A DNA stretch of 64,000 bases from Candidatus Marinacidobacterales bacterium (GTDB lineage Bacteria > Acidobacteriota > Vicinamibacteria > Marinacidobacterales > SMYC01). The DNA is taken from the NCBI GenBank assembly GCA_965237955.1, contig OZ250169.1, positions 7,008,001 to 7,072,000 on the forward strand, given 5' to 3'. The position numbers were made by a program, and so were the translations under genes. The notes below the pieces were generated by a model, which was given only the letters and a program-made list of their open reading frames with translations, was not told where the DNA came from and did no database searches. Within the stretch, counting starts at the first letter, position 1. Every line of letters starts with the position of its first letter. Positions 1 through 64,000 of the stretch are shown here, one piece after another.

Positions 1-329
1 TTCAAGCCGTCACCGATCGCGGTGGCGTCGGGCTGGCTCGCAAACCCGTGCTCGTGCATCGCCCGGTACAACCAATCGCCGCTTCTGTCACCGGTGAACA
101 TGCGACCCGTTCGATTGGCCCCATGAGCGGCGGGAGCAAGGCCGACGATGAGCAGGCGCGCCCGTGGATCGCCGAAGGACGGAACCGCTTTCGCCCAGTA
201 ATCCTCGTCAGCGAAGCGTTTTGTTTTCGTCACCGCGATGCGCTCGCGATGCGCAACCAAGCGAGGGCAGATGCGGCACTGAGTGACTTCGTTCGAGATT
301 AGCGGTATTCGGTTTTCAGCATTCAGCAT
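1..329 (-). CDS. udgB: Uracil-DNA glycosylase, family 5 (UdgB-type), 5' part; runs off the window edge
   Basis: Not in the ORF track; my translation gives CRICPRL (Fe-S) ... [25 protein letters not shown], the family 5 UDG motif. ATG at 329. Confidence 0.9.
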
Positions 330-490
330 TCAGTTCACTTAGCGCCTTGCCGGCATCGACGTCGTACAAATCAACTCCAACGTGCTGGTAAAGAGGCTAG
401 CCTCGTTACCGGCGATACCTTATAGGCTCGGCACCACTTTGGCGAACGGCACAACGCGAATTGGACTGGATGCTGAATGCTGGATGCTGA
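309..490. repeat. Dispersed structured element, copy 1, with (CAGCATT)n inverted arms and a conserved core
   Basis: Arm 310-337 pairs with 462-489 on the + strand. Core is homologous to 9163-9328 (383-420 vs 9228-9265 is 32/38 identical; 447-466 vs 9293-9312 is 19/20). Confidence 0.8.
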
Positions 491-1908
491 TCTCCGACTA
501 CTCCCCCCCCCGCGGCGTCCAGAACCGCTCTATAACGCTCGAAGTCGCCGCGTGCGATGTGGGGCCTCAGAAAAGTAATGTCAAAGTTTTGGGACGCGAC
601 ACGCACCGTCAACGCGCTGGCGCTGACGCGGGTCAATCGCTCGATTTCAGCGACGTGCCAGTGCCACGTGCCGTGTCGCGACGTCTCGAAAGCGATCCCG
701 TCCGCCCGCAGTAACAAGTCTCCGGTGCAGTGGCCGACGAGATGCTCGTGACGCGCGACGAAGCGCATGGGAAGGGACTCTTGAAACCGAGCGCGCTCGA
801 GCCCCTCGGACAACTCCGCCGAGCCCGGGTAATCGGGATGGTGTGCGGTGATAGCGTTCAACAACGCTTCGCCGTCGTCGACCCTGCCTTCTTCGCGCGC
901 ACGCTCGGCGTCGGCAAACAGTGCGCTCATGGATTGTGCTGGTTGGGTTGCGCTCTGTTCCGGCGCCGGTTGCGGCCAAAACCAAGCGGCCAGTGCGACG
1001 CCAGTCATGAGCGCCGCGGCCATCCATCGACGAAGCCGGCTCGGGCGGGTTGACGGAATCGGCTGCGTGGGTTCCAGATCGACGAGCGTTCCTCGCTCGA
1101 GAGCGTCGAGGTGGTCGATCAAAGAATGCGCCGAGCGATACCGATCTTCCGGCTTTTTCTCGAGCAGTCGAGCGCACACGACGTCCCAGAGGGGCGAAAC
1201 ACCGGGACGCGCGACCGACGGCGGTATCGGCTCATCGTGCAGTACGCGATAGATCGTCCGGCTCACCGTCGCCGCATCGAACGGGCGCTCTCCAGTCAGT
1301 AGCTGATAAAGAATCACGCCGAGCGAGAACAAGTCACTCCGTCCGTCGACGCGTTCGCCCGAGAAGATCTCCGGCGACATGTAGCTCGGTGTTCCGATGA
1401 ACTCTCCCGTTGCGGTCAGGTCGAGAGCTTCGACCTTGGCGATGCCGAAGTCGACGAGCTTGATCATGGGACCGGGCTGGTAGAGAACGTTCGCGGGTTT
1501 GATGTCGCGGTGTACGATGCCTTCACCGTGAGCGTAGTCCAGAGCGCTCGCGAGCTGGCGAATGATGAGCCGCACTTCGTTCTCTTCGGGAAGACCGCGT
1601 TCGATTAGCTGCGATAGTCCAATCCCGGGAAAGTACTCCATGGCGATGAACGGCTCATCACCCGTGAAGTCGGTGTCATAGACGCTGACGATGTGCGGGT
1701 GTAGCAGATTGCCGGCAATTTTCGCCTCGCGGCGGAAACGCTCGAGAAACGTTTGCCGTTGGGCGTCGTCGAGAGAGAAGCCGAGTCGCACGACCTTGAT
1801 AGCTAATATCCGATCGAGCTCGGGATCGCGCGCCTTGTAAACGACACCCATATTGCCTCGCCCGATCTCTTCGAGCAGCTCGTAGCGGGAAAGGTAATTT
1901 TCGGGCAA
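406..1908 (-). CDS. Membrane-anchored Ser/Thr protein kinase with a TPR-like and a C-terminal domain
   Basis: GRGNMG, AIK, HRDIKPAN, DFG and SPE motifs; one TM segment. The last ~35 aa read through the repeat element after a G9 run, so the true stop may be near 498. Confidence 0.88.
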   Translation of the reverse strand: MPENYLSRYELLEEIGRGNMGVVYKARDPELDRILAIKVVRLGFSLDDAQRQTFLERFRREAKIAGNLLHPHIVSVYDTDFTGDEPFIAMEYFPGIGLSQLIERGLPEENEVRLIIRQLASALDYAHGEGIVHRDIKPANVLYQPGPMIKLVDFGIAKVEALDLTATGEFIGTPSYMSPEIFSGERVDGRSDLFSLGVILYQLLTGERPFDAATVSRTIYRVLHDEPIPPSVARPGVSPLWDVVCARLLEKKPEDRYRSAHSLIDHLDALERGTLVDLEPTQPIPSTRPSRLRRWMAAALMTGVALAAWFWPQPAPEQSATQPAQSMSALFADAERAREEGRVDDGEALLNAITAHHPDYPGSAELSEGLERARFQESLPMRFVARHEHLVGHCTGDLLLRADGIAFETSRHGTWHWHVAEIERLTRVSASALTVRVASQNFDITFLRPHIARGDFERYRAVLDAAGGGVVGDQHPAFSIQSNSRCAVRQSGAEPIRYRR

Positions 1909-2042
1909 TGTGCGTGGCTCGGCACGGCGTCCTGGTTGTGGACACCTGAAAACGCTGGGGGGTTCGACGTGTCGAATTTGTGTTCTTCAGTCATGTTAGC
2001 ACCTGGAGCCCGATTTCCAACGGGGCTGCCGCTCTCTGAGGG

Positions 2043-2084
2043 TGTGTGGTTTTCCCCACAACAAAGCGTGGGGAAATTCCTACG
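2043..2084. promoter_or_regulatory. Pair of 18-bp dyad sites between the divergent kinase genes
   Basis: TGTGTGGTTTTCCCCACA (2043-2060) and CGTGGGGAAATTCCTACG (2067-2084); both are imperfect palindromes and resemble each other in inverted orientation. Confidence 0.4.
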
Positions 2085-2209
2085 CCATTGAATCGACCCG
2101 CGAACACTTGCGTTTTGCGAACGGACAAATTAGCCTGAAGGTATCTCCCGTCACGATCGAAATGTACTCACCCTCGACGTGTGCATGGTCGCGATCGTGA
2201 GGAGGCTGG

Positions 2210-3931
2210 ATGGAGCTCGTTGGACACCAAGTAGGCGCATACAGAATCTTGTCTCTCCTCGGTCGTGGTGGTACGGCCGAGGTCTATAAAGCGTTTCACC
2301 CCGCGTTGAAACGTGAGGTCGCCGTCAAGGTGATCCTCCAGGAAGTGAGCCACGACCACGACTGGGTGCGGCGCTTCCGCCAAGAGGCTGAGCTTCTCGG
2401 TCGGCTCGACCACCCGCATATTCTCCCGGTCTACGACGCGGGCGAGCACGAGGGAAGACCTTACCTCGTGATGAAGTACATGGCCGACGGCCGAACGCTC
2501 CGCACGCAGCTTTCGGGGCAACCGTGGCCGCTGAACCGAGCGGTCAAAGTCGTCGGTCAAGTCGCCGAGGCTCTCGACGCAGCGCACCAAGCGGGCGTCG
2601 TCCACCGCGACATCAAACCCTCGAACATTCTGGTCACGCCAGACCTCAGATGTCTGGTGTTCGACTTCGGTATCGCCAAGCCGTTCCGACGGGACGAGAA
2701 CACCACCGGCTCCGGCCTCATCGTCGGAACACCCGAGTTCATGTCGCCCGAACAGTGCAAGGGCGACAAGATCGACCACCGCTCCGACATCTACTCCCTC
2801 GGCGTCATGACATACCAGATGCTCACCGGCCACGTACCGTTCTCCGCGGAGACAGCGGTCGGCATTCTCATGAAGCATCTGACCGAGCCGCTTCCGATCC
2901 CACCGAAAGGGGTCGCGCTCCCGCCGGCGGTCAACGGTGTGTTGCGGAAGTCGATGGCGCGTGACGCAAGGGACCGCTTCGATGCCGCAGGCGAGTTTGG
3001 GGTCGCGTTTCATCAATCGGCTGATCAGCGCGCGACGGTCACGCTGCACGCTGGAGAGATCCGACGGGCGGCAACGCCGACGTTGAAACTCCCTCAGTGG
3101 GTGCGCAAGTGGAAGCGCCAGGAGATCCGCCTCGGTCTCGCCGGCGCGGTGCTACTGACAATGGCGGGAGCGATCTATGCACTTTGGCCGAGCTCGTCAA
3201 CACCACAACAAGGGACCGCGATCGCCGGGCCGCCGGCACCGCCGCTCGTTACGGAGGGGGCGGAGGGAGCAACGACCGATGCCAACGCCGACGCTCCCGA
3301 GTCTCAGCCCGCTCCGCTACCGCTTCCCCCTTCGGCGCCGGTTCGCCGCCCGGGACATATCGATACGAACCCATCGATATCGCTCGGCAGCCTCCATATC
3401 GAGTCGAATGCGCCGGCGAGCGTGCTGTTGGATGGACACCCGATCGGAGCGGCGCCCGGCGTCTTCCAATCGGTCGAGCCCGGTGAGCGAAGCGTTATCC
3501 TCGACGCCGGCCAAGGCCGCGTCCACGAGCAAACCGTGGTTGTCACCGCCGGCTCCACGCACCACCTTCGTTTCGATTTCGAGACGACGCCGGTGGACGT
3601 CACCGGTGCGATGGCCCGACCGCATCAAAGCGAAAGCATCGTGTCGAGCGCTACGAGCACGACGTCACGAAGATTCGACCGACCGCCGCGCATTCGCGAG
3701 TGGACAGGCTGGCTGACGGATGCGGATTGCGGAGCGACGGGGGGCAAGCAAGGCGCCCTTCACCTACGGTGCGCCGAACGTTGTATCCGATCGGGACAGC
3801 AGCCGATGCTGTACTCGCGCGGCAAGCTCTATCGCATCGATGGATTCGAGAACGTGACCATCGTTCGCGGCGAGCCGCTTACGGTTCGAGGCTGGCTCGA
3901 GCTCGACACGATCCACGTCAGCGAGCCATAA
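2210..3931 (+). CDS. Ser/Thr protein kinase: TM segment, PEGA domain and C-terminal Cys/His beta-domain
   Basis: GRGGTA, HRDIKPSN, DFG, SPEQ; TM at ~aa 307-326; PEGA-like GSLHIESNAPASVLLDG; GGAGG RBS. Confidence 0.93.
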   Translation: MELVGHQVGAYRILSLLGRGGTAEVYKAFHPALKREVAVKVILQEVSHDHDWVRRFRQEAELLGRLDHPHILPVYDAGEHEGRPYLVMKYMADGRTLRTQLSGQPWPLNRAVKVVGQVAEALDAAHQAGVVHRDIKPSNILVTPDLRCLVFDFGIAKPFRRDENTTGSGLIVGTPEFMSPEQCKGDKIDHRSDIYSLGVMTYQMLTGHVPFSAETAVGILMKHLTEPLPIPPKGVALPPAVNGVLRKSMARDARDRFDAAGEFGVAFHQSADQRATVTLHAGEIRRAATPTLKLPQWVRKWKRQEIRLGLAGAVLLTMAGAIYALWPSSSTPQQGTAIAGPPAPPLVTEGAEGATTDANADAPESQPAPLPLPPSAPVRRPGHIDTNPSISLGSLHIESNAPASVLLDGHPIGAAPGVFQSVEPGERSVILDAGQGRVHEQTVVVTAGSTHHLRFDFETTPVDVTGAMARPHQSESIVSSATSTTSRRFDRPPRIREWTGWLTDADCGATGGKQGALHLRCAERCIRSGQQPMLYSRGKLYRIDGFENVTIVRGEPLTVRGWLELDTIHVSEP

Positions 3932-3990
3932 AGTTAAAGTTAAAGCGGGCACGGCTCTTTGCCCCCACGCCCTTAACCGTGCCCACTTTT
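3929..3990. terminator. Probable bidirectional intrinsic terminator
   Basis: Stem GGGCACGG...CCGTGCCC (3947-3984), followed by ACTTTT on + and by (CTTTAA)x3 on -. Confidence 0.55.
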
Positions 3991-4167
3991 CTCGAGAACG
4001 CTACCGGAGGAAGAACGCCTGCCACAGGACGGGAATTCTGCGGCTCGACGTTCTCCCTCCGGTCCCCGGATGCCGGCCTGGTCCGAACACTCACCCCCCA
4101 CACGAGCGTTACGTGTCCATTCCCAGCCGGCTTCGCGTCGCTCCAACCAAAGTAGCCCCACAATGCC
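3935..4167 (-). ncRNA. Candidate sigma54-dependent structured small RNA
   Basis: Lies directly downstream of a consensus -24/-12 promoter. Two long hairpins (4072-4131 and 4003-4063) whose mismatches are mostly G.U on the minus strand; ends at a terminator; no credible ORF or RBS. Confidence 0.55.
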
Positions 4168-4176
4168 CCTCAGGTA

Positions 4177-4193
4177 TTGCAAGGCGAATGCCA
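4177..4193 (-). promoter_or_regulatory. Sigma54 (-24/-12) promoter
   Basis: TGGCATTCGCCTTGCAA, with exact GG-N10-GC spacing. Confidence 0.75.
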
Positions 4194-4267
4194 GGAGCAC
4201 GCTCGCGAGCCGATCGCGCTAACCACTACGGCATAACGGGTTACGCTTTTGGCGTGATCAGCGGGAG

Positions 4268-4328
4268 TGTAGCGGCGGTGGGAACACTCGATCGTTTACG
4301 CCGCCCCGGTGTAGCGCCGGTCGCTACA
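4268..4328. promoter_or_regulatory. Tandem enhancer (UAS) sites for a sigma54 activator
   Basis: TGTAGCG-gcggt-GGGAACA (4268-4286) and perfect TGTAGCG-ccggt-CGCTACA (4310-4328), 42 bp apart and 75-135 bp upstream of the -24 box. Confidence 0.65.
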
Positions 4329-4352
4329 CTTAATCTTGCTCAGCGAGGGTCG

Positions 4353-6159
4353 CTACACGTCGCTTTCGCCCGGATCGCGCCCCTTCCGCGAGCGCAGGTT
4401 CTTGTGAATCAAGGTGCGATGCATCCCGGACTCTTTCGCGGCGTGGCTGATGTTACCGTCCGTTTGCGACAGCACGTAGTCCACGAAGCGGTCCTCGAGC
4501 TCCTGGGCATAGATCCCAGAGAGCTCCTGAAGCTCGTTGCGGCGGCGTTTCAGCTGGGCGTAGTCCCGCGGGAGGTCGGCCATGAGCCGCTTGAAGGGGT
4601 CTTTGGCAATCTTCAAAATATTCTTCCGCGTGCCCGAAACCTCTTGGGGCAGATCGTCGAGGGTGATCGATCGGCCGCGATTCTCGACGACGAGCCGTTG
4701 CACCACGTTCTCGAGCTGGCGGATGTTGCCGCGCCACTCGTGATTTCGTAGACAGTCATAAACCTCAGGCTCGATCTGAGGTCGTTCCTTGAGGCCAATC
4801 TCGATCGTGAAAACGTTCACAAAATGGTCGACGAGCAACGGAATGTCTTCCTTCCGCTCGCGCAACGCCGGGAGCTCGATCGGGTACACCCACAGGCGAT
4901 AGTACAAATCCTCGCGAAATTCCCCTTGTTGCACCAGCTCGCGAAGGTCTCGATTCGTCGCCGCCACCACGCGCGTGTCCACGCTGATCGTGCGCCTGCC
5001 ACCGAGGCGCTCGAACGTGCGCTCTTGCAGGAACCTGAGAAACTTCGCCTGCAGCTTTTTCGATAGCTCGCCGATCTCGTCGAGAAAGAGCGTCCCCGAA
5101 TCGGCCATTTCACAACGGCCCATGCGGTTGACCGCTCCGGTGAACGCGCCCGGCTCGGTACCGAAGAGCTCCGCCTCCAGCAAATCCTCGGGGAGGGCGT
5201 CGCAGTTCACCACGACGAGAGGTTTGTTCGCGCGATCGCTCGCTTTGTGAATCGCGCGCGCGACGAGCTCTTTACCGGTGCCGCTCTCGCCGTCGATGAG
5301 CACGGTCGCTTGTGTGGGCCCTACCTGCTCGATGCGCTCGATGATCTCGAGCATCCGCGGTGACGAGCCGACGAGCCCGTCGAAATACGTTTTCCCCTTC
5401 ATCTCGCGGTACAGACGCTTGCGGGCTTCCACCTCCTCGTCGAGGCGGAGGGTCGCGTTCAAAAAGACCGCGGTAAGTCGTCCGAGAGCTCGCAGTAGCT
5501 CGAGATCTTTCTCACCGAACGCGCCGCTGGCCCGCTGGTTCTCGAAATAGATGCAGCCCGCCAGATAGTCTTTGAAGCGCAACGGGATGGCGAGAACGGA
5601 GCGGAGCTTGAGCTGTTGAGCGCTCTCCTCGTTCGCGAGGAGCTCGTCGACTTGAGCGTCGTCGACGAGCACGGAGTCGTTTCCGGCAGCGATCTCTCGG
5701 ATGATGGTGCGGCTCACCCGGGGGTCGTGGTCAATGCTTTGGTGCCGGTCGTTGCGCGCGGCCATGACCTCTGCCTCGGACTCGGCGCTGCGAAAAAGCA
5801 AAACCGCGCCCGAGCCGGCTCCGACTTCGGCAAGCAGGTCGTCGAGCACTCGTTCCGAAGAAACGGTGTGCGGAGCGCTCCTCGAAAAAATGCATGGCGG
5901 TCCGAGTCGCGAGATCGACGAAGGGCGAGTGCAACACCCCGGTGCCCTTCGTGTAGAGCTCGTTCTCGAGCTCGGTGATGGCGGCGTCCAACGACTGGAG
6001 AATTTCGGGGGCGACCGACGGTCGTGGTTGGTGAGCGGCCGACAGATCGTGAACGCGCTGGTGCAGCCCCTTCAGTCCGGTCAGGACTTTCTGATACGAA
6101 GCGCCTTCTTCGGAAATAGGATCTTTACGTCGCGACACGTCGGCTCCATAAACAGGCAC
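4353..6159 (-). CDS. GAF-domain sigma54-dependent transcriptional activator (AAA+ and Fis-type HTH); +1 frameshift near 5856
   Basis: GESGTGKE, GAFTGA, LFLDEIG, WRGNIRQL, C-terminal HTH. ORFs 5731-6159 and 4353-5849 join (..HRFF-ERVLDDLL..) if one G is removed. Confidence 0.88.
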
Positions 6160-6212
6160 CCCGGTTGCGAGAATCTGCGGGGGAGCCCGCAGCCCGCAGC
6201 CTTTACTCTAAC

Positions 6213-6458
6213 TCAAGACGACGCCGGGGGGGAAGAAGAAGCCACCTCCCCGTTCCTATGGCTCTTTGGGGCGGGGTGGAGGATGTTTCGTAGGACGAAT
6301 CGCTGGCTTTCTACAAACACATTCAAACATAGCGGGCATCGGTCGAGATGACTCAGGATCTTCGAACGGGTGCCGCCGTCACAAAGCCCATCGATGAGCT
6401 GAGCGAGCGCCTCGGCGTCCGGGCAAACCCCGCGCGCCAACCGCCGTTGGATCATCAT
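6213..6458 (-). CDS. Small zinc-finger anti-sigma (ZAS / zf-HC2-like) protein
   Basis: CPDAEALAQLIDG...HLDRCPLC (HxxxCxxC); directly downstream of the ECF sigma; GGGAGG RBS. Confidence 0.75.
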   Translation of the reverse strand: MMIQRRLARGVCPDAEALAQLIDGLCDGGTRSKILSHLDRCPLCLNVFVESQRFVLRNILHPAPKSHRNGEVASSSPPASS

Positions 6459-6474
6459 GGCTCATCCTCCCGTT

Positions 6475-7056
6475 TTATCCAGGCCGTTTATAGCAGGCAA
6501 TTCTGGGCAACTTCTGCCCTGCCTGCCCTGCCCGGGTTAGACGGCTAGCGACGTAGTCTTCACGCCCGGGGACGCCGACGTTTTCGAGAGCATCCTCCTC
6601 GACGCGCTTGGCACGTTGGCGGCGTGGGAGTTGGATCGCGAGATCCCAGAGAGCCTCCCCGCTGAGAGCTGTATCTGTCCGGGTGAGAAGCATTTCTCGG
6701 GCCTCGTGGAAGTCGATACCATCGCGGTAGAGGAGCGTTTCCAGCTCGACCGCAGTCGCCCCGAGCCTCGTGGCGGTCGTGGACGGACGCCATTTACCCC
6801 ACTTCTGGGTACGGTAGTCGAGGAAAAGTCGCTGCATGACGACGGTGAGGTACGTCCGGAAGCTACTGTCGCCACGGTATTTCCGAAGCCGGGCGTAGTC
6901 GTTCTCGACGAGTTTCAGCATGGCGTACGACGTAAAGTCCTCGCGTTCGTCCGTCTCCAGGCGATTGCGACGGGATAAAAAGCGAATGAGCTCCTCGACC
7001 AGCGAATAATGGGCCTCGAAGAGCTTGCGGCCTTGGGCTTTCGTGCTGTTCGACAT
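6475..7056 (-). CDS. ECF-type sigma-70 factor, apparently lacking region 4 (possible pseudogene)
   Basis: Region 2-like EDFTSYAMLKL...YRGDSSFRTYLTVVMQRLFLDYR; GGAGG RBS. After ..EDYV the sequence is low-complexity with no region 4 HTH. Confidence 0.7.
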   Translation of the reverse strand: MSNSTKAQGRKLFEAHYSLVEELIRFLSRRNRLETDEREDFTSYAMLKLVENDYARLRKYRGDSSFRTYLTVVMQRLFLDYRTQKWGKWRPSTTATRLGATAVELETLLYRDGIDFHEAREMLLTRTDTALSGEALWDLAIQLPRRQRAKRVEEDALENVGVPGREDYVASRLTRAGQAGQKLPRIACYKRPG

Positions 7057-7243
7057 ATCGTTCCTCCCACTCGACTCTCACAAGAAAGATTCGAGCGCTT
7101 CTATTGGAGTCAACGTCGAGGATCGAAAACCCGAACAGGTTTTTTTTGGGATTTTTTTCGGCAGGAAGGCAGGAGTTCGTCGCGGTTTCCTGTACTAATA
7201 ACTCTCGAAAGCTTCTTTTCTGGAAAAGAAAACTCACCGGTAT

Positions 7244-7282
7244 CTCTGCGAAACCTCTGCGTCCTCTGCGCCTCTGCGGTGA
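7244..7282. repeat. Short tandem repeat (CTCTGCG x4), REP-like intergenic element
   Basis: CTCTGCG at 7244, 7255, 7264 and 7272, just after the bshA stop. Confidence 0.6.
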
Positions 7283-7302
7283 TTTCTTTCTTTTGAAGCC
7301 GG

Positions 7303-8415
7303 CTAGAGCAATCGTTCGTAGAGAGCTTCGTATTGGGGAATGATCTTGTGGCTGTCGAACTCGGATTGAGCGCGCGCGCGGCCGGCATCGGCGAAGCGGC
7401 CGTGTTTCTCGGCGTCCGAGAGGAGTCCGATGGCGGCGTCAGCCATGGCCCGGACCTCACCCACCGGGACCAAATAGCCGGACTCACCATCGGTCACGAC
7501 TTCGGGAAGCCCGCCCACCCGCGTTCCTATTACAGGGACGCGGCAGCTCATCGCCTCGAGCGCAACGAGACCGAAGCTCTCCTGCTCACTAGGAAGAAGC
7601 AGCAGATCGGCGCAGCTCAATAGGTCCTCGAGGTAGTCCTGCTCGCCGAGGAAATGTACGTGCTCGGCCAGACCGAGCTCTTTGGCGAGCTGCCGCACGA
7701 AGAGTCTTTCAGGCCCCTCGCCGACGAGCAGCAACTTCGCCGGGATCTCGCGTCGAACGAGATCGAACACGCGAACGACGTCGGTCACGCGTTTCACCGG
7801 ACGGAAGTTGGACGCGTGGATGAGGATTTTCTCGCCCGCGGGCGCCCAGTGCTCGGCGCCGTAGTCCGAGGTTGTTCGTCCTCGCGACGTATCGATGAAG
7901 TTGTAGATGACGTCCACTTCGCGCTCGAGCGAGAACTCATCGATCGTGCGTTGTCGCAGAAACTGAGACACCGCCGTCACTGCGTCGGAAACTTCGATCG
8001 CGAATTTGGTGACGCGGTGGAACGATTCGTCGGCGCCGACGAGGGTAATGTCGGTGCCGTGCAAGGTCGTCACGATCTTCGGGGCGCCTTCGCCAATGAT
8101 TTCTTTGGCGAGGAACGCGCTGACGGCATGCGGCACCGCGTAGTGCGCATGGATCACGTCGAGGCTCTGCTCCGCGGCCACTTCGGCGAGCTTCGTCGCC
8201 AGGCCGAGCGTATACGGCGGGTACTTGAACAAAGGGTACGTGGCGACTTCGACCTCGTGGACGCGTACCCGCGGATTGAACTCTCGGAGCCGAAACGGCA
8301 CCGAGTAGCTCACGATATGAGCGATATGCCCGCGCTCCGCGAGGCCGAGCGCGAGCTCGGACGCGATGACCCCGCTGCCGCCATGTGAGGGGTAGCACAC
8401 GATGGCGATGTGCAT
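7303..8415 (-). CDS. bshA: N-acetyl-alpha-D-glucosaminyl L-malate synthase (bacillithiol biosynthesis)
   Basis: [51 protein letters not shown]. Confidence 0.93.
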
Positions 8416-9140
8416 CAGGTAATCCTCGTGAACAAGCGATCGAAGAACTGAATCGGGTCGTCCACTTTCATGGCCTCGCGTAAGTAGAATGCCTCGCCGA
8501 AATCGGTGTCGATCAACGCTCCGTGATAGCGATCGATGGCTTCCACGCGATTCAGAAAACAGGGCTGGCTGATGTAGGTCTCGGGACCCGCTTTGTCTTC
8601 GCTATGAAGTTGGGACGCATACGCACGCACCGCGCGCATCTTGACTTCGTAGAACGGCGTGATATCGATGACGAACGAGGGCGCTATCTTGTGCGGCACG
8701 AGATAGTAGAGCACGCAGTTCGGCCGGTGTGGCGCTCCGCCGGCTTGGTATTTGCTGAGACCGGCGAGATAAGCCGCTTCTGCGACCAAGGTGCCCGACG
8801 CGGTGTGGTCCGGATGGTTGTTCTCCGGATAGTTCGTGAACACGAGCTTGGGTTTGTGCTCGCGAATGGATTCGACGACGGCTCGTTTCGTTGCTGCGCT
8901 CACGACGAGACCGCCGTCGCCCAGATCCAGCGTCTTGCGGACGGACGCGTGCAGAAGCTCCGCCGCCTCGGCCGCCTCACGCGACCGATCTTCACGCGTT
9001 CCCCGCGTCCCCATTTCCCCCGCGGTGAGATCGACGATACCGGTGCGATACCCGAGCGAGTGCAGCTTGAGAAGCGTGCCCCCCATGGTGAGCTCGACAT
9101 CGTCCGGGTGCGGACCAAAAGCAAGCACGTCGACATGCAT
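8415..9140 (-). CDS. bshB1: Bacillithiol biosynthesis deacetylase (PIG-L family)
   Basis: PHPDDVEL, DLTAGEMGTRGT, HPDH; coupled to bshA. Confidence 0.9.
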   Translation of the reverse strand: MHVDVLAFGPHPDDVELTMGGTLLKLHSLGYRTGIVDLTAGEMGTRGTREDRSREAAEAAELLHASVRKTLDLGDGGLVVSAATKRAVVESIREHKPKLVFTNYPENNHPDHTASGTLVAEAAYLAGLSKYQAGGAPHRPNCVLYYLVPHKIAPSFVIDITPFYEVKMRAVRAYASQLHSEDKAGPETYISQPCFLNRVEAIDRYHGALIDTDFGEAFYLREAMKVDDPIQFFDRLFTRIT

Positions 9141-9162
9141 TGGTTGGATTCTACAGCATTGT

Positions 9163-9328
9163 TGGTATTCGGCATTCGGTCCAAATCAAGCCCGGCCGGT
9201 CATCGACATTGTGCAGGACAACGAGCCTGCCGGTAAACAGGCCAGACTCGTTACAGGCGAGACCTCAAAAGATTGGCACCAGGGTGCCTAACCGGCACAA
9301 CGTGAATTGGACCGAATGCCGGATGCCG
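9163..9328. repeat. Dispersed structured element, copy 2, with (CGGCATT)n inverted arms
   Basis: 9163-9184 pairs with 9307-9328 over 22 bp (three G.T, no mismatch, + strand); core homologous to 309-490. Confidence 0.8.
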
Positions 9329-9330
9329 CC

Positions 9331-10502
9331 TCAGATAACTAATTCCAGGTATATAGCGCCTCTCGTAGGTCGATCCTGATTTCCAAAACCGAGCTCGAAG
9401 GCCAGGCGCACGCGGGGATGGAGCCAGATCTTCAGTCCGGGGAAGAACTCGAAGAAAGATTTGGCGGGATCGGCCGTGCCGGGAGGAGGGCCGCGAACGA
9501 GCTCCGCGCGAGCTGTCACCACGAGCTCGTCGCGGATGGCGAAGTCGAGTTGGGCGAAACCGCCAGAGAAGCTCAGCGCTTCGTTCGTCCCGCCGGGGTT
9601 CGCCGGATTTGCGAACGAGTTCGCGTTCCGGCCGTAGAGAAACGTGCCATAGACGTGGGCTTGCCCGAGGTACACCGATACATCACCACCGAAGCGCAAG
9701 AGGTCATCATCCCAATTCAGAATCTCCTGCTCGATCATTCTTGCGAGCCTGTTGCGGCCCCAGTACACGTACATCCCCGCCCGGCCTTCGCCGAAGCGGC
9801 GCATCAAGCGGCCGAAAACATTCGCGTCGAACTGCCCGCGCTTCCTAGAAGCTCGGTTTGCTCCTCGCTTTCGTTCGCATCCACGACCGAGATCGACCAG
9901 CGGGTCGCGTCATCGATGAAGCCGCCGAGCTCGAGGCCGTCATGATGAACCCCGATGTTGTCCGTCTCGAATCCGGTATTCGCAAAATAGATTTCGTAGC
10001 GGAAGAGCTGCGGTGTCCTCGTTTGCGTGAACGGAAGGTCGAGCTCGATACGCCCGCCTCGGACGTAGATCTCGTCGGGAGCCAGCTCGACTCGCAGGAA
10101 GGCGTTGTCCAACCCGACCCGTGTCGAGTCCTCACTTTCGATGACGTAGTTGTCGTCGATCCAATAGGACACGCGGCTTCCAAGATTGCCGGCGCTCACG
10201 AGTCGGAACAGCCCGCGCGTCTGAGCGTCGCCTTTCTCTTCGAACGTCTGACGCAGCGTGGCGCGCAAGCTCACCGGAACCGATCTCAGCCAGTCCGAGA
10301 CTTCGGTCACGTCGTCGTCGAGACGATAACCCCTCTCTTTGAACTGTTCGCCCAAAACGCTGAGCTGGGGATAACCGTCGTGGCAGAAATGACACGGGAG
10401 CTGGTAGCGCCGGGCGAAGGCAGGAATCGCATCCGCGGCCTCGGGCACGATGACCGAGACGGTCCAGAACAGAAGAAGAAAACGGAACGGGCATTTGAGC
10501 AT
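9331..10502 (-). CDS. Outer-membrane beta-barrel with an N-terminal monoheme cytochrome c motif; frameshift near 9835
   Basis: Signal peptide, then AIPAFARRYQLPCHFCH (CxxCH) and amphipathic beta-strands; ORFs 9804-10502 and 9331-9807 join by a single-base shift. Confidence 0.75.
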
Positions 10503-10697
10503 GGGGAGATGAAATCGTTATCCAAACGATATCAACAAGTTGCAGATTTGTCGAGATGCGTTTGCCAAACAAGGGTCTCTTGGTTAACAATCACTCACAC
10601 GAATCCGGAGGGGCGCCGGCGAACCCCGCTTCCGTGCAGGCGGCGTCCTGACGTAACGGCAGGCTGAAATAACGTATCCTCGAGAAATGGAGGGGCT

Positions 10698-11132
10698 GTG
10701 GATTTACTGAAGATTGCGAGCGTACCGGCCGCCACGGTTTCACCGACCTCCACGGTCGTCGACGCGGTGCATCTCATGAACGACCAGCGCGTCGGAGCCG
10801 TCGCGGTCACGAACGACAACACGTTGGCAGGCATTTTCACGGAGCGCGACTTGATGATCCGAGTCGTGTTGGAAGGCAAGGATCCGAAAACGACTCCAGT
10901 TGGCGACGTCATGACGGCGAACTGCACCTCGGCCCAAAAAGACATGTCGATGGGCGAAGCGCTCCAGATCATGACCGAGAAGCATTTCCGTCACCTCCCA
11001 GTCGTCGACGACGACAATCAGGTATTGGGGTTGTTGTCGATACGGAACTTGCTACACCAGCGAGTGGACAAGCTCAGTCAGGAGTTGGATTCCGTCGTAG
11101 CTTTCTTTACCGCCGACGGCATTGGTGGTTGA
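10698..11132 (+). CDS. CBS-domain pair protein
   Basis: GIFTERDL..VGDVMT..FRHLPVVD; GTG start with GGAGG RBS. Confidence 0.92.
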   Translation: MDLLKIASVPAATVSPTSTVVDAVHLMNDQRVGAVAVTNDNTLAGIFTERDLMIRVVLEGKDPKTTPVGDVMTANCTSAQKDMSMGEALQIMTEKHFRHLPVVDDDNQVLGLLSIRNLLHQRVDKLSQELDSVVAFFTADGIGG

Positions 11133-11138
11133 GTCGGC

Positions 11139-11207
11139 GGTCGCTATCCGCTTCCCGCCGTCCGCTATCCGTGGTTGAGCAGACCGGGTAGCGGATTGCG
11201 GAAAGCT
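11139..11207. repeat. Left inverted repeat flanking yjbQ
   Basis: GGTCGCTATCCGCTTCCCGCCGTCCGC...GCAGACCGGGTAGCGG is the reverse complement of 11645-11709 (first 27 nt exact). Confidence 0.85.
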
Positions 11208-11225
11208 GCCACCATAGAATGCCCA

Positions 11226-11639
11226 ATGAAACACCTCCGAAAAACCCTAACCTTCGAAGTTCCCGCGCGCATGGACTTCGTGAATATCACGTCAGACATT
11301 GAAGATGCCGTACGTGAGAGCGGTGTCGCGGAGGGCCTTTGCCTCGTGAACGCGATGCACATTACCGCGTCGGTGTTCATCAACGATGACGAGCCCGGCC
11401 TTCATGAAGACTACAAGAAGTGGCTCGCACCGTTCGATGCCAGCCCCGAGCGCTATCACCACAACCGCACCGGCGAAGACAACGGCGATGCGCACCACAA
11501 ACGCCAGGTGATGGGCCGCGAAATCGTCGTCGCCATCACCGAAGGCAAGCTCGACTTCGGCCCGTGGGAGCAAATCTTCTACGGCGAGTTCGACGGCCGA
11601 AGGGCGAAGCGAGTTTTGGTGAAGATTATTGGGGATTAG
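11226..11639 (+). CDS. yjbQ: YjbQ / UPF0047 family protein
   Basis: [43 protein letters not shown]. Confidence 0.92.
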
Positions 11640-11644
11640 GCGCT

Positions 11645-11709
11645 AAGTTTCGCCGCCCGCTACCCGGTCTGCAAACCGGACGGCGGACGGCGGGAAGCGG
11701 ATAGCGACC
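11645..11709. repeat. Right inverted repeat flanking yjbQ
   Basis: Reverse complement of 11139-11207. Confidence 0.85.
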
Positions 11710-12072
11710 TCAATCGCATTTCGCGAATTGACTTCCACCGAGCCGCTGGCACACTGTCGGGGCACGAGCGGCCTTTCCGCCGTCGAGCAATACCGCATCG
11801 CTCCACCCCTCGGGCACGGGCTGTTCGAGCACGTCGAGGACGCCGAGGTCCACGGCGCCTATTCGCATCGCCTGGTAACGCAGATAAGGGATGAGCTCAT
11901 CGAAATTTCCAGGATGTGCGACCGCGAGAAAGGTCTCGCCTTGTTTCATGTCGAGGCGCTCAATGATCTTCTTCGCCATCGCTTCGTAGTCGAGCTCGAA
12001 CCGAGGTGGCACCGATTGCGCATGCACGGATGCCGTCATCACGACACTCAGAACCCAAACGCCGACTCTCAT
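11710..12072 (-). pseudogene. Truncated secreted protein (aminopeptidase-like N-terminus only)
   Basis: Signal peptide (..SVHAQS), then AMAKKIIERLDMKQGETFL; breaks off after ~105 aa next to the right inverted repeat. Confidence 0.45.
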
Positions 12073-12284
12073 CGCTTCCTGTACGGATCGTCTTTGGCAA
12101 GCAGCCAGCCGACGACGAAAAACACCGCACCCGCCCCGGTCACCGCGAGCATCGATCGCATCTGGCTGCTGCCGAAGAACATGAACATCGCCCAGGTCAC
12201 GAGCAACATGCCGAAAATCTGAAGCGCGCGCCCGATGTAGTAGCGAATCCACGCGCTCCAGTTGACCTTTTTCTTCTTGGCCAC
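12069..12284 (-). CDS. Small two-TM membrane protein
   Basis: GTG start; two hydrophobic segments; stop overlaps the next ATG (ATGA). Confidence 0.7.
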   Translation of the reverse strand: MAKKKKVNWSAWIRYYIGRALQIFGMLLVTWAMFMFFGSSQMRSMLAVTGAGAVFFVVGWLLAKDDPYRKR

Positions 12285-12309
12285 GCTTGTCAGGTCTTTC
12301 TCAGATGGC

Positions 12310-14025
12310 TCAGATTCGGCCGAAGTTACGCTCGATCTGCTCGAGGCCGATGCGGAGCGTCGTGGGGCGTCCATGCGGGCACACGGTGGGCTGGCTCGCG
12401 CGCCACAGCTCGCGCACGAGATACTGCATCTTCTCCATCGCGAGCGGAAAGTTCACCTTGATCGCAGCGTGGCACGCGAGACGCGCGCCGATACGGCTCT
12501 GCGCTTCGATCACGGACGAGCTCCTACAATCACGCTCTGCTTCCCCGAGGGCGGCGCGGACGAGTCGCAAGGTGTCGAGACCCGCAAGCGACGCGGGCAC
12601 ACCCCGGACGACGAAGCTATCGCCGCCGAAGGGCTCGATGTCGTAACCGAAGGCAAGCAATTGGTCGAGCTCTTCTTCCATCGTGACACGCTCGGACGGC
12701 GTGAGCTCCAGTGGGAGCGGCGTCAACAAAAGCTGCTGTTCTCCACCTTCGCTCCTACCTACGAGCTCTTCGTAAAGAATGCGCTCGTGCGCGGCGTGTT
12801 GGTCGACGAGCCAGACGTCCTCGTCGTCAGCCGCAAGAATGTAACTCTCGCGGAACTGGCCGATGGGCGTCGGCGGCGTGTCGGCAAACTCGCTGAACGT
12901 CGGCGTCGTTTCCGGCGCGCGCTCGGCGAACAGTGCTTCCGCCATCGCTGTCCCCGACATCGCCGGCAATGGTTCTCTCACGGCAGAAGACACTGTGGAC
13001 GTCGACGTCGAGCTCGAAACGAAGACCTCTGGCGCGCGGCCATCGGCGGAGAGAGCGTTCCGCACGGAGGAGAACACCGCTTGATGCACGAGCTGCTGGT
13101 CGACGAAGCGCACTTCAGATTTCGACGGATGGACGTTGACGTCGAGCTTGTCCGGTGGCAGCTCGAGGAACAGGTACACGAGCGGCGTCCCCGATTTCGA
13201 CGAGACTTGGCGATAGGCATCCACCACCGCGTGCGTAAGAATTCGATCTTTGACCGGCCTCCCGTTGACATAAACATGAAGACGCGACGACGCTCCTCGG
13301 GACTCAGCCGGAGGTGACAACCATGCTTGGAGGGCCAGGCTTCCCACGTGATCATCGAGCGTGACCGCGCTCTCGATCCAGCTCTTTTCGACCTGGTAGA
13401 GGCGCTCCCGCTTCGATGAGACCGAGGGCACATCGAGGAGCGTGCGCTTTGCGTGCTCGAGGCGAAAGTGAACGTCGGGATAGCACACGGCGAGATTCGA
13501 CATCCGTTGAGCGATGTGGGTCGACTCGGTGACGTCGGCACGCAGAAACTTTCGTCGCGCGGGAACGTTCTCGAACAAACGCCGGACATCGACGATGGTA
13601 CCAGGCGGCAGCCCGAGCTCACCCTCACGAACGAGCTTTCCTCCCTCGATCGAAAGCTCGTAGCCGGCGTTCGAAGATGCCTCGCGCGTTTGTAGTGTGA
13701 AGTGGGACACCGATGCGATCGACGGGAGCGCTTCTCCTCGAAACCCCAACGTCGAGATGTTTACGAGATCTTCCGTCGAGAACAGCTTGCTCGTGGCGTG
13801 GCGTTCGAGCGCGAGTCGCGCGTCCTCGGGAGACATGCCGATGCCGTCGTCGACGACACGAATCCGATCTTTGCCGCTTTTCTCGATGAGCACGAAGACC
13901 GACTGCGCTCCGGCATCGAGAGAGTTCTCGACCAACTCTTTGACGACCGACGCCGGCCGCTCGACCACTTCGCCCGCGGCAATTTGATTCGCCAGAGCAT
14001 CGGGCATCAAGCGGATTTTGGTCAT
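12310..14025 (-). CDS. mutL: DNA mismatch repair endonuclease MutL
   Basis: NQIAAGEVVERPASVVKELVENSLDAG, GFRGEAL, DQHAAHERILYE, CPHGRP. Confidence 0.98.
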   Translation of the reverse strand: MTKIRLMPDALANQIAAGEVVERPASVVKELVENSLDAGAQSVFVLIEKSGKDRIRVVDDGIGMSPEDARLALERHATSKLFSTEDLVNISTLGFRGEALPSIASVSHFTLQTREASSNAGYELSIEGGKLVREGELGLPPGTIVDVRRLFENVPARRKFLRADVTESTHIAQRMSNLAVCYPDVHFRLEHAKRTLLDVPSVSSKRERLYQVEKSWIESAVTLDDHVGSLALQAWLSPPAESRGASSRLHVYVNGRPVKDRILTHAVVDAYRQVSSKSGTPLVYLFLELPPDKLDVNVHPSKSEVRFVDQQLVHQAVFSSVRNALSADGRAPEVFVSSSTSTSTVSSAVREPLPAMSGTAMAEALFAERAPETTPTFSEFADTPPTPIGQFRESYILAADDEDVWLVDQHAAHERILYEELVGRSEGGEQQLLLTPLPLELTPSERVTMEEELDQLLAFGYDIEPFGGDSFVVRGVPASLAGLDTLRLVRAALGEAERDCRSSSVIEAQSRIGARLACHAAIKVNFPLAMEKMQYLVRELWRASQPTVCPHGRPTTLRIGLEQIERNFGRI

Positions 14026-16127
14026 CGGTTCTCAGGAACGATTTCGGAGAGCTCGGCCACCTCGGAGAAGAGCGTTCGCAAGCGGTGGAGAAGCGCCAGG
14101 CGATTCTCGCGAAGTTTGTCGTCTTCCGTCATCACCAGAACCTCGTCGAAGAAACGATCGACGTGAGGCCTGAGGGTCGACAGTGTGCGGAGCGCGTCCT
14201 CGTACCGGCCGGCTTCGATTTGCTTGTTCGCGTCCGGCTCGATCGCGACCAGCGCCGCGAACAGGTCCTTTTCTTCTTTCTCGAAAAACACCGCCGGGTC
14301 GACGGCGCCGGTTGTCTGCCCGGACAAAATGTTGGCGACGCGCTTGAACGCCACGGACAGCGCTTCGAAGTCTTCCGAGTCTCTCAGAGCCGCAACCGCG
14401 GCGAGTCTCCGTTCGAGGTCGGTGACAGGTCTCTCGAGCGCGCCCAGCGCGAACACTGCGTTGATCTCGTCGTAGCGAAACGTGCGAGAAAAGACGAATC
14501 GCAGACGTTCGATGAAAAACTCGGATAGCTTCTCCAGTGCGTCTTTGTCGTCGACGGCTTCCGCCAGCAGTGTCTTGGGTGCGACGTCGATCGGGAACGA
14601 GAGCCGTTCACCGCTCTCGAGAAGAACGCGGATGATACCGAGCGCGGCCCGGCGTAACCCGAAGGGATCGCGCGAACCCGTGGGCACGATGCCGACGGAG
14701 AACATGGACGCGAGCGTATCGAGCTTGTCCGCAAGGGAGATCACTGCCCCTTCACGATTCAACGGGAAACCGTCGTCGTCTCCGAGACCCGTGGGCTCGT
14801 AGTGGCCGTACACCGCTTTCCACACCGGCTCCGGCTCACCTTGCTCCTTCGCGTAGAGACCTCCCATGACGCCTTGGAGCTCGGGGAACTCTCCGACCAT
14901 CCCGGTGACGAGGTCGCACTTGGCGAGCGCCGCGGCACGGCGTACCGGCGTTTCACGGGCGCCCGATTGGGCGGCGATCGCGACCGCGAGCGGCACCATG
15001 CGATCTTTCTTGGCGCGGTAGCTTCCGAGCTTCGCGTGGAACAAGACGCCGTCGAGCTCTTGTTCCCGATCCGCGAGCGGCTTTCTCAGATCGTCGTCCC
15101 AGAAAAACTTGGCATCCTGCAACCGCGCGACCACGACACGCTCCGCACCCCGTTTCATGTTGCCCTTGGGATCCGACCCCATGTTGGTCGGCGCGATGAA
15201 CGCCGCGGTGTTCGCGAGCGGGAAGTAATGTTGATGGTGGATCAACACCGTATGCCGAACTTCTTCGGGGAGACTCAGAAACGCCTCAGGGTAGGATCCC
15301 ATCACCGCGCCCGGCCATTCGACGAGCTCGGCAACGAGCGCCGGGTCGAGACCCGGAGCCCGCTCGGCACGCGCCTTGGCTTCGAGCTTCTCGAGGGCTT
15401 TCAAGAGCCGCTCGCGACGCTCCGCGGGGTCGAGAACGACATAGTGCTGCTTGAGCTTCGCCTTCAGCTCTTTGAAGCTCGCGACCGTGAACGGCTGCCC
15501 GGCACGTTTGCCTTTGGGCGCGAGAAAGCGGTGGCCTCGAGATTTCCGTCCGCTCACAACCGCCGGCGAGCCTGTTACCCGTATCTCGAAGGGCACGATC
15601 CGCGTCCCGAAAAGGGCCACCATCCAGCGGATAGGTCGCCCGAACGGCAGGGTTGTGCCGTCTTTCAAAGTCGCGTCCCAGCGCATGAACTTGGGAAAAG
15701 AAAGGCCGCGCAGAACGTTCGTCATCACCTCGGGCAAAAGCTCGACCGTTTTCCGACCTGGCGTCGTCTTCTCGAACCCGATGTAATCGCCCTTCGGCGT
15801 CGACACGACCGCGAGCTCGTTCGGTGAGACCGAGCTCTTCTTCGCGAAGCCGAGCGCGGCTTTGGTCCACTCGCCTCGATCGTCGCGAGCGATCTTGACG
15901 GGAGGCCCGGTGACCTGCTCGGTGCGGTCGGCTTGGGTCTCGACGAGCTTGGGCACATGGACGACGAGCCGCCGCAACGTTCCACACGCGGTGACACCCT
16001 CGGGCACGAGGCCGGCCTCGGACAACTCCTTCTCTAAGAGCTTGCCGAGCTCTTCGATGAGCGGCGGGAGCCACGACGCAGGAATCTCCTCGCATCCGAT
16101 CTCCCAGAGGAACGGAATCTTTTTCAT
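14022..16127 (-). CDS. glyS: Glycine--tRNA ligase beta subunit
   Basis: [40 protein letters not shown] domain. Confidence 0.97.
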
Positions 16128-16984
16128 GGAGCTTCCTCAGCTTCCTCTTTTGGGCCCACATAGGCTTTGGCCACCGCGCACGCGAGCTCGCGCACTTTCA
16201 AAATCATCGCCATGCGCTCGTTCACGGAGATCGCGCCGCGAGCGTCGAGCGTGTTGAACAGATGCGAGCACTTCAGCGTGTGCTCGTACGCGGGCAGCAC
16301 GAGACCATCGCTCAAGAGTCTCTCGGCATCGCTCCGAATCTCTTCGAAGTGGCGCCGGGTGAGCTCGACGTTCGCGGCGTCGAAGCTGAATCGTGAGCCT
16401 TCGACTTCGTCGCGATGACGCACGTCGCGATACGGAACACCAGGAGCCCACTCGAGATCGTAGACGTCGTCCACGTTCTGGAGGTACATGTCCAAACGCT
16501 CGAGCCCGTAGGTGATCTCACCCGAAATTGGAGCGAGCTCGATGCCACCCGCCTGCTGGAAGTATGTAAACTGGCTGATCTCGAGCCCATCCAGGAGCAC
16601 TTGCCAGCCGATGCCCCAGGCACCGAGCGTGGGAGACTCCCAGTTGTCTTCCTCGAACCGGATGTCGTGCTCGCGCGGATCGATCCCGCACGCGACGAGA
16701 CTCTCCAGATACAGGTCCTGGATATCGTGCGGCGGCGGCTTCAAGATGAGCTGCAACTGGTGGTGCTTGTAGAGGCGGTTCGGATTGTCCCCGTAGCGCC
16801 CATCCGCCGGTCGCCGGGACGGCTGGACGTACACGACGTTCCAAGGGTCGGGGCCCAGGACCCGCAGGAACGTCTCCGGGTGCATCGTGCCAGCGCCCAT
16901 CTCGGTGTCGTAAGGCTGTTGGACCAGGACGCCGCGGTCCGACCAGAATTTCGTGAGAGTAAAGATCAGCTCTTGGAGAGTCAT
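16124..16984 (-). CDS. glyQ: Glycine--tRNA ligase alpha subunit
   Basis: [37 protein letters not shown]; start moved to ATG 16984. Confidence 0.97.
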
Positions 16985-17736
16985 CGACCTTGGCTCTCGC
17001 GCAGCAAGTCCTCGAATACCCGATGTGATTTCAAATCCTTTTCCAATTGCTCCTGGATGAGGCGGTAGTGGAACACGCCGAGCTCCCGGAGCACGTTCGG
17101 TGCCTCCGGTGGCGCCAGCTCGTCGGGCGGCTGGCTCCAAATGGCATCAACGTAGCGGACCGACTGCGGGGACAAGAATACCCCGGTGCTGAGGCAACGC
17201 CCGCATTCGATACGCTGCTCGGACGCGAGATAGCGCGCGCCCTCGTCGGCGAGCGCGCGGCCGCAGGACGGACAGCTCGTTCTCCTGGGATACCATCCTA
17301 CGAGTCGCAGAAGCCACGCTTCGAAGTACCGGGCGCGCGTCTCCGGACTCGGGCGCTCGGCGAGAGCACCTATTGTCGCGCGGAGCAACCGATAAAGGCG
17401 TTCGTTGGGCTCGCGCTCGGGCGCGAAACTATCTATTAGTTCGGTCACGTAACCGAGAGTCGACGCAAGAATGGGTTCTCCCAGCTTCGAAAACCTGGAA
17501 CGGACTATATCACAGCGATCGACGCTCACGAGCTCGCGGCTCTCCTTCTCGAAGAAGGTGAGCTCCACTTCCGTCCCCATTTCGAGGCTCGCGCCGAAGC
17601 GGGAGCGCGGTCGACGCGCCGCCCGCGCCATCCCGCGGAGCTTTCCGTACTCTTGGGTGAAAAAGACGACGATCTTGTCAGACTCGCCCACCTTGTAGCT
17701 TCGCAAGACGATGGCCAACGCCCGCCGCAGAGGCAT
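16981..17736 (-). CDS. recO: DNA repair protein RecO
   Basis: [20 protein letters not shown], CxxC...CxxC zinc finger; era-recO-glyQ context. Confidence 0.93.
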
Positions 17737-17745
17737 GAAGCGATC

Positions 17746-19104
17746 TTAGAACCGAGCCAGGGCCAGCGCACCCAATCCGAGAAACAGCAAGAACCCGGTG
17801 ACGTCGGTGGCCGTGGTCACGAATACCGAGGACGCGAGCGCTGGGTCGATCTTGAGCCACCGCAGGAACAGCGGGACGAGCGTCCCGGTCACCGCGGCCA
17901 CGAGGAGCGTTCCGAGCATCGCGAGCGACAGCACTGCGCCGATGATGGGGTCGCCCTTCCATAGAAACGCGACGACGCCGACGAGAGCTCCGAGGACGAT
18001 CCCATTGGCAACGCCGACCACGAACTCTTTGACGAGCGCCTTGCGGCTGTTCGCCCATGAGAGCTCACCGAGGGCGATGCCACGCACCATGACGGTCAGG
18101 GTTTGGTTTCCAGCATTTCCAGCGAGAAGCGGCACGACGGGCATGAACACCGCGAGGGTCGCGAACTGCGCGATCGTTCCCTCGAACTGCGCGACGACGA
18201 GCGCGGCGAGAAACGCGGTGGCAAGGTTCACGACGAGCCAGGGAATGCGTTTGCGAATCGACGTCCGTGGCGGCGTGAAGACGCGCTCTTCGACGTCGAG
18301 ACCGGCGAGGCGGTACATGTCCTCGGTGGCCTCTTCTTTGATCACGTCGATAACATCGTCGACGGTGATGACGCCGACGAGCTTGTTCTGTGTGTCGACG
18401 ACGGGAATGGCGAGGATGTTGTACGAGGCGACGAGCTGGGAGACCTCCTCCTGATCGGTGTCCGTCGTCACCCGGATGACGTCGGTCTCCATGATGTCCT
18501 TGAGCGGGATCTCGGGGCGTTTCAGAAGAAGCTGTCGCAACGACAACACGCCGACAAGGTTCCCGTGTTCGTCGACGACATAGATGTAGAAGACCATTTC
18601 CAGGTCGCCGGCGTCCTGAAGCTCGCGGATCGCCTCCTCCACCGTGCTCTCTTCCTCGAGAGAGAACACCTTCGGGCTCATGATGCGGCCCGCGGTCTGC
18701 TCCGGGTATTGCAGGAGATCCTCGACCTCCGAGGCCTCCTTTTCGCGCATCGCGCCGAGAATCTCTTCCTGGAGCTCGTCGGGCAGATCGGCGACGAAAT
18801 CCGCGGCGTCGTCGGGATCGAGCTCTTGGAGGATCAAAGAGATCTCCTGAGACGACATATCCGACAAGATCACGGCGCCGCGCTCGGGCCCGAGCTCGGA
18901 AAGCGCCTCGCTCGCGAGCGTCAAGTCACGCCGGTAGAGCGTTTTGAAGGTGTCGCGACGAAGGTGCTCGGAGAGATCGCCGAGGATGGCGGCGATGTCA
19001 GAGGGATGGAGACGATTGAGGATCTTGTATGCGTTGACGTACGCACCCCTCGCGACGAGCTTCCGCACGGTCTCGGCGAGTAGAGGTGTCCGGGTCAACG
19101 GCAT
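17746..19104 (-). CDS. mgtE: Magnesium transporter MgtE
   Basis: N-domain, CBS pair, AGNAGNQ, DPALASSVFVTTATDVTG. Confidence 0.96.
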   Translation of the reverse strand: MPLTRTPLLAETVRKLVARGAYVNAYKILNRLHPSDIAAILGDLSEHLRRDTFKTLYRRDLTLASEALSELGPERGAVILSDMSSQEISLILQELDPDDAADFVADLPDELQEEILGAMREKEASEVEDLLQYPEQTAGRIMSPKVFSLEEESTVEEAIRELQDAGDLEMVFYIYVVDEHGNLVGVLSLRQLLLKRPEIPLKDIMETDVIRVTTDTDQEEVSQLVASYNILAIPVVDTQNKLVGVITVDDVIDVIKEEATEDMYRLAGLDVEERVFTPPRTSIRKRIPWLVVNLATAFLAALVVAQFEGTIAQFATLAVFMPVVPLLAGNAGNQTLTVMVRGIALGELSWANSRKALVKEFVVGVANGIVLGALVGVVAFLWKGDPIIGAVLSLAMLGTLLVAAVTGTLVPLFLRWLKIDPALASSVFVTTATDVTGFLLFLGLGALALARF

Positions 19105-19146
19105 CGTGAAAACCTATCGGAATCAATTCGGCCATCGGTAGCTTGT

Positions 19147-19175
19147 AGACTAGCACAAGTGCTTTCGAGGGCCAA
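19147..19175 (-). promoter_or_regulatory. Possible sigma70 promoter for mgtE
   Basis: TTGGCC-17-TAGTCT with a TG extension; a CTTGT-N8-ACAAG dyad overlaps the -10 box. Confidence 0.4.
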
Positions 19176-19289
19176 CCCCTTTTCAGCCAAAACTGGTGTA
19201 TTTTCTTCGATTTAGGGCCCTGCCCGCACCCGGCCGCCTTCGGAGAGGTTTGTGCGGGGCGGGGAGATCGGCTTCGTTGGGCGTTGGGG

Positions 19290-20168
19290 TTAGCTGTTGA
19301 TGCCTAGGTCGGTTAGCGTTCTCTTGTTGTCGCGCCAGTCGCCTCGGACTTTTACGTGTATGCCTAGGTAGACTTTTGTGCCGAGGAACTTTTCGGCGTC
19401 TTCCCGGGCGGCGGTTCCGATCTTTTTCATCATACCGCCGCCCTTGCCTACGAGAATCGCCTTCTGCGATTCTCGCTCGACGAAAATGGACGCTTCGATG
19501 CGGGTGAGCGCGGAGCCCTCTTCCCACGCTTCGACAACGACCGCGGTCGAATGCGGCACCTCCTGCCGGGTCAGGCGCAAAATCTTTTCCCGCACCATCT
19601 CGGCGACGAAGAACCGCTCCGGTAGATCGGTCAGAGTTTCCTCCGGATAGAGCGCTTCGCCTTCGGGGAGATGCTCGACGAGAACCTTCTCGAGACGGTC
19701 CACGTTGTCGCCGGTGAGGGCGGAGAACGGGACGATGTCGACGAAGTCGTGCAGGTGACGGTAGCGCTCGATGACCGGGAGAATCTCTTGCTTTTTCTTC
19801 GCATCGATCTTGTTGATGCCGAGTACGACCGGCACCTCGACTTTCTTGATAAGCCCAAGGACGTGCTCGTCTCCGCGGCCAAACGGCTGCTCGATATCGA
19901 GCACGAGCAGGACGAGGTCCACGCGCTTCAAGCTCTGAACCGCAGTCTCCAGCATGACACGGTCCATCTCGTAGTGCGGTTTGTGGATACCAGGAGTATC
20001 GAAGAACACCAGCTGGGCGTCGGGTTTGTTTCTGATGGCGAGGATGCGATTCCGTGTCGTCTGCGGCTTGGGGGTTACGATCGCGACCTTCCGCCCGACG
20101 AGGCGGTTGACGAGCGTAGACTTCCCGACATTGGGCCGCCCTATTATGGTGATGAACCCAGCGCGCAC
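19290..20168 (-). CDS. era: GTPase Era
   Basis: GRPNVGKSTL, KPQTTR, DTPG, NKID, KH domain; GTG start at 20168. Confidence 0.97.
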   Translation of the reverse strand: MRAGFITIIGRPNVGKSTLVNRLVGRKVAIVTPKPQTTRNRILAIRNKPDAQLVFFDTPGIHKPHYEMDRVMLETAVQSLKRVDLVLLVLDIEQPFGRGDEHVLGLIKKVEVPVVLGINKIDAKKKQEILPVIERYRHLHDFVDIVPFSALTGDNVDRLEKVLVEHLPEGEALYPEETLTDLPERFFVAEMVREKILRLTRQEVPHSTAVVVEAWEEGSALTRIEASIFVERESQKAILVGKGGGMMKKIGTAAREDAEKFLGTKVYLGIHVKVRGDWRDNKRTLTDLGINS

Positions 20169-20180
20169 GATCTTCTTTTT

Positions 20181-20247
20181 AACGCAAAGGCGCAAGGGCG
20201 CAAGGGCGCAAAGTGAATTGGACTTGGCGCCTTTGCGTCTTTGCGTT
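20181..20247. repeat. Octamer-periodic hairpin, (CGCAARGG)n...(CTTTGCG)n
   Basis: AACGCAAAGGCGCAAGGGCGCAAG pairs with CTTGGCGCCTTTGCGTCTTTGCGTT. Confidence 0.7.
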
Positions 20248-20256
20248 GGAAAAGAA

Positions 20257-21513
20257 TCAACTCGTTCCTTCGGTGGCGTGGAGGCGGAAGCGGACTTTGT
20301 TGATCCTTTGGCCGTCGGCGTCGACGACCTCGATGCGAATGCCGGCGTGCTCGATGACTTCGCCGGTCCGCGGGATGCGGCCGATGGCGTCGAGGATGTA
20401 ACCGGAGACGGTTTCGAATCCCGAGCCGTTGACTTCGAGGTGCAGCTGGTCTCGAACGTTATCGATGTCGGCGCGCCCGCTCACGAGGAAGACGTCGTCC
20501 CTTTCCTTGATGATCTCCTCGTCGACGATGTCGAACTCGTCATGAATCTCTCCAACGATCTCCTCGAGAATATCTTCGACGGTGACGAGCCCCGAGATCC
20601 CGCCGTACTCGTCGACGACCATCGCGAACGTCTGGTTGCTCTTCTGGAACTCCCGCAACAGCTCAGCGACCTTCTTGGTCTCCGGGACGAAGCGAACTTC
20701 GCGGATCAGCGGCTTGATCGCGAAGTCGGGATTCGCTTCGGTGAAAGCGATGAGATCGATCGCGTACACGAGGCCTTCGATATGATCCAAATCGCCGCGA
20801 TAGGCGGGAACCCGGCCGTGTTTCTCCTGGATGAAGAGCTCGCGCACCTCGGCGAACGTCGCGTCGTGCCGAATCGCCACCATCTCGGGCCGCGGGGTCA
20901 TCACCTCTCGTACGACCGTGTCGCCGAGGTCGACGATGGATTGCACCATACGCCCCTCGTCGCCTTCGAGAATGCCCTCTTCCTCACCCGCTTCGATGAA
21001 CGCCTGCACGTCCTGCTCGGTCACGTCCTCTTCGTCCTCGGTCTCCTCCACGAAGACGCCGACGAACCACGCGAGCGGACGGCTGATCGGTGTGACGAGC
21101 TTCGCGTAGACGCGGTACGCGGGGAGGAGCGTCAACAGCACTCGTTCCGGATTATTGCGCGCGATGATGTTGGGGGCGGCTTCCCGGAACACCAGAAACG
21201 CGCCGAGCATCGTGAAGAACGCGAACGCCATCAGCAGCGCCAGCGGCTGGGGCATTCCCGAGGTGATGAACAGCATCGTGACCAGCACCGTGGTCGCGGT
21301 GAAAGCACCCTGCAGTCCGATACGAAGCGGCAGGAGAAAACTCATCGGGTCTTCGAGCGAGGTCGTCAGGTACTCGGTCTTCCAGCTTTCCTCCCGGTAA
21401 GTCCGGATCGAAATCTTGGAGAAGTAGTCGAACGCGACGTCGATGAGCGCGAGCACGAACGCGACCATCAACAACACGGCGATGCCGACGAAAGCCAGCC
21501 ACGTTGGTATCAC
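20257..21513 (-). CDS. Hemolysin/CorC-family transporter (CNNM TM domain, CBS pair, CorC_HlyC)
   Basis: VREVMTPR, VVDEYGGISGLVTVEDILEEIVGEIHDE. Confidence 0.93.
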   Translation of the reverse strand: MIPTWLAFVGIAVLLMVAFVLALIDVAFDYFSKISIRTYREESWKTEYLTTSLEDPMSFLLPLRIGLQGAFTATTVLVTMLFITSGMPQPLALLMAFAFFTMLGAFLVFREAAPNIIARNNPERVLLTLLPAYRVYAKLVTPISRPLAWFVGVFVEETEDEEDVTEQDVQAFIEAGEEEGILEGDEGRMVQSIVDLGDTVVREVMTPRPEMVAIRHDATFAEVRELFIQEKHGRVPAYRGDLDHIEGLVYAIDLIAFTEANPDFAIKPLIREVRFVPETKKVAELLREFQKSNQTFAMVVDEYGGISGLVTVEDILEEIVGEIHDEFDIVDEEIIKERDDVFLVSGRADIDNVRDQLHLEVNGSGFETVSGYILDAIGRIPRTGEVIEHAGIRIEVVDADGQRINKVRFRLHATEGTS

Positions 21514-21971
21514 GCCGTCACCGCCCGCGGAGTCGTGATGGCGAAGCGTCGTCGCAATCGATACTCGATGCGCCGCATCTCGCCTTCGTCCGTCTCATGG
21601 CAGTAGCCCAGCAAGTGCAAGAACCCATGGAGGCTGAGCAGCTTGAGCTCGCGCTTCAGATTACTGCCGCGTCTTCTTGCCTGCCGGTTGGCAGTGTCCA
21701 CCGATACGACGATGTCCCCGAGATAGTCGGGGTCATCCTCGTATCGGGCGGCCGCAAACGACAAGACATCGGTGGGTTTGTCGTAGCCACGAAAATCGCG
21801 ATTGAGCTTCTGGATGCGAGCATCGCCGACGAGTGCGAGCGTCGCCGACGCTTCGGGGGCGCGGAGCGTCACCGCCACTTCTCTCAGGAACCGCTCGAGC
21901 ACACGGCTGTCGACTTTGTGTCGCCGCTGTAGATTTAGGACGATGAGACTTTGGTCAGGGTCCTCGTTCAT
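21510..21971 (-). CDS. ybeY: rRNA maturation endoribonuclease YbeY
   Basis: LNRDFRGYDKPTDVLSF, LGDIVVS, HGFLHLLGYCH; real start ATG 21971 (the track's 576-aa ORF is an upstream shadow extension). Confidence 0.95.
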   Translation of the reverse strand: MNEDPDQSLIVLNLQRRHKVDSRVLERFLREVAVTLRAPEASATLALVGDARIQKLNRDFRGYDKPTDVLSFAAARYEDDPDYLGDIVVSVDTANRQARRRGSNLKRELKLLSLHGFLHLLGYCHETDEGEMRRIEYRLRRRFAITTPRAVTA

Positions 21972-24331
21972 CGACTGTCCTGAACCACCACCGGCTCGAT
22001 CTGCTTCTCGAAATCGAAGCCGGGATAGCTCACTCGTTGATGGTGAATACCCATGAGAGCTCTCAGAAAGCTTTGGGCAATCTTCTCTAGGTCTCGAAGG
22101 GTGAGATCGCATTCGTTGAGCTGACCATCCAGGAAGATGTAGTCGATGATCTGACGGATCATCCCCTTGAGTCGCGCGGGGCTCGGCTCGTCGAGCGTCC
22201 GCGACGCTGCCTCGACCGCATCGGCAATCATGATGATACCGGCTTCTTTGGTCTGGGGCTTCGGGCCGGGATAACGAAACTCTTCCTCGGTGACTTCTCC
22301 CAAAGCCAGATCTTGATGCTCTTTTGCCTTCTGGTAGAAGTAGGTGATGAGCTTCGTTCCGTGATGCTGCGGAATGACGTCGACGATCTCTTGGGGAAGG
22401 TCGATTTCTTTCCCCATCTCGATGCCCTCTTTCACGTGGCTCGCGATGATGAGAGCACTCATCCGCGGCGACAGATTGTCGTGTTTGTTGCCACCGATCT
22501 GGTTTTCCACGAAGTAGTTCACTTTGGTGAGCTTCCCGATGTCGTGGTACATCGCGGCGGTGCGGCAAAAGACCGCGTTCGCGCCGATGGCTTCGGCAGC
22601 GGCCTCGGAAAGCGAGCCGACGACCACGCTGTGGTGATAGGTGCCCGGAGCCTCGAGTGCGAGCTGTCTCAAAACGGGAACATTGTTGTTCACGAGCTCG
22701 AGCAAGCGGATATCGGTGGTGCGGTGAAAAAGAGCCTCCAACGCAGGGAGCAGAAACGAAACGACGATCGAAACGCTTGCACCGCCGAGAAATGCGCACA
22801 ACAAATCGAACGAGAACGTGCTCGGCGGAAAGTAACGCCCGGCGAGAAGATCGATCGCGAGGACGGTCACGAAATTCACGCTCCCGACGAGAAGCCCGAG
22901 TGCGAAAAGCGCAGTACGCCGTTTGTACTGAAACAAGCCCAAAATTGCCGCCAGGCACGAAAGCAAACAGAACACCGCGAGCTGCAGGTTGCCGGTCATC
23001 ACGCCGAGCGCGATGGCAAAGAGCGCCGATGCCAGGAGCGCTGTCGGCGTGTGCTCGAGCAGCAGGATCAGCACCGCCACACCGGCGAACGGGACGGCAT
23101 AGAAATAGGAGGTCGTGTTGCTGAACGGGGCGGCGACGAGTTGCTCGGAGAACACGCGCGCCACGAAAAACGCCACGCGGGCCAACGCGAGGTGACCAAC
23201 GATGACGATGCCAACCATCGCGAACGATTGACGCCGCCACGCTTCACTCGTGCGCGATGGCCTCAACAGATACCACTGAATCAACAACAAGACGCCGGCG
23301 AGCAACAACGCTCCTATTGCACCGGCCAAACCCCAGCGTTGATCTTGCTCCGATGCGAGGATTTGCAGCTGGCGCAATCCGTTCTCATCGATCTCGTCGC
23401 CGGCGCGAACGATGGTCTTGCCGCGCTGGACTTGATAGTACACAGCATCGACGCTACGTCGCGCTTCGGCTCGCTCCCGTTTGGTCCCGGCGAAATCGAA
23501 GGTGAGCGTCGGCTCGACGAACCGCGCCCCGATACTCGCGAGCTTGCGGCGCTCGGCCTGCCTCAAGTCCGAGAGGCTCGCCATGTGCACGACGAGGAGC
23601 TCTTGTGCCTCGCCCGTCGTGAGAATGTTCGAGTAATCACGCCGTAGTTGGGTCGACTTGCTGATCGCTTCACGCCGACTGATGGCGCGCCCCGACGCGA
23701 GGAGCCTTTCTTTGCTGGTAACGATGTCGCGGGACAAGACACTCGTGACCGCGCGGGTCAACACTTGCTCCACGTCCGTCGAGAATTCCTGCTCGAGCAA
23801 CAGGTCGAGCTCTTCGTCGCGGAGCGTTACCTCGAGACGGTCCTGGAGATCGGAGAGAAGCTCTTCGCGTGGAAGCACGAGCTCCGGCGGAGTGTCCTCG
23901 CCTGCTTCGGCGGCTTCGGCTCCGGTAACATCAGTGATACCCAGCGCCTCGCGGCCGAGCTCGAACGCAGACGCAACGCGGTTGCGCGCGTCGGCCATCG
24001 CCGCATCGTTGAACACGAAAATCTCGGGCACCGCATCCGCGGCCTCTTCGCGGCGAGCCTCGGTCGTAACTTCATCCTCGTAGCTGAAGTCGAAGGGTGC
24101 CCGCACGGTGACCGGGGAGATGTCCCCGAGCTCGAACTCCTGGACACGAATGCTGAGACCGGGTGTCAGGAGCGCCGTCAGGCATACGAGGAACAGAATG
24201 ACCCAGGGCCAAACCGAGGAGTACGCCAAGTCGAACAGGTCCCGCATGCGGAACCTGCGGAGGCCGCGGCGGGACTTCTCCTTTTTCGGTTTAGGAGAGC
24301 TTTCGTCGTCCGTTAAGGGCATTAAAGTCAT
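21968..24331 (-). CDS. 7TM-HD phosphohydrolase (PgpH-like)
   Basis: Extracellular domain, 7 TM, EAPGTYHHS, YHDIGK, QHHGT, ADAVEAASR. Confidence 0.93.
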   Translation of the reverse strand: MTLMPLTDDESSPKPKKEKSRRGLRRFRMRDLFDLAYSSVWPWVILFLVCLTALLTPGLSIRVQEFELGDISPVTVRAPFDFSYEDEVTTEARREEAADAVPEIFVFNDAAMADARNRVASAFELGREALGITDVTGAEAAEAGEDTPPELVLPREELLSDLQDRLEVTLRDEELDLLLEQEFSTDVEQVLTRAVTSVLSRDIVTSKERLLASGRAISRREAISKSTQLRRDYSNILTTGEAQELLVVHMASLSDLRQAERRKLASIGARFVEPTLTFDFAGTKRERAEARRSVDAVYYQVQRGKTIVRAGDEIDENGLRQLQILASEQDQRWGLAGAIGALLLAGVLLLIQWYLLRPSRTSEAWRRQSFAMVGIVIVGHLALARVAFFVARVFSEQLVAAPFSNTTSYFYAVPFAGVAVLILLLEHTPTALLASALFAIALGVMTGNLQLAVFCLLSCLAAILGLFQYKRRTALFALGLLVGSVNFVTVLAIDLLAGRYFPPSTFSFDLLCAFLGGASVSIVVSFLLPALEALFHRTTDIRLLELVNNNVPVLRQLALEAPGTYHHSVVVGSLSEAAAEAIGANAVFCRTAAMYHDIGKLTKVNYFVENQIGGNKHDNLSPRMSALIIASHVKEGIEMGKEIDLPQEIVDVIPQHHGTKLITYFYQKAKEHQDLALGEVTEEEFRYPGPKPQTKEAGIIMIADAVEAASRTLDEPSPARLKGMIRQIIDYIFLDGQLNECDLTLRDLEKIAQSFLRALMGIHHQRVSYPGFDFEKQIEPVVVQDSR

Positions 24332-25306
24332 CTAAGACTCGTCCGCGACTGCGACAGGACGAGTCTTCCGCTTGCCTCGATCATACGCCCGGATGATGGA
24401 TTGTACGAGCGGATGCCGGACCACATCCTGTGCGTCGAAGTGAACGAAGCCGATGCCGCTGATGCCCTGGAGGATTTCCGTGGATTCGACGAGGCCACTG
24501 GTCTTGCCGGACGGCAGGTCGATTTGGGTCACGTCGCCGGTCACGACCGCCTTGGAGCCGAACCCGATGCGGGTCAGGAACATCTTCATTTGCTCGGACG
24601 TCGTGTTCTGAGCCTCGTCGAGGATGATAAAGCTCCCGTTCAACGTGCGCCCACGCATGAAGCCGATGGGTGCGATCTCGATGGCGCCGCGCTCGATCAA
24701 ACGCGCCACTTTCGCGGCATCCATGACGTCGTAGAGCGCGTCGTAGAGTGGCCGCAGATAGGGGTTGATTTTTTCCTGAAGGTCTCCGGGTAGAAAACCG
24801 AGCTTTTCGCCCGCTTCGACCGCGGGCCGCGCCAAGATGATGCGATTGACGTCCTTCTGGTTGAACGCGGCAACGGCCATCGCCACAGCGAGATAGGTCT
24901 TGCCCGTACCCGCCGGACCGATCCCGAGCACGATGTCGTTCTCGTCCATCGCTTTCAGGTACGCGCGCTGGTGCAAGCTCCGCGGCATGACCTTTTTGTT
25001 CTTGGAGGGATACAGGACCGCGTGCACGAAGTAGTCCTTCAAGGACACGTTCGGATCTTGCCGGATCAGCCGAAGCGCGATGCGCAGATCGCCCGCGGTA
25101 AGGCGATGACCGTCCGCTGCAAGCCCCGAGAGTTGCTGGAAGATGTTCTCGAGTTTTTCGACTTGCTCCGCGGCTCCCTCGACGAGGAGCTCTTCCCCGC
25201 GGCTTACGATCTGGACACCGAGAGTCTTCTCGAGGGATTTCAGGTTCTCGTCATGGACACCGAATAGAGCGAGAGCGCCTTGTTCCGGAACCGAAATCTT
25301 CTTCAT
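24332..25306 (-). CDS. phoH: PhoH family protein
   Basis: GPAGTGKTYLA, RPAVEAGEKLGFLPGD, MRGRTL, LDEAQN. Confidence 0.96.
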   Translation of the reverse strand: MKKISVPEQGALALFGVHDENLKSLEKTLGVQIVSRGEELLVEGAAEQVEKLENIFQQLSGLAADGHRLTAGDLRIALRLIRQDPNVSLKDYFVHAVLYPSKNKKVMPRSLHQRAYLKAMDENDIVLGIGPAGTGKTYLAVAMAVAAFNQKDVNRIILARPAVEAGEKLGFLPGDLQEKINPYLRPLYDALYDVMDAAKVARLIERGAIEIAPIGFMRGRTLNGSFIILDEAQNTTSEQMKMFLTRIGFGSKAVVTGDVTQIDLPSGKTSGLVESTEILQGISGIGFVHFDAQDVVRHPLVQSIIRAYDRGKRKTRPVAVADES

Positions 25307-25462
25307 GTAACGGAAGTACCTGCCTCCACAATTCTGATCATGAGGGAATGCGACAACGCAAAAGCGTCAGGTTTCTTGTTCAATTATCGAGTGGGGATGA
25401 TGACGGTTGGCATGGGACGGCACCGCGAAGTCGGTTGCCGAAGAAGCTGCATACTCGAGTCG

Positions 25463-25491
25463 AAAGTAGCACAGCACTTACATGCCGTCAA
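25463..25491 (-). promoter_or_regulatory. Sigma70 promoter upstream of phoH
   Basis: TTGACG-17-TACTTT with a TG extension. Confidence 0.55.
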
Positions 25492-25500
25492 ACCGGCTGC

Positions 25501-27267
25501 CTAGGTCTTCTTAATATTGATGCCCAGCTCGTCTAGCTGCTCTTGGGCGACTTTGGAGGGGGAGCCGGTCATCATATCGAAGGCAGAGGTCGTCTTGGGG
25601 AACGCGATCACGTCCCTCAAGCTCGTGCCGCCGGCGGCCAGCATGGCGATGCGGTCGAATCCGAGCGCGATCCCGCCGTGGGGTGGGGTGCCGTATTGGA
25701 GCGCCTCGAGGAAGAAGCCGAATTTCTCCTGGGCTTCCTCGTCGCTCAGGCTCAAGGCGCGAAACACCCGCTCCTGAGTTTTGGAGTTGTGGATCCGGAT
25801 GCTTCCACCACCCAGCTCGTGCCCGTTGGCAACGCAGTCGTAGGCGAGAGCGCGTACCTTGCCCGGGTGGGACTCCAAAACGTCGATATCGTCGGGATGG
25901 GGCGACGTAAACGGGTGGTGCATGGAATACCAGCGCCCGTCCCCTTCGTGGTACTTCAACAGGGGGAATTCGGTCACCCAGACGAACTTCCAGTCGCCTT
26001 GCTGGATCCACCCTTCTCGCTTCGCGAGCTGCACGCGAAGACCGCCGAGAACTGCGGCGACGAGCCGGCGCTCGCCGGCGACGACGAGCAAGAGATCACC
26101 CAAACCGCCGCCGGTCGCTTCGAACGCCTTGCTCAGCCTGTCTTCGCCGACGTGACGCGCGAGCGGTGATTTGAGCTCGGCGTCCGTCCAGCGCGCCCAA
26201 CCGAGTCCTTTGGCCCCGAGCTCCTTCGCCGCCGCCTCGAGATTATCGAGGTCTTTGCGCGAATACTTGGCACAGCCTTCGGCGGCCACGGCACGCACCA
26301 CCCCACCTGCTTCGAGAACGGACTCGAAAATCCCGTATCCCGAGCCTTGCATCACGTCGGAAACGTCGGCAATCTCGCAGCCAAACCGCAGATCGGGTTT
26401 GTCCGAACCGTAGCGATCGATCGCCTCGCGGTAGCTGAGTCGGGGAAAGGGCGTTTCGAGCTCGTCGCCGATCGTTTTCAACATCGCGGCGAATAGGCCT
26501 TCGACGAGTCCGTACACATCGTCGGGCTCGACGAATGACATCTCGATATCGATCTGGGTGAACTCGGGCTGACGGTCGGCACGGATGTCTTCGTCGCGGA
26601 AGCACCGGACGATTTGGAAATACCGCTCCATTCCGGCGATCATCAAAAGCTGTTTGAAGATTTGGGGCGATTGCGGCAACGCGTAGAAAGCGCCTTTGTG
26701 CACGCGGCTCGGCACCAGATAGTCACGTGCGCCTTCCGGCGTCGACTTCGTCAAGTAGGGTGTCTCGATCTCGTAAAAACCCTGCTCGGCGAGATAGTTT
26801 CTTCCCGCGGCCGCGAGCTTGCTGCGGCGCTCGAGATTGCGCCGCATCACGCCACGTCTCAAGTCGAGATAGCGGTAACGAAGCCGCAAGTCTTCACTGG
26901 TCTTGAGATCGTCGTCGATGGCAAACGGCGGCGTCTTCGCTTCCGACAACACTTCGAACGCGTCCGCCCGAACTTCAATCGCGCCGGTGGCGATCTTGGG
27001 GTTGACGGTGTCATCGGAGCGACGGAGTACTTCGCCTCGTACGGCGACGACCCACTCTGAGCTCACTCGCTTGGCGAGCTCGATCACCTCGGTGCTCGCC
27101 TGGACTCCGATGAGTAGTTGCGTCACTCCCTCGCGGTCGCGAAGCTCGATGAACGTGATGCCGCCGAGATCGCGGACGACGTCGACCCAGCCCATGAGCG
27201 TGACCGTGCTCCCGACGGCGTCCGGGCCGAGCTCACCGCAAGTATGGGTTCGTCGCCAAGAGGTCAC
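25501..27267 (-). CDS. aspS: Aspartate--tRNA ligase
   Basis: RTHTCGEL, LPQSPQIFKQ, FRDEDIRADRQPEFTQ, PPHGGIALGFDR. Confidence 0.98.
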   Translation of the reverse strand: MTSWRRTHTCGELGPDAVGSTVTLMGWVDVVRDLGGITFIELRDREGVTQLLIGVQASTEVIELAKRVSSEWVVAVRGEVLRRSDDTVNPKIATGAIEVRADAFEVLSEAKTPPFAIDDDLKTSEDLRLRYRYLDLRRGVMRRNLERRSKLAAAGRNYLAEQGFYEIETPYLTKSTPEGARDYLVPSRVHKGAFYALPQSPQIFKQLLMIAGMERYFQIVRCFRDEDIRADRQPEFTQIDIEMSFVEPDDVYGLVEGLFAAMLKTIGDELETPFPRLSYREAIDRYGSDKPDLRFGCEIADVSDVMQGSGYGIFESVLEAGGVVRAVAAEGCAKYSRKDLDNLEAAAKELGAKGLGWARWTDAELKSPLARHVGEDRLSKAFEATGGGLGDLLLVVAGERRLVAAVLGGLRVQLAKREGWIQQGDWKFVWVTEFPLLKYHEGDGRWYSMHHPFTSPHPDDIDVLESHPGKVRALAYDCVANGHELGGGSIRIHNSKTQERVFRALSLSDEEAQEKFGFFLEALQYGTPPHGGIALGFDRIAMLAAGGTSLRDVIAFPKTTSAFDMMTGSPSKVAQEQLDELGINIKKT

Positions 27268-27809
27268 GTTGGCCTCCTGTGATTACTTGGAAATAAGAAA
27301 TCATGATTCAAATAGTCATCCTTCAGTGCGCAATACGTCTCTGCCGAAAAGGCCAGATGTGCGAGCTCTTCGCCGGTCAAATCGCGGACCACGCGCGCCG
27401 GGACCCCACGGGCCAGCTTGCGCGACGGCACGACGGTGCCGGGGCTCACGAGAGAGCCCGCGGCGACGAACGCCTGTTCTTCCACCAAGACGTCGTCGAG
27501 GACGATAGCACCCATCCCGATGAGAGAGCCCGACTTCACGTGACACCCGTGCAGAATAGCGCGATGGCCTATGGTGACGCCGTCGTCGAGCACGGTGGGG
27601 CCGCCGCCGTGGTTGACGTGGATGACCGTCAGATCCTGAACGTTGGTGCGCTCGCCGATTCTGATGTGGTGGACATCGCCACGGATCACCGAGCCAAACC
27701 AGATGCTCGAGTGGGCGCCGATGACGACGTCGCCGAGGACGTGCACCCCTTCGGCGATGTATGCGGTTTCGTGGATTTTCGGAGTTTTGTCGAGGTAGCT
27801 CCGGATCAA
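27264..27809 (-). CDS. Gamma carbonic anhydrase family protein
   Basis: Hexapeptide repeats; RGDVHHIRIGERTNVQD..H, TIGHRAILHGC. Confidence 0.92.
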   Translation of the reverse strand: MIRSYLDKTPKIHETAYIAEGVHVLGDVVIGAHSSIWFGSVIRGDVHHIRIGERTNVQDLTVIHVNHGGGPTVLDDGVTIGHRAILHGCHVKSGSLIGMGAIVLDDVLVEEQAFVAAGSLVSPGTVVPSRKLARGVPARVVRDLTGEELAHLAFSAETYCALKDDYLNHDFLFPSNHRRPT

Positions 27810-28693
27810 GACGGGTCGTCCCCAAGCTCCGTCAACCACACGAGATCGCGGGCGAAATCGTAAGTCATGGAAATGGTGCGCAGCACGTCGGAGCCGATGA
27901 CCCCCGCGGGATTGCCGTCGTAGGGTAGCGCGTGCATGTTGGCAAGCAACATCGGCATCTGCTCACGTCGAAATCCACCAATCTCGACGACGGCGATATC
28001 GGTCTGCGGGTCTTTCTTGTTCGCCAACTTGGTGTCGACTGCCCACTTGCGATCCAGGACCGAACCCGACGTGCCCGGATCGAGCACGAAAGTCGCGTCC
28101 TCGTACCCACCTTCTTTTTCGAGCCGTACCGGGACGTAGATGAACCGCCCTTCAGTCGTGTAGGTCACGCCGCCTTCGGGCACGTCGTTCTCGGGCGACG
28201 GCTCGATCAACAGCAGCTGGCGCGGGTAGTGGATCGTAAGTCTCAGCGGCTCGAGAATGTCGCGGCCGATGCGGCCGTAGCTGCGCAGCCCGCCCGAGCC
28301 GGTGCCGTCTTCGCCGTCGATGAGAAGCGTTCTCACGAGCTCGAACTTCGCTTTGCCGATCTCGAGCGTCTGCACGTACGAGACGGGGACCAATTCTTCC
28401 TTGCCGTAGAAGTCGATCTCTTGCACTTCGCCGCGGCTGACGAGCTTCATCCCCGCCCCGTCCACGAGCATTGAATCGAGGAGCAAGTCCTGGAACCCGA
28501 CGTCGACCACGAGCCGATGCCCGCCCATGCCGTTGACTTTGCCGCGCACGATCGGGAGTGCCGACGATTCGATGAGCTCGAACTTGACCCATTCTTGCGC
28601 GGGAAGCTCCGCACCGGACACGAGCATCGCCCCAAGAAGGACCACCACTTTCGGCAGCTTCACGAGATTTCGCTTCATTTCGTCTTGCGTCAC
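27806..28693 (-). CDS. Secreted protein with two retropepsin-like aspartyl protease domains
   Basis: Signal peptide; LVVDVG..GRIGRDIL and FVLDPGTSGS..GVIGSDVL. Confidence 0.7.
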   Translation of the reverse strand: MTQDEMKRNLVKLPKVVVLLGAMLVSGAELPAQEWVKFELIESSALPIVRGKVNGMGGHRLVVDVGFQDLLLDSMLVDGAGMKLVSRGEVQEIDFYGKEELVPVSYVQTLEIGKAKFELVRTLLIDGEDGTGSGGLRSYGRIGRDILEPLRLTIHYPRQLLLIEPSPENDVPEGGVTYTTEGRFIYVPVRLEKEGGYEDATFVLDPGTSGSVLDRKWAVDTKLANKKDPQTDIAVVEIGGFRREQMPMLLANMHALPYDGNPAGVIGSDVLRTISMTYDFARDLVWLTELGDDPS

Positions 28694-28748
28694 GAGACGA
28701 TAGCAGATTTGATGAGCGTTTGCTCGCCGTTTCGGAGAATAATGGCGC

Positions 28749-30368
28749 GTGGCTCACGCTGTCCGGTGGAAGGACGTCCTCCTCGCTACCGCGGTATTCT
28801 CGCTCGCGAGCCTGGTGTACACGTTCCCCCTCATCACCGCTCCAGCTCACGCGAATCGACTCGACAGCCCCGATGCACTCCTCAACGCCTGGATCATCTC
28901 GTGGGACGTCCATCAGTTACGAGCCGACCCGCTTCACCTCTTCGACGCCAACATCTTCTTTCCTGAAAAAGGCACACTCGCGTATTCCGAGAACTTGGTG
29001 ACGGGCGCGCTCATCGCCGCGCCGGTGGCCGCGTTCAGCGACAACCCCATCGTGGCCTTCAACACCGTGCTGTTGTTCGCGTTCGTGCTCACCGGCGTCG
29101 CAACCTTCGTCCTCGCCTACGACCTCACCGGCGACCGTCTGGCCTCGATACTCGCCGGCGTTCTGTTTGCTTTCGCACCCTACCGGTTCGCACACATTCC
29201 CCATCTGCAACTTCAGCTCGCGTTTGGCATTCCGTTGAGTCTGCTCTTTATTCGCCGGCTCGTCATGAATACGGCGAGTACGTTGACTACGTCGGGAACG
29301 TCGGCGGGATACGCAGCGGTCGGCTTCGCGCTCTCTGCAGCGCTGACGTTTGGCTCGAGCGTGTACTACGCGGTTTTCGTCGCGAGCGTCGCGCCGCTCG
29401 TCGCGCTCACCGAGATCTATTGGCTCCCTCGGCGCCGGCGTCTGGCTGCGATCGGGCGGCTTTTCCTCGCCGGCATCGGCGCTATCGTCCTGACGTTGCC
29501 GCTCGCACTTCCCTATCTCGACAAGCTCCAAGGCGGCACGGTGCGCTCCCTGGAAGCCGCTTCGAGTTTTTCCGCCGGCGTTACCGAATATGTCTCGAGC
29601 TTCTCCCGAGTCCACGCCTTTCTACCCAAGGCGGCCGAGCCTCTGTTTCCCGGGTTCGTTGCTCTGGGGCTTGCGGCAGCGGCGCTCATCGGCGTCTCCC
29701 GTGAGGGGACGAGGAAGCGGTGTTGGGCTCTAATAGGCATCATCGGCGTTGTGCTCTCGGCAGGACCGGCGCTTGGCCTGTTCTCGTTTCTGTATCACAT
29801 CGCGGGGCCGTACCGTGCTCTCCGCGTGCCCTCGCGGGCGGGAGTCCTCCTGTTGCTCGCGGTTGCGGTGCTCGCCGCTCTCGGGCTGACGCTCGTTCGC
29901 AAGAAAGCTTTTCGATGGGCGCTCGTCGCGATCGCGGCCGTCGAGTGTATGGCCGCGCCACTCCCGCTTCGGCTCGATGTCCCGACCTATCCGCCGATCT
30001 ATATGGATGTCGAAGCTCTGGCCGGGCCCGGTGCTCTCGTCGAGCTTCCGCTCCCACCGCCCGAGCGATTCCAGGACAACGCGCTTTTCGTCTATCGATC
30101 GATCTACCACCGCCGGGAGCTCGTAAACGGCTACAGTGGCTTCGTACCCCGGAGCTACCGGCGCGCGCATCGCCTGCTCATGCGACGCAATTTCACGCGG
30201 GGTCTAGAATCGATGTGGCAAGACGGGGTGCGGTTCGTCCTCGTTCACGAAGGCAGACTCGGACCGCGCATGCTCCGACAGATCCAACAAGCGCGGGATT
30301 CCGGAGCTCTGGTGATGGTGTCGGAGAGCGCGCCGGATCGTCTCTACGCTATCGCGGCTTTGCGATAA
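28749..30368 (+). CDS. Polytopic membrane protein, probable GT-C glycosyltransferase (YfhO-like)
   Basis: D.LLNAW..W, FDANIFFP..TLAYSE, FAFAPYRFAH, LVNGYSGF; many TM segments. Confidence 0.8.
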   Translation: MAHAVRWKDVLLATAVFSLASLVYTFPLITAPAHANRLDSPDALLNAWIISWDVHQLRADPLHLFDANIFFPEKGTLAYSENLVTGALIAAPVAAFSDNPIVAFNTVLLFAFVLTGVATFVLAYDLTGDRLASILAGVLFAFAPYRFAHIPHLQLQLAFGIPLSLLFIRRLVMNTASTLTTSGTSAGYAAVGFALSAALTFGSSVYYAVFVASVAPLVALTEIYWLPRRRRLAAIGRLFLAGIGAIVLTLPLALPYLDKLQGGTVRSLEAASSFSAGVTEYVSSFSRVHAFLPKAAEPLFPGFVALGLAAAALIGVSREGTRKRCWALIGIIGVVLSAGPALGLFSFLYHIAGPYRALRVPSRAGVLLLLAVAVLAALGLTLVRKKAFRWALVAIAAVECMAAPLPLRLDVPTYPPIYMDVEALAGPGALVELPLPPPERFQDNALFVYRSIYHRRELVNGYSGFVPRSYRRAHRLLMRRNFTRGLESMWQDGVRFVLVHEGRLGPRMLRQIQQARDSGALVMVSESAPDRLYAIAALR

Positions 30369-30371
30369 CGG

Positions 30372-30584
30372 CTACTGCTCGAGCAGAGAGTCGGGCTCGA
30401 GGAGCCAGCCATAGTCGTGCAGGCGCTGGGTGCGGGGCTCGCCGAGCGGTGGCTCGTCGCTGTGCTCTTTGAGGATTGCGGGACCGGGAACGAGCCAGCT
30501 GTTCACCAGGTATTCCCAATAGGCCAACCGTTGCCCGTACTCTTCCGCTTCGGACCACTCTGCTCTGGGGATTGCTTCTGCCAC
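30372..30584 (-). CDS. Small acidic, Trp-rich protein of unknown function (70 aa)
   Basis: GTG start with GGAGG 5 nt upstream, directly behind a consensus sigma54 promoter. Confidence 0.65.
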   Translation of the reverse strand: MAEAIPRAEWSEAEEYGQRLAYWEYLVNSWLVPGPAILKEHSDEPPLGEPRTQRLHDYGWLLEPDSLLEQ

Positions 30585-30615
30585 GGTAACCTCCAGGACT
30601 CGCTACCTTGGGAGC

Positions 30616-30632
30616 ATGCAACCCACATGCCA
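30616..30632 (-). promoter_or_regulatory. Sigma54 (-24/-12) promoter
   Basis: TGGCATGTGGGTTGCAT, with exact GG-N10-GC spacing. Confidence 0.75.
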
Positions 30633-30748
30633 CAACCAGACGGGCACATGCGTCGGTATTTCTTGCTTGTTTTCATAGACTTAGAAGTCCTGTGGAAAAA
30701 CTCCCTCGCCTCGGCGTGGTAATTAACCTACGAAGGTGACTACGGTTG

Positions 30749-30786
30749 GCTACAAAACCGGAAATTTTGTAGTGCACCCCGCTACA
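30749..30786. promoter_or_regulatory. Enhancer (UAS) matching the sites at 4268-4328
   Basis: TGTAGTG-caccc-CGCTACA (30768-30786) plus a GCTACA half-site (30749-30754). Confidence 0.6.
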
Positions 30787-30811
30787 TTCATTAAGGGGTG
30801 TGTTCGGACTA

Positions 30812-32944
30812 TCAGTAAAAAGACTTGCGGTTGGACAGGAACTTCGGGGGTTCGAAGCGGCGTCCTAGCTTGTCCTGCCACTTTTTCAGGTTGTCGACGA
30901 TGCGATTCAGACCGTAGCCGTCGGCGTATCGCAACAAGCCTCCGCGGAATGGGGGGAACCCGGTGCCCATCACCATCGCGAGGTCGAGCTCGCCGGCGCT
31001 CGCCACGATCTCGTCGTCGAGACACCGCGCCGCTTCTGCAACCATGAGACCGAGGGCGCGCTCGATGAGCTCGTCCGCGGGCACCCGGCTTTCATTGCGG
31101 AGGGGATCAACTCGCGCAATCGCGAGCACGGTGGCGTCGGGGGTCTCTTTCTTGCCGGGCTTGCCGTCATAGCGATAGAAACCGCGTCCTGCCTTCTTCC
31201 CCAAACGTCCCTCGGTAACGAGCTTGTCGACGAGAGCTGACGGTTGTGTGCGCTCGCCAAACGCCGCCTTCAGAACCTTTCCCGCTTTCTGCGCCACGTC
31301 GAGCCCCACTTCATCGAGAAGTCTCAACGGCCCCATCGGCATCCCGAAGTCGACGAACGCGCGGTCGATGGCCTCGACGTTTCCGTACTCGGCGAGAAAG
31401 TGTCCCGCCTCGTTGAGGTACGGCCCCAGGATACGATTCACCAAAAACCCCGGCCCATCGTTGACGAGCACCGGAGTCTTCCCAAATCGCTTCGCGAGCG
31501 CAACGAGAGACCGAACGGTTGTATCATCCGTCTCTTTGCCGCGGATCACTTCGATGAGCGGCATGCGGTCGACGGGGTTGAAAAAGTGGAAGCCCGCCAT
31601 GCGCGCCGGATCGTCGAGGACGCTTTGCATGTCGGACACCGATAGCGTCGAGGTATTGGTGGCGATGATGCAATCCGCCGAAACGTGTGGCTCCAGCTCG
31701 CGCAAGACGCTCTTTTTGATGGCGAGGTCCTCGACGATCGCTTCGATCACGACGTCCGCGCGCCGAAAGCCAGTGAAATCGAGCGTGGTGGTGATGAGCG
31801 CCATCTTCCGATCGAGCTCCCATCGTGTCATCCCCAGCGGGCGCCGGCGTTTCCGGCGCTTTTCGAAAATATCGCGCGCCGCACGTAGTCCTTGGCCGAG
31901 CGCATCGGGGCTTATGTCCTTGAGGCGGACCGGGATGTCCACGGACGCCAGGATACGCGCAATCCCACCCCCCATCGTGCCGGCGCCGAGGAGCGCAGCG
32001 GCTTCAACGGGACGCGGAGTCGCATCGGTGCCGGGATCTTTCTTGGCCGCCTCGTTCAAGAAGAAGAGGTGAACGAGGCTTTTGGAGACGTCCCCGGGAA
32101 GAAGCTCCTTCGCGCGCTCGGCTTCGAGCTCGAGCGAGCGCTTGCGCGATCGCCGGCCTTCGCGCAACACGTCGATGATCGCGAGCGGCGCCGGATAGTG
32201 TCCTTTTGTTTGAGCCAGAACCCACTTTTTCGCTTGGGAGAACAGGATAGCTCTGCCGATGGGGTTCGCGGTAAGCAGCCACTCCGAGATAGATGCTTTG
32301 CGCCGTTTTGGTTTCTTGCCGTTTTGGAGATCTCGAAGGAGCTCGAGTGCGCGCCGCCCAAGCTCAGCGTGGGCCACGGCGCGATCGATGATCCCGAGAC
32401 GCTCGGCACGCTCGGCGTCGATCCCTCGGCCGCGCAGGATGAAATCGAGCGCCTTTTTTAGCCCGATGAGCCGCGGCAGCTGCGTGGTACCTCCCCACGC
32501 GGGGAGGATCCCGAGGTTGACCTCGGGGAGGCCAATCTGAAAACGCGGATGGTCCGAGCCCACGCGCGCGTCGCACGCGAGCGCTATCTCGGTTCCACCC
32601 CCGAGACAAACGCCGCCGATTGCTGCAACCACTGGAAACGGCAGGGCTTCGACACGGTCCATGATCGCCTGCCCCGCGCGAACAGCCTCGGCAGCGATCT
32701 CACCATCGGTGATGGTTTGAAACTCGGCCACATCAGCGCCGGCGAGGAACATCCCGTCCTGGTTGGACGTGATGATGGCCCCGCGCACCCCCGGGAGCGC
32801 CTCGAGCTCCGAAAGAATCGTCTGCAAGCGCTCCATCACCGCCCGCGACAGCTTGTTCACCTTTTCGCCCGGTGAATCAAAGGTGATCCAGGCGATGTCG
32901 TCGTCGAACTCCAGTCGGATCGGCGTCGAATCGGGCCCGCTCAT
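30812..32944 (-). CDS. fadJ: Fatty acid oxidation multifunctional enzyme (enoyl-CoA hydratase / 3-hydroxyacyl-CoA dehydrogenase)
   Basis: FLAGAD, CLGGGTEIALAC, LPEVNLG, GAGTMGGGIA, TNTSTL, HFFNPV, GTGFPPFRGG. Confidence 0.9.
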   Translation of the reverse strand: MSGPDSTPIRLEFDDDIAWITFDSPGEKVNKLSRAVMERLQTILSELEALPGVRGAIITSNQDGMFLAGADVAEFQTITDGEIAAEAVRAGQAIMDRVEALPFPVVAAIGGVCLGGGTEIALACDARVGSDHPRFQIGLPEVNLGILPAWGGTTQLPRLIGLKKALDFILRGRGIDAERAERLGIIDRAVAHAELGRRALELLRDLQNGKKPKRRKASISEWLLTANPIGRAILFSQAKKWVLAQTKGHYPAPLAIIDVLREGRRSRKRSLELEAERAKELLPGDVSKSLVHLFFLNEAAKKDPGTDATPRPVEAAALLGAGTMGGGIARILASVDIPVRLKDISPDALGQGLRAARDIFEKRRKRRRPLGMTRWELDRKMALITTTLDFTGFRRADVVIEAIVEDLAIKKSVLRELEPHVSADCIIATNTSTLSVSDMQSVLDDPARMAGFHFFNPVDRMPLIEVIRGKETDDTTVRSLVALAKRFGKTPVLVNDGPGFLVNRILGPYLNEAGHFLAEYGNVEAIDRAFVDFGMPMGPLRLLDEVGLDVAQKAGKVLKAAFGERTQPSALVDKLVTEGRLGKKAGRGFYRYDGKPGKKETPDATVLAIARVDPLRNESRVPADELIERALGLMVAEAARCLDDEIVASAGELDLAMVMGTGFPPFRGGLLRYADGYGLNRIVDNLKKWQDKLGRRFEPPKFLSNRKSFY

Positions 32945-33024
32945 AGTCGGAAGCGGAGTCTATCAAACAGAGTGTGAACAAGCTCTCTTGCATCCCCGTC
33001 GCCGACAGAGGACAATTGGGATCG

Positions 33025-33918
33025 ATGAGTTTCTTCGCCTGGCTGAAGGATGTCCTGCGGAACGACGACATCGTCAGCGCGCTGACCGGCACCGAAGTCG
33101 AGCCTCCGTTTCTCGACAGGGAACGCAAGCGCCGAACGCAGATTTGGACGGTCGTCGGCTATTTTGCGTTCGCAATAGGCTTTCTCGTTCTCTCCACGCT
33201 CGTTGGTACGCCGCCTCCAGAGGAAAGCTGGAACCCTCCTGGGCTCATTTTTTTCATCGAGGCAGGTCCTGGGGGGGGGGGTGGCGGCGGTGACGGCTCG
33301 GACGACCCCCTCTCGGAGCAGGAAATCGCGGGTGAAGACGTAGCGACAGTCGCCGTCAACGTCGAGGTCCCTGAGGAAAAACTCGTCTTCGACGACCCTG
33401 ACAAGCCGGACGAGCCCGAGGAGGAAGAGGAGGAGCTGGAAGAGGAAGAAGAAGCACCCGAGATCAAAGCTCCCGTCGTCGCGCAGGCGCCGGATGCGGC
33501 GGACGCGCTCGGTGCCTTGGAAGGTCTCGACAACGTTGCCGCCAATGCCGGCCCCGGCACGGGTGGCGGCATCGGCGAAGGCGACGGCTCCGGCCTAGGT
33601 CATGGTAGGGGTGGCGGCTTCGGCGGCGGCGCCTACCGCTTGGGCTCCGGAATTAGCCCGCCTCAGCCGGTAAAAACGGTGCGACCGACGTACACCAAGG
33701 ATGCGCTCGCGAAGAAGGTCGAAGGCGAGGTCATCCTCGAAGTGATCATTTTGGCGGAAGGCAAGATCGGACGGGTTCACATTCTGCGGGGTCTCAGCGC
33801 GGGTCTGAACCAGAAAGCCATCGAATGCGTCCGCCAGTGGCGATTCGTGCCCGGGAAGTTCAAGGATCAGCCCGTCGACGTGATCGCCGAAATCGTCGTC
33901 GAGTTCTCTATACTGTAA
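33025..33918 (+). CDS. TonB family energy transducer
   Basis: N-terminal TM, Gly/Glu-rich linker, C-terminal PTYTKDA..VEGEVILEV..QWRFVPG. Confidence 0.88.
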   Translation: MSFFAWLKDVLRNDDIVSALTGTEVEPPFLDRERKRRTQIWTVVGYFAFAIGFLVLSTLVGTPPPEESWNPPGLIFFIEAGPGGGGGGGDGSDDPLSEQEIAGEDVATVAVNVEVPEEKLVFDDPDKPDEPEEEEEELEEEEEAPEIKAPVVAQAPDAADALGALEGLDNVAANAGPGTGGGIGEGDGSGLGHGRGGGFGGGAYRLGSGISPPQPVKTVRPTYTKDALAKKVEGEVILEVIILAEGKIGRVHILRGLSAGLNQKAIECVRQWRFVPGKFKDQPVDVIAEIVVEFSIL

Positions 33919-33921
33919 GGC

Positions 33922-35850
33922 TTAACTCAACAGTTCTTCAGCAATCGCTTCGTCCACTTTCTCCGTCGCATCGACTTCGTGTCGGATGTCCTGAAGCCTC
34001 GACGTCAACTCGGGGACACTCGCGCTCGAAGCGTCGGCGCGGGATAAATCCAGGCGCAGTTGCTTGATCTGATGCTTGGCGACGTCCTGGCGCACGGCGA
34101 GACGTTCGATGACGACGAGCGCTTTGCCGATCGCTTGGCCGCGCTGGCGCAGCACATCGAACTGTCGCTGAAAGAGCCTGCGATCCTCGGTGGTGGTGGC
34201 TTCGACGAGCTTGCGCTCGGCCTCCTCCAACGTCTTCGCGAGCCGCGCACGCTCTTCCGTCAACGTCTGCTCGGTGAGATCGCGGTGCTTCGTCGCGAGT
34301 GTGGTTATACGATCGACGATACCGTCGATTTCCTCGATGAGAGAATCCGCGTCGTCGCCGCCGCGCTTTTTCAACAGCGCTTTGACGCGATCAACTTCCT
34401 CGCGAAACGATTGTGAGAGCAACCCCTCGGGCAGTGCGTTTTGGACCTCGGGCATCACTTTCGCTTCCTTGGCGGCGAGCTCTCGATTGCGGCGCCACAG
34501 CGGGAGCGCGGCGGGGACGGTATTGATCGCGTGCACCGCGAGTCCGATACCCCAGAAACCCATCCAGAACGGAACCTCCCCTCGCCATACGAACCAAACG
34601 ATGCCCATTCCGACGAAGCTCGCCGCGTGGCAAAAGAAGTCCTGGAGCTTCCGTTTTCGCGCCCAATCGACCGGATCTCCGCGGTACGGAACTTCCTGAC
34701 GGAAGACGGCGCTCTCGTAGAGCGGAATCCACTCCGCTTCACCGTTTTGCCGGATGAGCTCCGTCCCGGAGTAACGGTTTCTGCGCAGCTTTCTGCGAAG
34801 ACGCTCCTCGGTGACCGACTTGGTTTTCCCGTCACTCGTTTGGATCTGAAACGTCACTTCGTTGAGGGCGCTAGCGATCTCTCGACGAACTCCTCCCAGA
34901 GCGTCGTTTAACTCGTTCCCCACGAGAGCGGCGATGCCTCTGCCAAGGGACGGCACATCGGGCTCGGGACTCTGCGGGACAGGAGGGATCGCCGGGACAG
35001 GCGAGACGGATTTGAGCTCGCGCAGAAGCTCGCTCGTGTCTTGGTAGCGCTCACCCGGTCTTTTCTCGAGACAGCGGCGCACCACCCGAGTCAAAACTTC
35101 GGGGCATTTGGAGTTGAGCTCAAAAATGGCGCGAGGCTCGTTCTCGATGATCGACGCCAGGGTCTGCGCCGCGGTCTCCCGGGAAAACGCCATCGAGCCC
35201 GTCGCCATCTCGTAGAGGATCAACCCGAGCGAGAATTGATCGGAGCGGTGGTCAACGGCCTTTCCCGAGGCTTGCTCGGGCGACATGTACTCCACGGTTC
35301 CAATCAGCATTCCATGCCGAGTGCCGAGTCGAGCCATCGTCGCCATCTCCGAGTGGGTCTCGAAGGGAATTTCCAGAAGCTTCGCGAGGCCGAAGTCGAG
35401 AATCTTCACGAAGCCGTCCGTGGTCACCATGATGTTCTCGGGCTTGATGTCGCGGTGCACGATGCCGGCTTCGTGAGCATTGGCGGGTCCCGCTGCGATT
35501 TGACGACTCAAATCCAAGAGTCGCTCGTTGTCGAACGGCGCATCAACGAGAAGCTGCCGCAGGTTCGACCCCTCGATGAGCTCCATCACAATGTAGTGGG
35601 TGTCGTCTTCCTGACCGATGTCGTAAATGTGGACGATGTTCGGATGGTTGAGCGCCGACGCCGCCCGCGCTTCCTGCTCGAAGCGGCGAAGCCTGTCCGG
35701 GTCCGAAGCAAACTCTTTGAGCAGAACCTTGAGCGCTACCTGACGCCCAAGCTTCAGATCCTTGGCGCGATAAACTTCCCCCATCGCGCCCGCACCAATA
35801 GGCCCTACAATCTCGTAAGAACCTAGACGAGTACCTGCCTCGAGGGACAC
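33922..35850 (-). CDS. Ser/Thr protein kinase with a 2TM domain and C-terminal coiled coil
   Basis: GAGAMGEVY, HRDIKPEN, DFGLAK, YMSPEQ; F..HAASF...WGIGLAVH 2TM-like segment. Confidence 0.92.
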   Translation of the reverse strand: MSLEAGTRLGSYEIVGPIGAGAMGEVYRAKDLKLGRQVALKVLLKEFASDPDRLRRFEQEARAASALNHPNIVHIYDIGQEDDTHYIVMELIEGSNLRQLLVDAPFDNERLLDLSRQIAAGPANAHEAGIVHRDIKPENIMVTTDGFVKILDFGLAKLLEIPFETHSEMATMARLGTRHGMLIGTVEYMSPEQASGKAVDHRSDQFSLGLILYEMATGSMAFSRETAAQTLASIIENEPRAIFELNSKCPEVLTRVVRRCLEKRPGERYQDTSELLRELKSVSPVPAIPPVPQSPEPDVPSLGRGIAALVGNELNDALGGVRREIASALNEVTFQIQTSDGKTKSVTEERLRRKLRRNRYSGTELIRQNGEAEWIPLYESAVFRQEVPYRGDPVDWARKRKLQDFFCHAASFVGMGIVWFVWRGEVPFWMGFWGIGLAVHAINTVPAALPLWRRNRELAAKEAKVMPEVQNALPEGLLSQSFREEVDRVKALLKKRGGDDADSLIEEIDGIVDRITTLATKHRDLTEQTLTEERARLAKTLEEAERKLVEATTTEDRRLFQRQFDVLRQRGQAIGKALVVIERLAVRQDVAKHQIKQLRLDLSRADASSASVPELTSRLQDIRHEVDATEKVDEAIAEELLS

Positions 35851-35878
35851 TCCACACCCCGCGAGAGTGTAGCACTAA

Positions 35879-35950
35879 CCTCTCCCCCGTGAGCGGGTGA
35901 GGGGGCTACTCATGCTTCCTGGCAGCTGGTGACTGGCGACTGGAAGCTGA
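35879..35950. repeat. REP-like hairpin plus a heptamer tandem array (CTGGNRR x4)
   Basis: CCTCTCCC..GGGTGAGG hairpin; CTGGCAG CTGGTGA CTGGCGA CTGGAAG CTGA at 35919-35950. Confidence 0.55.
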
Positions 35951-35951
35951 C

Positions 35952-36467
35952 CTACTTGTTCTCATTCTGATACTGACCCGCATACGTCTTCGCCGCCGGC
36001 GCATCGAGCCCATAGAAAACGAGCTGCAGAACGCGCGCATCACGCTTCAGACGTAACCCAGCTGGGTTGTGCACCACAAGAACCGAGCCGCTCCGACCCG
36101 AGTATCCGGAATCCCACAAAGCCGTACCGATGTGGGCGCCGCTTCTGAGCAAGCTCGAGCGCGTGCGAGCCATTCCGAACATGTCGGGCGGGATGTTCAC
36201 CACTTCGTTGTACACGATCCAATACGGGCCCGGAGCCAGCGTCCACCAGCCCTCGCCGTCCGGCTCGATCGGAATCGTCTCCGGTGTCTTCCGCTCAGAG
36301 TTGTCGAAGTCGATGGTACCGGGCTCGTCTCCGAAGCGCGCGACCTCACGCAACGTGAAGTCCACACCGTTCATTTGAATCTGCGTTTCCGTATCGACCA
36401 GGTCTTCTACGAGCGGCGGATCCGCGGCGAGTCGTGTTCGAAGCGATTCGCCTTCGACGAGTTTCAT
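35952..36467 (-). CDS. dUTPase of the dCTP-deaminase-like (archaeal-type) family
   Basis: [43 protein letters not shown]; lacks the Dcd TLE motif. Confidence 0.8.
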
Positions 36468-37036
36468 GCGTCTTCCCCTTCGAGTTTCGGCAATGTGATG
36501 TGCTGTTGCCCCTGGTACTTGCCCTTCTTGTCTTTATAGGAAAGTTCGCACTCTTCGTCACTCTCGAAAAACAGAACTTGCGCGATTCCCTCGTTCGCGT
36601 AGATGCGGCATGGAAGCGGCGTCGTGTTCGAAATCTCGAGGGTCGCGTTCCCCTCCCACTCCGCGTCGAAACCAGTGACGTTGATGATGATGCCGCACCG
36701 CGCATACGTCGACTTGCCGATACACACCGCATAAACATTTCTCGGAATGCGGAAGTTCTCGACAGTATTCGAGAGCGCGAACGAGTTCGGCGGGATGGTG
36801 CACACCTCGCCTTTGTAATCGACGAAGCTTTTCGGGTCGAAGTTCTTGGGGTCGACGACGGCCGTGTTCACGTTCGTGAAGATCTTGAACTCGTCCGAGA
36901 CCCGGATGTCATAGCCGTACGAGGACAAGCCATAGGAGATGACGTTGTCGCGAACTTGATTTTCCACGAACGGGTCGATCATCCTGTGCTCGTGCGCCAT
37001 CCGTCGGATCCACTTGTCGGATTTGATGGATGGCAT
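36464..37036 (-). CDS. dcd: dCTP deaminase
   Basis: [42 protein letters not shown]. Confidence 0.96.
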
Positions 37037-37046
37037 GGACCCGCCT

Positions 37047-37466
37047 CTAGCCTTGAATCTGGAGCGAGGTAAAGAAGTACGGAATCTCGGTAGCCGCTGA
37101 CTCGGGCGAGTCCGAGCCATGGATCACGTTGGCCTCTACCGAGGTCCCAAACAACTTCCGAATCGTTCCCTCGTCGGCATCTTCAGGATCAGTGGCACCC
37201 ATGAGCGTGCGCAGATCGTCGATGGCGTTGTCTTTCTCCAGCACCAACACGATGCACGGCCCGGAGGACATAAACTGAGTCAAGCTCCCGAAAAAATGGA
37301 TCTTTTTGTGCACAGCGTAAAAGCCTTCCGCGTGGCGCTTCGTCATCTGGATCATGCGTAGCCCAAGAATCCTGAACCCGGCTTCCTCGATCATGGCGAG
37401 GATGTTCCCCGCATTCCCTTGGCGAACGCCATCCGGCTTGATGATGGAAAGTGTTTTTTGACTCAC
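37047..37466 (-). CDS. ndk: Nucleoside diphosphate kinase
   Basis: [30 protein letters not shown]; GTG start at 37466. Confidence 0.97.
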
Positions 37467-37476
37467 GTCAACCTCT

Positions 37477-38346
37477 TTAGCTGATAATTCCCGCCATTGT
37501 CTCGCCCATTTCGGCGGGACTTTCGACAACGGTAACGCCAACGCTCTGGAGCGTGGCCATCTTGTCGGCGGCGGTGCCCTTGCCGCCCATGACGATGGCT
37601 CCGGCATGGCCCATGCGACGGCCCGGAGGCGCGGTCTGGCCGGCGATGAACGAGACGACGGGTTTGGTCACTTTTCTCTTGATGTAGTCGGCGGCAGCCT
37701 CCTCGGCACTTCCGCCAATCTCACCGATCATGATGATGGCATCGGTGTCGTCGTCTTCTTGGAAGAGCTCGAGCGCATCGACGAACGTCGTACCGATGAC
37801 GGGATCGCCGCCGATACCGATACAAGTCGACTGCCCGATGCCGCGCGTCGAAAGCTGATAGACGGCTTCGTACGTCAGTGTGCCGCTTCTCGACACGACG
37901 CCGACCCGACCTTCCTTGTGGATGTGACCGGGCATGATGCCGATTTTCGCCTTCCCGGGCGAGATGAGGCCAGGGCAATTTGGACCGAGGATACGGCTCT
38001 TGCCGTCGGGCGCAACGCGCATGACCTCGACCATATCGAACGCGGGAATACCTTCGGTAATGCACACCACGAGGGGAATCTCCGAAGCGACCGCCTCGAG
38101 AATGGCGTCGGCGGCGAACGACGGTGGAACGAAGATGACGGTCGCGTTCGCCCCCGTCTCTTGCACCGCGTCGGCGACGGTATTGAAGACCGGCACCCCT
38201 TCCACCGTCTGCCCCGCCTTGCCCGGGGTGACGCCGGCGACGACGTTCGTGCCATAGTCGATAGCGCCTTTGGTGTGGAACTGACCTTCCCGGCCGGTAA
38301 TGCCTTGAACGAGGAGGCGCGTGTCCTTGTCGATGAGAACACTCAT
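37477..38346 (-). CDS. sucD: Succinyl-CoA ligase alpha subunit
   Basis: [27 protein letters not shown]. Confidence 0.98.
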
Positions 38347-39512
38347 GTGGCGCCTCCAGCCACCGCGGCGACGACTTTCTCCGCGGCCTCCTTCATGCTA
38401 TCGGCGGTGATGAAGTTCAGCCCCGATTCGGCGAGCATCTTCTTGCCGATCTCGACGTTCGTCCCCTCCGCGCGGATCACGATGGGAACATCGACGTCGA
38501 GCTCTTTCACCGCGGCAATCAAACCCTCGGCCAGTCGATCGACACGAAGAATCCCCCCGAAGATATTGATCAAAACGGCTTTGACTTGCTCGTCGGCCAT
38601 GAGGATGCGGAACCCGGCTTTGATTTGCTCCGGACTCGCGCCGCCACCCACGTCGAGGAAATTCGCGGCGGCGCCGCCGGAATGCTTGATGATGTCCATG
38701 GTCGCCATCGCCAGACCCGCGCCGTTGACCATGCAGCCGACGCTTCCGTCGAGCTTGATGTAGTTGAGAGAATGCTCCGAAGCTTCGACCTCGAGCGGCA
38801 ATTCTTCGTGGATGTCACGAAGCTCAGAGATATCGGGATGCCGGAACAGAGCGCTGTCGTCCACGGTGAGCTTGGCGTCGAGGGCGAGGACTTCGCCTTC
38901 CTTGGTGATGAGGCAGGGATTGATCTCGAGCATGGAGGCGTCAAGTTTTTTGAACGCGTCGTAGAGGCTCATCAAAAAGCGCACCTCTTTTTTGTGGACG
39001 TCTCCCGACAGGCCGAGATCGAACGCGAGGTCGCGAGCCTGGTAGCCCATCATCCCGACCGCAGGATCGATCTCGGCGCGGAAGATCTTCTCCGGAGTCT
39101 CCGCAGCGACCTTTTCGATCTCGACGCCGCCCGACGCGCTCGCGATGGCGATCGGCCACCCGATGACGCGGTCGATGAGGAAGCTGACGTAGAGCTCGCG
39201 ATCGATGTTCAGGCCTTCTTCGATGAGGAGCTTTCGTACTTCTTTACCTTCCGGACCGGTCTGAGCGGTCACCAGCGTTCTTCCAAGAATCTCGCCGGCA
39301 AACGTTTCCACCTCTCCTTGGGAGTGCACGAGCTTGACGCCTCCCGCTTTCCCGCGCCCGCCGGCGTGGATCTGAGCCTTGACGACAACAGGATAACCGA
39401 GCCCTTCGGCCGCGTTGACGGCGTCGGCCACCGATTCGACCATCTCGCCCCGTGGCACTTTGACGCCGCATTGCGAAAGGAGCGCTTTCGATTGGTATTC
39501 GTGTAGGTTCAT
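38343..39512 (-). CDS. sucC: Succinyl-CoA ligase beta subunit
   Basis: [33 protein letters not shown]. Confidence 0.98.
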
Positions 39513-39518
39513 ACCGTG

Positions 39519-40457
39519 TTATCCCACACCAATGACGTCGACCAGCTCCTGGACCGAGGCCGCCGACTTCTGAAGCGCCGCGCGCTCGTCGCTCGTCAAA
39601 TGAATCTCGATGATCTCCTCGACGCCCTTCGAGCCGAGCTTACAGGGAACGCCCATGTAGAGGCCGTTGATGCCGTACTCATTTTCCAGATACGCAGCCG
39701 TCGGCAGGATCTTCTTCTTGTCCTTCAAAATCGCATCGACCATCTCCAAGATGGAGGCCGAAGGCGCGTAGTACGCCGAGCCCGTCTTCAAGTAGCTGAC
39801 GATCTCGCCGCCGCCTTTGCGGGTTCTGTCGACGATGGTTTCGATCCTCTCCTCCGAAAGAAGATCCGGGAGCGGGATGCCCGCAACGGTGGAGTAGCGC
39901 GGGAGCGGCACCATGTCGTCACCGTGGCCGCCGAGGACGAACGCGTGGATGTTATCGACGGAGACGTTGAGCTCCATGGCGATGAACGTGCGCATCCGCG
40001 ACGAATCCAAAACGCCCGCCATGCCCATGACCCGCTCTTTCGGAAAGCCGCTCACTTTGTAGGCCGTCTGCACCATCGCATCGAGAGGATTCGAGACCAC
40101 GATCAGGATCGAATCGGGTGAGTTCTTGACCGCCTGCTCGGTCACGGCCTTCACGATCTCGTAGTTCTTCTTCAGGAGCTCGTCACGGCTCATCCCGGCC
40201 TTCCGGGGAAGCCCTGCGGTGATCACGACGATGTCGGAGCCCGCGGTGTCTTTGTAGTCGTTCGTCCCGATGACGTTCACGTCGGAGCCGCTCACCGGGC
40301 ACGCTTCCATCATGTCGAGGCCCTTGCCCTGCGGGATGCCCTCGAGGATGTCGATCATCACGACGTCGGCGATCTCCGCATCGGCGAGGCGCTGGGCGGT
40401 GGTGGCGCCCACGTTGCCGGCGCCGACGACGGTAACTTTGTTTCGTCCAATACCCAT
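39519..40457 (-). CDS. mdh: Malate dehydrogenase (LDH-like)
   Basis: [36 protein letters not shown]. Confidence 0.96.
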
Positions 40458-40471
40458 TGGTTTTCTTTCTC

Positions 40472-41866
40472 CTACATGTTCTCGATCATCGCCGACGCGA
40501 ACTCCGACGTCTTGAGCTTGGTGGCGCCCTCCATCAGCCGTTCGAAGTCATAGGTGACGCGTTTTTGCGAGATCGTCTTCTCCAAGCTCGATTCGATGAG
40601 ATCGGCAACCTCGTTCCACTTCATGTACTGGAACATGAGGACGCCGGAAAGGATCACCGAGCCCGGATTCACTTTGTCCTGATCGGCATACTTGGGCGCG
40701 GTTCCGTGCGTCGCCTCGAAGATCGCGTGCCCGGTGACATAATTAATGTTGCCGCCGGGCGCAATGCCGATGCCGCCGATCTGAGCGGCGAGCGCGTCGG
40801 AGAGGTAGTCGCCGTTCAAGTTCATCGTGGCAATCACGTCGAAGGATTTGGCACGGGTGAGCATCTGTTGGAGGGTGATGTCGGCGATCGCATCCTTGAT
40901 GAGAAGCTTCTCTTTCCACTTGCCGTCACCGTGGCTGCCCCAGAGCGCCTTTATCGTCTGCTCGACCTCGTCGGTCACTTCCTTCTGACGATCTTCGGTC
41001 ATCAGATCGAAACCAGGCTCGACTTCGCGGGCATTGTCGACGATAGAGATATCGGGATTCGCCTCGCGGTTTCCGAGAATCCAGCTCTCGCGCTCGCTGA
41101 TGGTCTCGCCCCTAAACTCGCGGGCGGCGAGCGCATAGCCCCAGTCCCGGAAGGCTCCCTCGGTGAACTTCATGATGTTGCCTTTGTGCACCAGGGCGAG
41201 GCTCTTGCGCTTGTTCTCGAGCGCGTAGTTGATGGCGGCGCGCACGAGCCGCTCGGTCCCTTCGCGGCTGACAGGCTTGATGCCGATGCCGCTCGTGTCG
41301 GGAAACCGAATGTTTTTGACGTTCATCTCGTTCTGGAGAAACGCGATCAGTTTCTTCGCGTCGTCGGACTCGGCGAGGTACTCGATGCCGGCGTAGATGT
41401 CTTCCGTGTTCTCGCGGAAGATGACCATATTCACATCGCCCGGCTTTTTCACCGGAGACGGGACTCCCTCGTACCACTTGACCGGGCGAAGGCACACATA
41501 AAGGTCGAGCTTCTGACGAAGCGCCACGTTCAAAGAGCGGATGCCGCCGCCTATTGGAGTCGTGAGCGGGCCTTTGATGCCCACGAGATAGTCACGAAAC
41601 GCGGCCAGGGTTTCTTCGGGGAGCCAGCTATTCGTTGCGTTGAACGCTTTTTCGCCGGCAAGCACCTCGAACCACGAGATTTTCCGCTTGCCGCCGTGGG
41701 CTTTCTCGACCGCCGCGTCGAACACACGCTGGCTCGCGGGCCAGATGTCGCGGCCGGTGCCGTCGCCTTCGATGAAGGGGATGACGGGGTTGTCGGGAAC
41801 GTTCAAATGACCGGCTTGGATCGTGATGCGACCGCCTTCCGGCGGCGTGGTAGGGCTCGTACTCAT
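40472..41866 (-). CDS. icd: NADP-dependent isocitrate dehydrogenase
   Basis: [52 protein letters not shown]. Confidence 0.97.
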
Positions 41867-41904
41867 GGATCTCCTGTTTTAATCCGCGTTCGGACGAAGC
41901 GCCG

Positions 41905-43271
41905 GGATGTGTCCCGAGGTCCGTGGAAAAAGAACGGCGCCCTCCACTCCGTCATCAGAGTATCATATCAGGCGGCAACCTCCGTGTGTTCGAGAACCTC
42001 GCTCAGACGTTGGTAGCCGTCGATGCGTCGTAGTTGAATCTGGCCAGAGGCGATAAGCCCAAACAGCAAAGCGACCGCGGACTCCTCGCTGGAGAACGAC
42101 GCTTGGGTTTTCGTCCGGCGTCGAAACTCGCGGTTGAGATTCTCCAGAGCATTGGTCGTTCGAATCGATTTCCACATGGCACGAGGGAATTCGTAGAAGG
42201 TCAGCAGCTGATTACCGGCCTCCTCTAGGCTTCGGACGACGGCTGGTGCGAGAGGCGTCCACTTGGCGACGAGCTCGTCATAGGCTTTGCGAGCATCGAT
42301 CCCGTTCTTGGCGTAGACGATCCGGTTGTAGTCACGCCGGAGCTCACGGCGTGCGTGCGCCGGGCAATGTTCGAGCAAGTTGGCGCGCTTGTGCTCGGTA
42401 CATCGCTGCAACCGGCACCCCGGCCACTTCTCGAGCGCCTTCGTCAGCCCCTTGTGGCCGTCGCTGATCACTAGCTTGGGAGCCCGGAGTCCTCGAGCCT
42501 GGAGTCCCTCCAGCACGGAGCCCCAATGCGTCGAGGCTTCGCTCACCGCCAGACGCAATGACAACAGACGTTTCTGCCCGTCTGGCGCGACCCCGAGCGC
42601 GACCAGTACGGGTACGCTGATCACACGTTTCGCCATCCGCACTTTCAGGTGGAAGCCGTCCAGGTAAACGATCGCGTAGACCTCCTCGCTGAGAGCACGG
42701 TTCTGCCATTCCTCGAAGCGCTCCTTCAGCCGGCTAACCACGCGAGACACCGCGCTCTTCGATAGGTGCTCCTCACCGAGCAGTGGTTTCAGCGCTTTGC
42801 GGATCCGGCGGCTATTCGCGCCCGAGAAGTACGTCCCCAAGATCGCCTCGTCGACCTCACGAGTCCGGCGCGCATACCGGGGCAACAGCTCGCTCCTGAA
42901 CTCTGTCGTTTCTCCCGTTTCCTCGTCTCGCACGCGGGCTCGTGGCACCCGGAGCTCGCGAGTTCCCACCGACGTCGTCACGCGACGGGTTTCGGCTCCG
43001 TTGCGATATCCACGGCGGTCTTCCGCACGCTCGTAGCTACCACACCCCAGCGCTTGGTTGACTTCTTCCTCGAGCACGACCTCGATTGCCTCCAGTACCC
43101 GCTTACGCAGCCGAAGTTGGACGAACTCCCGGTACTCGCTTACAGACTCCTTCGATATGGTGGTAGGCTTCTTCATGGCGTAATCCTCCTCCTCGCCTTT
43201 CCAGGCGCGGTTTCGTTTTGTTTAACCGGAGGTTACGCCATTCTTATTTCCACGGGAAGCGGGACGGATCC
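41905..43271 (-). mobile_element. Complete IS256-family insertion sequence (1367 bp)
   Basis: Imperfect ~40-bp TIRs (GGATGTGTCCCG..CCGTGGAAAAAGAA / GGATCCGTCCCG..CCGTGGAAATAAGAA); 8-bp target duplication AAGCGCCG at 41897-41904 and 43272-43279. Confidence 0.93.
41968..43176 (-). CDS. IS256 family transposase
   Basis: YRNG, VPRAR, YLDG, ISDGHKGL, QRCTEH, RTTNALENLNREFRRRT. Confidence 0.96.
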   Translation of the reverse strand: MKKPTTISKESVSEYREFVQLRLRKRVLEAIEVVLEEEVNQALGCGSYERAEDRRGYRNGAETRRVTTSVGTRELRVPRARVRDEETGETTEFRSELLPRYARRTREVDEAILGTYFSGANSRRIRKALKPLLGEEHLSKSAVSRVVSRLKERFEEWQNRALSEEVYAIVYLDGFHLKVRMAKRVISVPVLVALGVAPDGQKRLLSLRLAVSEASTHWGSVLEGLQARGLRAPKLVISDGHKGLTKALEKWPGCRLQRCTEHKRANLLEHCPAHARRELRRDYNRIVYAKNGIDARKAYDELVAKWTPLAPAVVRSLEEAGNQLLTFYEFPRAMWKSIRTTNALENLNREFRRRTKTQASFSSEESAVALLFGLIASGQIQLRRIDGYQRLSEVLEHTEVAA

Positions 43272-43372
43272 AAGCGCCGGCGCGGTGGGATGTGTGTTCG
43301 TGGGCGAGGCGCCTACAAAACGGTCTAGTTTACCATTCGAGCTGACGCTTCACCAAGATATTGGGGTGTTCG

Positions 43373-43837
43373 TTAGCTCAGCTTCTCGTTCAAACCCTCG
43401 TCTGTAAGGCCCAAGATCTCGGCCGCGGCCGCCCGATCACCGCCACAATCCTCGAGAACTCGCTCGATGTAGTCCGCCTCGGCGTCTTCGAGACTCATCC
43501 AATCGCCCTGGACAGCACCCCCTGCCGGCAGTCCCGGCTCGAGGCCAAGGTAGGTCCAAACATCTTTTCCCACACGCTCTTTGAACAAATCCGCGAGCGA
43601 GCGAACGCTCCCTACCGACTCGTCCTGGTTGACGCGCTCAACGCGATGGATCGGCAGGAACATCGTCGACAGTCCCATCTCGCTATCGCCGCGGCCGACC
43701 GAGCGGCTCCAATCGTCGAAGGAGTTCAAGTCGATGCCCCGGACGTTGATCCCGCTCTCCTGGATCGAAAGCAGAATCCCCCACACCTTCTCACGAGGAT
43801 TCTGGAGGTTGACGAGAACGGCGGAAAACTTCTTCAC
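43373..43837 (-). CDS. Hypothetical protein: beta-rich (Sm-like?) domain fused to a Fis-type HTH
   Basis: GTG start overlaps the upstream aminotransferase stop; C-terminal SLEDAEADYIERVL..GDRAAAAEILGL. Confidence 0.75.
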   Translation of the reverse strand: MKKFSAVLVNLQNPREKVWGILLSIQESGINVRGIDLNSFDDWSRSVGRGDSEMGLSTMFLPIHRVERVNQDESVGSVRSLADLFKERVGKDVWTYLGLEPGLPAGGAVQGDWMSLEDAEADYIERVLEDCGGDRAAAAEILGLTDEGLNEKLS

Positions 43838-45033
43838 GAATCGGTACAATCTGTACGGGCCGCGAAGAATTGCTGCACGCGGCGAATGCCTTCCTCGATG
43901 ACCTCGCGCGAGCACGCGAAACTCACGCGCAGATGGCCGTCGCACCCAAAAGCGAGTCCCGGCACGACCGCGACCCGCACTTCGGATAAGAGCTCGGTGG
44001 CGAGCTCGGTCGTGTTCTCACCTGGGCGCAGGTAGTGCGACACGTTGGGAAACAGATAAAACCCGCCACCCGGAATCCCGCAACGAACGTTGGGAATTTC
44101 GAGCAACCCCTCGCGCAGTCGATGCGCACGCCACTTGTACTCCGCGATCATATCCGCGAGCACGCTCTGATCCGAGCTGAGCGCGGTCAGCGCCGCCTTT
44201 TGCGAGATCGAGCTCGCGTTCGACGTCATCTGACTCTGGAGCGAGCCGCACGCCTCGATGATCGCTTCGGGTCCCATCGCCCAACCGATGCGCCATCCCG
44301 TCATGGCGTACGCCTTCGAAGCGGTACCAGCGATCAAGAACCGATCACCCAACAACTGTTGAACGTGCCGGAGCGCGGCCGCGGGCGCCGGCTCGAACAT
44401 CAAGCGCGCGTAGGTGTCGTCCCACAGTAAGAACGTGTCGCGATCTTCGGTCAGATTTCCCAAAGCCCGGATCTCTCCCTCGCCGATCACGGCGCCGGTA
44501 GGATTGGCGGGAAAGTTGAGAAGCAACATCCGCGTCCGATCGGTGATGGCGGGCGCGATGACATCGGCGGTCATGCGAAACCCGTCATCCTCGGATGTCG
44601 CGGCGAACACCGGCTCACCGCCGGCAAGACGCACTTGCTCCGAAAACGTCCCCCAATACGGCGTCGGGATGACGACTTCATCGCCCGCATCGACGAGGGA
44701 GAGCATGAGATTCAAGAGCGCGTGCTTGCCACCGCTAGTAATAATGACGCCCGAGCTATCGAATTCGAGTCCGTAGTCCTCGCGATAGCGATCCGCCACC
44801 GCTTGGCGCAGCTCCGGTGTTCCCGGATTCGGCGTGTAGCGCGTGAAGTTGTCGGCGATGGCCTTTTCTCCGGAGAGCTTGATGTGCTCCGGGGTCGGAA
44901 AATCCGGCTGGCCGGCGGAGAAGTCGACGAGGTCCACACCCTTGGCCTTCAGGCGCATGGCTTCCGCCATCACCGCCATCGTGGGTGACGGTTGGATTTG
45001 GCTTATCCGCTGGGCGAGGCGTAACGATTTCAC
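43834..45033 (-). CDS. aspC: Class I PLP-dependent (aspartate) aminotransferase
   Basis: GQPDFPTP, NFPANPTG, SKAYAMTGWRIG, VVPG..LRVSFA. Confidence 0.9.
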   Translation of the reverse strand: MKSLRLAQRISQIQPSPTMAVMAEAMRLKAKGVDLVDFSAGQPDFPTPEHIKLSGEKAIADNFTRYTPNPGTPELRQAVADRYREDYGLEFDSSGVIITSGGKHALLNLMLSLVDAGDEVVIPTPYWGTFSEQVRLAGGEPVFAATSEDDGFRMTADVIAPAITDRTRMLLLNFPANPTGAVIGEGEIRALGNLTEDRDTFLLWDDTYARLMFEPAPAAALRHVQQLLGDRFLIAGTASKAYAMTGWRIGWAMGPEAIIEACGSLQSQMTSNASSISQKAALTALSSDQSVLADMIAEYKWRAHRLREGLLEIPNVRCGIPGGGFYLFPNVSHYLRPGENTTELATELLSEVRVAVVPGLAFGCDGHLRVSFACSREVIEEGIRRVQQFFAARTDCTDS

Positions 45034-45034
45034 G

Positions 45035-45526
45035 TCATTTCTTGCGAGCTCTCTCGTAAAGACGCTTTTCGACACCTTTCGGGACGAGCCCGGTAATATT
45101 GCCTCCGAGAGTCGCGACTTCTTTGACGAGGCGCGAGCTCACGTAGGAGTACTCTTCGGCGGGCATCATGAACACGGTCTCGATCGAAGGTGCGAGGCGC
45201 CGATTCATCAAGGCCATTTGAAACTCGTACTCGAAGTCCGAGATCGCGCGGATGCCCCTGACGATGGTCGTCGCGTTGCGTTTGGCCGCATAGTCCACCA
45301 ACAGACCACTAAAGGAGTCCGCTTCCACGTTGTCGAGCTTTGCGAACGTCTCTCCGATCATCTCGAGACGTTCTTCCACGGTGAACATCGGCGTTTTCTC
45401 GATGTTCTCGAGCACTGCGACGATGATGATGTCGAACAACGAGCTCCCACGCTCGATGATGTCGACGTGACCCAACGTCAGCGGGTCGAACGACCCGGGG
45501 TACAAGGCAACGCGTAGGCCCGCCAT
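45035..45526 (-). CDS. coaD: Pantetheine-phosphate adenylyltransferase
   Basis: YPGSFDPLTLGH, RGIRAISDFEYE, SSRLVKE. Confidence 0.98.
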   Translation of the reverse strand: MAGLRVALYPGSFDPLTLGHVDIIERGSSLFDIIIVAVLENIEKTPMFTVEERLEMIGETFAKLDNVEADSFSGLLVDYAAKRNATTIVRGIRAISDFEYEFQMALMNRRLAPSIETVFMMPAEEYSYVSSRLVKEVATLGGNITGLVPKGVEKRLYERARKK

Positions 45527-45535
45527 GAGCGCAGC

Positions 45536-46117
45536 CTAGCACACCCTCTGGTAGAGCGTGAAGCAGCTCTCGCCGGACTTGAGTCGCCGAAAACGCGTTA
45601 ACTCGCCGTAGCTTTCGAGAAGCTCTCGCTTGTGGTGGTGCTCGACGACGACCAGACCGTCGGAAACAACCAACTCCCCCGTCCCAAGGGCCGACAGCAG
45701 ACGACTGAGCTCGTCCTCGAGCTCGTCAGTCTCGTACGGCGGATCGGCAAACACCAAATCGAACGTCTCCCCATCGTGTTCGAGCTTCGCTAGCGCGGCC
45801 CGGACGTCCAGCGCCAAAAGCTCGCCGCGGCCGGCCACGCCGAGCTCTTCGATGTTCCGCCGGATGACATCGGCGGCTTTTCGGCCCCGCTCGACGAAGA
45901 CCGCCCGCGCCGCACCGCGCGACAACGACTCGAGCCCCAGAGCTCCCGCGCCCGCGAAAAGGTCGAGCACGCGGGCGCCCGCGAGCCCTGCTGATAACGA
46001 TGCGAGCACGTCGAACAGACTCTTTTTGAGTCGAGCACCCGTCGGCCGCGTCTTTGCGCCTTTGGGCGCGTGGAGCTTCCGGCCCGAGAACTCACCGCTT
46101 CCGATACGCATCATCAT
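45536..46117 (-). CDS. rsmD: 16S rRNA m2G966 methyltransferase
   Basis: TRPT, LDLFAGAGALGLESLSRGA, ADPPY. Confidence 0.95.
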   Translation of the reverse strand: MMMRIGSGEFSGRKLHAPKGAKTRPTGARLKKSLFDVLASLSAGLAGARVLDLFAGAGALGLESLSRGAARAVFVERGRKAADVIRRNIEELGVAGRGELLALDVRAALAKLEHDGETFDLVFADPPYETDELEDELSRLLSALGTGELVVSDGLVVVEHHHKRELLESYGELTRFRRLKSGESCFTLYQRVC

Positions 46118-48216
46118 CCGGCCGCCGCGAGGCCGAACCGCTCGCCCCAGAGCTCAACGACGTGACCGAGCAGACGCTCGCGGAGATCACCCGTCGCTTG
46201 CCTGGAGGCGAAGAAGCGGTACGCGTCCTTTTTGGCTTTTTCGCGCAACGCTTCATCACGCACCATGTCGGCAATGCGGAAAAGCGGTACGCCCGATTGC
46301 CGTGTGCCGAAGTAATCGCCGGCCCCACGGATCTCGAGGTCGCGCTCGGCGATGACGAACCCATTGCTCGTTTCGGCCATCGCGTCGAGACGTTTTTCAG
46401 CCTCGGGCGTAGGCGAAGGGTACGTCAGCAAGACCGCGGTCGACGGCGCTTCCCCTCGGCCGACGCGTCCTCTCAACTGGTGTAGTTGCGAGAGACCGAA
46501 CCGCTCGGCGTGCTCGATGACCATGAGGGTCGCGTTGGGCACGTCGAGTCCGACTTCGATCACCGTCGTCGCGACCAGGATGTCGACGTCGCCTCGACCG
46601 AACGCCTCCATCGTCTTTTCTCTTTCGTCAGCGCTCATGCGCCCGTGCACGAGCGCGACGCGGCGTTCGGAAAATTCGCGCTGAGACAACGACTCGTACC
46701 GTGCGACCGCCGCTTTCAAGTCCATCTTCTCGGACTCTTCCACGAGCGGGCAGACGAAGTAGACTTGATGACCTTTGGCGATCTCAGCTTCCATGAGGCG
46801 GAATACGTCCTTCAGTTGGGTCGCTTCCCGCCTCAGCGTGGTAATCGGCTTTCGCCCCGGGGGGAGCTCCTTCAAGAGCGCAACGTCGAGATCACCGTAG
46901 ACCACCATCGCGAGACTTCGCGGAATCGGCGTCGCGGTCATGACGAGAAGATCACACCCGAGACCTTTGTTTCGCAGCTCCGCCCGTTGGAGCACGCCGA
47001 AGCGGTGCTGTTCGTCGATGATCGCAAGGCCCAGCTCGCTGAACGCTACCCCTTCCTGGATCAGCGCATGAGTGCCGACGACGAGGTCGACGTCACCGCT
47101 CGCAATCTCCTCGAGAAGTTTGTCGCGTTCAGACTTCTTCAACCGAGCGCTCAACAGAGCTACTCGGTAGCCGGCCGGCTCGAGGAGCTTTCTGATGCTG
47201 GCGAAATGCTGCTCGGCCAAGAGCTCGGTCGGCACCATGAACGCGACTTGCGCACCAGATTCCATGACGATCACGGACGCGAGCACACCGACGATAGTCT
47301 TGCCCGAGCCGACGTCGCCCTGCAAGAGACGTCTCATCGGAACCTCGCTCGCGAGCTCGCCGGCAATGGTCTTGGCCACGTCGCGTTGAGCCGAGGTCAA
47401 CCGGAACGGCAGCATCTTGCGCACGATCTCCCGGATGGCATCATCGACCGGAAAAACGCGCGCCTTCTTTATTCTTTTGTCCGCCGCCCTGAGGAGCGCG
47501 AGCGCGAGGAAGAACAAGAAGAACTCTTCGAAGATGAGACGCTTTTGCGCATCGGAGCGAAACGCGTTGTAGAGATCGATCGGGGCATTCTCCTCGGGAA
47601 AGTGGACCCGCGCGATCGCGTCCTCGCGCGTCGGAAGCTCGTATTGGCGGCATAGCTCTTCCGGTAGCAGCTCCGGAACCCCATGCGGCATCCCCATCAC
47701 CAGAAAATGCACCACCCGACGAAGAACTTTCGGGCTCATCGCACCGATGCGCTCGTAGACAGGCACGATACGGCCGGCGTGGGTGGTCTCGTCTTGACCT
47801 TCTTCGACGAGCTCGTATTGGGCGTTCTTCACCTCGGGGAACAGACTGAAGTCGGTTTGCTCGAACGTTCCGTAGATGAGAACCCGGCGTCCGGGCGTCA
47901 ACGTGTCTTTGAGATACTCCTGGTTGAACCACACCGCCTTCAGCTTTCCAGTCTCGTCCTTCGCGACGAGCTCGACGATCTCGAAGTTCTTCCGCCGGGT
48001 CGTGCGAACGTTCACCGACACGACTTCGACTTCGACCGTGCCGCTTTGCCCGGGCTCGATATCGGCGATGCGCAGGCGTCGGCTTCGATCTTCATAGCGG
48101 AACGGCAGATACAGGAGGAGGTCGTAGACGGTGTGGATCCCGACCTTGGCGAGAGCTTCGGCCTTTTTGGGACCTACGCCCTTGACGAATTGGATCGGTG
48201 TGTCGATGTTCAGCAT
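46114..48216 (-). CDS. recG: ATP-dependent DNA helicase RecG
   Basis: QGDVGSGKT, DEQHRFGV, TATPIPRS, QLHQLRGRVGRG. Confidence 0.98.
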   Translation of the reverse strand: MLNIDTPIQFVKGVGPKKAEALAKVGIHTVYDLLLYLPFRYEDRSRRLRIADIEPGQSGTVEVEVVSVNVRTTRRKNFEIVELVAKDETGKLKAVWFNQEYLKDTLTPGRRVLIYGTFEQTDFSLFPEVKNAQYELVEEGQDETTHAGRIVPVYERIGAMSPKVLRRVVHFLVMGMPHGVPELLPEELCRQYELPTREDAIARVHFPEENAPIDLYNAFRSDAQKRLIFEEFFLFFLALALLRAADKRIKKARVFPVDDAIREIVRKMLPFRLTSAQRDVAKTIAGELASEVPMRRLLQGDVGSGKTIVGVLASVIVMESGAQVAFMVPTELLAEQHFASIRKLLEPAGYRVALLSARLKKSERDKLLEEIASGDVDLVVGTHALIQEGVAFSELGLAIIDEQHRFGVLQRAELRNKGLGCDLLVMTATPIPRSLAMVVYGDLDVALLKELPPGRKPITTLRREATQLKDVFRLMEAEIAKGHQVYFVCPLVEESEKMDLKAAVARYESLSQREFSERRVALVHGRMSADEREKTMEAFGRGDVDILVATTVIEVGLDVPNATLMVIEHAERFGLSQLHQLRGRVGRGEAPSTAVLLTYPSPTPEAEKRLDAMAETSNGFVIAERDLEIRGAGDYFGTRQSGVPLFRIADMVRDEALREKAKKDAYRFFASRQATGDLRERLLGHVVELWGERFGLAAAG

Positions 48217-48239
48217 AGCCGCGGACTACCGCGGTAATG

Positions 48240-48818
48240 CTACTTGAGAGGAGCCGTGGCGCGCTGCACTACCTTGACCGTTCCCGGTTGGCACTGGATG
48301 CTCTCCAAATCGAACGGCAGGATGAACGCTTCGCCGAGGCGGAAACCGGGAGGAAGGAACTCGCTCGCGTCCTCGTTGCTGATGAACGCCGCCACCAGGT
48401 CCGGAGGAAGCTCGACACCGGCGAGCCTGACCCGCTCGAGCACGAGCTTCCCGACGCCCGCCGCTGCATTGATACGGGCCGTGACCTCGACGGGAACGCG
48501 ACCGGACAAAAGCTGAAAAAACATGGAGTCGGGAAGCTGCCCTTGGAGTTTATCGAGATCGAGCGTGGCACCGACGATGGCAAGGCTTTGTTCGAACTTC
48601 ACCCACGGGCTCTCGATTCCCTCGGGAAGCTCTTTCACGGTCCGCTCGCGGATGTACGCGTTGGCTTCTTCTTCCGGGATGTCGAACTCTTTGGGTGCGT
48701 CGGCGCCCTCTTGGTGGCGCGTAACCAGCTCGTCGAGCTTGGCTTCGAGGCCATCGCCAGCGTAGGCGGACGCAAGCGACATTGCGAGGGTGATACCCAG
48801 GGTGGTCAGGTACCTCAT
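48240..48818 (-). CDS. Secreted hypothetical protein
   Basis: Signal peptide (..ASAYA); EEEANAYI and beta-rich body; in operon with recG. Confidence 0.7.
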   Translation of the reverse strand: MRYLTTLGITLAMSLASAYAGDGLEAKLDELVTRHQEGADAPKEFDIPEEEANAYIRERTVKELPEGIESPWVKFEQSLAIVGATLDLDKLQGQLPDSMFFQLLSGRVPVEVTARINAAAGVGKLVLERVRLAGVELPPDLVAAFISNEDASEFLPPGFRLGEAFILPFDLESIQCQPGTVKVVQRATAPLK

Positions 48819-48856
48819 CACACCCCATCCTACTGCAACCGCAAAGTGTCGCAAAC

Positions 48857-50370
48857 CTATATCACTGGCGGTGTGAGCTCCGCGCGCAGCCGTCGAGCCT
48901 CATGGTGATTCGGTTCCAAGGAGAGCGCTTTCTCGACCTCGTCAAAAGCTTTCACCGGATCTTCGAGCTCCATGTACACCCGGGCGAGCTCCATGTGGGT
49001 CTCAACCGAGGCCTCGGTCCATAGCAGCATCGAGAGCTCCCGAACGGCCTGATCGAGCTCACCGGACTCGCGGAGGAGGTCCACGAGCTCACGGCGAACC
49101 TCCATCGCACCGGGCTCGCGGTACAGGCTTTTCTGTAACAACTGGATCGCGTCATCGACACGCCCCCGTTCACGCAGCGCGCGGGCGTCGAGAAGCTCGA
49201 CGAGGGCAACGACATCCTCACCTTCCGCGATGTCGACTTCGCGCGGCGTGAGAGCCTCCGCGGGGCGAGCCCAACCGGTGACCACCGCCGGGTCGACGTC
49301 CGCAAGATCCGGCGCGAGGGTGAGCGCGGTAGCGCGGGCAACCTCGGCCTCATGGGTCTCGGCCTGCGACGACGCCGCCGCAAAGAGCAGGAGATGAACT
49401 TCGCCGTCCCACGGCATGAGCGCGCTCGCTTCTTCGAACTGCTCGAGAGCGAGCGCACCCTTCCCTGAGCGCCACAGGCTCCATCCAAGGTTGAAATGGT
49501 ACGTCGCGTTCGACTCGTCCGCGTTTTTGACCGCAAGCTGGAACGCTTCGGTCGCGGGCAAGAACCGTTCGAGTCGCATGAGAGCCACGCCCTGATTGTT
49601 GTAGCTCGCACTCTCTAAGCCATCCACCGACGACAGGCTCGCGAACACTTGAAGCGCCGACTCCCACGATTCGACGCCGAGGTAGGCCATGCCCAAATCG
49701 AAATAAGCTTTGCGGTCGCGGGCGCCTTCATCGCCAGCGGCAACGAGGACATCGATGGCTCGTCTAGGCTCACCCGCGTCCAGCAGTAGACGACCCAGCA
49801 TCAGACGCGCTTCGAGATACTCCGGCTCGTGCTCGAGCGCTTTCTCGAGGCGGCGGCGCTGCTCCTCGGGGTCGGCGCTCACCCGCGCCAGCGCACTTTC
49901 CTCGAGGGCAGCAAGCGATAGCTTCGCCCGCCGTTTGGCGCGATCCTCGAAACCCGACGGTGCCGAATGTGCCTCGAGCCGGAACAGGTTCTTGGCTACT
50001 TGGTTCGAAAGTGGGGCGAGCTCATCGCTCGGAGCGTAATCCTCGACAATCCCCACGGTCGCACCCCTTACGAGGTCGACGACGCGGGCTTCGACGTCGA
50101 GCCGCTCTCCTCCGTCGTGCGAAAAGCCCCAACGACGAGGCGCTGAGCGTCCAGTTCCTTCCCGAGAATGATTGCGGTCGCACGGCTGACCGGCTCTCCG
50201 GGCACGAAGCCGAGCTCGATCAGCGTGCGATTGCGTGTTCGAAGATCCACGACCTCGTGCCCCGCCGACTGGAAGTGGGTACTGATGGCTTCTTCGAACG
50301 CACTTCCCTTCCAATCCTGGGCGGGATCGGTGCCGACGTTCTCGAACGGCAGAGTTTGAAAGCGCACCAA
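48857..50370 (-). CDS. TolB-N-like / TPR-repeat protein; frameshift near 50110-50130
   Basis: LPFENV..DW.G N-terminus (ORF 50068-50370) joins the TPR array (ORF 48857-50314) by a one-base shift. Confidence 0.75.
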
Positions 50371-50413
50371 TTATACACCCAGCCCGCGTGCTTTATAATG
50401 TTAGAAAGCGCCG

Positions 50414-50854
50414 ATGTCCAACCAGCCGAGCTCCGAACGACCGATGGGTGTCTACCTGGTTGCTCTTTATTTCGTTCTCGCGGGTTTCCTCGAATCGATC
50501 CAGAAATACCACGAATGGAACACTCCCCTGTCGTTCAAACCCTGGGCCGAACATTCTGTCTGGGAGCTCGCCGCCCACACCCTGATATACCTCGCGCTTG
50601 CCCTACTCGTGTGGAACTTCGCCTCGCTCGGCCGTATCGGTGCTCTGGTGTTCGGCTACGCGCACTTGGGGATGTACGTGGTCATTTACGTGTTGTATGA
50701 GGGCGAGACGTCGCTCACGATCACGCCGCTCTTCTTGAGCATCGCGATTTATCACGTTACCGCCCTCATCCCCGTCGTCGCCTACCTACAGCCGAAACGA
50801 CAGAAAAAGCTCTTCAACGTCAGCCTGCTCGATATGCTCCTCTCGAGCGACTAG
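50414..50854 (+). CDS. Four-TM membrane protein of unknown function
   Basis: RPMGVYLVA start and four hydrophobic segments. Confidence 0.75.
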   Translation: MSNQPSSERPMGVYLVALYFVLAGFLESIQKYHEWNTPLSFKPWAEHSVWELAAHTLIYLALALLVWNFASLGRIGALVFGYAHLGMYVVIYVLYEGETSLTITPLFLSIAIYHVTALIPVVAYLQPKRQKKLFNVSLLDMLLSSD

Positions 50855-50988
50855 CGTTTGCTGCCGGGACCGCGCTTTGCTACGATCCATGGGTCTGGCA
50901 TCGACCTTGGTTCGGTCGATTGGTCTGACCCCCCAACCTATTGAATCTATAGATCTTATAATTTACTACGCTTGGTTTGGAGGCGCCT

Positions 50989-52215
50989 ATGTCATCGCTG
51001 CCGACACGGGGGGAGTCCCGGCAGCAGTTAATCCGGCTTTTGAAAGAAGCCACCGCAGGCAAGACCGATGCCCTTCAGAAGCTTCTGAAAAACGCCCCCG
51101 ACGCCTACGCTCCGCTGCTCCGCCTGTTGACCCAGCTCGACTACACCGAAACCGAAGCGCACGAGCACTGGGACGCGATCCTGAGTCACCGCGACGAGCT
51201 TTCCAAAAAGCTCGGACGCACAAGCTCGCTCCAGGTCGCCGCGCTCGACTACTTTCAGAACTTGAAGGGCGCGATCCGAATTCCCAAGATCCTCGAGATG
51301 TCGACTTTTCTCGCGACGGAGCGGAGCGCCATCACCGATGGCCTGACCGGTCTCTACAACCGTCAATTCTTCGACGCCAGTCTGCGACGCGAGCTCAAGC
51401 GCGCCCGTCGCTACGGGCTTTCGTTCTCGTTGGTCATGCTCGACGTCGACGACTTCAAGTCCGTTAACGATATCCATGGGCACGTCGCCGGCGACGAGGC
51501 GCTGAACCTCACCAGTAACGTCATCCGCGCGAGCGTTCGCGAGATCGACGTCGCGTGCCGCTACGGCGGCGAAGAGTTCGCGCTCATCCTGCCCGAGACG
51601 AGCCGCACCGGCGCATACATCGTGTCCGAGCGGATCCGATTGGATGTGAAAGAGATGTTCAGCCACCAGCTCGTCGCCACGTCGCACATCGATCTCTCGG
51701 TGAGCGGCGGCATCGCCATCTACCCCACGGATTCCAATTCGGCCGAGGGACTTTTGCGGATGGCCGACAAGGCGCTCTACCGCTCGAAGCACGACGGCAA
51801 GGACCAGATCACGCTCCACGCCGACGAGAAGCGACGCTCCCCTAGGCTCTAGGCGCGAACGCTCCTCGTCTTCCGCGAGCGTGAGGAAAATGGCCGACAA
51901 GAGCTCAGAAGCGAAACCCGCAACCTGTCGCGAAACGGTGCGCTTCTCGAGAGCCGTATCCCGTTCGAGATCGGAACCGAGCTCGAGATCGATATCCATC
52001 TGCCGCAAAACAATTCCAGCTTGCTTCTGAAGGGCCGCGTCGTGCGGCTCGAAGAGACCTCGGAAGAAACCGGAGATCATGCGCGGTACCACGTGGGCGT
52101 GGCCTTCCTCGCGGACACCGACGAAGACGCCCGGACGCTAGAAGGGCTCGCCTCGGAAATCTACCGGCCCGAGCACCACGACGACACACCTGGCGGCGTG
52201 GATAACCTCGGCTAA
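50989..52215 (+). CDS. Diguanylate cyclase (GGEEF) with a C-terminal PilZ domain, interrupted by an in-frame TAG at 51850-51852
   Basis: TDGLTGLYNR, REID I-site, RYGGEEF; EKRRSPRL*ARTL..RNLSRNG continues in frame to 52215. Confidence 0.85.
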
Positions 52216-52238
52216 AAACCGTACACTTTGAGGCGAGG

Positions 52239-53492
52239 ATGAAAGACTGGGATTTCTCGCCGCCGCCCCGCTCCGAGCTGGGTGACCACGACGTGCGCTC
52301 GTTCGGCAAACACCTCGAGGGCAAGCGCGTCGCCCTCATGGTCTCCGGCGGGATTGCCGCGATCACAGCACCCTTCATCGCACGGGCTCTGAGAAAACAA
52401 GGCGCAACCGTCGTCGCGTATGCCTCCAAAGAAGGGCTCCGCTACACCACGGAAGATTCTCTCGAGTGGTCGACGACGAATCCGGTCATCACCCGGCTGA
52501 GCCCCTCGGCGGAACACCTCCACGACGCCGAGCGGTTCGACGGCTATCTCGTTGCACCAGCCACCTACAACACTATTAATAAGGTTGCACTCGGTATCGC
52601 CGATGGCGTCCTGACCGCGACGCTAGCGGCGGCCCTCGGCCGCATGGTGCGAGGCGACACGAAAGTGCTCATCGCCCCGACCATGCACGGCGATATGCAC
52701 TCGCCCATCCTCATCGACTCGATGAAAAAGCTCAGCGACATGGGCGTCCGCATCATCCCGCCGCGAGAGGACTACGGGAAGCACAACATTCCCGACACCG
52801 AAACGCTCGTGGCCGAAGTCTGCGCCGAGCTCGCCACATCGCCCTTGAAGGGACGCCGCATCCTCGTCACCGGCGGATCCACGCCGGTCCCGATCGATAG
52901 CGTCCGTCTCATCACCAATCGCTTCACCGGCAAACTCGGCACCGCCATCGCGGACGAACTCACCCTCCGAGGCGCCAAAGTCCAATTCGTCCTCGGAAAG
53001 ACGGGCCTCGTCCCGCCGTCCTATATCGAGTGCACCCACGCCCGAGACTACGACGAGTATCGCGACGCGGTCCTCGAAGCCCTGGGTGAAGGCGACTACG
53101 CCTGTGGCATCTTCTCGGCCGCCGTCGCCGACTACAAGCCCCGCGAAGTTGCCGAGGGCAAAATCCCTTCCGGCGGGGCACTCGAAAGCCTCGAGCTCGT
53201 GCCGACCGAGAACGTGATCAACCTCGTGCGCGAGCGCTTCCCCGATGTCCCCATGGTGTCGTTCAAGTACCAGGAGAACATCGACCACGAAGAGCTCATG
53301 CAGATCGCCCAAAGCCGCGTCGACAAAGGCCACCTGGCCGTCGTCGCCAACCGAGGCGAAGAAACAGGCGAAAACGGTGAGCAAATCGCCTACATCGTCA
53401 CCGCCGGCGCTGAGCCCGCGCGGTTCACCGACAAGCCCGAGATCGCCGGCGGCATCGCCGATTTCCTCGAGCAAAGCCTAGAATCACGTTAA
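52239..53492 (+). CDS. coaBC: Bifunctional CoaBC (Dfp) family flavoprotein
   Basis: SGGIAA, APATYNTINKVALGIAD, VTGGST..IDSVRLITNRFTGKLG, AAVADY. Confidence 0.88.
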   Translation: MKDWDFSPPPRSELGDHDVRSFGKHLEGKRVALMVSGGIAAITAPFIARALRKQGATVVAYASKEGLRYTTEDSLEWSTTNPVITRLSPSAEHLHDAERFDGYLVAPATYNTINKVALGIADGVLTATLAAALGRMVRGDTKVLIAPTMHGDMHSPILIDSMKKLSDMGVRIIPPREDYGKHNIPDTETLVAEVCAELATSPLKGRRILVTGGSTPVPIDSVRLITNRFTGKLGTAIADELTLRGAKVQFVLGKTGLVPPSYIECTHARDYDEYRDAVLEALGEGDYACGIFSAAVADYKPREVAEGKIPSGGALESLELVPTENVINLVRERFPDVPMVSFKYQENIDHEELMQIAQSRVDKGHLAVVANRGEETGENGEQIAYIVTAGAEPARFTDKPEIAGGIADFLEQSLESR

Positions 53493-53493
53493 C

Positions 53494-53522
53494 TTGACAT
53501 TCACATTGGGAGTGCGGATAAT
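53494..53522 (+). promoter_or_regulatory. Sigma70 promoter of the tRNA
   Basis: TTGACA-17-GATAAT. Confidence 0.75.
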
Positions 53523-53539
53523 ACTTGCCCCTACGTTGA

Positions 53540-53616
53540 CGCGGGGTGGAGCAGTCCGGTAGCTCGTTGGGCTCATAACCCAAAGGCCGCGGGTTCAAAT
53601 CCCGCCCCCGCCACCA
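53540..53616 (+). tRNA. tRNA-fMet (CAT), initiator type
   Basis: Cloverleaf; CAT anticodon; three G-C pairs in the anticodon stem; C1 unpaired; GGTTCAAATCC T-arm; encoded CCA. Confidence 0.96.
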
Positions 53617-53627
53617 TCTAAGTCCTT

Positions 53628-54010
53628 TCACTCCATCGAGTTCCCTTTTCCTACCAAGCCCGTCTCCACAATGTCTCCAAAACGAGAGACGGTTTTTGGT
53701 TGCTCCAAGATTCTGATCGCTTCTTCAACCGCTGCCGGACTCAGGTGCATGTACCGCTGGGTGGTCGTCAGGTCCTTGTGTCCAGCGAGTTCCTGGATCG
53801 ATCTTGCAGGCACTCCTTTCATCGCCAAATGACTACAAAAGGTGTGCCGCAAGATGTGAACTCCGCCGTTCGCAAGATTCGCCCGTCGCGCGGCCCGTGA
53901 CACAAAGCCCTGAACGCGCTTCTGAGTGAGGGGCTTGCCGTCCAATTCGCACACGACGCGTTCTCCCTTGAGATGCCGGTGGGCCTGAAGGGCTTCGGCA
54001 AGACGGGGTC
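53628..54010 (-). pseudogene. Tyrosine recombinase/integrase, C-terminal remnant
   Basis: HILRHTF..LAGH..TTQRYMH; N-terminus missing; abuts the tRNA 3' end. Confidence 0.85.
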
Positions 54011-54129
54011 GCCGGAGGAGCAACCGGCGCTGCTGAGTTGCCCGCCTCGATGCCGTAGGCCCCTCCAGCGTGACTGGATGAGCACACAGCTTTTTGTTAG
54101 ACTGGAAGCTGTACCGCTGTCAGACAATC

Positions 54130-54477
54130 ATGCCCCGCGTGACCCTCCGCCACCTCGAGACGCGTCGTGAGAAACTCATAGCGGAACTGGCTCAAATCGG
54201 GGAAATGCGGCCCGGGTCTCTCGTCGAGCGATTCCGCAAATGCGGCAAGCCCAATTGCCACTGCGCCGAACCTGGGGCCCTAGGCCACGGCCCGAGTTGG
54301 TCGCTCACACGCGAGGTCAAGGGTAAGACGGTAACGAAGATTATCCCGTCTGGCCCGCCGCTCGAACGCACGAAGGCACAGGTAGCCGAGTATCGACGTT
54401 TTCGACGCCTAAGCCGACAGCTCGTGGAGCTCAGCGAACGAATCGGCGAGCTGCGCCTGAGCACGATTAAACGGTGA
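54130..54477 (+). CDS. DUF6788-like IS-associated protein
   Basis: MRPGSLVERFRKCGKPNCHC...HGP.W.LT...GKTVT; its partner transposase is absent. Confidence 0.75.
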   Translation: MPRVTLRHLETRREKLIAELAQIGEMRPGSLVERFRKCGKPNCHCAEPGALGHGPSWSLTREVKGKTVTKIIPSGPPLERTKAQVAEYRRFRRLSRQLVELSERIGELRLSTIKR

Positions 54478-54692
54478 AGCTGACCATTACGCTGCTCCTC
54501 GCCTGGCCTTCCTCCCTCTAACGTCCGCGTCGTGTCACGAAATAACACGGAGTCTGCCCCCAGATTCCCGAAGATTCGCACCGAACACCACTTGGGCGCC
54601 TAACCCCGCGTCAATAAAGACACGGCCTCCAGAGACCCCCGGAATAGGCCACGAAGCTTGTGACGAAAAAGGGCCTTCAGAGGCGATTTTTG

Positions 54693-55783
54693 GTTGCCTT
54701 GGTGCACAACTCGCGATCTCGGTCCACAATTGTCCTTTACTCACGGATTCGAGGTTCCCCATGAGCATTTTCAAACGCACTCAGCGGAAGTATGTGAAGA
54801 AGGCCTATCGCGTGAGGAATTGGCGTGAATATGAGGCGGGTCTACGCAACCGTGGGAGCCTGACCGTCTGGATCTCGCTCACCGCCGGCAAGCTTGTGAA
54901 CTGGGACGCGCCCCGGCCGAGGAGGAGGAAACCGGGCCGTCAACGCAAGTACTCGAACCACGCCATCGAGACGGCTGTCACCCTGGGCATGGTGTTTCAT
55001 CTGTCATCTAGGCAGAGCGAGGGATTGCTGCGATCGTTGTTCGCTCTGATGAAGCTAGACAATGATGTGCCCGATCACACCACGATCTCGAGGCGCAAGG
55101 CGAAGCTGGGTAAGGTCCCCTTCTACCAAGACAAGCAGAAGACGCCGTTGCACATCTTGATCGACAGCAGCGGTCTCGCTGTCCACGCCGGCCAGCTGCG
55201 CAGAGCACCAAAGAGCAGGGACTATCGCAAGCTCCATCTGTGTGTCGACGAGCAGAGTGGCGAAGTCGTCGCCGGCGAGCTGACGAGCAAAAGAGCCCGC
55301 GATTCATCGCGGGTTGCATCGCTTGTCGGACAGATCGACAGTCCCATCTCATCGGCCAGAGCTGACACCGCATACGACGCCGGCGGCGTCTATGAGGCAA
55401 TCGAGAATCACAGCGCTCATTGCTCGCCGAGGGTGCTGATACCGCCGCGCAAGGGCGCCCAGCTCGCATCGGGGCCGGCGAGCAGCCGACAGCGCAATCG
55501 CAACATTGCAGCACAAGCTCGGCTCGGCAAACGAAAGTGGCACACAGAATCGGGCTACAGCAAACGGAGCAAAGTCGAGACAACGTTCCATCGCTACAAG
55601 GCTATCGTGGGCTCAGCGATGCGAGCGAGAGGGTTGGCGGCACAGAGAGTCGAGGCAAGGATCGGGTGCAAGATTCTGAACACCATGACGGCGCTCGGGA
55701 TGCCTGATAGCGAGATGATCGGATGATGGGAGTCGGGGCCAAGCGAGCTCTCGGCCTCTATCGGAGTTGTGCACCAAGGCAAC
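54693..55783 (+). mobile_element. IS5-family (IS903-like) insertion sequence
   Basis: Perfect 20-bp inverted repeat GTTGCCTTGGTGCACAACTC (54693-54712 / 55764-55783); no clear target duplication. Confidence 0.88.
54761..55726 (+). CDS. IS5 family transposase
   Basis: YRVRNWREYE..LRNRGSLTVW, VPDHTTISRR, IDSSGL, ADTAYD, GYSKRSKVET. Confidence 0.94.
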   Translation: MSIFKRTQRKYVKKAYRVRNWREYEAGLRNRGSLTVWISLTAGKLVNWDAPRPRRRKPGRQRKYSNHAIETAVTLGMVFHLSSRQSEGLLRSLFALMKLDNDVPDHTTISRRKAKLGKVPFYQDKQKTPLHILIDSSGLAVHAGQLRRAPKSRDYRKLHLCVDEQSGEVVAGELTSKRARDSSRVASLVGQIDSPISSARADTAYDAGGVYEAIENHSAHCSPRVLIPPRKGAQLASGPASSRQRNRNIAAQARLGKRKWHTESGYSKRSKVETTFHRYKAIVGSAMRARGLAAQRVEARIGCKILNTMTALGMPDSEMIG

Positions 55784-56052
55784 GGCTCACGGCGATCTTC
55801 GTCCTCCACGCAGCCCTGGCTGCGAGCGAGGTTCGGAAGAACGTTCCGATACCGATGCGCGACGGCGTGAAACTCACCGCCGACATTTATTTGCCCGACG
55901 GGCCTGGCCCGTTTCCGGTCCTTCTCAGCCGGACGCCCTACGACAAAACCCGGCGCGTCATACGCGCGGAGAAGTTCACGCGGAACGGGTACGCAGTCGC
56001 TATCTCAAATGTGTTCTTTCCTCATGACGACGACCAAAGCGATGGGAGCTAG
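55784..56052 (+). pseudogene. CocE/NonD-family hydrolase fragment
   Basis: IPMRDGVKLTADIYLP..PFPVLLSRTPY..NGYAV; cut by the IS5 at the 5' end and truncated at the 3' end. Confidence 0.8.
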
Positions 56053-56143
56053 GCCTCACCTTGTGAGAGGAGACAAAAGTAGTTTCGGAGCGACAAAATA
56101 CTACCGGGAGCGTTCCGGCTGCAAACGCTTCACTGTGGAGGCG

Positions 56144-59100
56144 TTAGAGGCCGATGCTTTTTCTCAAGTCGGCGACGGCGACGGCGGGGTCGTCCCCTCC
56201 CCCGTTGAGAGCGTCGTGAGTCGCGGACTCGAGCACGCGTTCGAGCTCGAGGAGGGCCTGTTGGGTTTCGTCCGCCGCTCGTCCCCGGGCGTGGATGTCT
56301 CGTCGGAGTGACGCCGCGCCAGCCTTTTGCGAGCATGTGAGATACGTCTTCAGAACGTCGCCGATTCCGACGCCGGTTGACTTCGGCTTCGAGTTCGACT
56401 TCATCATTCTTGCGAAAAAGTCGACGCCGGCGTGATTCACGACGTGATTCACCGCAGCCGTGGCGATGATCTCGCGTCTCAGCGGATGCTCGACAAAGAA
56501 CTCCGCAAACGACTCGCGCAGCCGATCCGGGAAGTAACCGTCGAGGAAGGGCGCCCCCTCCTCGCTATCGGGAACGTCGGTCTCGAGAACCTGGGACAAA
56601 GCCCAGATTTTGACGTGGCCGAGAAGGAGTGCTAAGAGCGGTCGCATCAGCCCCCGCTCTTGACCGGTCACGCCTTCTCCGACCCCATCCCCATCCCCGG
56701 GTTGCAGCGCGGCTGGCTCTCGTAGCTCGCTCCACGGCGGGACGGCATCGTCCTCGCGGTTCATGATGCCTTCGCGCATGAGCTCTCTGAGTAACTCCAG
56801 GAAGTCCTCGCGGCGCTCAGCGCTCCGTTTCCCATCCAACGTGAGGGCGAGAGCTTGAGCGGCGTTGTCCGCCAGCGCGAGGGTGGCCACGTCTTCGGTC
56901 ATGTCCCTGAAGATGCGGTTGCGCTCGTCGCGGCTCGGAAGCGCGCCTCGCTTCACCAGCATGTCCATGAGGATCTTGATGTTGACCTCGTGGTCGGACA
57001 TGTCGACGCCACCCGAGTTGTCCACGGCATCGGTGTTGATGATGCCTCCGTTGGCCCAATACTCGAGACGTGCCTTCTGCGTGAAGCCAAGGTTACCCCC
57101 TTCACCGACGACGCGCGCCCGCACATCGATAGCGTCGACGCGCACGCGGTCGTTCGCCCGGTCCCCGGCATCGAGATGCTCCTCGCTCGTCGCCTTGACG
57201 TATGTCCCGATGCCGCCGTTGTAGAGCAAGTCCACGGGCGCTTTGAGAATGCACCGGATCATCTCCTCGCCACTGACACTGAGATTGTCGCGATCCTTGT
57301 CGATCCGCAAAATCTCCTTCATCTCTGGCGTCACCGAATTTTTTTTTGCAGACCGGTCGAAGACTCCACCGCCGTCGCTGATGGCCGACGCGTCGTAGTC
57401 GCGCCAGCTCGATCGTGGTAGCCGGAACAGTCGCTCTCGTTCTTCGAAGCTCTTTTCCGGGTCGGGATTCGGATCGACGAAGATGTGCACGTGGTTGAAT
57501 GCCGCCACGAGCTTGATGGTGCGCGATCGGAGCATCCCGTTGCCGAAAACGTCCCCGCCCATATCACCGATACCAACAATGGTGAAGTGGTCCTGGTTGA
57601 CGTCGATGCCGAGGTTGTGAAAGTGATGTTTGATGCACTCCCACGCCCCCCGGGCGGTGATCCCGACTTTCTTGTGGTCGTAGCCGACGCTGCCTCCGGA
57701 AGCGAATGCATCACCAAGCCAAAAGCCGTAGTGCTTGGCTACCGAGTTGGCGGTATCGGACAGGTGTGCCGTCCCCTTGTCGGCAGCCACCACGAGGTAC
57801 GGATCGTCGTCGTCATGGCGAACGACCTCGGGCGGATGGACGACATCTCCGTTGACCATGTTGTCGGTGACATCGAGAAGGCCTGAGATGAACTCCCGGT
57901 AGCGGTCGATGAGGTATCCATCGAGCGCCGGCCGCGGGGGAAGCTCGCCTTTCAAGACGAAGCCGCCTTTCGAGCCCACTGGGACGATGATAGAGTTTTT
58001 GACCATCTGCGTTTTCTGCAGGTCGAGGATCTCGGTTCGGAAGTCGTCGTGCCGGTCGCTCCACCGGATACCGCCTCGGGCCACGCGTCCGCCGCGCACG
58101 TGGATACCTTCCAGGCGGCGGGAGTGGACGTAGATCTCGAACATCGGGTTCGGCGAGGGCATGCCTTCGACCTGGTTGCTCTCGACTTTCATCGAGAACA
58201 CCGGCCGCTCCGGCCGCTGGTAGAAATTCGTGCGCACCGTCGACGCGATGAGGTTCGAGAACGCCCGCAATACTTCGTCATCGACGAGGTTTCCGACATC
58301 GTCGAGAGCACCCTGCAAATCGGCCTCGACCTGACGCTCGACTTCGGGCCGCTCTTTGTCGAGAGCTGGATCGAAGCGCGCCTCGAACGCTCGATAGAGC
58401 GCCCTCGCCGCATCCGAGTTCGAAAGCAAAACGCCGTCGACCGTCTCGAGATTGTAGTGCGGGCGAATCTGCTGGAGGTGCGCGCGAAACGTCCGTAACA
58501 CCTCGACGTGACGCCAGTCGAGACCGGCTGTCAATATCAGAGAATTGAGAGACCCATCCGTGGCGCGCTCCTCGTCGAGTGCTCGAAGAGCTTCTGCGAG
58601 CCGATCGGCGCCATCGACGACAGCGGCGATACGCTCCGCGGTGTCTTCGATCTCGTAGCGGTGCATATGCGCCGTCCGGCGCGACGGCAGTCGGATCTCG
58701 ATGTGCAGTTCCCCGGTGACTCCGAGACCGAGATTGCGGAGCGTTGTCAGCGTCTCGATGAAGCTCAACGGACGTGTCGCGTATATCTTGAGCGTCGCGT
58801 GCTCGGGCGAGCGCGGCACCACGGCCACTTGAAGCCGGGCATCGAGAAGCTCCAGCCGCTCGACGTCAAAAGGCACCTCCTCGGGAGGTGTCGCCTCGCG
58901 ATAGATTCCACTGCGGGTGTCGTGAGTAATCCAGCGCGCGAACAGCCGTCGACCCTCTCGCTCCCCGAAGGCTTCCGTCAGCGCACGTGAGACGGTATCC
59001 ATCCACGTGGTGATGATGTCTTCCGTTACCCGGAGTGCCAGGTCCTCGTCGATGGGATGTTCCAATCGATCGAGATCAAAATAGAAAATGAGAACTTGCG

Positions 59101-60502
59101 CCGGCCCCGCATCTTCAGAAGCGGTGAAACCGATCGGGCCGAATCGCTCCGAAAAGGCTCGACGCAACGCGGTCTCGGCTTCGTACGAGTAGCGAAGCTT
59201 CGAAAACGCGAGATACAAAGCAGCGTAGCCCGGGCCGATACGATGGTGCACCGCGATCTCATCGTCTCCAGTGATGTGAACGATGCGATCGAAAAACGGC
59301 TTCAGCTCTTCTGCCGGAGCGTAGAACAGCTCTCTTCGCGGGAAGCGGTTGAACAGGGCGCGGACTTGGCGGAAGGCATGGGACATCGATGCCGCGCCGC
59401 TCCGGTCGATGAGCCACTGACGCTTCTCACGTAGCAATGGCACGTCGGCGGCCCGTTGAGCGAAGGCCCCCTGAGAGAAGCGACCGAGCAGAAACGTCGC
59501 CCGCTCGAGCTTGCCATCTTCTCCCCAGTGTCGGATCACGATGTCGTCGATCGGCTCCAGATGGTAGATCGCGAACGCGTCGCTGCAGTAGTCGATCTCT
59601 ACGATCCGCTTGTCTTCCGACGCCGGCGCCAACTGGCTCTCGACCTTGTCGACGAGCCCGGGAAAGACGATCGGCAGCAACGCCGGATCCCGAAACGCAC
59701 CCAGGGCGCTCTCGGGGATACGATCCGCCGAGCCGTCGGCGCCCATGCGGTAGCTCATGATGCCCATGAGGATGAAGTTCTCGTCGGCAAGCCACTTCAA
59801 GAACGCGCGCGCAGGTTCGAGGTCTTCGGCTTCGTCGAGTCGGGATCGGAGCTCGGCGGTCACGCCCACGACCGTACTCGTCATCTCCTCGAAGTCTTCG
59901 AGAGCGAGGAACAGACACTTCAACACCGAGAAAATCTCGTGCTGCACGCGCCGCAAGTGCTCCTTCGACTCGATGTGCTCGATACGGAACCGGCACAAGA
60001 GCTCCTTGTCCCCTTCGGCGTACGCGTCGCCGATCCACTCGACTCGCTCCCATTGACGACGCACCGTGAGAATCGGGTGGATCGCCGAGAACACGCGCAA
60101 GCCTGCCTTGCGGAAGTAGTTCATCAGGCTGTCGAAGATGAACGGGGCGTCTGGCGTATGCGTCTCGACGATGGTCGTCGCAATCGGCATCGCCTTCCCG
60201 CCGACGGGGTGGAGCGATTCCTCGTCACGGGAGTGGCGCGCCACGACGTGCAAGCCGGGCAGGCCGCGATAGAGCTGGGTCGGCGGGGGAAGCTCCTTGA
60301 CGAAGAATCTGAAATTGTCCCAGAGCCGCTCGGCCAGATCCGCGGCGCTGATACCCTTGCCCATCCACTCGGGAAGCCCGCTGTAGACGACTCTAGCGAA
60401 CGACTCGAGAAGCTCCCAGTTCTCGTCGGGCCTCGTCTTCTCGAGATGCTCCAGGATCTCGTCCAGCCTGCGGGCTTTTTCTTCTGCGCTGACGCTCAAC
60501 AT
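56144..60502 (-). CDS. Large NAD-specific glutamate dehydrogenase
   Basis: GGRVARGGIRWSDR..DFRTE, VPVGSKGGF, VVAADKGTA, FASGGS, GIGDMGGDVFGNG, EGGNLG; start moved to ATG 60502. Confidence 0.95.
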   Translation of the reverse strand: MLSVSAEEKARRLDEILEHLEKTRPDENWELLESFARVVYSGLPEWMGKGISAADLAERLWDNFRFFVKELPPPTQLYRGLPGLHVVARHSRDEESLHPVGGKAMPIATTIVETHTPDAPFIFDSLMNYFRKAGLRVFSAIHPILTVRRQWERVEWIGDAYAEGDKELLCRFRIEHIESKEHLRRVQHEIFSVLKCLFLALEDFEEMTSTVVGVTAELRSRLDEAEDLEPARAFLKWLADENFILMGIMSYRMGADGSADRIPESALGAFRDPALLPIVFPGLVDKVESQLAPASEDKRIVEIDYCSDAFAIYHLEPIDDIVIRHWGEDGKLERATFLLGRFSQGAFAQRAADVPLLREKRQWLIDRSGAASMSHAFRQVRALFNRFPRRELFYAPAEELKPFFDRIVHITGDDEIAVHHRIGPGYAALYLAFSKLRYSYEAETALRRAFSERFGPIGFTASEDAGPAQVLIFYFDLDRLEHPIDEDLALRVTEDIITTWMDTVSRALTEAFGEREGRRLFARWITHDTRSGIYREATPPEEVPFDVERLELLDARLQVAVVPRSPEHATLKIYATRPLSFIETLTTLRNLGLGVTGELHIEIRLPSRRTAHMHRYEIEDTAERIAAVVDGADRLAEALRALDEERATDGSLNSLILTAGLDWRHVEVLRTFRAHLQQIRPHYNLETVDGVLLSNSDAARALYRAFEARFDPALDKERPEVERQVEADLQGALDDVGNLVDDEVLRAFSNLIASTVRTNFYQRPERPVFSMKVESNQVEGMPSPNPMFEIYVHSRRLEGIHVRGGRVARGGIRWSDRHDDFRTEILDLQKTQMVKNSIIVPVGSKGGFVLKGELPPRPALDGYLIDRYREFISGLLDVTDNMVNGDVVHPPEVVRHDDDDPYLVVAADKGTAHLSDTANSVAKHYGFWLGDAFASGGSVGYDHKKVGITARGAWECIKHHFHNLGIDVNQDHFTIVGIGDMGGDVFGNGMLRSRTIKLVAAFNHVHIFVDPNPDPEKSFEERERLFRLPRSSWRDYDASAISDGGGVFDRSAKKNSVTPEMKEILRIDKDRDNLSVSGEEMIRCILKAPVDLLYNGGIGTYVKATSEEHLDAGDRANDRVRVDAIDVRARVVGEGGNLGFTQKARLEYWANGGIINTDAVDNSGGVDMSDHEVNIKILMDMLVKRGALPSRDERNRIFRDMTEDVATLALADNAAQALALTLDGKRSAERREDFLELLRELMREGIMNREDDAVPPWSELREPAALQPGDGDGVGEGVTGQERGLMRPLLALLLGHVKIWALSQVLETDVPDSEEGAPFLDGYFPDRLRESFAEFFVEHPLRREIIATAAVNHVVNHAGVDFFARMMKSNSKPKSTGVGIGDVLKTYLTCSQKAGAASLRRDIHARGRAADETQQALLELERVLESATHDALNGGGDDPAVAVADLRKSIGL

Positions 60503-60796
60503 GTCGTTTTGAAGTCTCCCCGACCACGGCGGAATGCAATCTATTAGTGTAATCCGGACTTGCGCATGATGCCATTTAGATGCGCGGCAACTGTACTTGG
60601 CGGACGCCGCCATGTGGCCATCGGCCGTCAGCTTGTGGGAGGGCTGCTAATAATGATGGGTAGAGCGGATGTGGAGGTAGGCGGGGACGATGGCGAGGTG
60701 TCTGACGAACAGGCACCACTCAAAGGCGACACCGGCAAGCATCACCCGCCGCGCCCCCCGACGGAAATCGATCCGGACGCCTGCCGAATGAGAGTC

Positions 60797-60842
60797 GGGG
60801 CGGGAGGGAGCCGTCTCCCCCCCGCCCCGCGTGTCATTTTTC
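60797..60842. terminator. GC-rich terminator-like hairpin
   Basis: GGGGCGGGAGGGAG-ccgt-CTCCCCCCGCCCC just after the lipoprotein stop. Confidence 0.5.
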
Positions 60843-60852
60843 AATCCCAATC

Positions 60853-61597
60853 TCAATCGATGACTTCAATTTCGACCGCTAGGTATGGTGACACGAGGTC
60901 GGCAGGGACTATGCCTTCGACCCGGACCGTCCTCCCCATCGCCGGTGCACTCAGTCCCGACAGGTCGAAGCACAGCGGGGGGAACGTCGGGCGAAACGAG
61001 CAGGCCCATATCGCCGAGGCAACCCATGGCCGGCGCGACGACCTCTCCCGTGGCCCGAATCTCGTCGTCGATACGAAACCTCAAGGCGACGAGACGATCG
61101 CCACTCCTCACACCGCGAGCGCGAAGCGGGAGGCCGAAACGGTCCGCGAGGAGCTCAGCGAGCTCCGCCGGCGGCAAGCGTTCCATGAGCGCCGGCTCGT
61201 TGTCGACCCGCGTCTCGTCGGCGACGATCACCACGGTATCTTTGATTAATACCTCCACCACGCAGCCGGAGCCGTCTGAGCAGATTTCGATGCCGAAGAA
61301 GAGTCCCCGAACACGATCGCCGTCGCCGTCATCACCGGAGGCTCCGCTGCTGTCGTCGTCGCTGTTGTCATCGTCACTGCTGTCGTCATCACTGCTGCTG
61401 TCGTCGTCGCTGGGATCATCACTATCGTCATCCCCGTCACCTTGCGACCGAGCGCTCGCGAGCCCGGTGACCTGCGCGTCCCCGCTTGCAACCGATGGTG
61501 CCGTCGTGCTGGTCGCATCGTCGCCGCAAGCCACGAATAAGCCGGCAACCATCAGCGCAAAAACCAACATGGCAATCCATTTCATCTCTTGATTCAT
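60853..61597 (-). CDS. Lipoprotein with an Asp/Ser-rich linker and two DUF5666-like beta repeats; frameshift at the C6 run near 60980
   Basis: Lipobox FVAC; (S)SDDD repeats; LRARG..LVALRFRID, and in the shifted frame VRVEG..LAVEIEVID* ending at 60853. Confidence 0.7.
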
Positions 61598-61822
61598 TCT
61601 CAACTCCAGGGTTCAGTGCAACTGCGAAATCCGGTGGTCGTGCGAACCCGAGCCACATCCACCGGCGACGCGCATTACGAAAAACCTTCCTGTACGGTAG
61701 AGGCATTGTCTTCCGACGAGGTTGGCGACGCGATGATCCGGCACACGCTTTTTTCGTGATGCTCTTCACTCACCCACAGTGACCACCGTCACACCGGGAG
61801 ACGAATTGTTAGACTATGCCCC

Positions 61823-64000
61823 ATGGATTTCTTTCGCTCGTCGGTGCGGGAGTGGTTCGACGCGAGCTTCGAAGCCCCGACCCGTGTGCAGCGGGAAGGC
61901 TGGCCGGTGCTCGCGCGCGGGGAGCACGCTCTGTTGCTTGCTCCCACCGGGAGCGGCAAGACGCTGGCGGCGTTTCTGTGGGCTATCGACCAAGTCACGC
62001 GCCTCGAGCCCGACGCCACGCCGGGCATCCGCATTCTCTACGTGTCGCCGCTCAAAGCGCTCGTATATGACATCGAGCGGAACCTGCGAGCACCTCTTGC
62101 GGGAATCCGACGCCGGTCCGAGCGCGAGGACCAAGAGCTTCGCAGCGTCCGCGTCGACGTTCGCACCGGTGACACGTCCCCTAAAGAGCGTCGACAACAG
62201 CTTCGCGATCCCGCCGACATCTTGGTGACGACGCCGGAATCGCTGTTCCTGATTCTCGGCTCACAAGCTGCCGCGAACCTAACCCAGGTACATACCGTTA
62301 TCGTCGATGAGATCCACTCGCTCGCGCCGACGAAACGCGGGGTTCACTTGGCATTGTCGCTCGAGCGCCTCGACGAGCTGACACCGAGCGAACCGCAGCG
62401 GATCGGGCTCTCGGCGACAGTGCGACCCCCGCGCGACGTGGCGCGCTTTCTTGGCGGCGACCGCGATGTTCACATCGTCGACGCGAGCGAGCCGGCACAC
62501 ATCGAGCTCTCGATCTGCGTTCCGATTCCGAACATGGAACAAGTTCCGCCACCCAAACCGGTTCCTGCCACCGACGACGGCGGCGCCGTTGCCGGGAAGC
62601 TCGCACGCACAGAAATGCCTCCGGCACGCGAACCGGGCTCGCTCTGGTCCGAGATCTATCCGAAGCTACTCGAGCTCGTCCAAAAACACCGCTCGACCAT
62701 CGTGTTCGTGAACAGCCGAGCGCTCGCCGAGCGACTCGCGCAACGACTGAACGAGCTCGCCGACACGCCGCTCGTGCGCGCGCACCACGGGAGCGTGTCC
62801 CACGCGAAGCGCAACGAGATCGAAGAGGCGCTGAAGAGCGGCGCCCTCAAAGGGCTAGTGGCGACGAGCTCGCTCGAGCTCGGGATCGATATGGGCGCGG
62901 TCGATCTCGTCGTGCTCGTGGAATCTCCGGGCTCGGTCGCGCGCGGGCTCCAGCGCGTGGGGCGCGCCGGGCACGGCGTCGGCGAAACGAGCTTGGGAAT
63001 GATCTTCCCGAAGTTTCGCGGCGACTTGCTGGAGTCGACGGTCGTCGCCCAACGCATGCTCGCCGGTGAAATCGAATCTCTCAAGGTGCCGGAAAACCCC
63101 CTCGACGTTCTCGCGCAACAAGTGGTGGCACTTTGCGCTGACAAACCGCGCCACGTCGACGAGCTACAGGCGCTCGTTCGTCGCGCCGCCCCTTATCGGA
63201 ATCTTTCGCGCGACGCGCTGCTCGCCGTCATCGAGATGCTCTCGGGTCAATACCCGTCGCAGGATTTCGCCGACCTCAGGCCACGGCTCGCATGGGATCG
63301 CGCCCAAGACATCCTTACGCCGCGCAAAGGCGCCAAGATGATCTCGCTTCTGAACGCCGGCACCATCCCGGACCGCGGGCTCTACAGCGTCCACATCGGA
63401 GAAGGAGGCCCGCGCGTCGGCGAGCTCGACGAAGAAATGGTCTACGAGTCTCGGAAAGGTGAGGTCTTCTATCTCGGCGCGTCGTCGTGGAGAGTCGAGG
63501 CCATTACCCGCGATCGCGTGATCGTCTCTCCGGCCCCCGGTGAGCCGGGGAAGATGCCTTTTTGGCGAGGCGACGGCCCGGGCCGGCCGATCGAGCTCGG
63601 ACGCGCCATCGGTGCCTTTCTCCGGAAAATCGACGGCATGAGCACAGACGCCGCACGGCAGTGGCTCGAAGAGCACACGCCGCTCGACACACATTCGGCC
63701 ACGAATCTCGTCACCTACATCGAAGAGCAGAAAGAGCACACCGGCGCGCTCCCGACCGACCGCCACATCGCCGTCGAGCGCTTCCGCGACGAGCTCGGCG
63801 ACTGGCGGGTTTGTATCCTCACGCCGTTCGGATCACGGGTCCACGCACCGTGGGCGCTCGCGATCCAAAACCTTCTCAGCACCCGGACGGGCTACGAAGT
63901 CGAAACCATGTACACCGATGACGGGATCGTACTGCGATTCGCGGACGTCGAGGAGCTTCCCGATCTCGAGTGGCTTTTTCCCGATCCGGAAGAAGTCGAA
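61823..64000 (+). CDS. lhr: Lhr-family ATP-dependent helicase, 5' part; runs off the window edge
   Basis: Not in the ORF track; my translation gives APTGSGKT, YVSPLKAL, RTGDT, TTPESL, VDEIH, GLSATV, HHGS, TSSLELGIDMG, QRVGRAGH. Confidence 0.95.
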   Translation, partial: MDFFRSSVREWFDASFEAPTRVQREGWPVLARGEHALLLAPTGSGKTLAAFLWAIDQVTRLEPDATPGIRILYVSPLKALVYDIERNLRAPLAGIRRRSEREDQELRSVRVDVRTGDTSPKERRQQLRDPADILVTTPESLFLILGSQAAANLTQVHTVIVDEIHSLAPTKRGVHLALSLERLDELTPSEPQRIGLSATVRPPRDVARFLGGDRDVHIVDASEPAHIELSICVPIPNMEQVPPPKPVPATDDGGAVAGKLARTEMPPAREPGSLWSEIYPKLLELVQKHRSTIVFVNSRALAERLAQRLNELADTPLVRAHHGSVSHAKRNEIEEALKSGALKGLVATSSLELGIDMGAVDLVVLVESPGSVARGLQRVGRAGHGVGETSLGMIFPKFRGDLLESTVVAQRMLAGEIESLKVPENPLDVLAQQVVALCADKPRHVDELQALVRRAAPYRNLSRDALLAVIEMLSGQYPSQDFADLRPRLAWDRAQDILTPRKGAKMISLLNAGTIPDRGLYSVHIGEGGPRVGELDEEMVYESRKGEVFYLGASSWRVEAITRDRVIVSPAPGEPGKMPFWRGDGPGRPIELGRAIGAFLRKIDGMSTDAARQWLEEHTPLDTHSATNLVTYIEEQKEHTGALPTDRHIAVERFRDELGDWRVCILTPFGSRVHAPWALAIQNLLSTRTGYEVETMYTDDGIVLRFADVEELPDLEWLFPDPEEVE

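Follow-up and report, generated by a model that had tools for sequence, protein, structure and literature searches.

Tandem repeats with 7-base units are over-represented in many bacteria, and the available text of three reports gives their origin and function as not known (PMC4692102, PMC4679880, PMC2700814). The paired hepta- and octanucleotide sites of Geobacter metallireducens (PMC2700814) and the paired GGGAATC arrays of Xanthomonas (PMC4692102) are, in the accessible text, inverted pairs of 7-mers with variable spacing that lie between genes and near stop codons. The TAACTGA repeats of Beggiatoaceae, as far as the consulted part of PMC4679880 goes, are intergenic tandem heptamers with strain-specific patterns, arranged as direct arrays near start codons and almost never paired. 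REPINs carry inverted conserved ends around a less conserved spacer, form hairpins of ~100 nt, and occur extragenically as lineage-specific variants (PMC3116915, sections consulted). The MITEs Correia/NEMIS, RUP, and YPAL are non-coding, shorter than 200 bp, and bear terminal inverted repeats that give stem-loop RNA; RNase III action has been proposed for the Neisseria repeats NEMIS (PMC2229807, sections consulted). Finally, the ORF-bearing intervening sequences (IVSs) of 23S rRNA (PF05635/S23p) end in a long stem of 28 bp with tandem heptamers in strain-variable number; in the Coxiella IVS, this heptamer-bearing stem is cleaved by RNase III (PMC4990558, sections consulted).

The window analyzed here—64,000 nucleotides of contig OZ250169.1 from a Candidatus Marinacidobacterales bacterium—holds two copies of a repeat family that shares the pairing, variable spacing, and stop-near intergenic position of the Geobacter and Xanthomonas arrays, the strain-specific heptamer patterns of Beggiatoaceae, the build of REPINs and MITEs, and the long terminal stem (22–29 bp) and strain-variable heptamers of the IVSs. 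It differs from each of them. Compared with the Geobacter and Xanthomonas arrays, in the text available, its unit is another one, a shared ~101-nt core has been amplified together with the arms, G-quadruplex potential is absent, and sites are shared across genera, which was not found in the examined text of PMC2700814 and PMC4692102. Its arrays are paired and stop-tied, unlike those of Beggiatoaceae in the part of that report consulted. In contrast to REPINs, the ends are tandem heptamers and not REP palindromes, no RAYT scores over the cut-off, and placement is strongly tied to stop codons. The MITE hallmarks of TA ends and target-site duplication are missing, the elements are GC-rich, and no matching transposase was found between arm pairs 260–1300 nt apart. 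Whereas the IVSs are located in rRNA and carry an ORF, the flanks here are protein genes, the elements hold no ORF, and dozens of copies lie behind stop codons. The family answers to the description of a paired intergenic heptamer repeat—a class that is descriptive and without a known mechanism. Paired heptamer arrays are hence already in print; new here are the amplified lineage-specific core, the measured stop-flush placement, and the cross-genus sharing of sites with swapped arms and cargo. A literature search, with most subscription journals and supplements outside its scope (that of PMC2700814 may show related families), found no heptamer-armed four-helix-bundle cassette outside rRNA, and the phrase 'tandem inverse repeats' was not found either. 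We consider it moderately probable that the window copies are sister copies of a dispersed, gene-less, heptamer-armed hairpin repeat, likely a non-autonomous insert behind stop codons.

Copy 1 occupies the space separating a Ser/Thr kinase gene from one for uracil-DNA glycosylase; copy 2 does so for an unnamed gene and a PIG-L/bshB1-like gene. All four genes are on the minus strand. Their parts are:

303–489, no strand: copy 1, whole element (fold-back hairpin), from the heptamer census
303–330, plus strand: copy 1 left arm, two degenerate and two intact CAGCATT heptamers
331–468, plus strand: copy 1 interior, 138 nt, bounded by a CAGTTCA-type inner inverted repeat
469–489, plus strand: copy 1 right arm, three RATGCTG heptamers
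309–337 with 462–490: copy 1 stem, 29 positions, 5 G.T pairs, 1 mismatch
346–408, no strand: 63-nt stretch absent from contigs of three other runs (X5, X6, X7) that are otherwise ~99% identical
9163–9328, no strand: copy 2, whole element
9163–9176, plus strand: copy 2 left arm (CGGCATT variant)
9177–9314, plus strand: copy 2 interior, 138 nt, putative sister of the copy 1 interior
9315–9328, plus strand: copy 2 right arm, starting 2 nt past the stop codon of the upstream gene (9331–9333, minus strand)
9163–9184 with 9307–9328: copy 2 stem, 22 bp, 3 G.T pairs

The blocks that the first-pass annotation had described as common to both copies—GCCGG(T)CATCGAC, a 38-nt block, GGCACCA, and a 20-mer—are all found in the window, and so are the stems built from heptamers, with 22 bp in copy 2 and 29 positions in copy 1. 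By hand reading, the 38-nt block agrees at 32/38 positions (383–420 versus 9228–9265) with 5/6 differences in one codon phase, as had been noted, or at 31/38 if cut at 384/9229 instead; the 20-mer starts at 447 and 9293 and agrees at 19/20. Copy 1 reaches out to 303, beyond its earlier-noted start, via two degenerate heptamers. BLASTN aligns the copies with 72.8% identity over 162 nt (E 6e-17) and their interiors alone with 75% over 120 nt (E 2e-13); the local alignment score of 103 compares with at most 36 in 500 shuffles. Two further repeat types lie nearby. Inverted copies of a small hairpin with CCGCTAT/CCGCCGT heptamers (11134–11200 and about 11650–11710) bracket a 138-aa gene (11226–11639), and G006, a relative of another genus, has CGGTATA arms at the junction matching 11134–11200 (L190). 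The stretch 7237–7290, just past a glycosyltransferase stop codon, is an arm of a repeat type (CTCTGCG...CTCTGCGGT) that presumably flanks GxxExxY genes; the genome holds one PF13366 gene.

Dispersal of the element, proposed from these two copies, was borne out by the genome, with the amendment that it is not a two-copy element and belongs to a genome-wide family of at least 58 loci. BLASTN of both window copies against the genome gives 284 pieces, which among the best 200 of 284 fall nearly all on the arms. The census, made with a simple custom gene caller (7462 genes), comprises 58 loci, none inside a called gene: 31 counted as single-armed and 27 two-armed, the latter a lower bound as copy 2, whose left arm begins with a variant base, was itself counted single-armed. 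The general anatomy is that of tandem CAGCATY/CGGCATH arms around a variable interior of 5–164 nt. Runs of at least three exact heptamer units number 51 in the genome and 0 in the reversed genome, and a 21-nt arm pattern has 45 matches against 0 in the control. Interior lengths cluster near 85, 101–105, 135–138, and 150–164 nt. A profile of the ~101-nt core, built from 14 interiors, describes an imperfect palindrome with repeated GCCGGTAA...TTACCGGC units and matches 25 loci—both window copies among them, weakly—and none in the reversed genome. The copy 1 interior is a diverged version of this core plus ~35 nt, a unit with five exact matches in the genome, all within elements.

Among 33 interiors, the window copies match each other best (score 103, where no other interior exceeds 37), and we infer that the 138-nt pair are sisters from one short-range copying event. 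The pair is exceptional, as nearby copies are not generally more alike (11 near pairs versus 517 far ones, p 0.16), and the loci cluster mildly (25/58 within 20 kb, 14 expected, p 0.01). One of the 58 loci, the copy at 6193102–6193285, starts 3 nt past the stop codon of the RNase III gene, which may be chance. A second arm family, CAGCCAT/CGGCCAT, is commoner still, with 186 non-genic arms in the genome; 34 hairpin pairs of it are listed, with ~90-nt interiors of their own.

The two window copies differ by CAG versus CGG in both arms, which had been taken as a compensatory change. Across the family, this is instead an arm variant, concordant between both arms in 26/27 elements, and fits subfamily inheritance or arm-to-arm correction. 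The ~101-nt core occurs with either variant, and a variant may also be common to whole genomes: G006 has 89 CGGCATA matches genome-wide against 13 in the control. The wobbles are G.T on the plus strand with no A.C inside either window stem, as had been described; the antisense bias read from them does not extend to the family, where 11 co-directional elements hold 13 sense versus 9 antisense wobbles (p 0.52).

Strain variants affect arms and interiors alike. Besides the 63-nt stretch missing from copy 1, X7 and X15 lack one heptamer (7 nt) in an arm of another family copy, and a 135-nt copy that spans 187 letters is represented by 153 in one X5 contig; long X5 and X7 contigs run unbroken through copy 2. 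In the matches listed, strains showed no empty allele at either window copy or at four other copies, though in these matches contigs often break at the arms. Elsewhere in the window, 809 nt over the kinase domain of the gene at 2210–3931 (2205–3013) are missing from X5, X6, and X7 contigs.

The core had been called conserved, with either a new ncRNA or a decayed cargo in mind. The strain contigs without 346–408 lack two of the earlier-described conserved blocks. The folding z-scores of the window copies (−5.0 to −7.4 on both strands) suggest a novel family of structured RNAs, non-coding or antisense, whose core is conserved, as does one core orientation that folds as a long irregular stem with 90% of cells paired over 12 cores. 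The strong folding follows, however, from the terminal inverted repeats, and covariation in the 12 cores does not rise above shuffles: 3/29 pairs show a double change where shuffles give 3.3, and 135/500 shuffles reach the score. Interiors ranging from 5 to 164 nt, 63 nt of the copy 1 core lost in near-identical strains, and wobbles without strand bias likewise speak against it. No Rfam family matched either copy within window positions 1–10000 at E up to 10, and 20 other copies gave only two matches to miRNA models, far below the gathering score. We deem an RNA family extremely unlikely. The promoter scan of the copies returned no full sigma-70 site, and one weak terminator-like hairpin inside copy 2 is near chance.

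That the core is the decayed remnant of protein-coding cargo would accord with arms of similar kind carrying genes elsewhere and with the 5/6 differences in one phase of one block, a bias with p about 0.05 by hand calculation and chosen after the fact. Over 12 cores, however, substitutions spread evenly across the three codon phases (71/68/67), and interior lengths step by ~35 nt. A tblastx search of both cores against the genome gave no coding parent (best other match E 0.065, among the matches listed), and GTDB, metagenome, plasmid, and phage searches gave no longer parent of the core. With six-frame reading and tblastx yielding no parent and a flat phase test, a coding origin was rejected; we rate it as very unlikely indeed. 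Flat phases, missing covariation, and the 63-nt strain loss together indicate an unconstrained interior.

Among 50 stop-facing arm ends, six of which overlap a called gene, 30 end 0–8 nt past the stop codon (13 at exactly 1 nt) versus 1/35 of the start-facing ends; two nulls put this stop-flush placement at 3.9% and 21% (p 1e-29 and 3e-9). The CAGCCAT family is likewise stop-flush (44/85). Six of the 27 two-armed elements lie between divergent genes with arms facing gene starts alone, and a role in a 3′ UTR can hence not apply there. Three features bear on the flanking genes in the window:

327–329, minus strand: sole in-frame ATG of the uracil-DNA glycosylase gene udgB (PF03167), in the copy 1 left arm; use as start predicted
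498–500, minus strand: TAG ending the upstream Ser/Thr kinase gene 8 nt before the arm, if the C run 503–511 is one C shorter
9148–9153, minus strand: TAGAAT, resembling a -10 hexamer, 7 nt upstream of where the PIG-L/bshB1-like gene (8415–9140) starts

The arms might be paired DNA sites bound by a nucleoid or regulatory protein, as proposed in Geobacter metallireducens, where the same layout is in print (PMC2700814, text consulted in part). In line with this, 8/35 start-facing arms have a -10-like hexamer just downstream, versus 5.6% at random and 4/50 stop-facing arms. The arm ends follow stop codons far more tightly than starts, however, and the arm sequence at one site differs between genomes. 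Moreover, the -10-like hexamer stands at empty sites as well: in G002, G014, and G001, TAGAAT likewise lies a few bases before the start at the copy 2 junction, so it belongs to the host and not to the element, and may be a promoter hexamer judging by its position. Paired binding sites thus appear very unlikely.

The claim that copy 1 contains the udgB start codon stands, the start itself being predicted. In G014, G010, and G001, the kinase stop codon overlaps the udgB start at the copy 1 junction, and the host DNA to either side of copy 1 keeps the same 10-codon register. Copy 1 therefore appears to have inserted within the initial codons of udgB, and the sole in-frame ATG of this gene would now be supplied by the arm. 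Entry into a pre-existing palindrome, considered for the complementary flanks of copy 1, was rejected: own-pair complementarity is 3.81 versus 3.81 shuffled. With the C-run length of the window, the kinase frame continues into copy 1 up to 406; the run is one C shorter in X3, X6, and X7 and has the window's length in X5. Further single-base indels versus contigs of other runs occur at 9559, 9832, 5858, 4224, 2022, 6985, and 7141, and the split gene at 9331–10502 is one gene of ~400 aa in relatives; several frameshifts of the window may hence be assembly errors.

Relatives of other genera lack the element at both window junctions, so that the empty sites called for by the first-pass annotation do exist. 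At the copy 2 junction, compared over 18 genomes, the flanking genes lie 15 nt apart in G002, 20 in G014, and 46 in G001, versus 190 here. The same junction holds heptamer arms with other interiors in G006, G015, and G018 and an unrelated palindrome in G009 and G013. To place the arm loci of G006, 56 loci (55 after removal of one duplicate) were assigned to this genome by the best tblastx match of the nearer flank, which is not reciprocal orthology. Sixteen of the 55 map to gaps with a same-family arm here, against 0.95% of 6863 gaps, and 26/55 to gaps with any heptamer triple, against 3.0% expected. At shared sites, arm variant and interior differ wherever compared by eye. In the more distant G008, 7/28 mapped loci (2 unmapped) fall on either family (3.1% expected, p 2e-5) but only 1/28 on the CAGCATY/CGGCATH family.

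This sharing of many sites with another genus counts against reading the family as inserts, as it fits old retained insertions as well as mobility. The arms could be old selected sites for processing or stabilizing mRNA 3′ ends, at which the hairpin is kept, arm variant and interior are swapped by recombination, and current mobility is nil. Besides the shared sites and the differently occupied copy 2 junction, two observations lean this way: convergent gene pairs keep merely 2–14 nt of host DNA beside the element, and the long-stem orientation lies on the mRNA strand in 10/14 co-directional cases, which is not significant. Against it, the ~101-nt core recurs at many loci that are otherwise unrelated, with identities reaching ~90%, which needs dispersal, and the junctions work without a hairpin in G002, G014, and G001. 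The CAG-type loci of G006 share 0/8 sites with the CAGCATY/CGGCATH family and 1/8 with either family. The null for shared sites ignores gene conservation, and the bshB1 tree leaves the genera unresolved and cannot separate inheritance from re-insertion, so that the counts are compatible both with old insertions that were retained and with hot spots that were used repeatedly. We consider old selected sites unlikely, though they are the rival to be taken most seriously.

A core model over 55 genomes of the order (73–150 of thousands of candidates scored per genome) matches in this genome and G006 alone, where the same core occurs once with CGG-type arms (E 1e-9). Metagenome scans for the element gave 0 and 1 match, and neither a plasmid search with copy 1 nor a phage search with one core gave any. 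In one metagenome contig (L291:620–750), a full element follows a stop codon at another locus; it combines the same ~101-nt core with CGG-type arms. Two Alphaproteobacteria matches from a GTDB scan with the inner arm motif were taken as chance and set aside.

In other lineages, the arms enclose genes. CAGCATT arms enclose a PF05635 (four-helix-bundle) gene in the relatives G018 and G017, and the family described here is hence likely related to PF05635 cassettes. The single PF05635 gene of this genome lies between CAGCCAT arms, the commonest arm type of the genome. Among 19 family genomes, all six with PF05635 over the cut-off have CAGSATY arms, compared with 3/13 of the others (10/13 have none); the Fisher p of 0.003 is overstated, since kin are not independent, and 3/9 genomes with arms have no PF05635 match. 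Arms of the family enclose a different amplified palindrome in G008 and many interiors in G006. From these sequences, the arms are a container whose cargo differs between lineages. In this genome, no gene lies within a CAGCATY pair, and the core is without recognizable likeness to a PF05635 gene, so that descent from a PF05635 cassette is argued from the arms alone. The PF05635 gene of G006 (L094, G006:C69) is flanked by GTTCCC/GGGAAC hexamer arrays, not heptamers, and this hexamer abuts a CGGCATA arm in L197. In G015 (L091, L098–L119), ~32 near-identical full-length PF05635 genes (46 matches; 23 loci compared) stand beside a long transposase-like frame and one heptamer arm, a pairing that can be a route for cassettes to hitch-hike.

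As for a mobilizer, the proposed MITE-like cassette stands in being dispersed, non-coding, below 200 bp, terminated by inverted repeats, and matched by empty sites in relatives of other genera, and fails in lacking a target-site duplication: over 27 elements the longest flanking direct repeat is 0–3 nt, the same as with shuffled pairing, with arm ends ragged enough for a 2-nt duplication to escape the test. No transposase lies between CAGCATY-type arm pairs at 260–1300 nt spacing, and the flanks of Y1 transposases (12 of 25 matches) are without arm motifs. The RAYT model NF047646 has 0/5 genomes over the cut-off, with a best score here of 54 of 80 bits and none in G006, and the flanks of that 54-bit gene hold no arm motifs either. 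No RAYT or IS200/IS605 partner was found in these searches.

Returning to the favored reading of a probably non-autonomous insert, the spreading unit in this lineage would be the arms together with the ~101-nt non-coding palindromic core, inserted into the gap right behind stop codons. Template switching can correct one arm by another, and slippage changes the number of repeat units. The arms would gain and lose units by slippage and stay alike because each is copied from its partner or from other family members; the interior would decay freely. In the transcript of the upstream gene, the arms would open the 3′ UTR with a stem of 22–29 bp, which would likely stop 3′ exonucleases or serve as an RNase III substrate, as with rRNA intervening sequences and the Neisseria repeats. 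By this analogy, RNase III cleavage of the stem is a likely candidate role, and an RNase III gene is present in this genome. Such a side effect on mRNA ends may explain why sites stay occupied. A bolder proposal, which we hold to be improbable, is that arm pairs are reusable slots at gene 3′ ends. Placement would be stop-flush and free of duplication, cargo and arms would be swapped with the arms as template, a four-helix-bundle protein would act as an Avd-like RNA chaperone, and RNase III would cut the mRNA stem.

The two window copies are in themselves unremarkable, save for the arm in which a DNA repair gene has its predicted start codon. The genome is complete, carries the repeat dozens of times in a stop-flush position, and can be compared with strain variants and with empty sites in relatives, which makes it a clean test set. 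If arm pairs turn out not to be reusable slots, the family would be one more lineage-specific repeat family. If they are, small DNA cassettes would move without target duplication and edit the 3′ ends of mRNAs, and PF05635 proteins would gain a role.

Follow-up and report, generated by a model that had tools for sequence, protein, structure and literature searches.

A conserved gene for a predicted folded non-coding RNA behind a sigma-54 activator in uncultured acidobacteria

We confirm by comparison among relatives that an interval directly behind a sigma-54 activator gene of a Candidatus Marinacidobacterales bacterium is a real, conserved gene of a predicted folded non-coding RNA. On balance we favour the explanation that the activator transcribes this RNA, of about 225 nt, and that a loop within it blocks ribosome-binding sites, including some in the activator's own predicted regulon. 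The RNA would then probably be a built-in brake on its own pathway, which we propose because several genes likely to be switched on by the activator have ribosome-binding sites that match the most conserved loop of the RNA. The stretch of DNA analysed here (the window) is 64,000 nt long, and the locus had been singled out in an earlier, sequence-only reading of it; the refutation tests named there that could be run by computation all spoke for that reading.

Results

A sigma-54 promoter, tandem dyads and three hairpins form a conserved unit

The features of the locus are as follows, with the basis of each call in brackets.

2210-3931, plus strand: convergent Ser/Thr kinase gene, a neighbour without overlap with the RNA (Pfam)
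3936-4167, minus strand: predicted non-coding RNA, about 225-230 nt (fold, conservation, covariation)
3942-3989, minus strand: hairpin 3, a probable terminator in both directions whose U-tract on the RNA strand is weak (fold, covariation)
4003-4063, minus strand: hairpin 2, 24 pairs, the best-covarying helix (fold, covariation)
4027-4035, minus strand: U/C-rich loop of hairpin 2, 9 nt, predicted seed (conservation, predicted unpaired)
4072-4131, minus strand: hairpin 1, topped by a conserved G-tract at 4099-4094 (fold, covariation)
4142-4148, minus strand: conserved G-rich motif in the 5' leader (conservation)
4178-4193, minus strand: sigma-54 -24/-12 promoter, retained in 10 relatives and one metagenome contig (consensus sequence)
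4268-4286, no strand: proximal enhancer dyad of 19 bp, imperfect (42-bp spacing to the distal dyad)
4310-4328, no strand: distal 19-bp enhancer dyad, perfect (sequence)
4339-4357, no strand: third, decayed enhancer half-site over the activator stop codon (orthologs)
4353-6138, minus strand: sigma-54 activator gene, encoding a helical N-terminal piece of about 95 residues, then GAF, AAA+ and HTH (Pfam, orthologs)

The sequence-only reading had described a consensus -24/-12 promoter on the minus strand with two dyads 42 bp apart, and both were found, at 4193-4178 and at 4310-4328 and 4268-4286, respectively. From the position of the -24/-12 site the transcription start is therefore predicted at 4167 on the minus strand. 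The distal dyad lies 135 bp and the proximal dyad 93 bp upstream of the promoter, and the spacing between dyads is 39-42 bp in the nine copies in which two sites were called. Most orthologs carry a full dyad overlapping the activator stop codon, whereas a decayed half-site stands there in this genome. The dyad at 4310-4328 is the sole exact copy of the earlier reading's dyad pattern in 8.13 Mb, and rpoN is intact in this genome.

For the region 3925-4170 the minus strand folds with -123.6 kcal/mol (z -6.57), compared with -84.4 kcal/mol (z -3.09) for the plus strand. The two hairpins of about 60 nt that had been proposed at 4072-4131 and 4003-4063 were both placed there by the fold. The additional proposal, that nearly all their irregular positions are G.U on the minus strand, stood in part: there are three G.U pairs in each hairpin (of 21 and 24 pairs) and the minus strand is more stable by 9-13 kcal/mol, but in hairpin 1 a bulge and several internal loops are not G.U, and the statement was too strong. 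Likewise, the proposed terminator corresponds to a strong third hairpin at 3942-3989 that is kept and covaries across relatives; its U-tract, however, is interrupted, the better U-tract lies on the kinase strand, and a terminator scanner called one site against 0.5 +/- 0.8 in shuffles, so that this claim too had gone too far. The predicted RNA is long and G-rich and ends without a clean U-tail, unlike typical Hfq sRNAs, and its sequence contains no A-rich repeats and no repeated GGA hairpins.

Activator orthologs occur in 12 of 18 same-family genomes (Vicinamibacteria, uncultured acidobacteria), and in 10 of these 12 the gene is followed by the conserved promoter, dyads and RNA; the promoter and RNA are also found together on one metagenome contig. 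Two loci, L031 and L032, repeat G005 and G017 and were omitted from the counts. The comparison covers 12 RNA copies, several of them closely related. Across the copies tested the fold has z-scores of -3.3 to -7.4, and the sense strand was more stable than the antisense strand in 10 of 10 tested. Covariation of the stems was borne out in two unfitted alignments of four sequences each, with changes on both sides in 8 of 41 and 5 of 50 pairs; for hairpin 2 the figure was 6 of 23 pairs (four sequences).

A genome-wide search with a model of the RNA recovered the held-out copy of G002, directly behind its activator, at 60.5 bits. Among 150 relatives the RNA model found nine matches (this genome, seven of the same family and one 29-bit match in G076), and the same search missed three g6 copies; among 150 genomes drawn from the phylum this genome alone matched. 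When eight held-out copies were searched for, a structure model found all eight (21.8-42.4 bits) and a sequence-only model six (17.4-25.0 bits), the two having been run with differing filter settings; because an unrelated hairpin in L012 scored 22.7 bits in the same comparison, the two weakest of these matches are at noise level. Where the model found it, the RNA is single-copy (8 of 8 genomes); G012 carries two copies. No paralogs were found in this genome by BLAST or model; a 34-nt BLAST match at G000:3579647 was rejected as a paralog, as it sits in repeat DNA. Rfam 15 gave no match in the interval, in the window or at eight homologous loci, and the earlier reading, too, had been unable to assign the RNA to a known family. 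No sequencing run on record as RNA was found to hold this stretch. Fragments related to the locus in run X1, guessed to be RNA, extend beyond the predicted start on its upstream side and across the flanking genes, and they are for that reason uninformative either way.

The dyad co-occurs with the activator

That the adjacent activator drives the RNA, as had been suggested, is supported by co-occurrence: the exact dyad is present in all 13 activator-bearing genomes and in one of six that do not have this activator. In this genome the dyad lies near 7 of 651 sigma-54-like sites, compared with 0-1 in eight shifted controls, and of its 21 activators no other has a similar HTH tail. We infer that the predicted regulon would be small and consist mostly of secreted, envelope and signalling genes. 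Pfam assigns GAF, Sigma54_activat and HTH_8 domains to the activator; no receiver domain was matched and no histidine kinase adjoins the gene. Its front half matched GAF clusters alone in a protein-cluster atlas.

The hairpin-2 loop as a candidate seed

Nine of 12 copies have an identical hairpin-2 loop while the stems diverge, and the loop is predicted to be unpaired (0.65-0.76). Two genomes, G005 and G017, have an intact activator but an RNA without the loop. A dyad-driven kinase-TPR gene carries an 8-9-nt complement of the loop at its ribosome-binding site in 4 of 4 orthologs, from two genera and with different flanks. Among automatically called regulon groups, a procedure in which 25 of 53 dyad loci gave no call, a 7-nt complement was present in 3 of 19 (P = 7e-4). 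In a hand-made list, the loop complement forms the Shine-Dalgarno site in 4 of 25 dyad-driven groups compared with 22 of 2949 background genes (P = 4e-5), the background being crude gene calls from one genome and the enrichment being partly post hoc, since the idea arose from one of the matches and the fourth was added after the dyad distance had been widened to 233 bp. None of 69 sigma-54-like genes without a dyad carried it.

The loop complement is itself an ordinary Shine-Dalgarno variant: every one of the 19 family genomes, whether or not it has the RNA, carries it 1-22 times before a start codon, and across the genome it shows no enrichment near starts. The other 21 of the 25 regulon groups do not have it. 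One of the four groups that do lies in this genome, and we found no candidate target common to this genome and its relatives. Besides the kinase-TPR gene, the candidates include an amidase gene and a PLD-like gene; the PLD-like candidate has no ortholog in 30 other genomes searched. The short hfq paralog was rejected as a target, as its duplex with the RNA (-15.9 here) was not kept in 5 of 5 relatives. A genome-wide ranking of duplexes was swamped by transposon ends and yielded no coherent set after their removal.

A potential explanation that would not need to invoke mRNA pairing is that the RNA is a folded protein-binding molecule, in which the G-tract and the U/C loop form a kissing loop or pseudoknot and which titrates or scaffolds a protein such as Hfq, its short paralog or a kinase. 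In the 10 loop-bearing copies both G-rich single-stranded motifs, in the leader and at the top of hairpin 1, are complementary to the loop (-3.9 to -12.2 kcal/mol; for the leader motif taken alone this holds in most copies, and weakly in this one), the two arms are adjacent and each about 60 nt long, there are two Hfq-family genes per genome, and the sigma-54 sponge RNA CrcZ behind cbrB offers a precedent. However, such pairing energies are common for G-rich sequence, with 19-28% of composition-matched 11-mers pairing equally well at -8 to -7 kcal/mol in the leader/loop control, and no compensatory loop-loop change was seen. Moreover, CsrA was not found (98% complete genome; search control positive in 3 of 14), A-rich repeats are absent, and the enrichment of sites in regulon leaders would be left unexplained. 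We consider this explanation rather unlikely.

The activator gene is frameshifted in this strain

The activator orthologs have 594 residues, and the N-terminal piece encoded here matches their starts. An extra base at 5858 (+1 frameshift) splits the gene in this strain and leaves 4353-5849 as the open frame; both the start at 6138 and the extra base had been overlooked in the sequence-only reading. The base is present in run X2, where a 463-nt contig without differences confirms it, and absent from runs X4 and X5. The frameshift may leave the circuit silent or altered in this strain.

It is improbable, in our estimate, that the family is a real sRNA of which the present copy is a relic, in a decaying module from which nothing is made. 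Besides the confirmed extra base, the upstream ECF sigma and anti-sigma frames look truncated, and the activator is broken in G012, G015 and G018, with the RNA lost from two of these three. Against this, in close strains whose activator is unbroken the promoter, the dyads and the RNA are intact and almost the same as here (two differences over 3860-4225 in X4), and an N-terminally shortened activator could still start from 5849. A relic would in any case concern the strain and not the family, and is compatible with the explanation that we favour.

Transposon ends and reading frames

The loop could instead be aimed at a transposon, pairing with transcripts that leave an IS481/IS3-like element whose terminus it matches. 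From the loop into the 3' stem, 13 of 14 bases agree with the terminus of an element that has 350 ends in this genome, and this end occurs 64-350 times in G000, G012, G015 and G018, all with a broken activator, and not at all in the other 9 of the 13 activator-bearing genomes. Yet about 0.7 terminus matches per RNA are expected by chance, and about 3% for the loop (0.3% per 11-mer), and the similar end of related elements differs at two bases. The five genomes of genera g2 and g3 keep the loop best, but four of them have no such transposase and the fifth has only a 35% relative; the pattern is also confounded by assembly type and general gene decay, and G016, where the activator is frameshifted, does not have the element. 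We give this reading very little weight, and just as little its extension, in which the RNA would be a host-encoded, sigma-54-induced silencer that reads the transposon end with the same seed that also caps the activator's regulon.

Open reading frames of 29-81 codons are present in the interval and none is common to all 12 copies, in agreement with the earlier view that it holds no credible ORF. The convergence on the kinase noted previously is present here but incidental, since two of the 10 relatives, G007 and G012, retain the RNA but have a different convergent gene in its place. That the interval is a short peptide gene, or nothing more than a leader, a terminator or an antisense element of the convergent kinase, is largely refuted and hardly credible. 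In favour of such a reading, a frame of 81 codons (4163-3918) is open both here and in the closest contig, a 29-codon frame is common to three g2 genomes, and the U-tract of hairpin 3 favours the kinase strand. However, in G006 the frame of 81 codons reaches a stop after 23 codons, no peptide is common across genera, no same-strand gene follows the RNA, and the RNA ends before the kinase stop codon. A cis-antisense RNA would overlap a fixed gene and a riboswitch leader would precede one on the same strand, and neither is the case here.

Discussion

In the mechanism that we propose, comparison shows the promoter, tandem dyads and three predicted hairpins to be conserved as a unit behind the activator. 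Co-occurrence suggests that the activator would bind the dyads and run the small regulon, and sequence statistics point to the loop at 4035-4027 as a seed that would cover an extended Shine-Dalgarno word, possibly with the assistance of Hfq. A base-pairing sRNA under the same activator as its targets would make an incoherent feed-forward loop, giving a response pulse or threshold. More speculatively, pairing with the G-rich leader and the hairpin-1 G-tract may keep the seed masked until the 5' half has been cleaved away or has refolded, which would leave a 3' half of the size of Pxr.

Acidobacteriota regulatory RNAs are close to undescribed in the literature that we searched. Here a complete circuit is predicted from sequence alone, from the activator with its binding site and regulon to the RNA with its seed and candidate targets, and E. 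coli reporters would allow every part to be tested without culturing the organism.

Like an Hfq-assisted base-pairing sRNA, the RNA has its own predicted promoter and no conserved reading frame, and Hfq is encoded in this genome and in 5 of 5 relatives; for a CsrB/RsmZ-type sponge, neither CsrA nor repeated GGA hairpins were found. CrcZ of Pseudomonas is a long, CbrB-driven sigma-54 RNA right behind its activator gene that acts as an A-rich Hfq sponge. The predicted sigma-54 RNA described here is likewise long and encoded right behind an activator gene, but it is G-rich and mostly paired, without A-rich repeats or an Rfam match. Staphylococcal RNAIII and RsaE are sRNAs whose C/U-rich loops pair with G-rich ribosome-binding sites at the Shine-Dalgarno sequence. 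The unpaired U/C-rich hairpin loop complementary to such sites is shared, as a working analogy only; sequence, lineage and promoter type are unrelated.

The RNA is about twice the length of the Qrr sRNAs of Vibrio, which are driven by LuxO. These too are sRNAs acting on mRNAs that are driven by sigma-54 and an enhancer-binding protein, but they are several short paralogs under a phosphorelay (PMC11407668), whereas the RNA here is mostly single-copy and matches no Rfam family.

The Pxr sRNA, found with pxrR/nla19 in Myxococcus and relatives, is Rfam RF01812 (PMC5684412, PMC5568312, PMC10217877). The RNA described here is built like Pxr but fails the Pxr family test. Its gene likewise lies directly behind that of its sigma-54 activator, with its own sigma-54 promoter and enhancer, and its hairpin of about 58-60 nt carries a U/C-rich loop and precedes a terminator hairpin, as seen on comparison with five pxr loci; the likeness is in the kind of hairpin, not in stem sequence. 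With RF01812 (gathering threshold 80 bits) the best match in the genome reached 16-17 bits and none was at the locus, and in reverse our RNA model scored at most 4.6 bits on the 4 of 5 pxr genes listed. Pxr has a length of about 108-125 nt, starts at the U/C-loop hairpin and is processed from a longer to a shorter form, whereas the RNA here is 225-230 nt and in all 12 copies has about 100 extra 5' nt that hold a second long hairpin and G-rich motifs. PxrR comes from the PxrK/PxrR two-component pair, whereas the activator here is a GAF-AAA+-HTH protein without a receiver match; the two are 37-49% identical over the ATPase only, the enhancers differ, and so do the phyla.

Pxr function hinges on one loop base (PMC5684412), and its direct targets are still unconfirmed (PMC11928866). 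Searching the activator's own regulon for loop complements is a test that could be transferred to Pxr. Our comparison suggests that the Pxr layout of activator gene, sigma-54 promoter and long U/C-loop hairpin recurs outside the myxobacteria.

Promoter, fold and conservation of the RNA locus

The sequence-only reading had described a -24/-12 promoter, two dyads and two hairpins downstream of the GAF-AAA+-HTH activator gene (4353-6138, minus strand), and each of these features was recovered:

4193-4178, minus strand: sigma-54 consensus promoter, with predicted +1 at 4167
4310-4328 and 4268-4286: 19-bp enhancer dyads
4072-4131, 4003-4063 and 3942-3989, minus strand: hairpins of the predicted RNA

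The promoter lies 159 bp downstream of the activator stop codon, and the dyad at 4310-4328 is the sole exact match in the 8.13-Mb genome (G000) to the originally proposed pattern. Folding of 4170-3925 (246 nt) gave z -6.57 for the minus strand versus -3.09 for the plus strand. The described prevalence of G.U pairs holds for hairpin 2 but was overstated for hairpin 1; likewise, the proposed terminator is present as the third hairpin, although its U-tract is weak. Assignment to no known family was borne out, as neither the RNA interval nor eight homologous loci matched Rfam at gathering score, all other matches having E > 1. The only Rfam match in the window is a tRNA gene at 53540-53613. None of the sequencing runs holding the RNA stretch is recorded as RNA.

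Among 401 genomes searched within the class, 15 contain the C-terminal part of the activator, namely G000, 12 of 18 from the same family (79-90% identity) and two of eight from a sister family (55-56%); a relative 83% identical was also seen in a Vicinamibacteria bacterium. Conservation beside orthologous activators had been proposed as a check, and promoter, dyads and hairpins are kept there in 10 of the 12 same-family genomes (G001, G002, G005, G006, G007, G010, G012, G014, G016 and G017) and on one metagenome contig. Of the other two, G015 keeps the dyads, has lost promoter and RNA and carries two internal stops in the activator, and in G018 the activator is split and insertion-sequence DNA lies where the RNA would be. 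The module is absent behind both sister-family orthologs.

Each of the 10 RNA copies that were folded gave z between -3.3 and -7.4, with the sense strand favoured. Two alignments built without fitting to a structure showed changes on both sides in 8 of 41 pairs (as high in 0 of 500 shuffles) and in 5 of 50 pairs (7 of 500), with 94% and 97% paired cells, respectively; because each holds four related sequences, we regard this covariation as supportive and not as a formal test. An RNA model built without G002 found the G002 copy behind its activator in a genome-wide search (60.5 bits). The model also gave a weak 29-bit match at locus L151 in G076, from another family. No ORF is common to all 12 RNA copies compared, in line with the claim that the interval holds no credible one. 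The kinase gene does converge on the RNA here, but it is replaced in G007 and G012, where the RNA is kept, and is therefore not its fixed partner. In G012 the RNA locus occurs twice on separate contigs (L140 and L305), behind a fragmented activator, which may be an assembly duplicate.

Three single-stranded motifs stay constant while the stems diverge: a G-rich leader motif, a G-tract in hairpin 1 and, in hairpin 2, a U/C loop of 9 nt (4027-4035). This loop is identical in 9 of 12 copies, altered in G012 and deleted in G005 and G017. We conclude that the predicted RNA gene is very probably a real feature of the family.

The activator and its regulon

From its start at 6138 the activator would span 594 codons, as its orthologs do; however, one extra base at 5858 splits the gene, so the intact protein is not produced in this strain, though a shortened form may be. 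Sequencing run X2 carries this base in a 463-nt contig without differences, and it is missing in the close strains of runs X4 and X5. Upstream of the activator are frames for an ECF sigma factor and a zinc-finger anti-sigma factor (6213-7056), both apparently truncated, a pair found at the same place in G005, G006, G015 and G018 and absent there in G001, G002, G007, G010, G014 and G016. Bacillithiol bshB1- and bshA-like genes follow on the same strand (7303-9140), as in all nine relatives' loci long enough to show them; these labels, like those of the amidase, methyltransferase and DegT-like genes, are presumed from recognition of the sequences.

That the adjacent activator drives the RNA is favoured by the distribution of the dyad. 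The exact dyad occurs 1-16 times per genome in 13 of 13 activator carriers and not at all in five genomes without the activator, a count that covers related, not independent, genomes; G003, an assembly 84% complete, has it twice and no activator was found there. A reversed control pattern gave 3-17 copies in every genome, so the signal is the absence of the dyad in non-carriers. Among the 20 other activators listed in G000, none has a similar HTH tail. A matrix built from 21 dyads, searched 70-170 bp before sigma-54-like sites in G000, matched 7 of 651, compared with 0-1 in eight shifted controls.

A sigma-54 promoter lies within 55-185 bp in 24 of 40 further dyad loci, and as read from sequence and Pfam these mostly precede genes whose products are secreted, belong to the envelope or act in signalling. 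The RNA would thus be one among the outputs of a small regulon rather than the only one. The most widely shared member observed is a 70-codon gene without Pfam match (30372-30584, minus strand; promoter at 30632, dyad at 30768-30786), a unit kept at 150-154 bp spacing in G005, G006, G015 and G018 (interrupted in the last). At G000:3252804-3261500 (L312, L313, L152), three dyad-promoter units within 6 kb precede genes for a PLD-like protein, a 549-aa protein and a frameshifted YCF48/KAP-NTPase.

Candidate targets of the hairpin 2 loop

For one dyad-driven gene, encoding a kinase-TPR protein, 4 of 4 orthologs have 8-9 nt complementary to the loop at the ribosome-binding site; these orthologs are 57-86% identical, span two genera and differ in the flanks of the complement. 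Automatic calling, in which 25 of 53 dyad loci yielded no call, placed a 7-nt complement in 3 of 19 regulon groups versus 0.9% of G000 Shine-Dalgarno genes (P 7e-4). The PLD-like gene of G000, preceded by a sigma-54 promoter and by a perfect dyad at a distance of 233 bp, is a fourth such group, found after the seed was known. The enrichment test, which on a hand-made list gives 4 of 25 groups versus 22 of 2949 (P 4e-5), is partly post hoc. In that list the complement is the only 7-mer present in four regulon groups, and it occurs in 0 of 69 sigma-54-like genes without the dyad. Weighing against this seed, 19 of 19 genomes of the family commonly use the word as a Shine-Dalgarno variant, and no candidate target common to G000 and its relatives was found. 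The share of Shine-Dalgarno sites with this word is alike in G000 (1.5%) and in loci of genera g2/g3 (11 of 842).

The loop would pair with ribosome-binding sites of the regulon and repress translation, feeding forward onto the activator's own regulon, a scheme towards which we lean slightly. The leader motif and the hairpin 1 G-tract are each complementary to the loop, as is common for G-rich sequence; such pairing would mask the loop or build a tertiary fold. G000 encodes rpoN and two Hfq-family genes, and CsrA was not found in it. The second, divergent Hfq-family gene (G000:7684527-7684853) has a long N-terminal extension and is present in 5 of 5 relatives (L204-L208).

The loop could instead be aimed at a transposon, since loop and 3' stem match the terminus of an integrase-core element at 13 of 14 bases. 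This element has 350 ends in G000. A search of 61 genomes showed it to be abundant in 10, with a single end in an 11th; among activator carriers it is abundant in exactly the four with clearly broken activators and absent from the other nine. However, chance reasonably accounts for the match, the transposase is missing from the genomes in which the loop is best kept, and the pattern is confounded by assembly type; we therefore give this explanation low probability. The rve_3 element itself measures ~1432 bp (e.g. L162, 72-1503), its inverted ends being ~100 bp long, and has given rise to many short derivatives; its end is abundant in nine other genomes of two families. Target duplication is missing at 72 of 76 paired copies, whose flanks resemble halves of a short palindrome, and no copy lies within the RNA locus of the window.

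Comparison with known RNAs

Taken together, the sequence comparisons point to a real, lineage-restricted and previously uncatalogued sigma-54 RNA with a predicted regulon and seed-matched candidate targets; no description of it was found in the openly accessible literature. CrcZ, RNAIII and RsaE are further RNAs for comparison. Small RNAs under sigma-54 activators include LuxO-Qrr (PMC11407668) and NtrBC-NfeR1 (PMC10746234), and Pxr, in the accessible parts of its descriptions, has the same layout as the predicted RNA locus (PMC5684412, PMC5568312, PMC10217877, PMC11928866). Five pxr loci, taken from 14 pattern matches, each open with a ~58-nt hairpin that bears a U/C loop and extend over ~125 nt, resembling the 3' half of the predicted RNA in shape only. 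Tests of the Pxr family model against the RNA locus and of the RNA model against pxr both failed. We conclude that the predicted RNA, while not established as a Pxr member, may work like Pxr.

Follow-up and report, generated by a model that had tools for sequence, protein, structure and literature searches.

The 64,000-nt stretch of DNA analysed here (hereafter the window), from a Candidatus Marinacidobacterales bacterium, contains a 70-codon ORF preceded by a sigma54-type promoter. An initial annotation proposed that this orphan ORF and a small RNA locus 26 kb away share one enhancer and form a two-member regulon of the activator encoded beside the RNA. Is the ORF a gene, which activators control it, and what might its product do? 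The gene is conserved, and we lean towards the view that it is controlled from two enhancers, likely by a GlrR-like regulator and a GAF activator, and that its product, predicted to be a small cytoplasmic protein, tunes one programme through protein binding. Features are listed in Table 1.

Table 1. Features at the 70-aa gene and at the EBP-A/small RNA locus (window positions).
Feature	Position	Strand	Remark
Putative structured small RNA: two long hairpins plus a terminator-like one	3930..4165	-	z = -6.2, 0/200 shuffles; covariation
Sigma54 box of putative small RNA	4177..4193	-	box behind EBP-A in 10/14 loci, plus G012
Motif A dyad behind EBP-A	4310..4328	.	further half-sites 4268-4273 and 4352-4357 (latter over stop codon)
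EBP-A: N-terminal extension, GAF, sigma54-activator AAA+ with GAFTGA loop, Fis-type HTH	4353..6159	-	start uncertain (6138 or 6159)
Membrane protein gene, no Pfam family, conserved convergent neighbour	28749..30368	+	context
Stem-loop directly past stop codon, no U tract	30346..30371	-	predicted fold; possible terminator between convergent genes
70-aa protein gene, GTG start	30372..30584	-	family restricted to two Marinacidobacterales families; helix residues 12-31 predicted
Ribosome-binding site GGAGG, 5 nt spacing to start	30590..30594	-	GAGG kept in 21-promoter alignment
Sigma54 -24/-12 box TGGCATGTGGGTTGCAT	30616..30632	-	box in 21/21 orthologous promoters
IHF-like TTTCAT-N4-TTA, A+T-rich stretch	30671..30683	+	A-rich...TTA pattern at same place in relatives, by eye
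Motif B proximal site, YGTRGG-N6-CCYACR	30691..30708	.	ends 58 nt before box; -57 to -59 in 13/16 family promoters
Motif B distal site, YGTRGG-N6-CCYACR	30715..30732	.	ends 82 nt before box; -79 to -83 in 15/16
Extra motif A half-site TGTAGC	30749..30754	-	seen in sequence
Motif A dyad TGTAGY-N7-RCTACA	30768..30786	.	136 nt from sigma54 box of 70-aa gene
fadB/fadJ-type gene, conserved upstream neighbour	30812..32944	-	context, outside the unit

The 70-aa gene and its sigma54 promoter

The ORF described as an orphan proved to have homologues. A 26-sequence profile detected it in 23 of 26 genomes of two Marinacidobacterales families (15/18 in its own family and 8/8 in the sister family) and in none of 28 genomes of the third family of the order; it was also found in none of 400 other genomes drawn from the phylum. 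The three own-family genomes without the gene (G003, G008 and G010) showed no match to the neighbouring fadB at E<=1e-50 either, in a search run without a positive control, suggesting assembly gaps or loss of the whole region. Protein searches for the family yielded 96 clusters among 267 candidates, and a profile search of 1.84 billion representatives at 50% identity gave 21 matches at E<=0.001. Fourteen new profile matches were inspected (P0097-P0108, P0110 and P0111; the 1251-aa P0109 was left out); 12 were short family members and 2 were unrelated repeat-rich proteins. The genome itself carries no paralogue of the ORF. dN was lower than dS against all 15 orthologues compared (dN 0.10-0.69, dS 0.42-4.5), a set that left out 5 further loci with broken or extended frames, and mismatch by codon position was 0.31/0.25/0.46. 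Judged by sequence comparison, the ORF is a real protein-coding gene under purifying selection. The acidic, Trp/Tyr-rich reading frame behind GGAGG-N5-GTG was present as originally described (GGAGG 30594-30590, GTG 30584, pI 4.38). An insertion of ~4.5 kb interrupts the G018 copy behind codon 24-26 (L019, G018:C1:6745479-6750232), and the C-terminus of the protein is altered in G002, G025 and G033. A marine-sediment metatranscriptome gave three short contigs from related strains, at a depth of ~3, which within 29800-31300 covered only 30366-30594 and are too thin to serve as evidence; none of its contigs lay over the RNA locus. A second run, of doubtful RNA status, covered everything.

Synteny is strict in both families: in the window and at 20 further loci the gene lies between fadB and the convergent membrane gene. 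This arrangement would suit a metabolic or envelope role tied to the neighbours, of which fadB encodes a fatty-acid beta-oxidation enzyme, with no feedback on regulators. We consider such a role improbable; a promoter of its own separates the 70-aa gene from fadB in 21/21 cases, up to 2.7 kb of other DNA lies between the two genes in the second family, and the membrane gene is faced tail to tail. Elsewhere the window carries a Mutator-family transposase (41968-43176), a tRNA gene (53540-53613) and a DDE transposase (54761-55726).

The sigma54 promoter noted at first ahead of the ORF was confirmed. TGGCA-N7-TGC was found in all 21 promoters examined (the present one and those of 20 of the 23 relatives with the gene), lying 44-59 nt ahead of the position that served as anchor for the gene start. 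rpoN is located at genome position 5927252-5928721 and was found in 21/21 genomes searched. By its conserved box, the promoter of the 70-aa gene is of the sigma54 type. The IHF-like element between dyad and promoter is likewise present at 30671-30683, with two mismatches to the IHF consensus. A third dyad, GTGTCA-N5-TGACAC, lies upstream of the small gene in both G029 and G031 (L024, L025), and half of it stands next to an A half-site in G002, G016, G001 and G014; it possibly belongs to a third activator.

Motif A, EBP-A and the small RNA locus

The initial annotation had matched the dyad at 30768-30786 to that at 4310-4328. The match held at 13 of 14 arm positions and in spacer length, but the spacer bases agree at only 1 of 5 positions. 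In a scan of the 8.13-Mb genome the motif (motif A) was rare and tied to sigma54 boxes: five exact sites were found, where ~1 was expected by composition, and a strict sigma54 box lay 64-136 nt from all five, as compared with 0.48% of random positions. The three sites that had not been used for motif definition all had a box, as did 2 of 19 one-mismatch sites. Control patterns with other spacer lengths had a box at 0 exact and 1/64 one-mismatch sites; the reversed pattern had a box at 0/7 exact and 1/162 one-mismatch sites. A matrix trained on sites from other genomes placed the same six promoters on top (6/7 sites scoring >=17, 0.1 expected). Besides the small RNA and the 70-aa gene, motif A promoters were found at 3255578, ahead of an 87-codon ORF and of a gene for a 549-aa protein without a Pfam family; at 3258645, ahead of a BNR-repeat protein with a KAP NTPase; at 4922045, ahead of a 151-aa membrane-anchored ORF beside a transposase-like gene; and at 5494386, ahead of a 308-aa protein of no family.

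In 26 relatives we found 58 exact A sites (up to 15 in one genome), 9 of them at the activator or the 70-aa gene and 49 elsewhere, two of the latter representing one duplicated locus. A box (relaxed pattern) accompanied 28 of these 49 sites, versus a background of 2.2%. Exact A sites without a box by the pattern used amounted to 21/52, and 9 of these had near-consensus boxes by eye. At A promoters the distance from site to box was often 61-78 nt. Pfam matches were obtained for 20 of 28 ORFs downstream of A sites in relatives; the products included amidases, an M23 peptidase, trypsin, a caspase-like protein, Ser/Thr kinases, metallophosphoesterases and NAD-binding reductase domains, together with a halogenase, an AMP-binding (fatty-acyl-AMP-ligase-like) enzyme, a carrier protein, an MbnB/TglH/ChrH protein and a pentapeptide-repeat protein. 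Two of the products, an ABC permease and a 2Fe-2S protein, may be bystanders. The A regulon therefore does not consist of two members, since motif A, near-matches counted, marks at least six promoters here and many more in relatives. It appears to be open and accessory-rich, comprising the small RNA and a changing set of wall hydrolase, protease, caspase-like, natural-product and kinase genes. Motif A may be a ready marker for accessory and natural-product loci under one activator, and a possible handle for their heterologous activation.

The activator gene next to the RNA (EBP-A) is split into two ORFs in the assembly, because of one extra base at 5858; this base is absent from the contigs of 3/3 DNA-like runs, and relatives have one gene of ~600 codons. 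The protein passed no curated NCBIfam cut-off. EBP-A orthologues were found in 14 of 27 genomes, and frameshifted pieces in G012. All 15 genomes with EBP-A had at least one exact A site, and 10 of the 12 without it had none; a reversed-pattern control matched 25/27 genomes irrespective of EBP-A. Of the two exceptions, G003 (84% complete) has 2 A sites, no box and no EBP-A. The other, G027 (83% complete), counts against the association: a box accompanies 4 of its 5 exact A sites, and its best EBP-A match is only 43% identical. A fadB tree of 20 genomes requires three changes in EBP-A presence, so that the co-occurrence amounts to three events rather than 27, relatives not being independent. The dyad overlaps the EBP-A stop codon in 8/14 loci. 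At the 70-aa promoter, an A site or its left half was present at -131 to -138 in 11 of 12 own-family genomes with EBP-A (5 exact, 2 with one or two mismatches, 4 half-sites; displaced in G012) and in none of the 4 that lack it. Five second-family promoters of the gene were examined, two of them in genomes with EBP-A, and none showed an A site. Because motif A tracks EBP-A across relatives with one clear exception (motif in 15/15 genomes with the gene and 2/12 without), EBP-A is its likely reader, as had been proposed for the activator at 4353-6159.

An ECF sigma factor gene (6475-7056) and a short HxxxCxxC ORF, presumably zinc anti-sigma-like, lie just upstream of EBP-A (window 6250-7056); at this position several relatives have one longer ORF and others have none.

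The sRNA locus behind EBP-A has the features of a structured non-coding RNA, as initially suggested. The region 3930-4170 folded with z = -6.2 relative to shuffles, and two-sided changes occurred at 21 of 30 hairpin pairs among 11 orthologous sequences, which are related to each other and align poorly. The locus had no Rfam match. A 62-codon ORF across it was rejected as an explanation: it has no homologue in the genome, relatives show indels and differing frames, and the structure is kept instead. In most relatives hairpin 1 retains a G-rich stretch and hairpin 2 a UUCCCGUCC loop (L053-L062); these two elements might base-pair, or the loop, which is C-rich, might bind ribosome-binding sites. 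In G015 the RNA is deleted and an A-like site remains.

Of the A regulon, only the small RNA and the 70-aa gene were found in most of the family genomes examined, and in several genomes the two lie within ~20-45 kb of each other. These facts are what one would expect if EBP-A controlled only the RNA and the small protein as a dedicated pair, for instance an RNA with its target or partner, the version first put forward. This arrangement is nevertheless highly improbable: at least four more promoters exist here and many in relatives, the 70-aa gene persists without EBP-A, and pairing of the RNA with the start region of the gene was no better than with shuffled sequences (at most ~1 standard deviation, 10/10 genomes).

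Motif B, EBP-B and a probable second input

The most conserved enhancer of the 70-aa promoter is a tandem pair of another dyad, motif B, which the initial annotation missed. The distal B site was kept in 4/4 family genomes without EBP-A; because the B enhancer persists where EBP-A is absent, the 70-aa gene does not depend on EBP-A alone. In the second family, B sites were convincing in only 2 of 5 promoters (G029 and G031; tandem, further upstream). In the genome under study, 18 of 257 B sites with a 6-nt spacer lay near a sigma54 box (2.0 expected; a matrix version was also run), versus 0-5 B-like sites with other spacers (1.2-1.9 expected). Thirteen B target genes were scanned, and 10 had a Pfam match: PilM, PilZ, three DUF4388, REC-GGDEF, TPR, DUF5122, DUF2341 and bactofilin. 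The bactofilin gene has tandem B sites and no box by the pattern used. By these assignments the B regulon would consist of type IV pilus, c-di-GMP and surface genes. TTTTCCACA, which we take to resemble the DnaA-box consensus, is one half of the B dyad, and its reading as a DnaA box was dropped.

Two further B loci were observed. In the window, a strong tandem B pair (2043-2084) with the same 24-nt spacing as at the 70-aa gene lies between divergent Ser/Thr kinase genes (406-1908 and 2210-3931); a pattern search of 1850-2210 found no sigma54 box around it. At genome position 1935381-1935911, two B sites serve divergent sigma54 boxes, one facing a REC-GGDEF gene and one an 80-aa ORF.

The candidate reader of motif B is EBP-B, a REC-AAA-HTH protein with a GlrR-like C-terminus encoded at genome position 2.68 Mb. 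In the two families, 20 of 26 genomes (14/18 and 6/8) carry EBP-B at 92-97% identity, and G005, G008, G021 and G029 carry it in pieces; it was found in 0/10 third-family genomes and 0/6 genomes outside the order, a distribution close to that of the 70-aa gene. At 18 of 24 loci a B-like site spans the EBP-B start codon, and four genomes have a sigma54 box upstream of the gene. EBP-B was not found in G013 (99% complete), although B sites are kept there. Taken together, EBP-B is more likely than not the reader of motif B. Residues 1-194 of EBP-B are missing from the present assembly, in which the remainder is fused out of frame to a FecR-domain gene (L118:3131-4700, genome 2679130-2680699); in G009 the activator is intact and is preceded by a FecR-like gene, by B-like sites and by a sigma54 box. 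A conserved stretch at the EBP-B start had been read as a sigma70 promoter; this reading was rejected, the stretch being the start of the coding sequence.

The activators may have been wrongly assigned, in that one protein reads both motifs or another sigma54 activator reads A or B. The half-sites TGTAG and YGTRG are alike, the genome has ~21 sigma54 activator loci including a PrsK-PrsR pair, and there are A sites in G027, where no clear EBP-A was found, and B sites in G013, which yielded no EBP-B. However, A and B differ in their strict spacers, targets and distributions, B is kept in genomes that lack both A and EBP-A, and the PrsR box, in the available text of its description, is 17 nt long and ends in TTTACA (PMC1569441). 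On this evidence a wrong assignment is unlikely.

Two different enhancers on one promoter make the 70-aa gene a likely junction of two sigma54 regulons, one for pilus and cell-surface genes and a larger one to which the small RNA belongs. In the mechanism that we favour, EBP-B would act from the B pair in response to a phosphorylation signal and EBP-A from the A dyad in response to a GAF signal, the bound activator looping to sigma54-RNA polymerase over the IHF-like site. B would be the older input, because it goes with the 70-aa gene in both families, and A would have been added later in one family. Alternatively, EBP-B could be the sole activator here, and EBP-A at the distal A site could repress or compete, so that the regulons are opposed rather than summed. 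The A site lies 131-138 nt from the box, beyond the B pair and further away than at most A promoters, and only half of it is left in 4 genomes; PexR, in the accessible part of the report, is described as both activator and repressor (PMC12754779). However, G012 has a deletion of the B pair and of the A+T-rich stretch, and an A-like site there ends 92 nt from the box, which is intact; this fits activation from A, with the caveat that EBP-A is in frameshifted pieces in that assembly. We regard antagonism as unlikely and lean towards activation from both sites.

Possible role of the product and relation to known systems

The 70-aa protein is acidic and soluble (14 D/E vs 5 K/R, 4 Trp, 4 Tyr; computed GRAVY -0.7), and presumably too small for an enzyme. 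Family members are mostly 70-73 residues long and consist of two conserved blocks, the second a C-terminal GW.EP-like motif, around a variable linker; I5, P6, W10, E14, R19, W23, L26, V27, W30 and L31 are conserved. An AlphaFold model contained one confident helix (residues 12-31; mean pLDDT 65, pTM 0.31), and by this model the protein may lack a stable fold when alone. The protein had no match in Pfam or in PDB sequences (best E 0.53), nor in NCBIfam, where the best E was 0.013 in 1 of 26 family members. Foldseek searches of the pdb and viral sets and of the ESM Atlas gave no match, and these fold searches are weak because of the low confidence of the query model (pTM 0.31).

Two readings of the product were rejected. 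As a RiPP precursor it would be expected beside modifying enzymes or a transporter, and none adjoins it in the window or at the 20 further loci, where the neighbours are fadB and the membrane gene. As a PEP-CTERM target it would carry a PEP-CTERM tail, which it lacks, in line with the absence of Pfam and NCBIfam matches. Small anti-activators and connectors such as PspA, HrpV, FleN and PmrD are made within an activator's regulon and tune a regulator. A similar job for the 70-aa protein is a functional conjecture, as it has no sequence or fold match to any library family. We tentatively propose, as a possibility well short of an even chance, that it is a feedback or connector factor, in the simplest case an inhibitor or adaptor of EBP-B or its pathway. 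The aromatic helix (W10-L31) and the C-terminal GW.EP motif would then be binding surfaces joined by the variable linker. A modulator of EBP-B or of the pilus/c-di-GMP pathway is favoured because the protein shares its distribution with EBP-B and because no other conserved protein gene was seen under both motifs. A bolder version, which we think unlikely, makes the protein a new class of anti-activator or connector in a myxobacteria-like sigma54 cascade that switches between surface motility and attack on neighbours. If this were true, an ancient, near-invariant response regulator would drive type IV pilus and c-di-GMP genes, and a GAF activator would control a new small RNA as well as a mobile arsenal comprising wall hydrolases, proteases and natural-product clusters.

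An activator gene followed by a small RNA with its own sigma54 promoter is also known from cbrB-crcZ. In the open-access literature we found no paper on the 70-aa protein, on motifs A and B, or on sigma54 control in Marinacidobacterales. The motifs, the activators, the RNA and the protein family appear to be undescribed, although motif A or B may match a published Desulfovibrio (PMC3333781) or PrsR logo. The initial statement that this is not a described system thus holds for the parts, apparently new, but not for the architecture, which is known from nla19-pxr and from LuxO/SypG-qrr1. For this uncultured order of Acidobacteria, the locus thus provides a pair of enhancer motifs, each with a candidate activator, together with a candidate small RNA and a family of small proteins.

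The comparisons that follow refer to the available portions of the cited papers. In Myxococcus, the small RNA pxr has its own sigma54 promoter behind the activator gene nla19 (Mxan_1078) (PMC5568312). The present locus is similar in layout: a sigma54 activator gene is immediately followed, in a conserved position, by a multi-stem-loop RNA with a sigma54 box of its own. Nla19 belongs to the response regulators, whereas EBP-A lacks a receiver and carries a GAF domain, and the RNA has no Rfam match; the available text on nla19-pxr is silent on a 70-aa protein (PMC5568312). PexR of Myxococcus is, like EBP-A, a GAF-AAA-HTH protein; it binds CACCG-n6-CGGTG and targets ahpC and katB, and homologues are reported in Acidobacteriota (PMC12754779). 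Neither this site nor these targets, as given there, fit EBP-A; the site differs from both A and B, and PexR was rejected as the reader of either. Nla28 of Myxococcus is a sigma54 activator over natural-product genes (PMC7910581), and A-site promoters in relatives similarly precede halogenase, fatty-acyl-AMP-ligase-like, carrier-protein and MbnB/TglH/ChrH genes. It differs, in the portion available, in activator type, the promoters here being intergenic with a palindromic site.

The PrsR regulon, whose PEP-CTERM box lies ~63 nt from the sigma54 box (PMC1569441), resembles the present regulons in its dispersed single-gene sigma54 promoters, its motif B-like distance, its surface-related targets and the assignment of its activator through a phylogenetic profile. 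PrsR was rejected as the reader of A or B, since its motif differs by the text description and the PrsR of this genome is a third protein. The PrsK-PrsR pair, at ~6.54 Mb (L121:5807-10457), has a transposase-like ORF between its genes, and the receiver domain of PrsR is apparently cut off. For the promoter itself, a parallel in the sources available is Pqrr1 of Vibrio fischeri, which is activated by LuxO and SypG as an OR gate (PMC10162802). Both would be single sigma54 promoters served by two enhancer-binding proteins, although the output of Pqrr1 is an RNA and that of the present promoter a small protein, and the two inputs here use separate motif types. The 70-aa promoter may represent a natural case of a second enhancer added over an older one.
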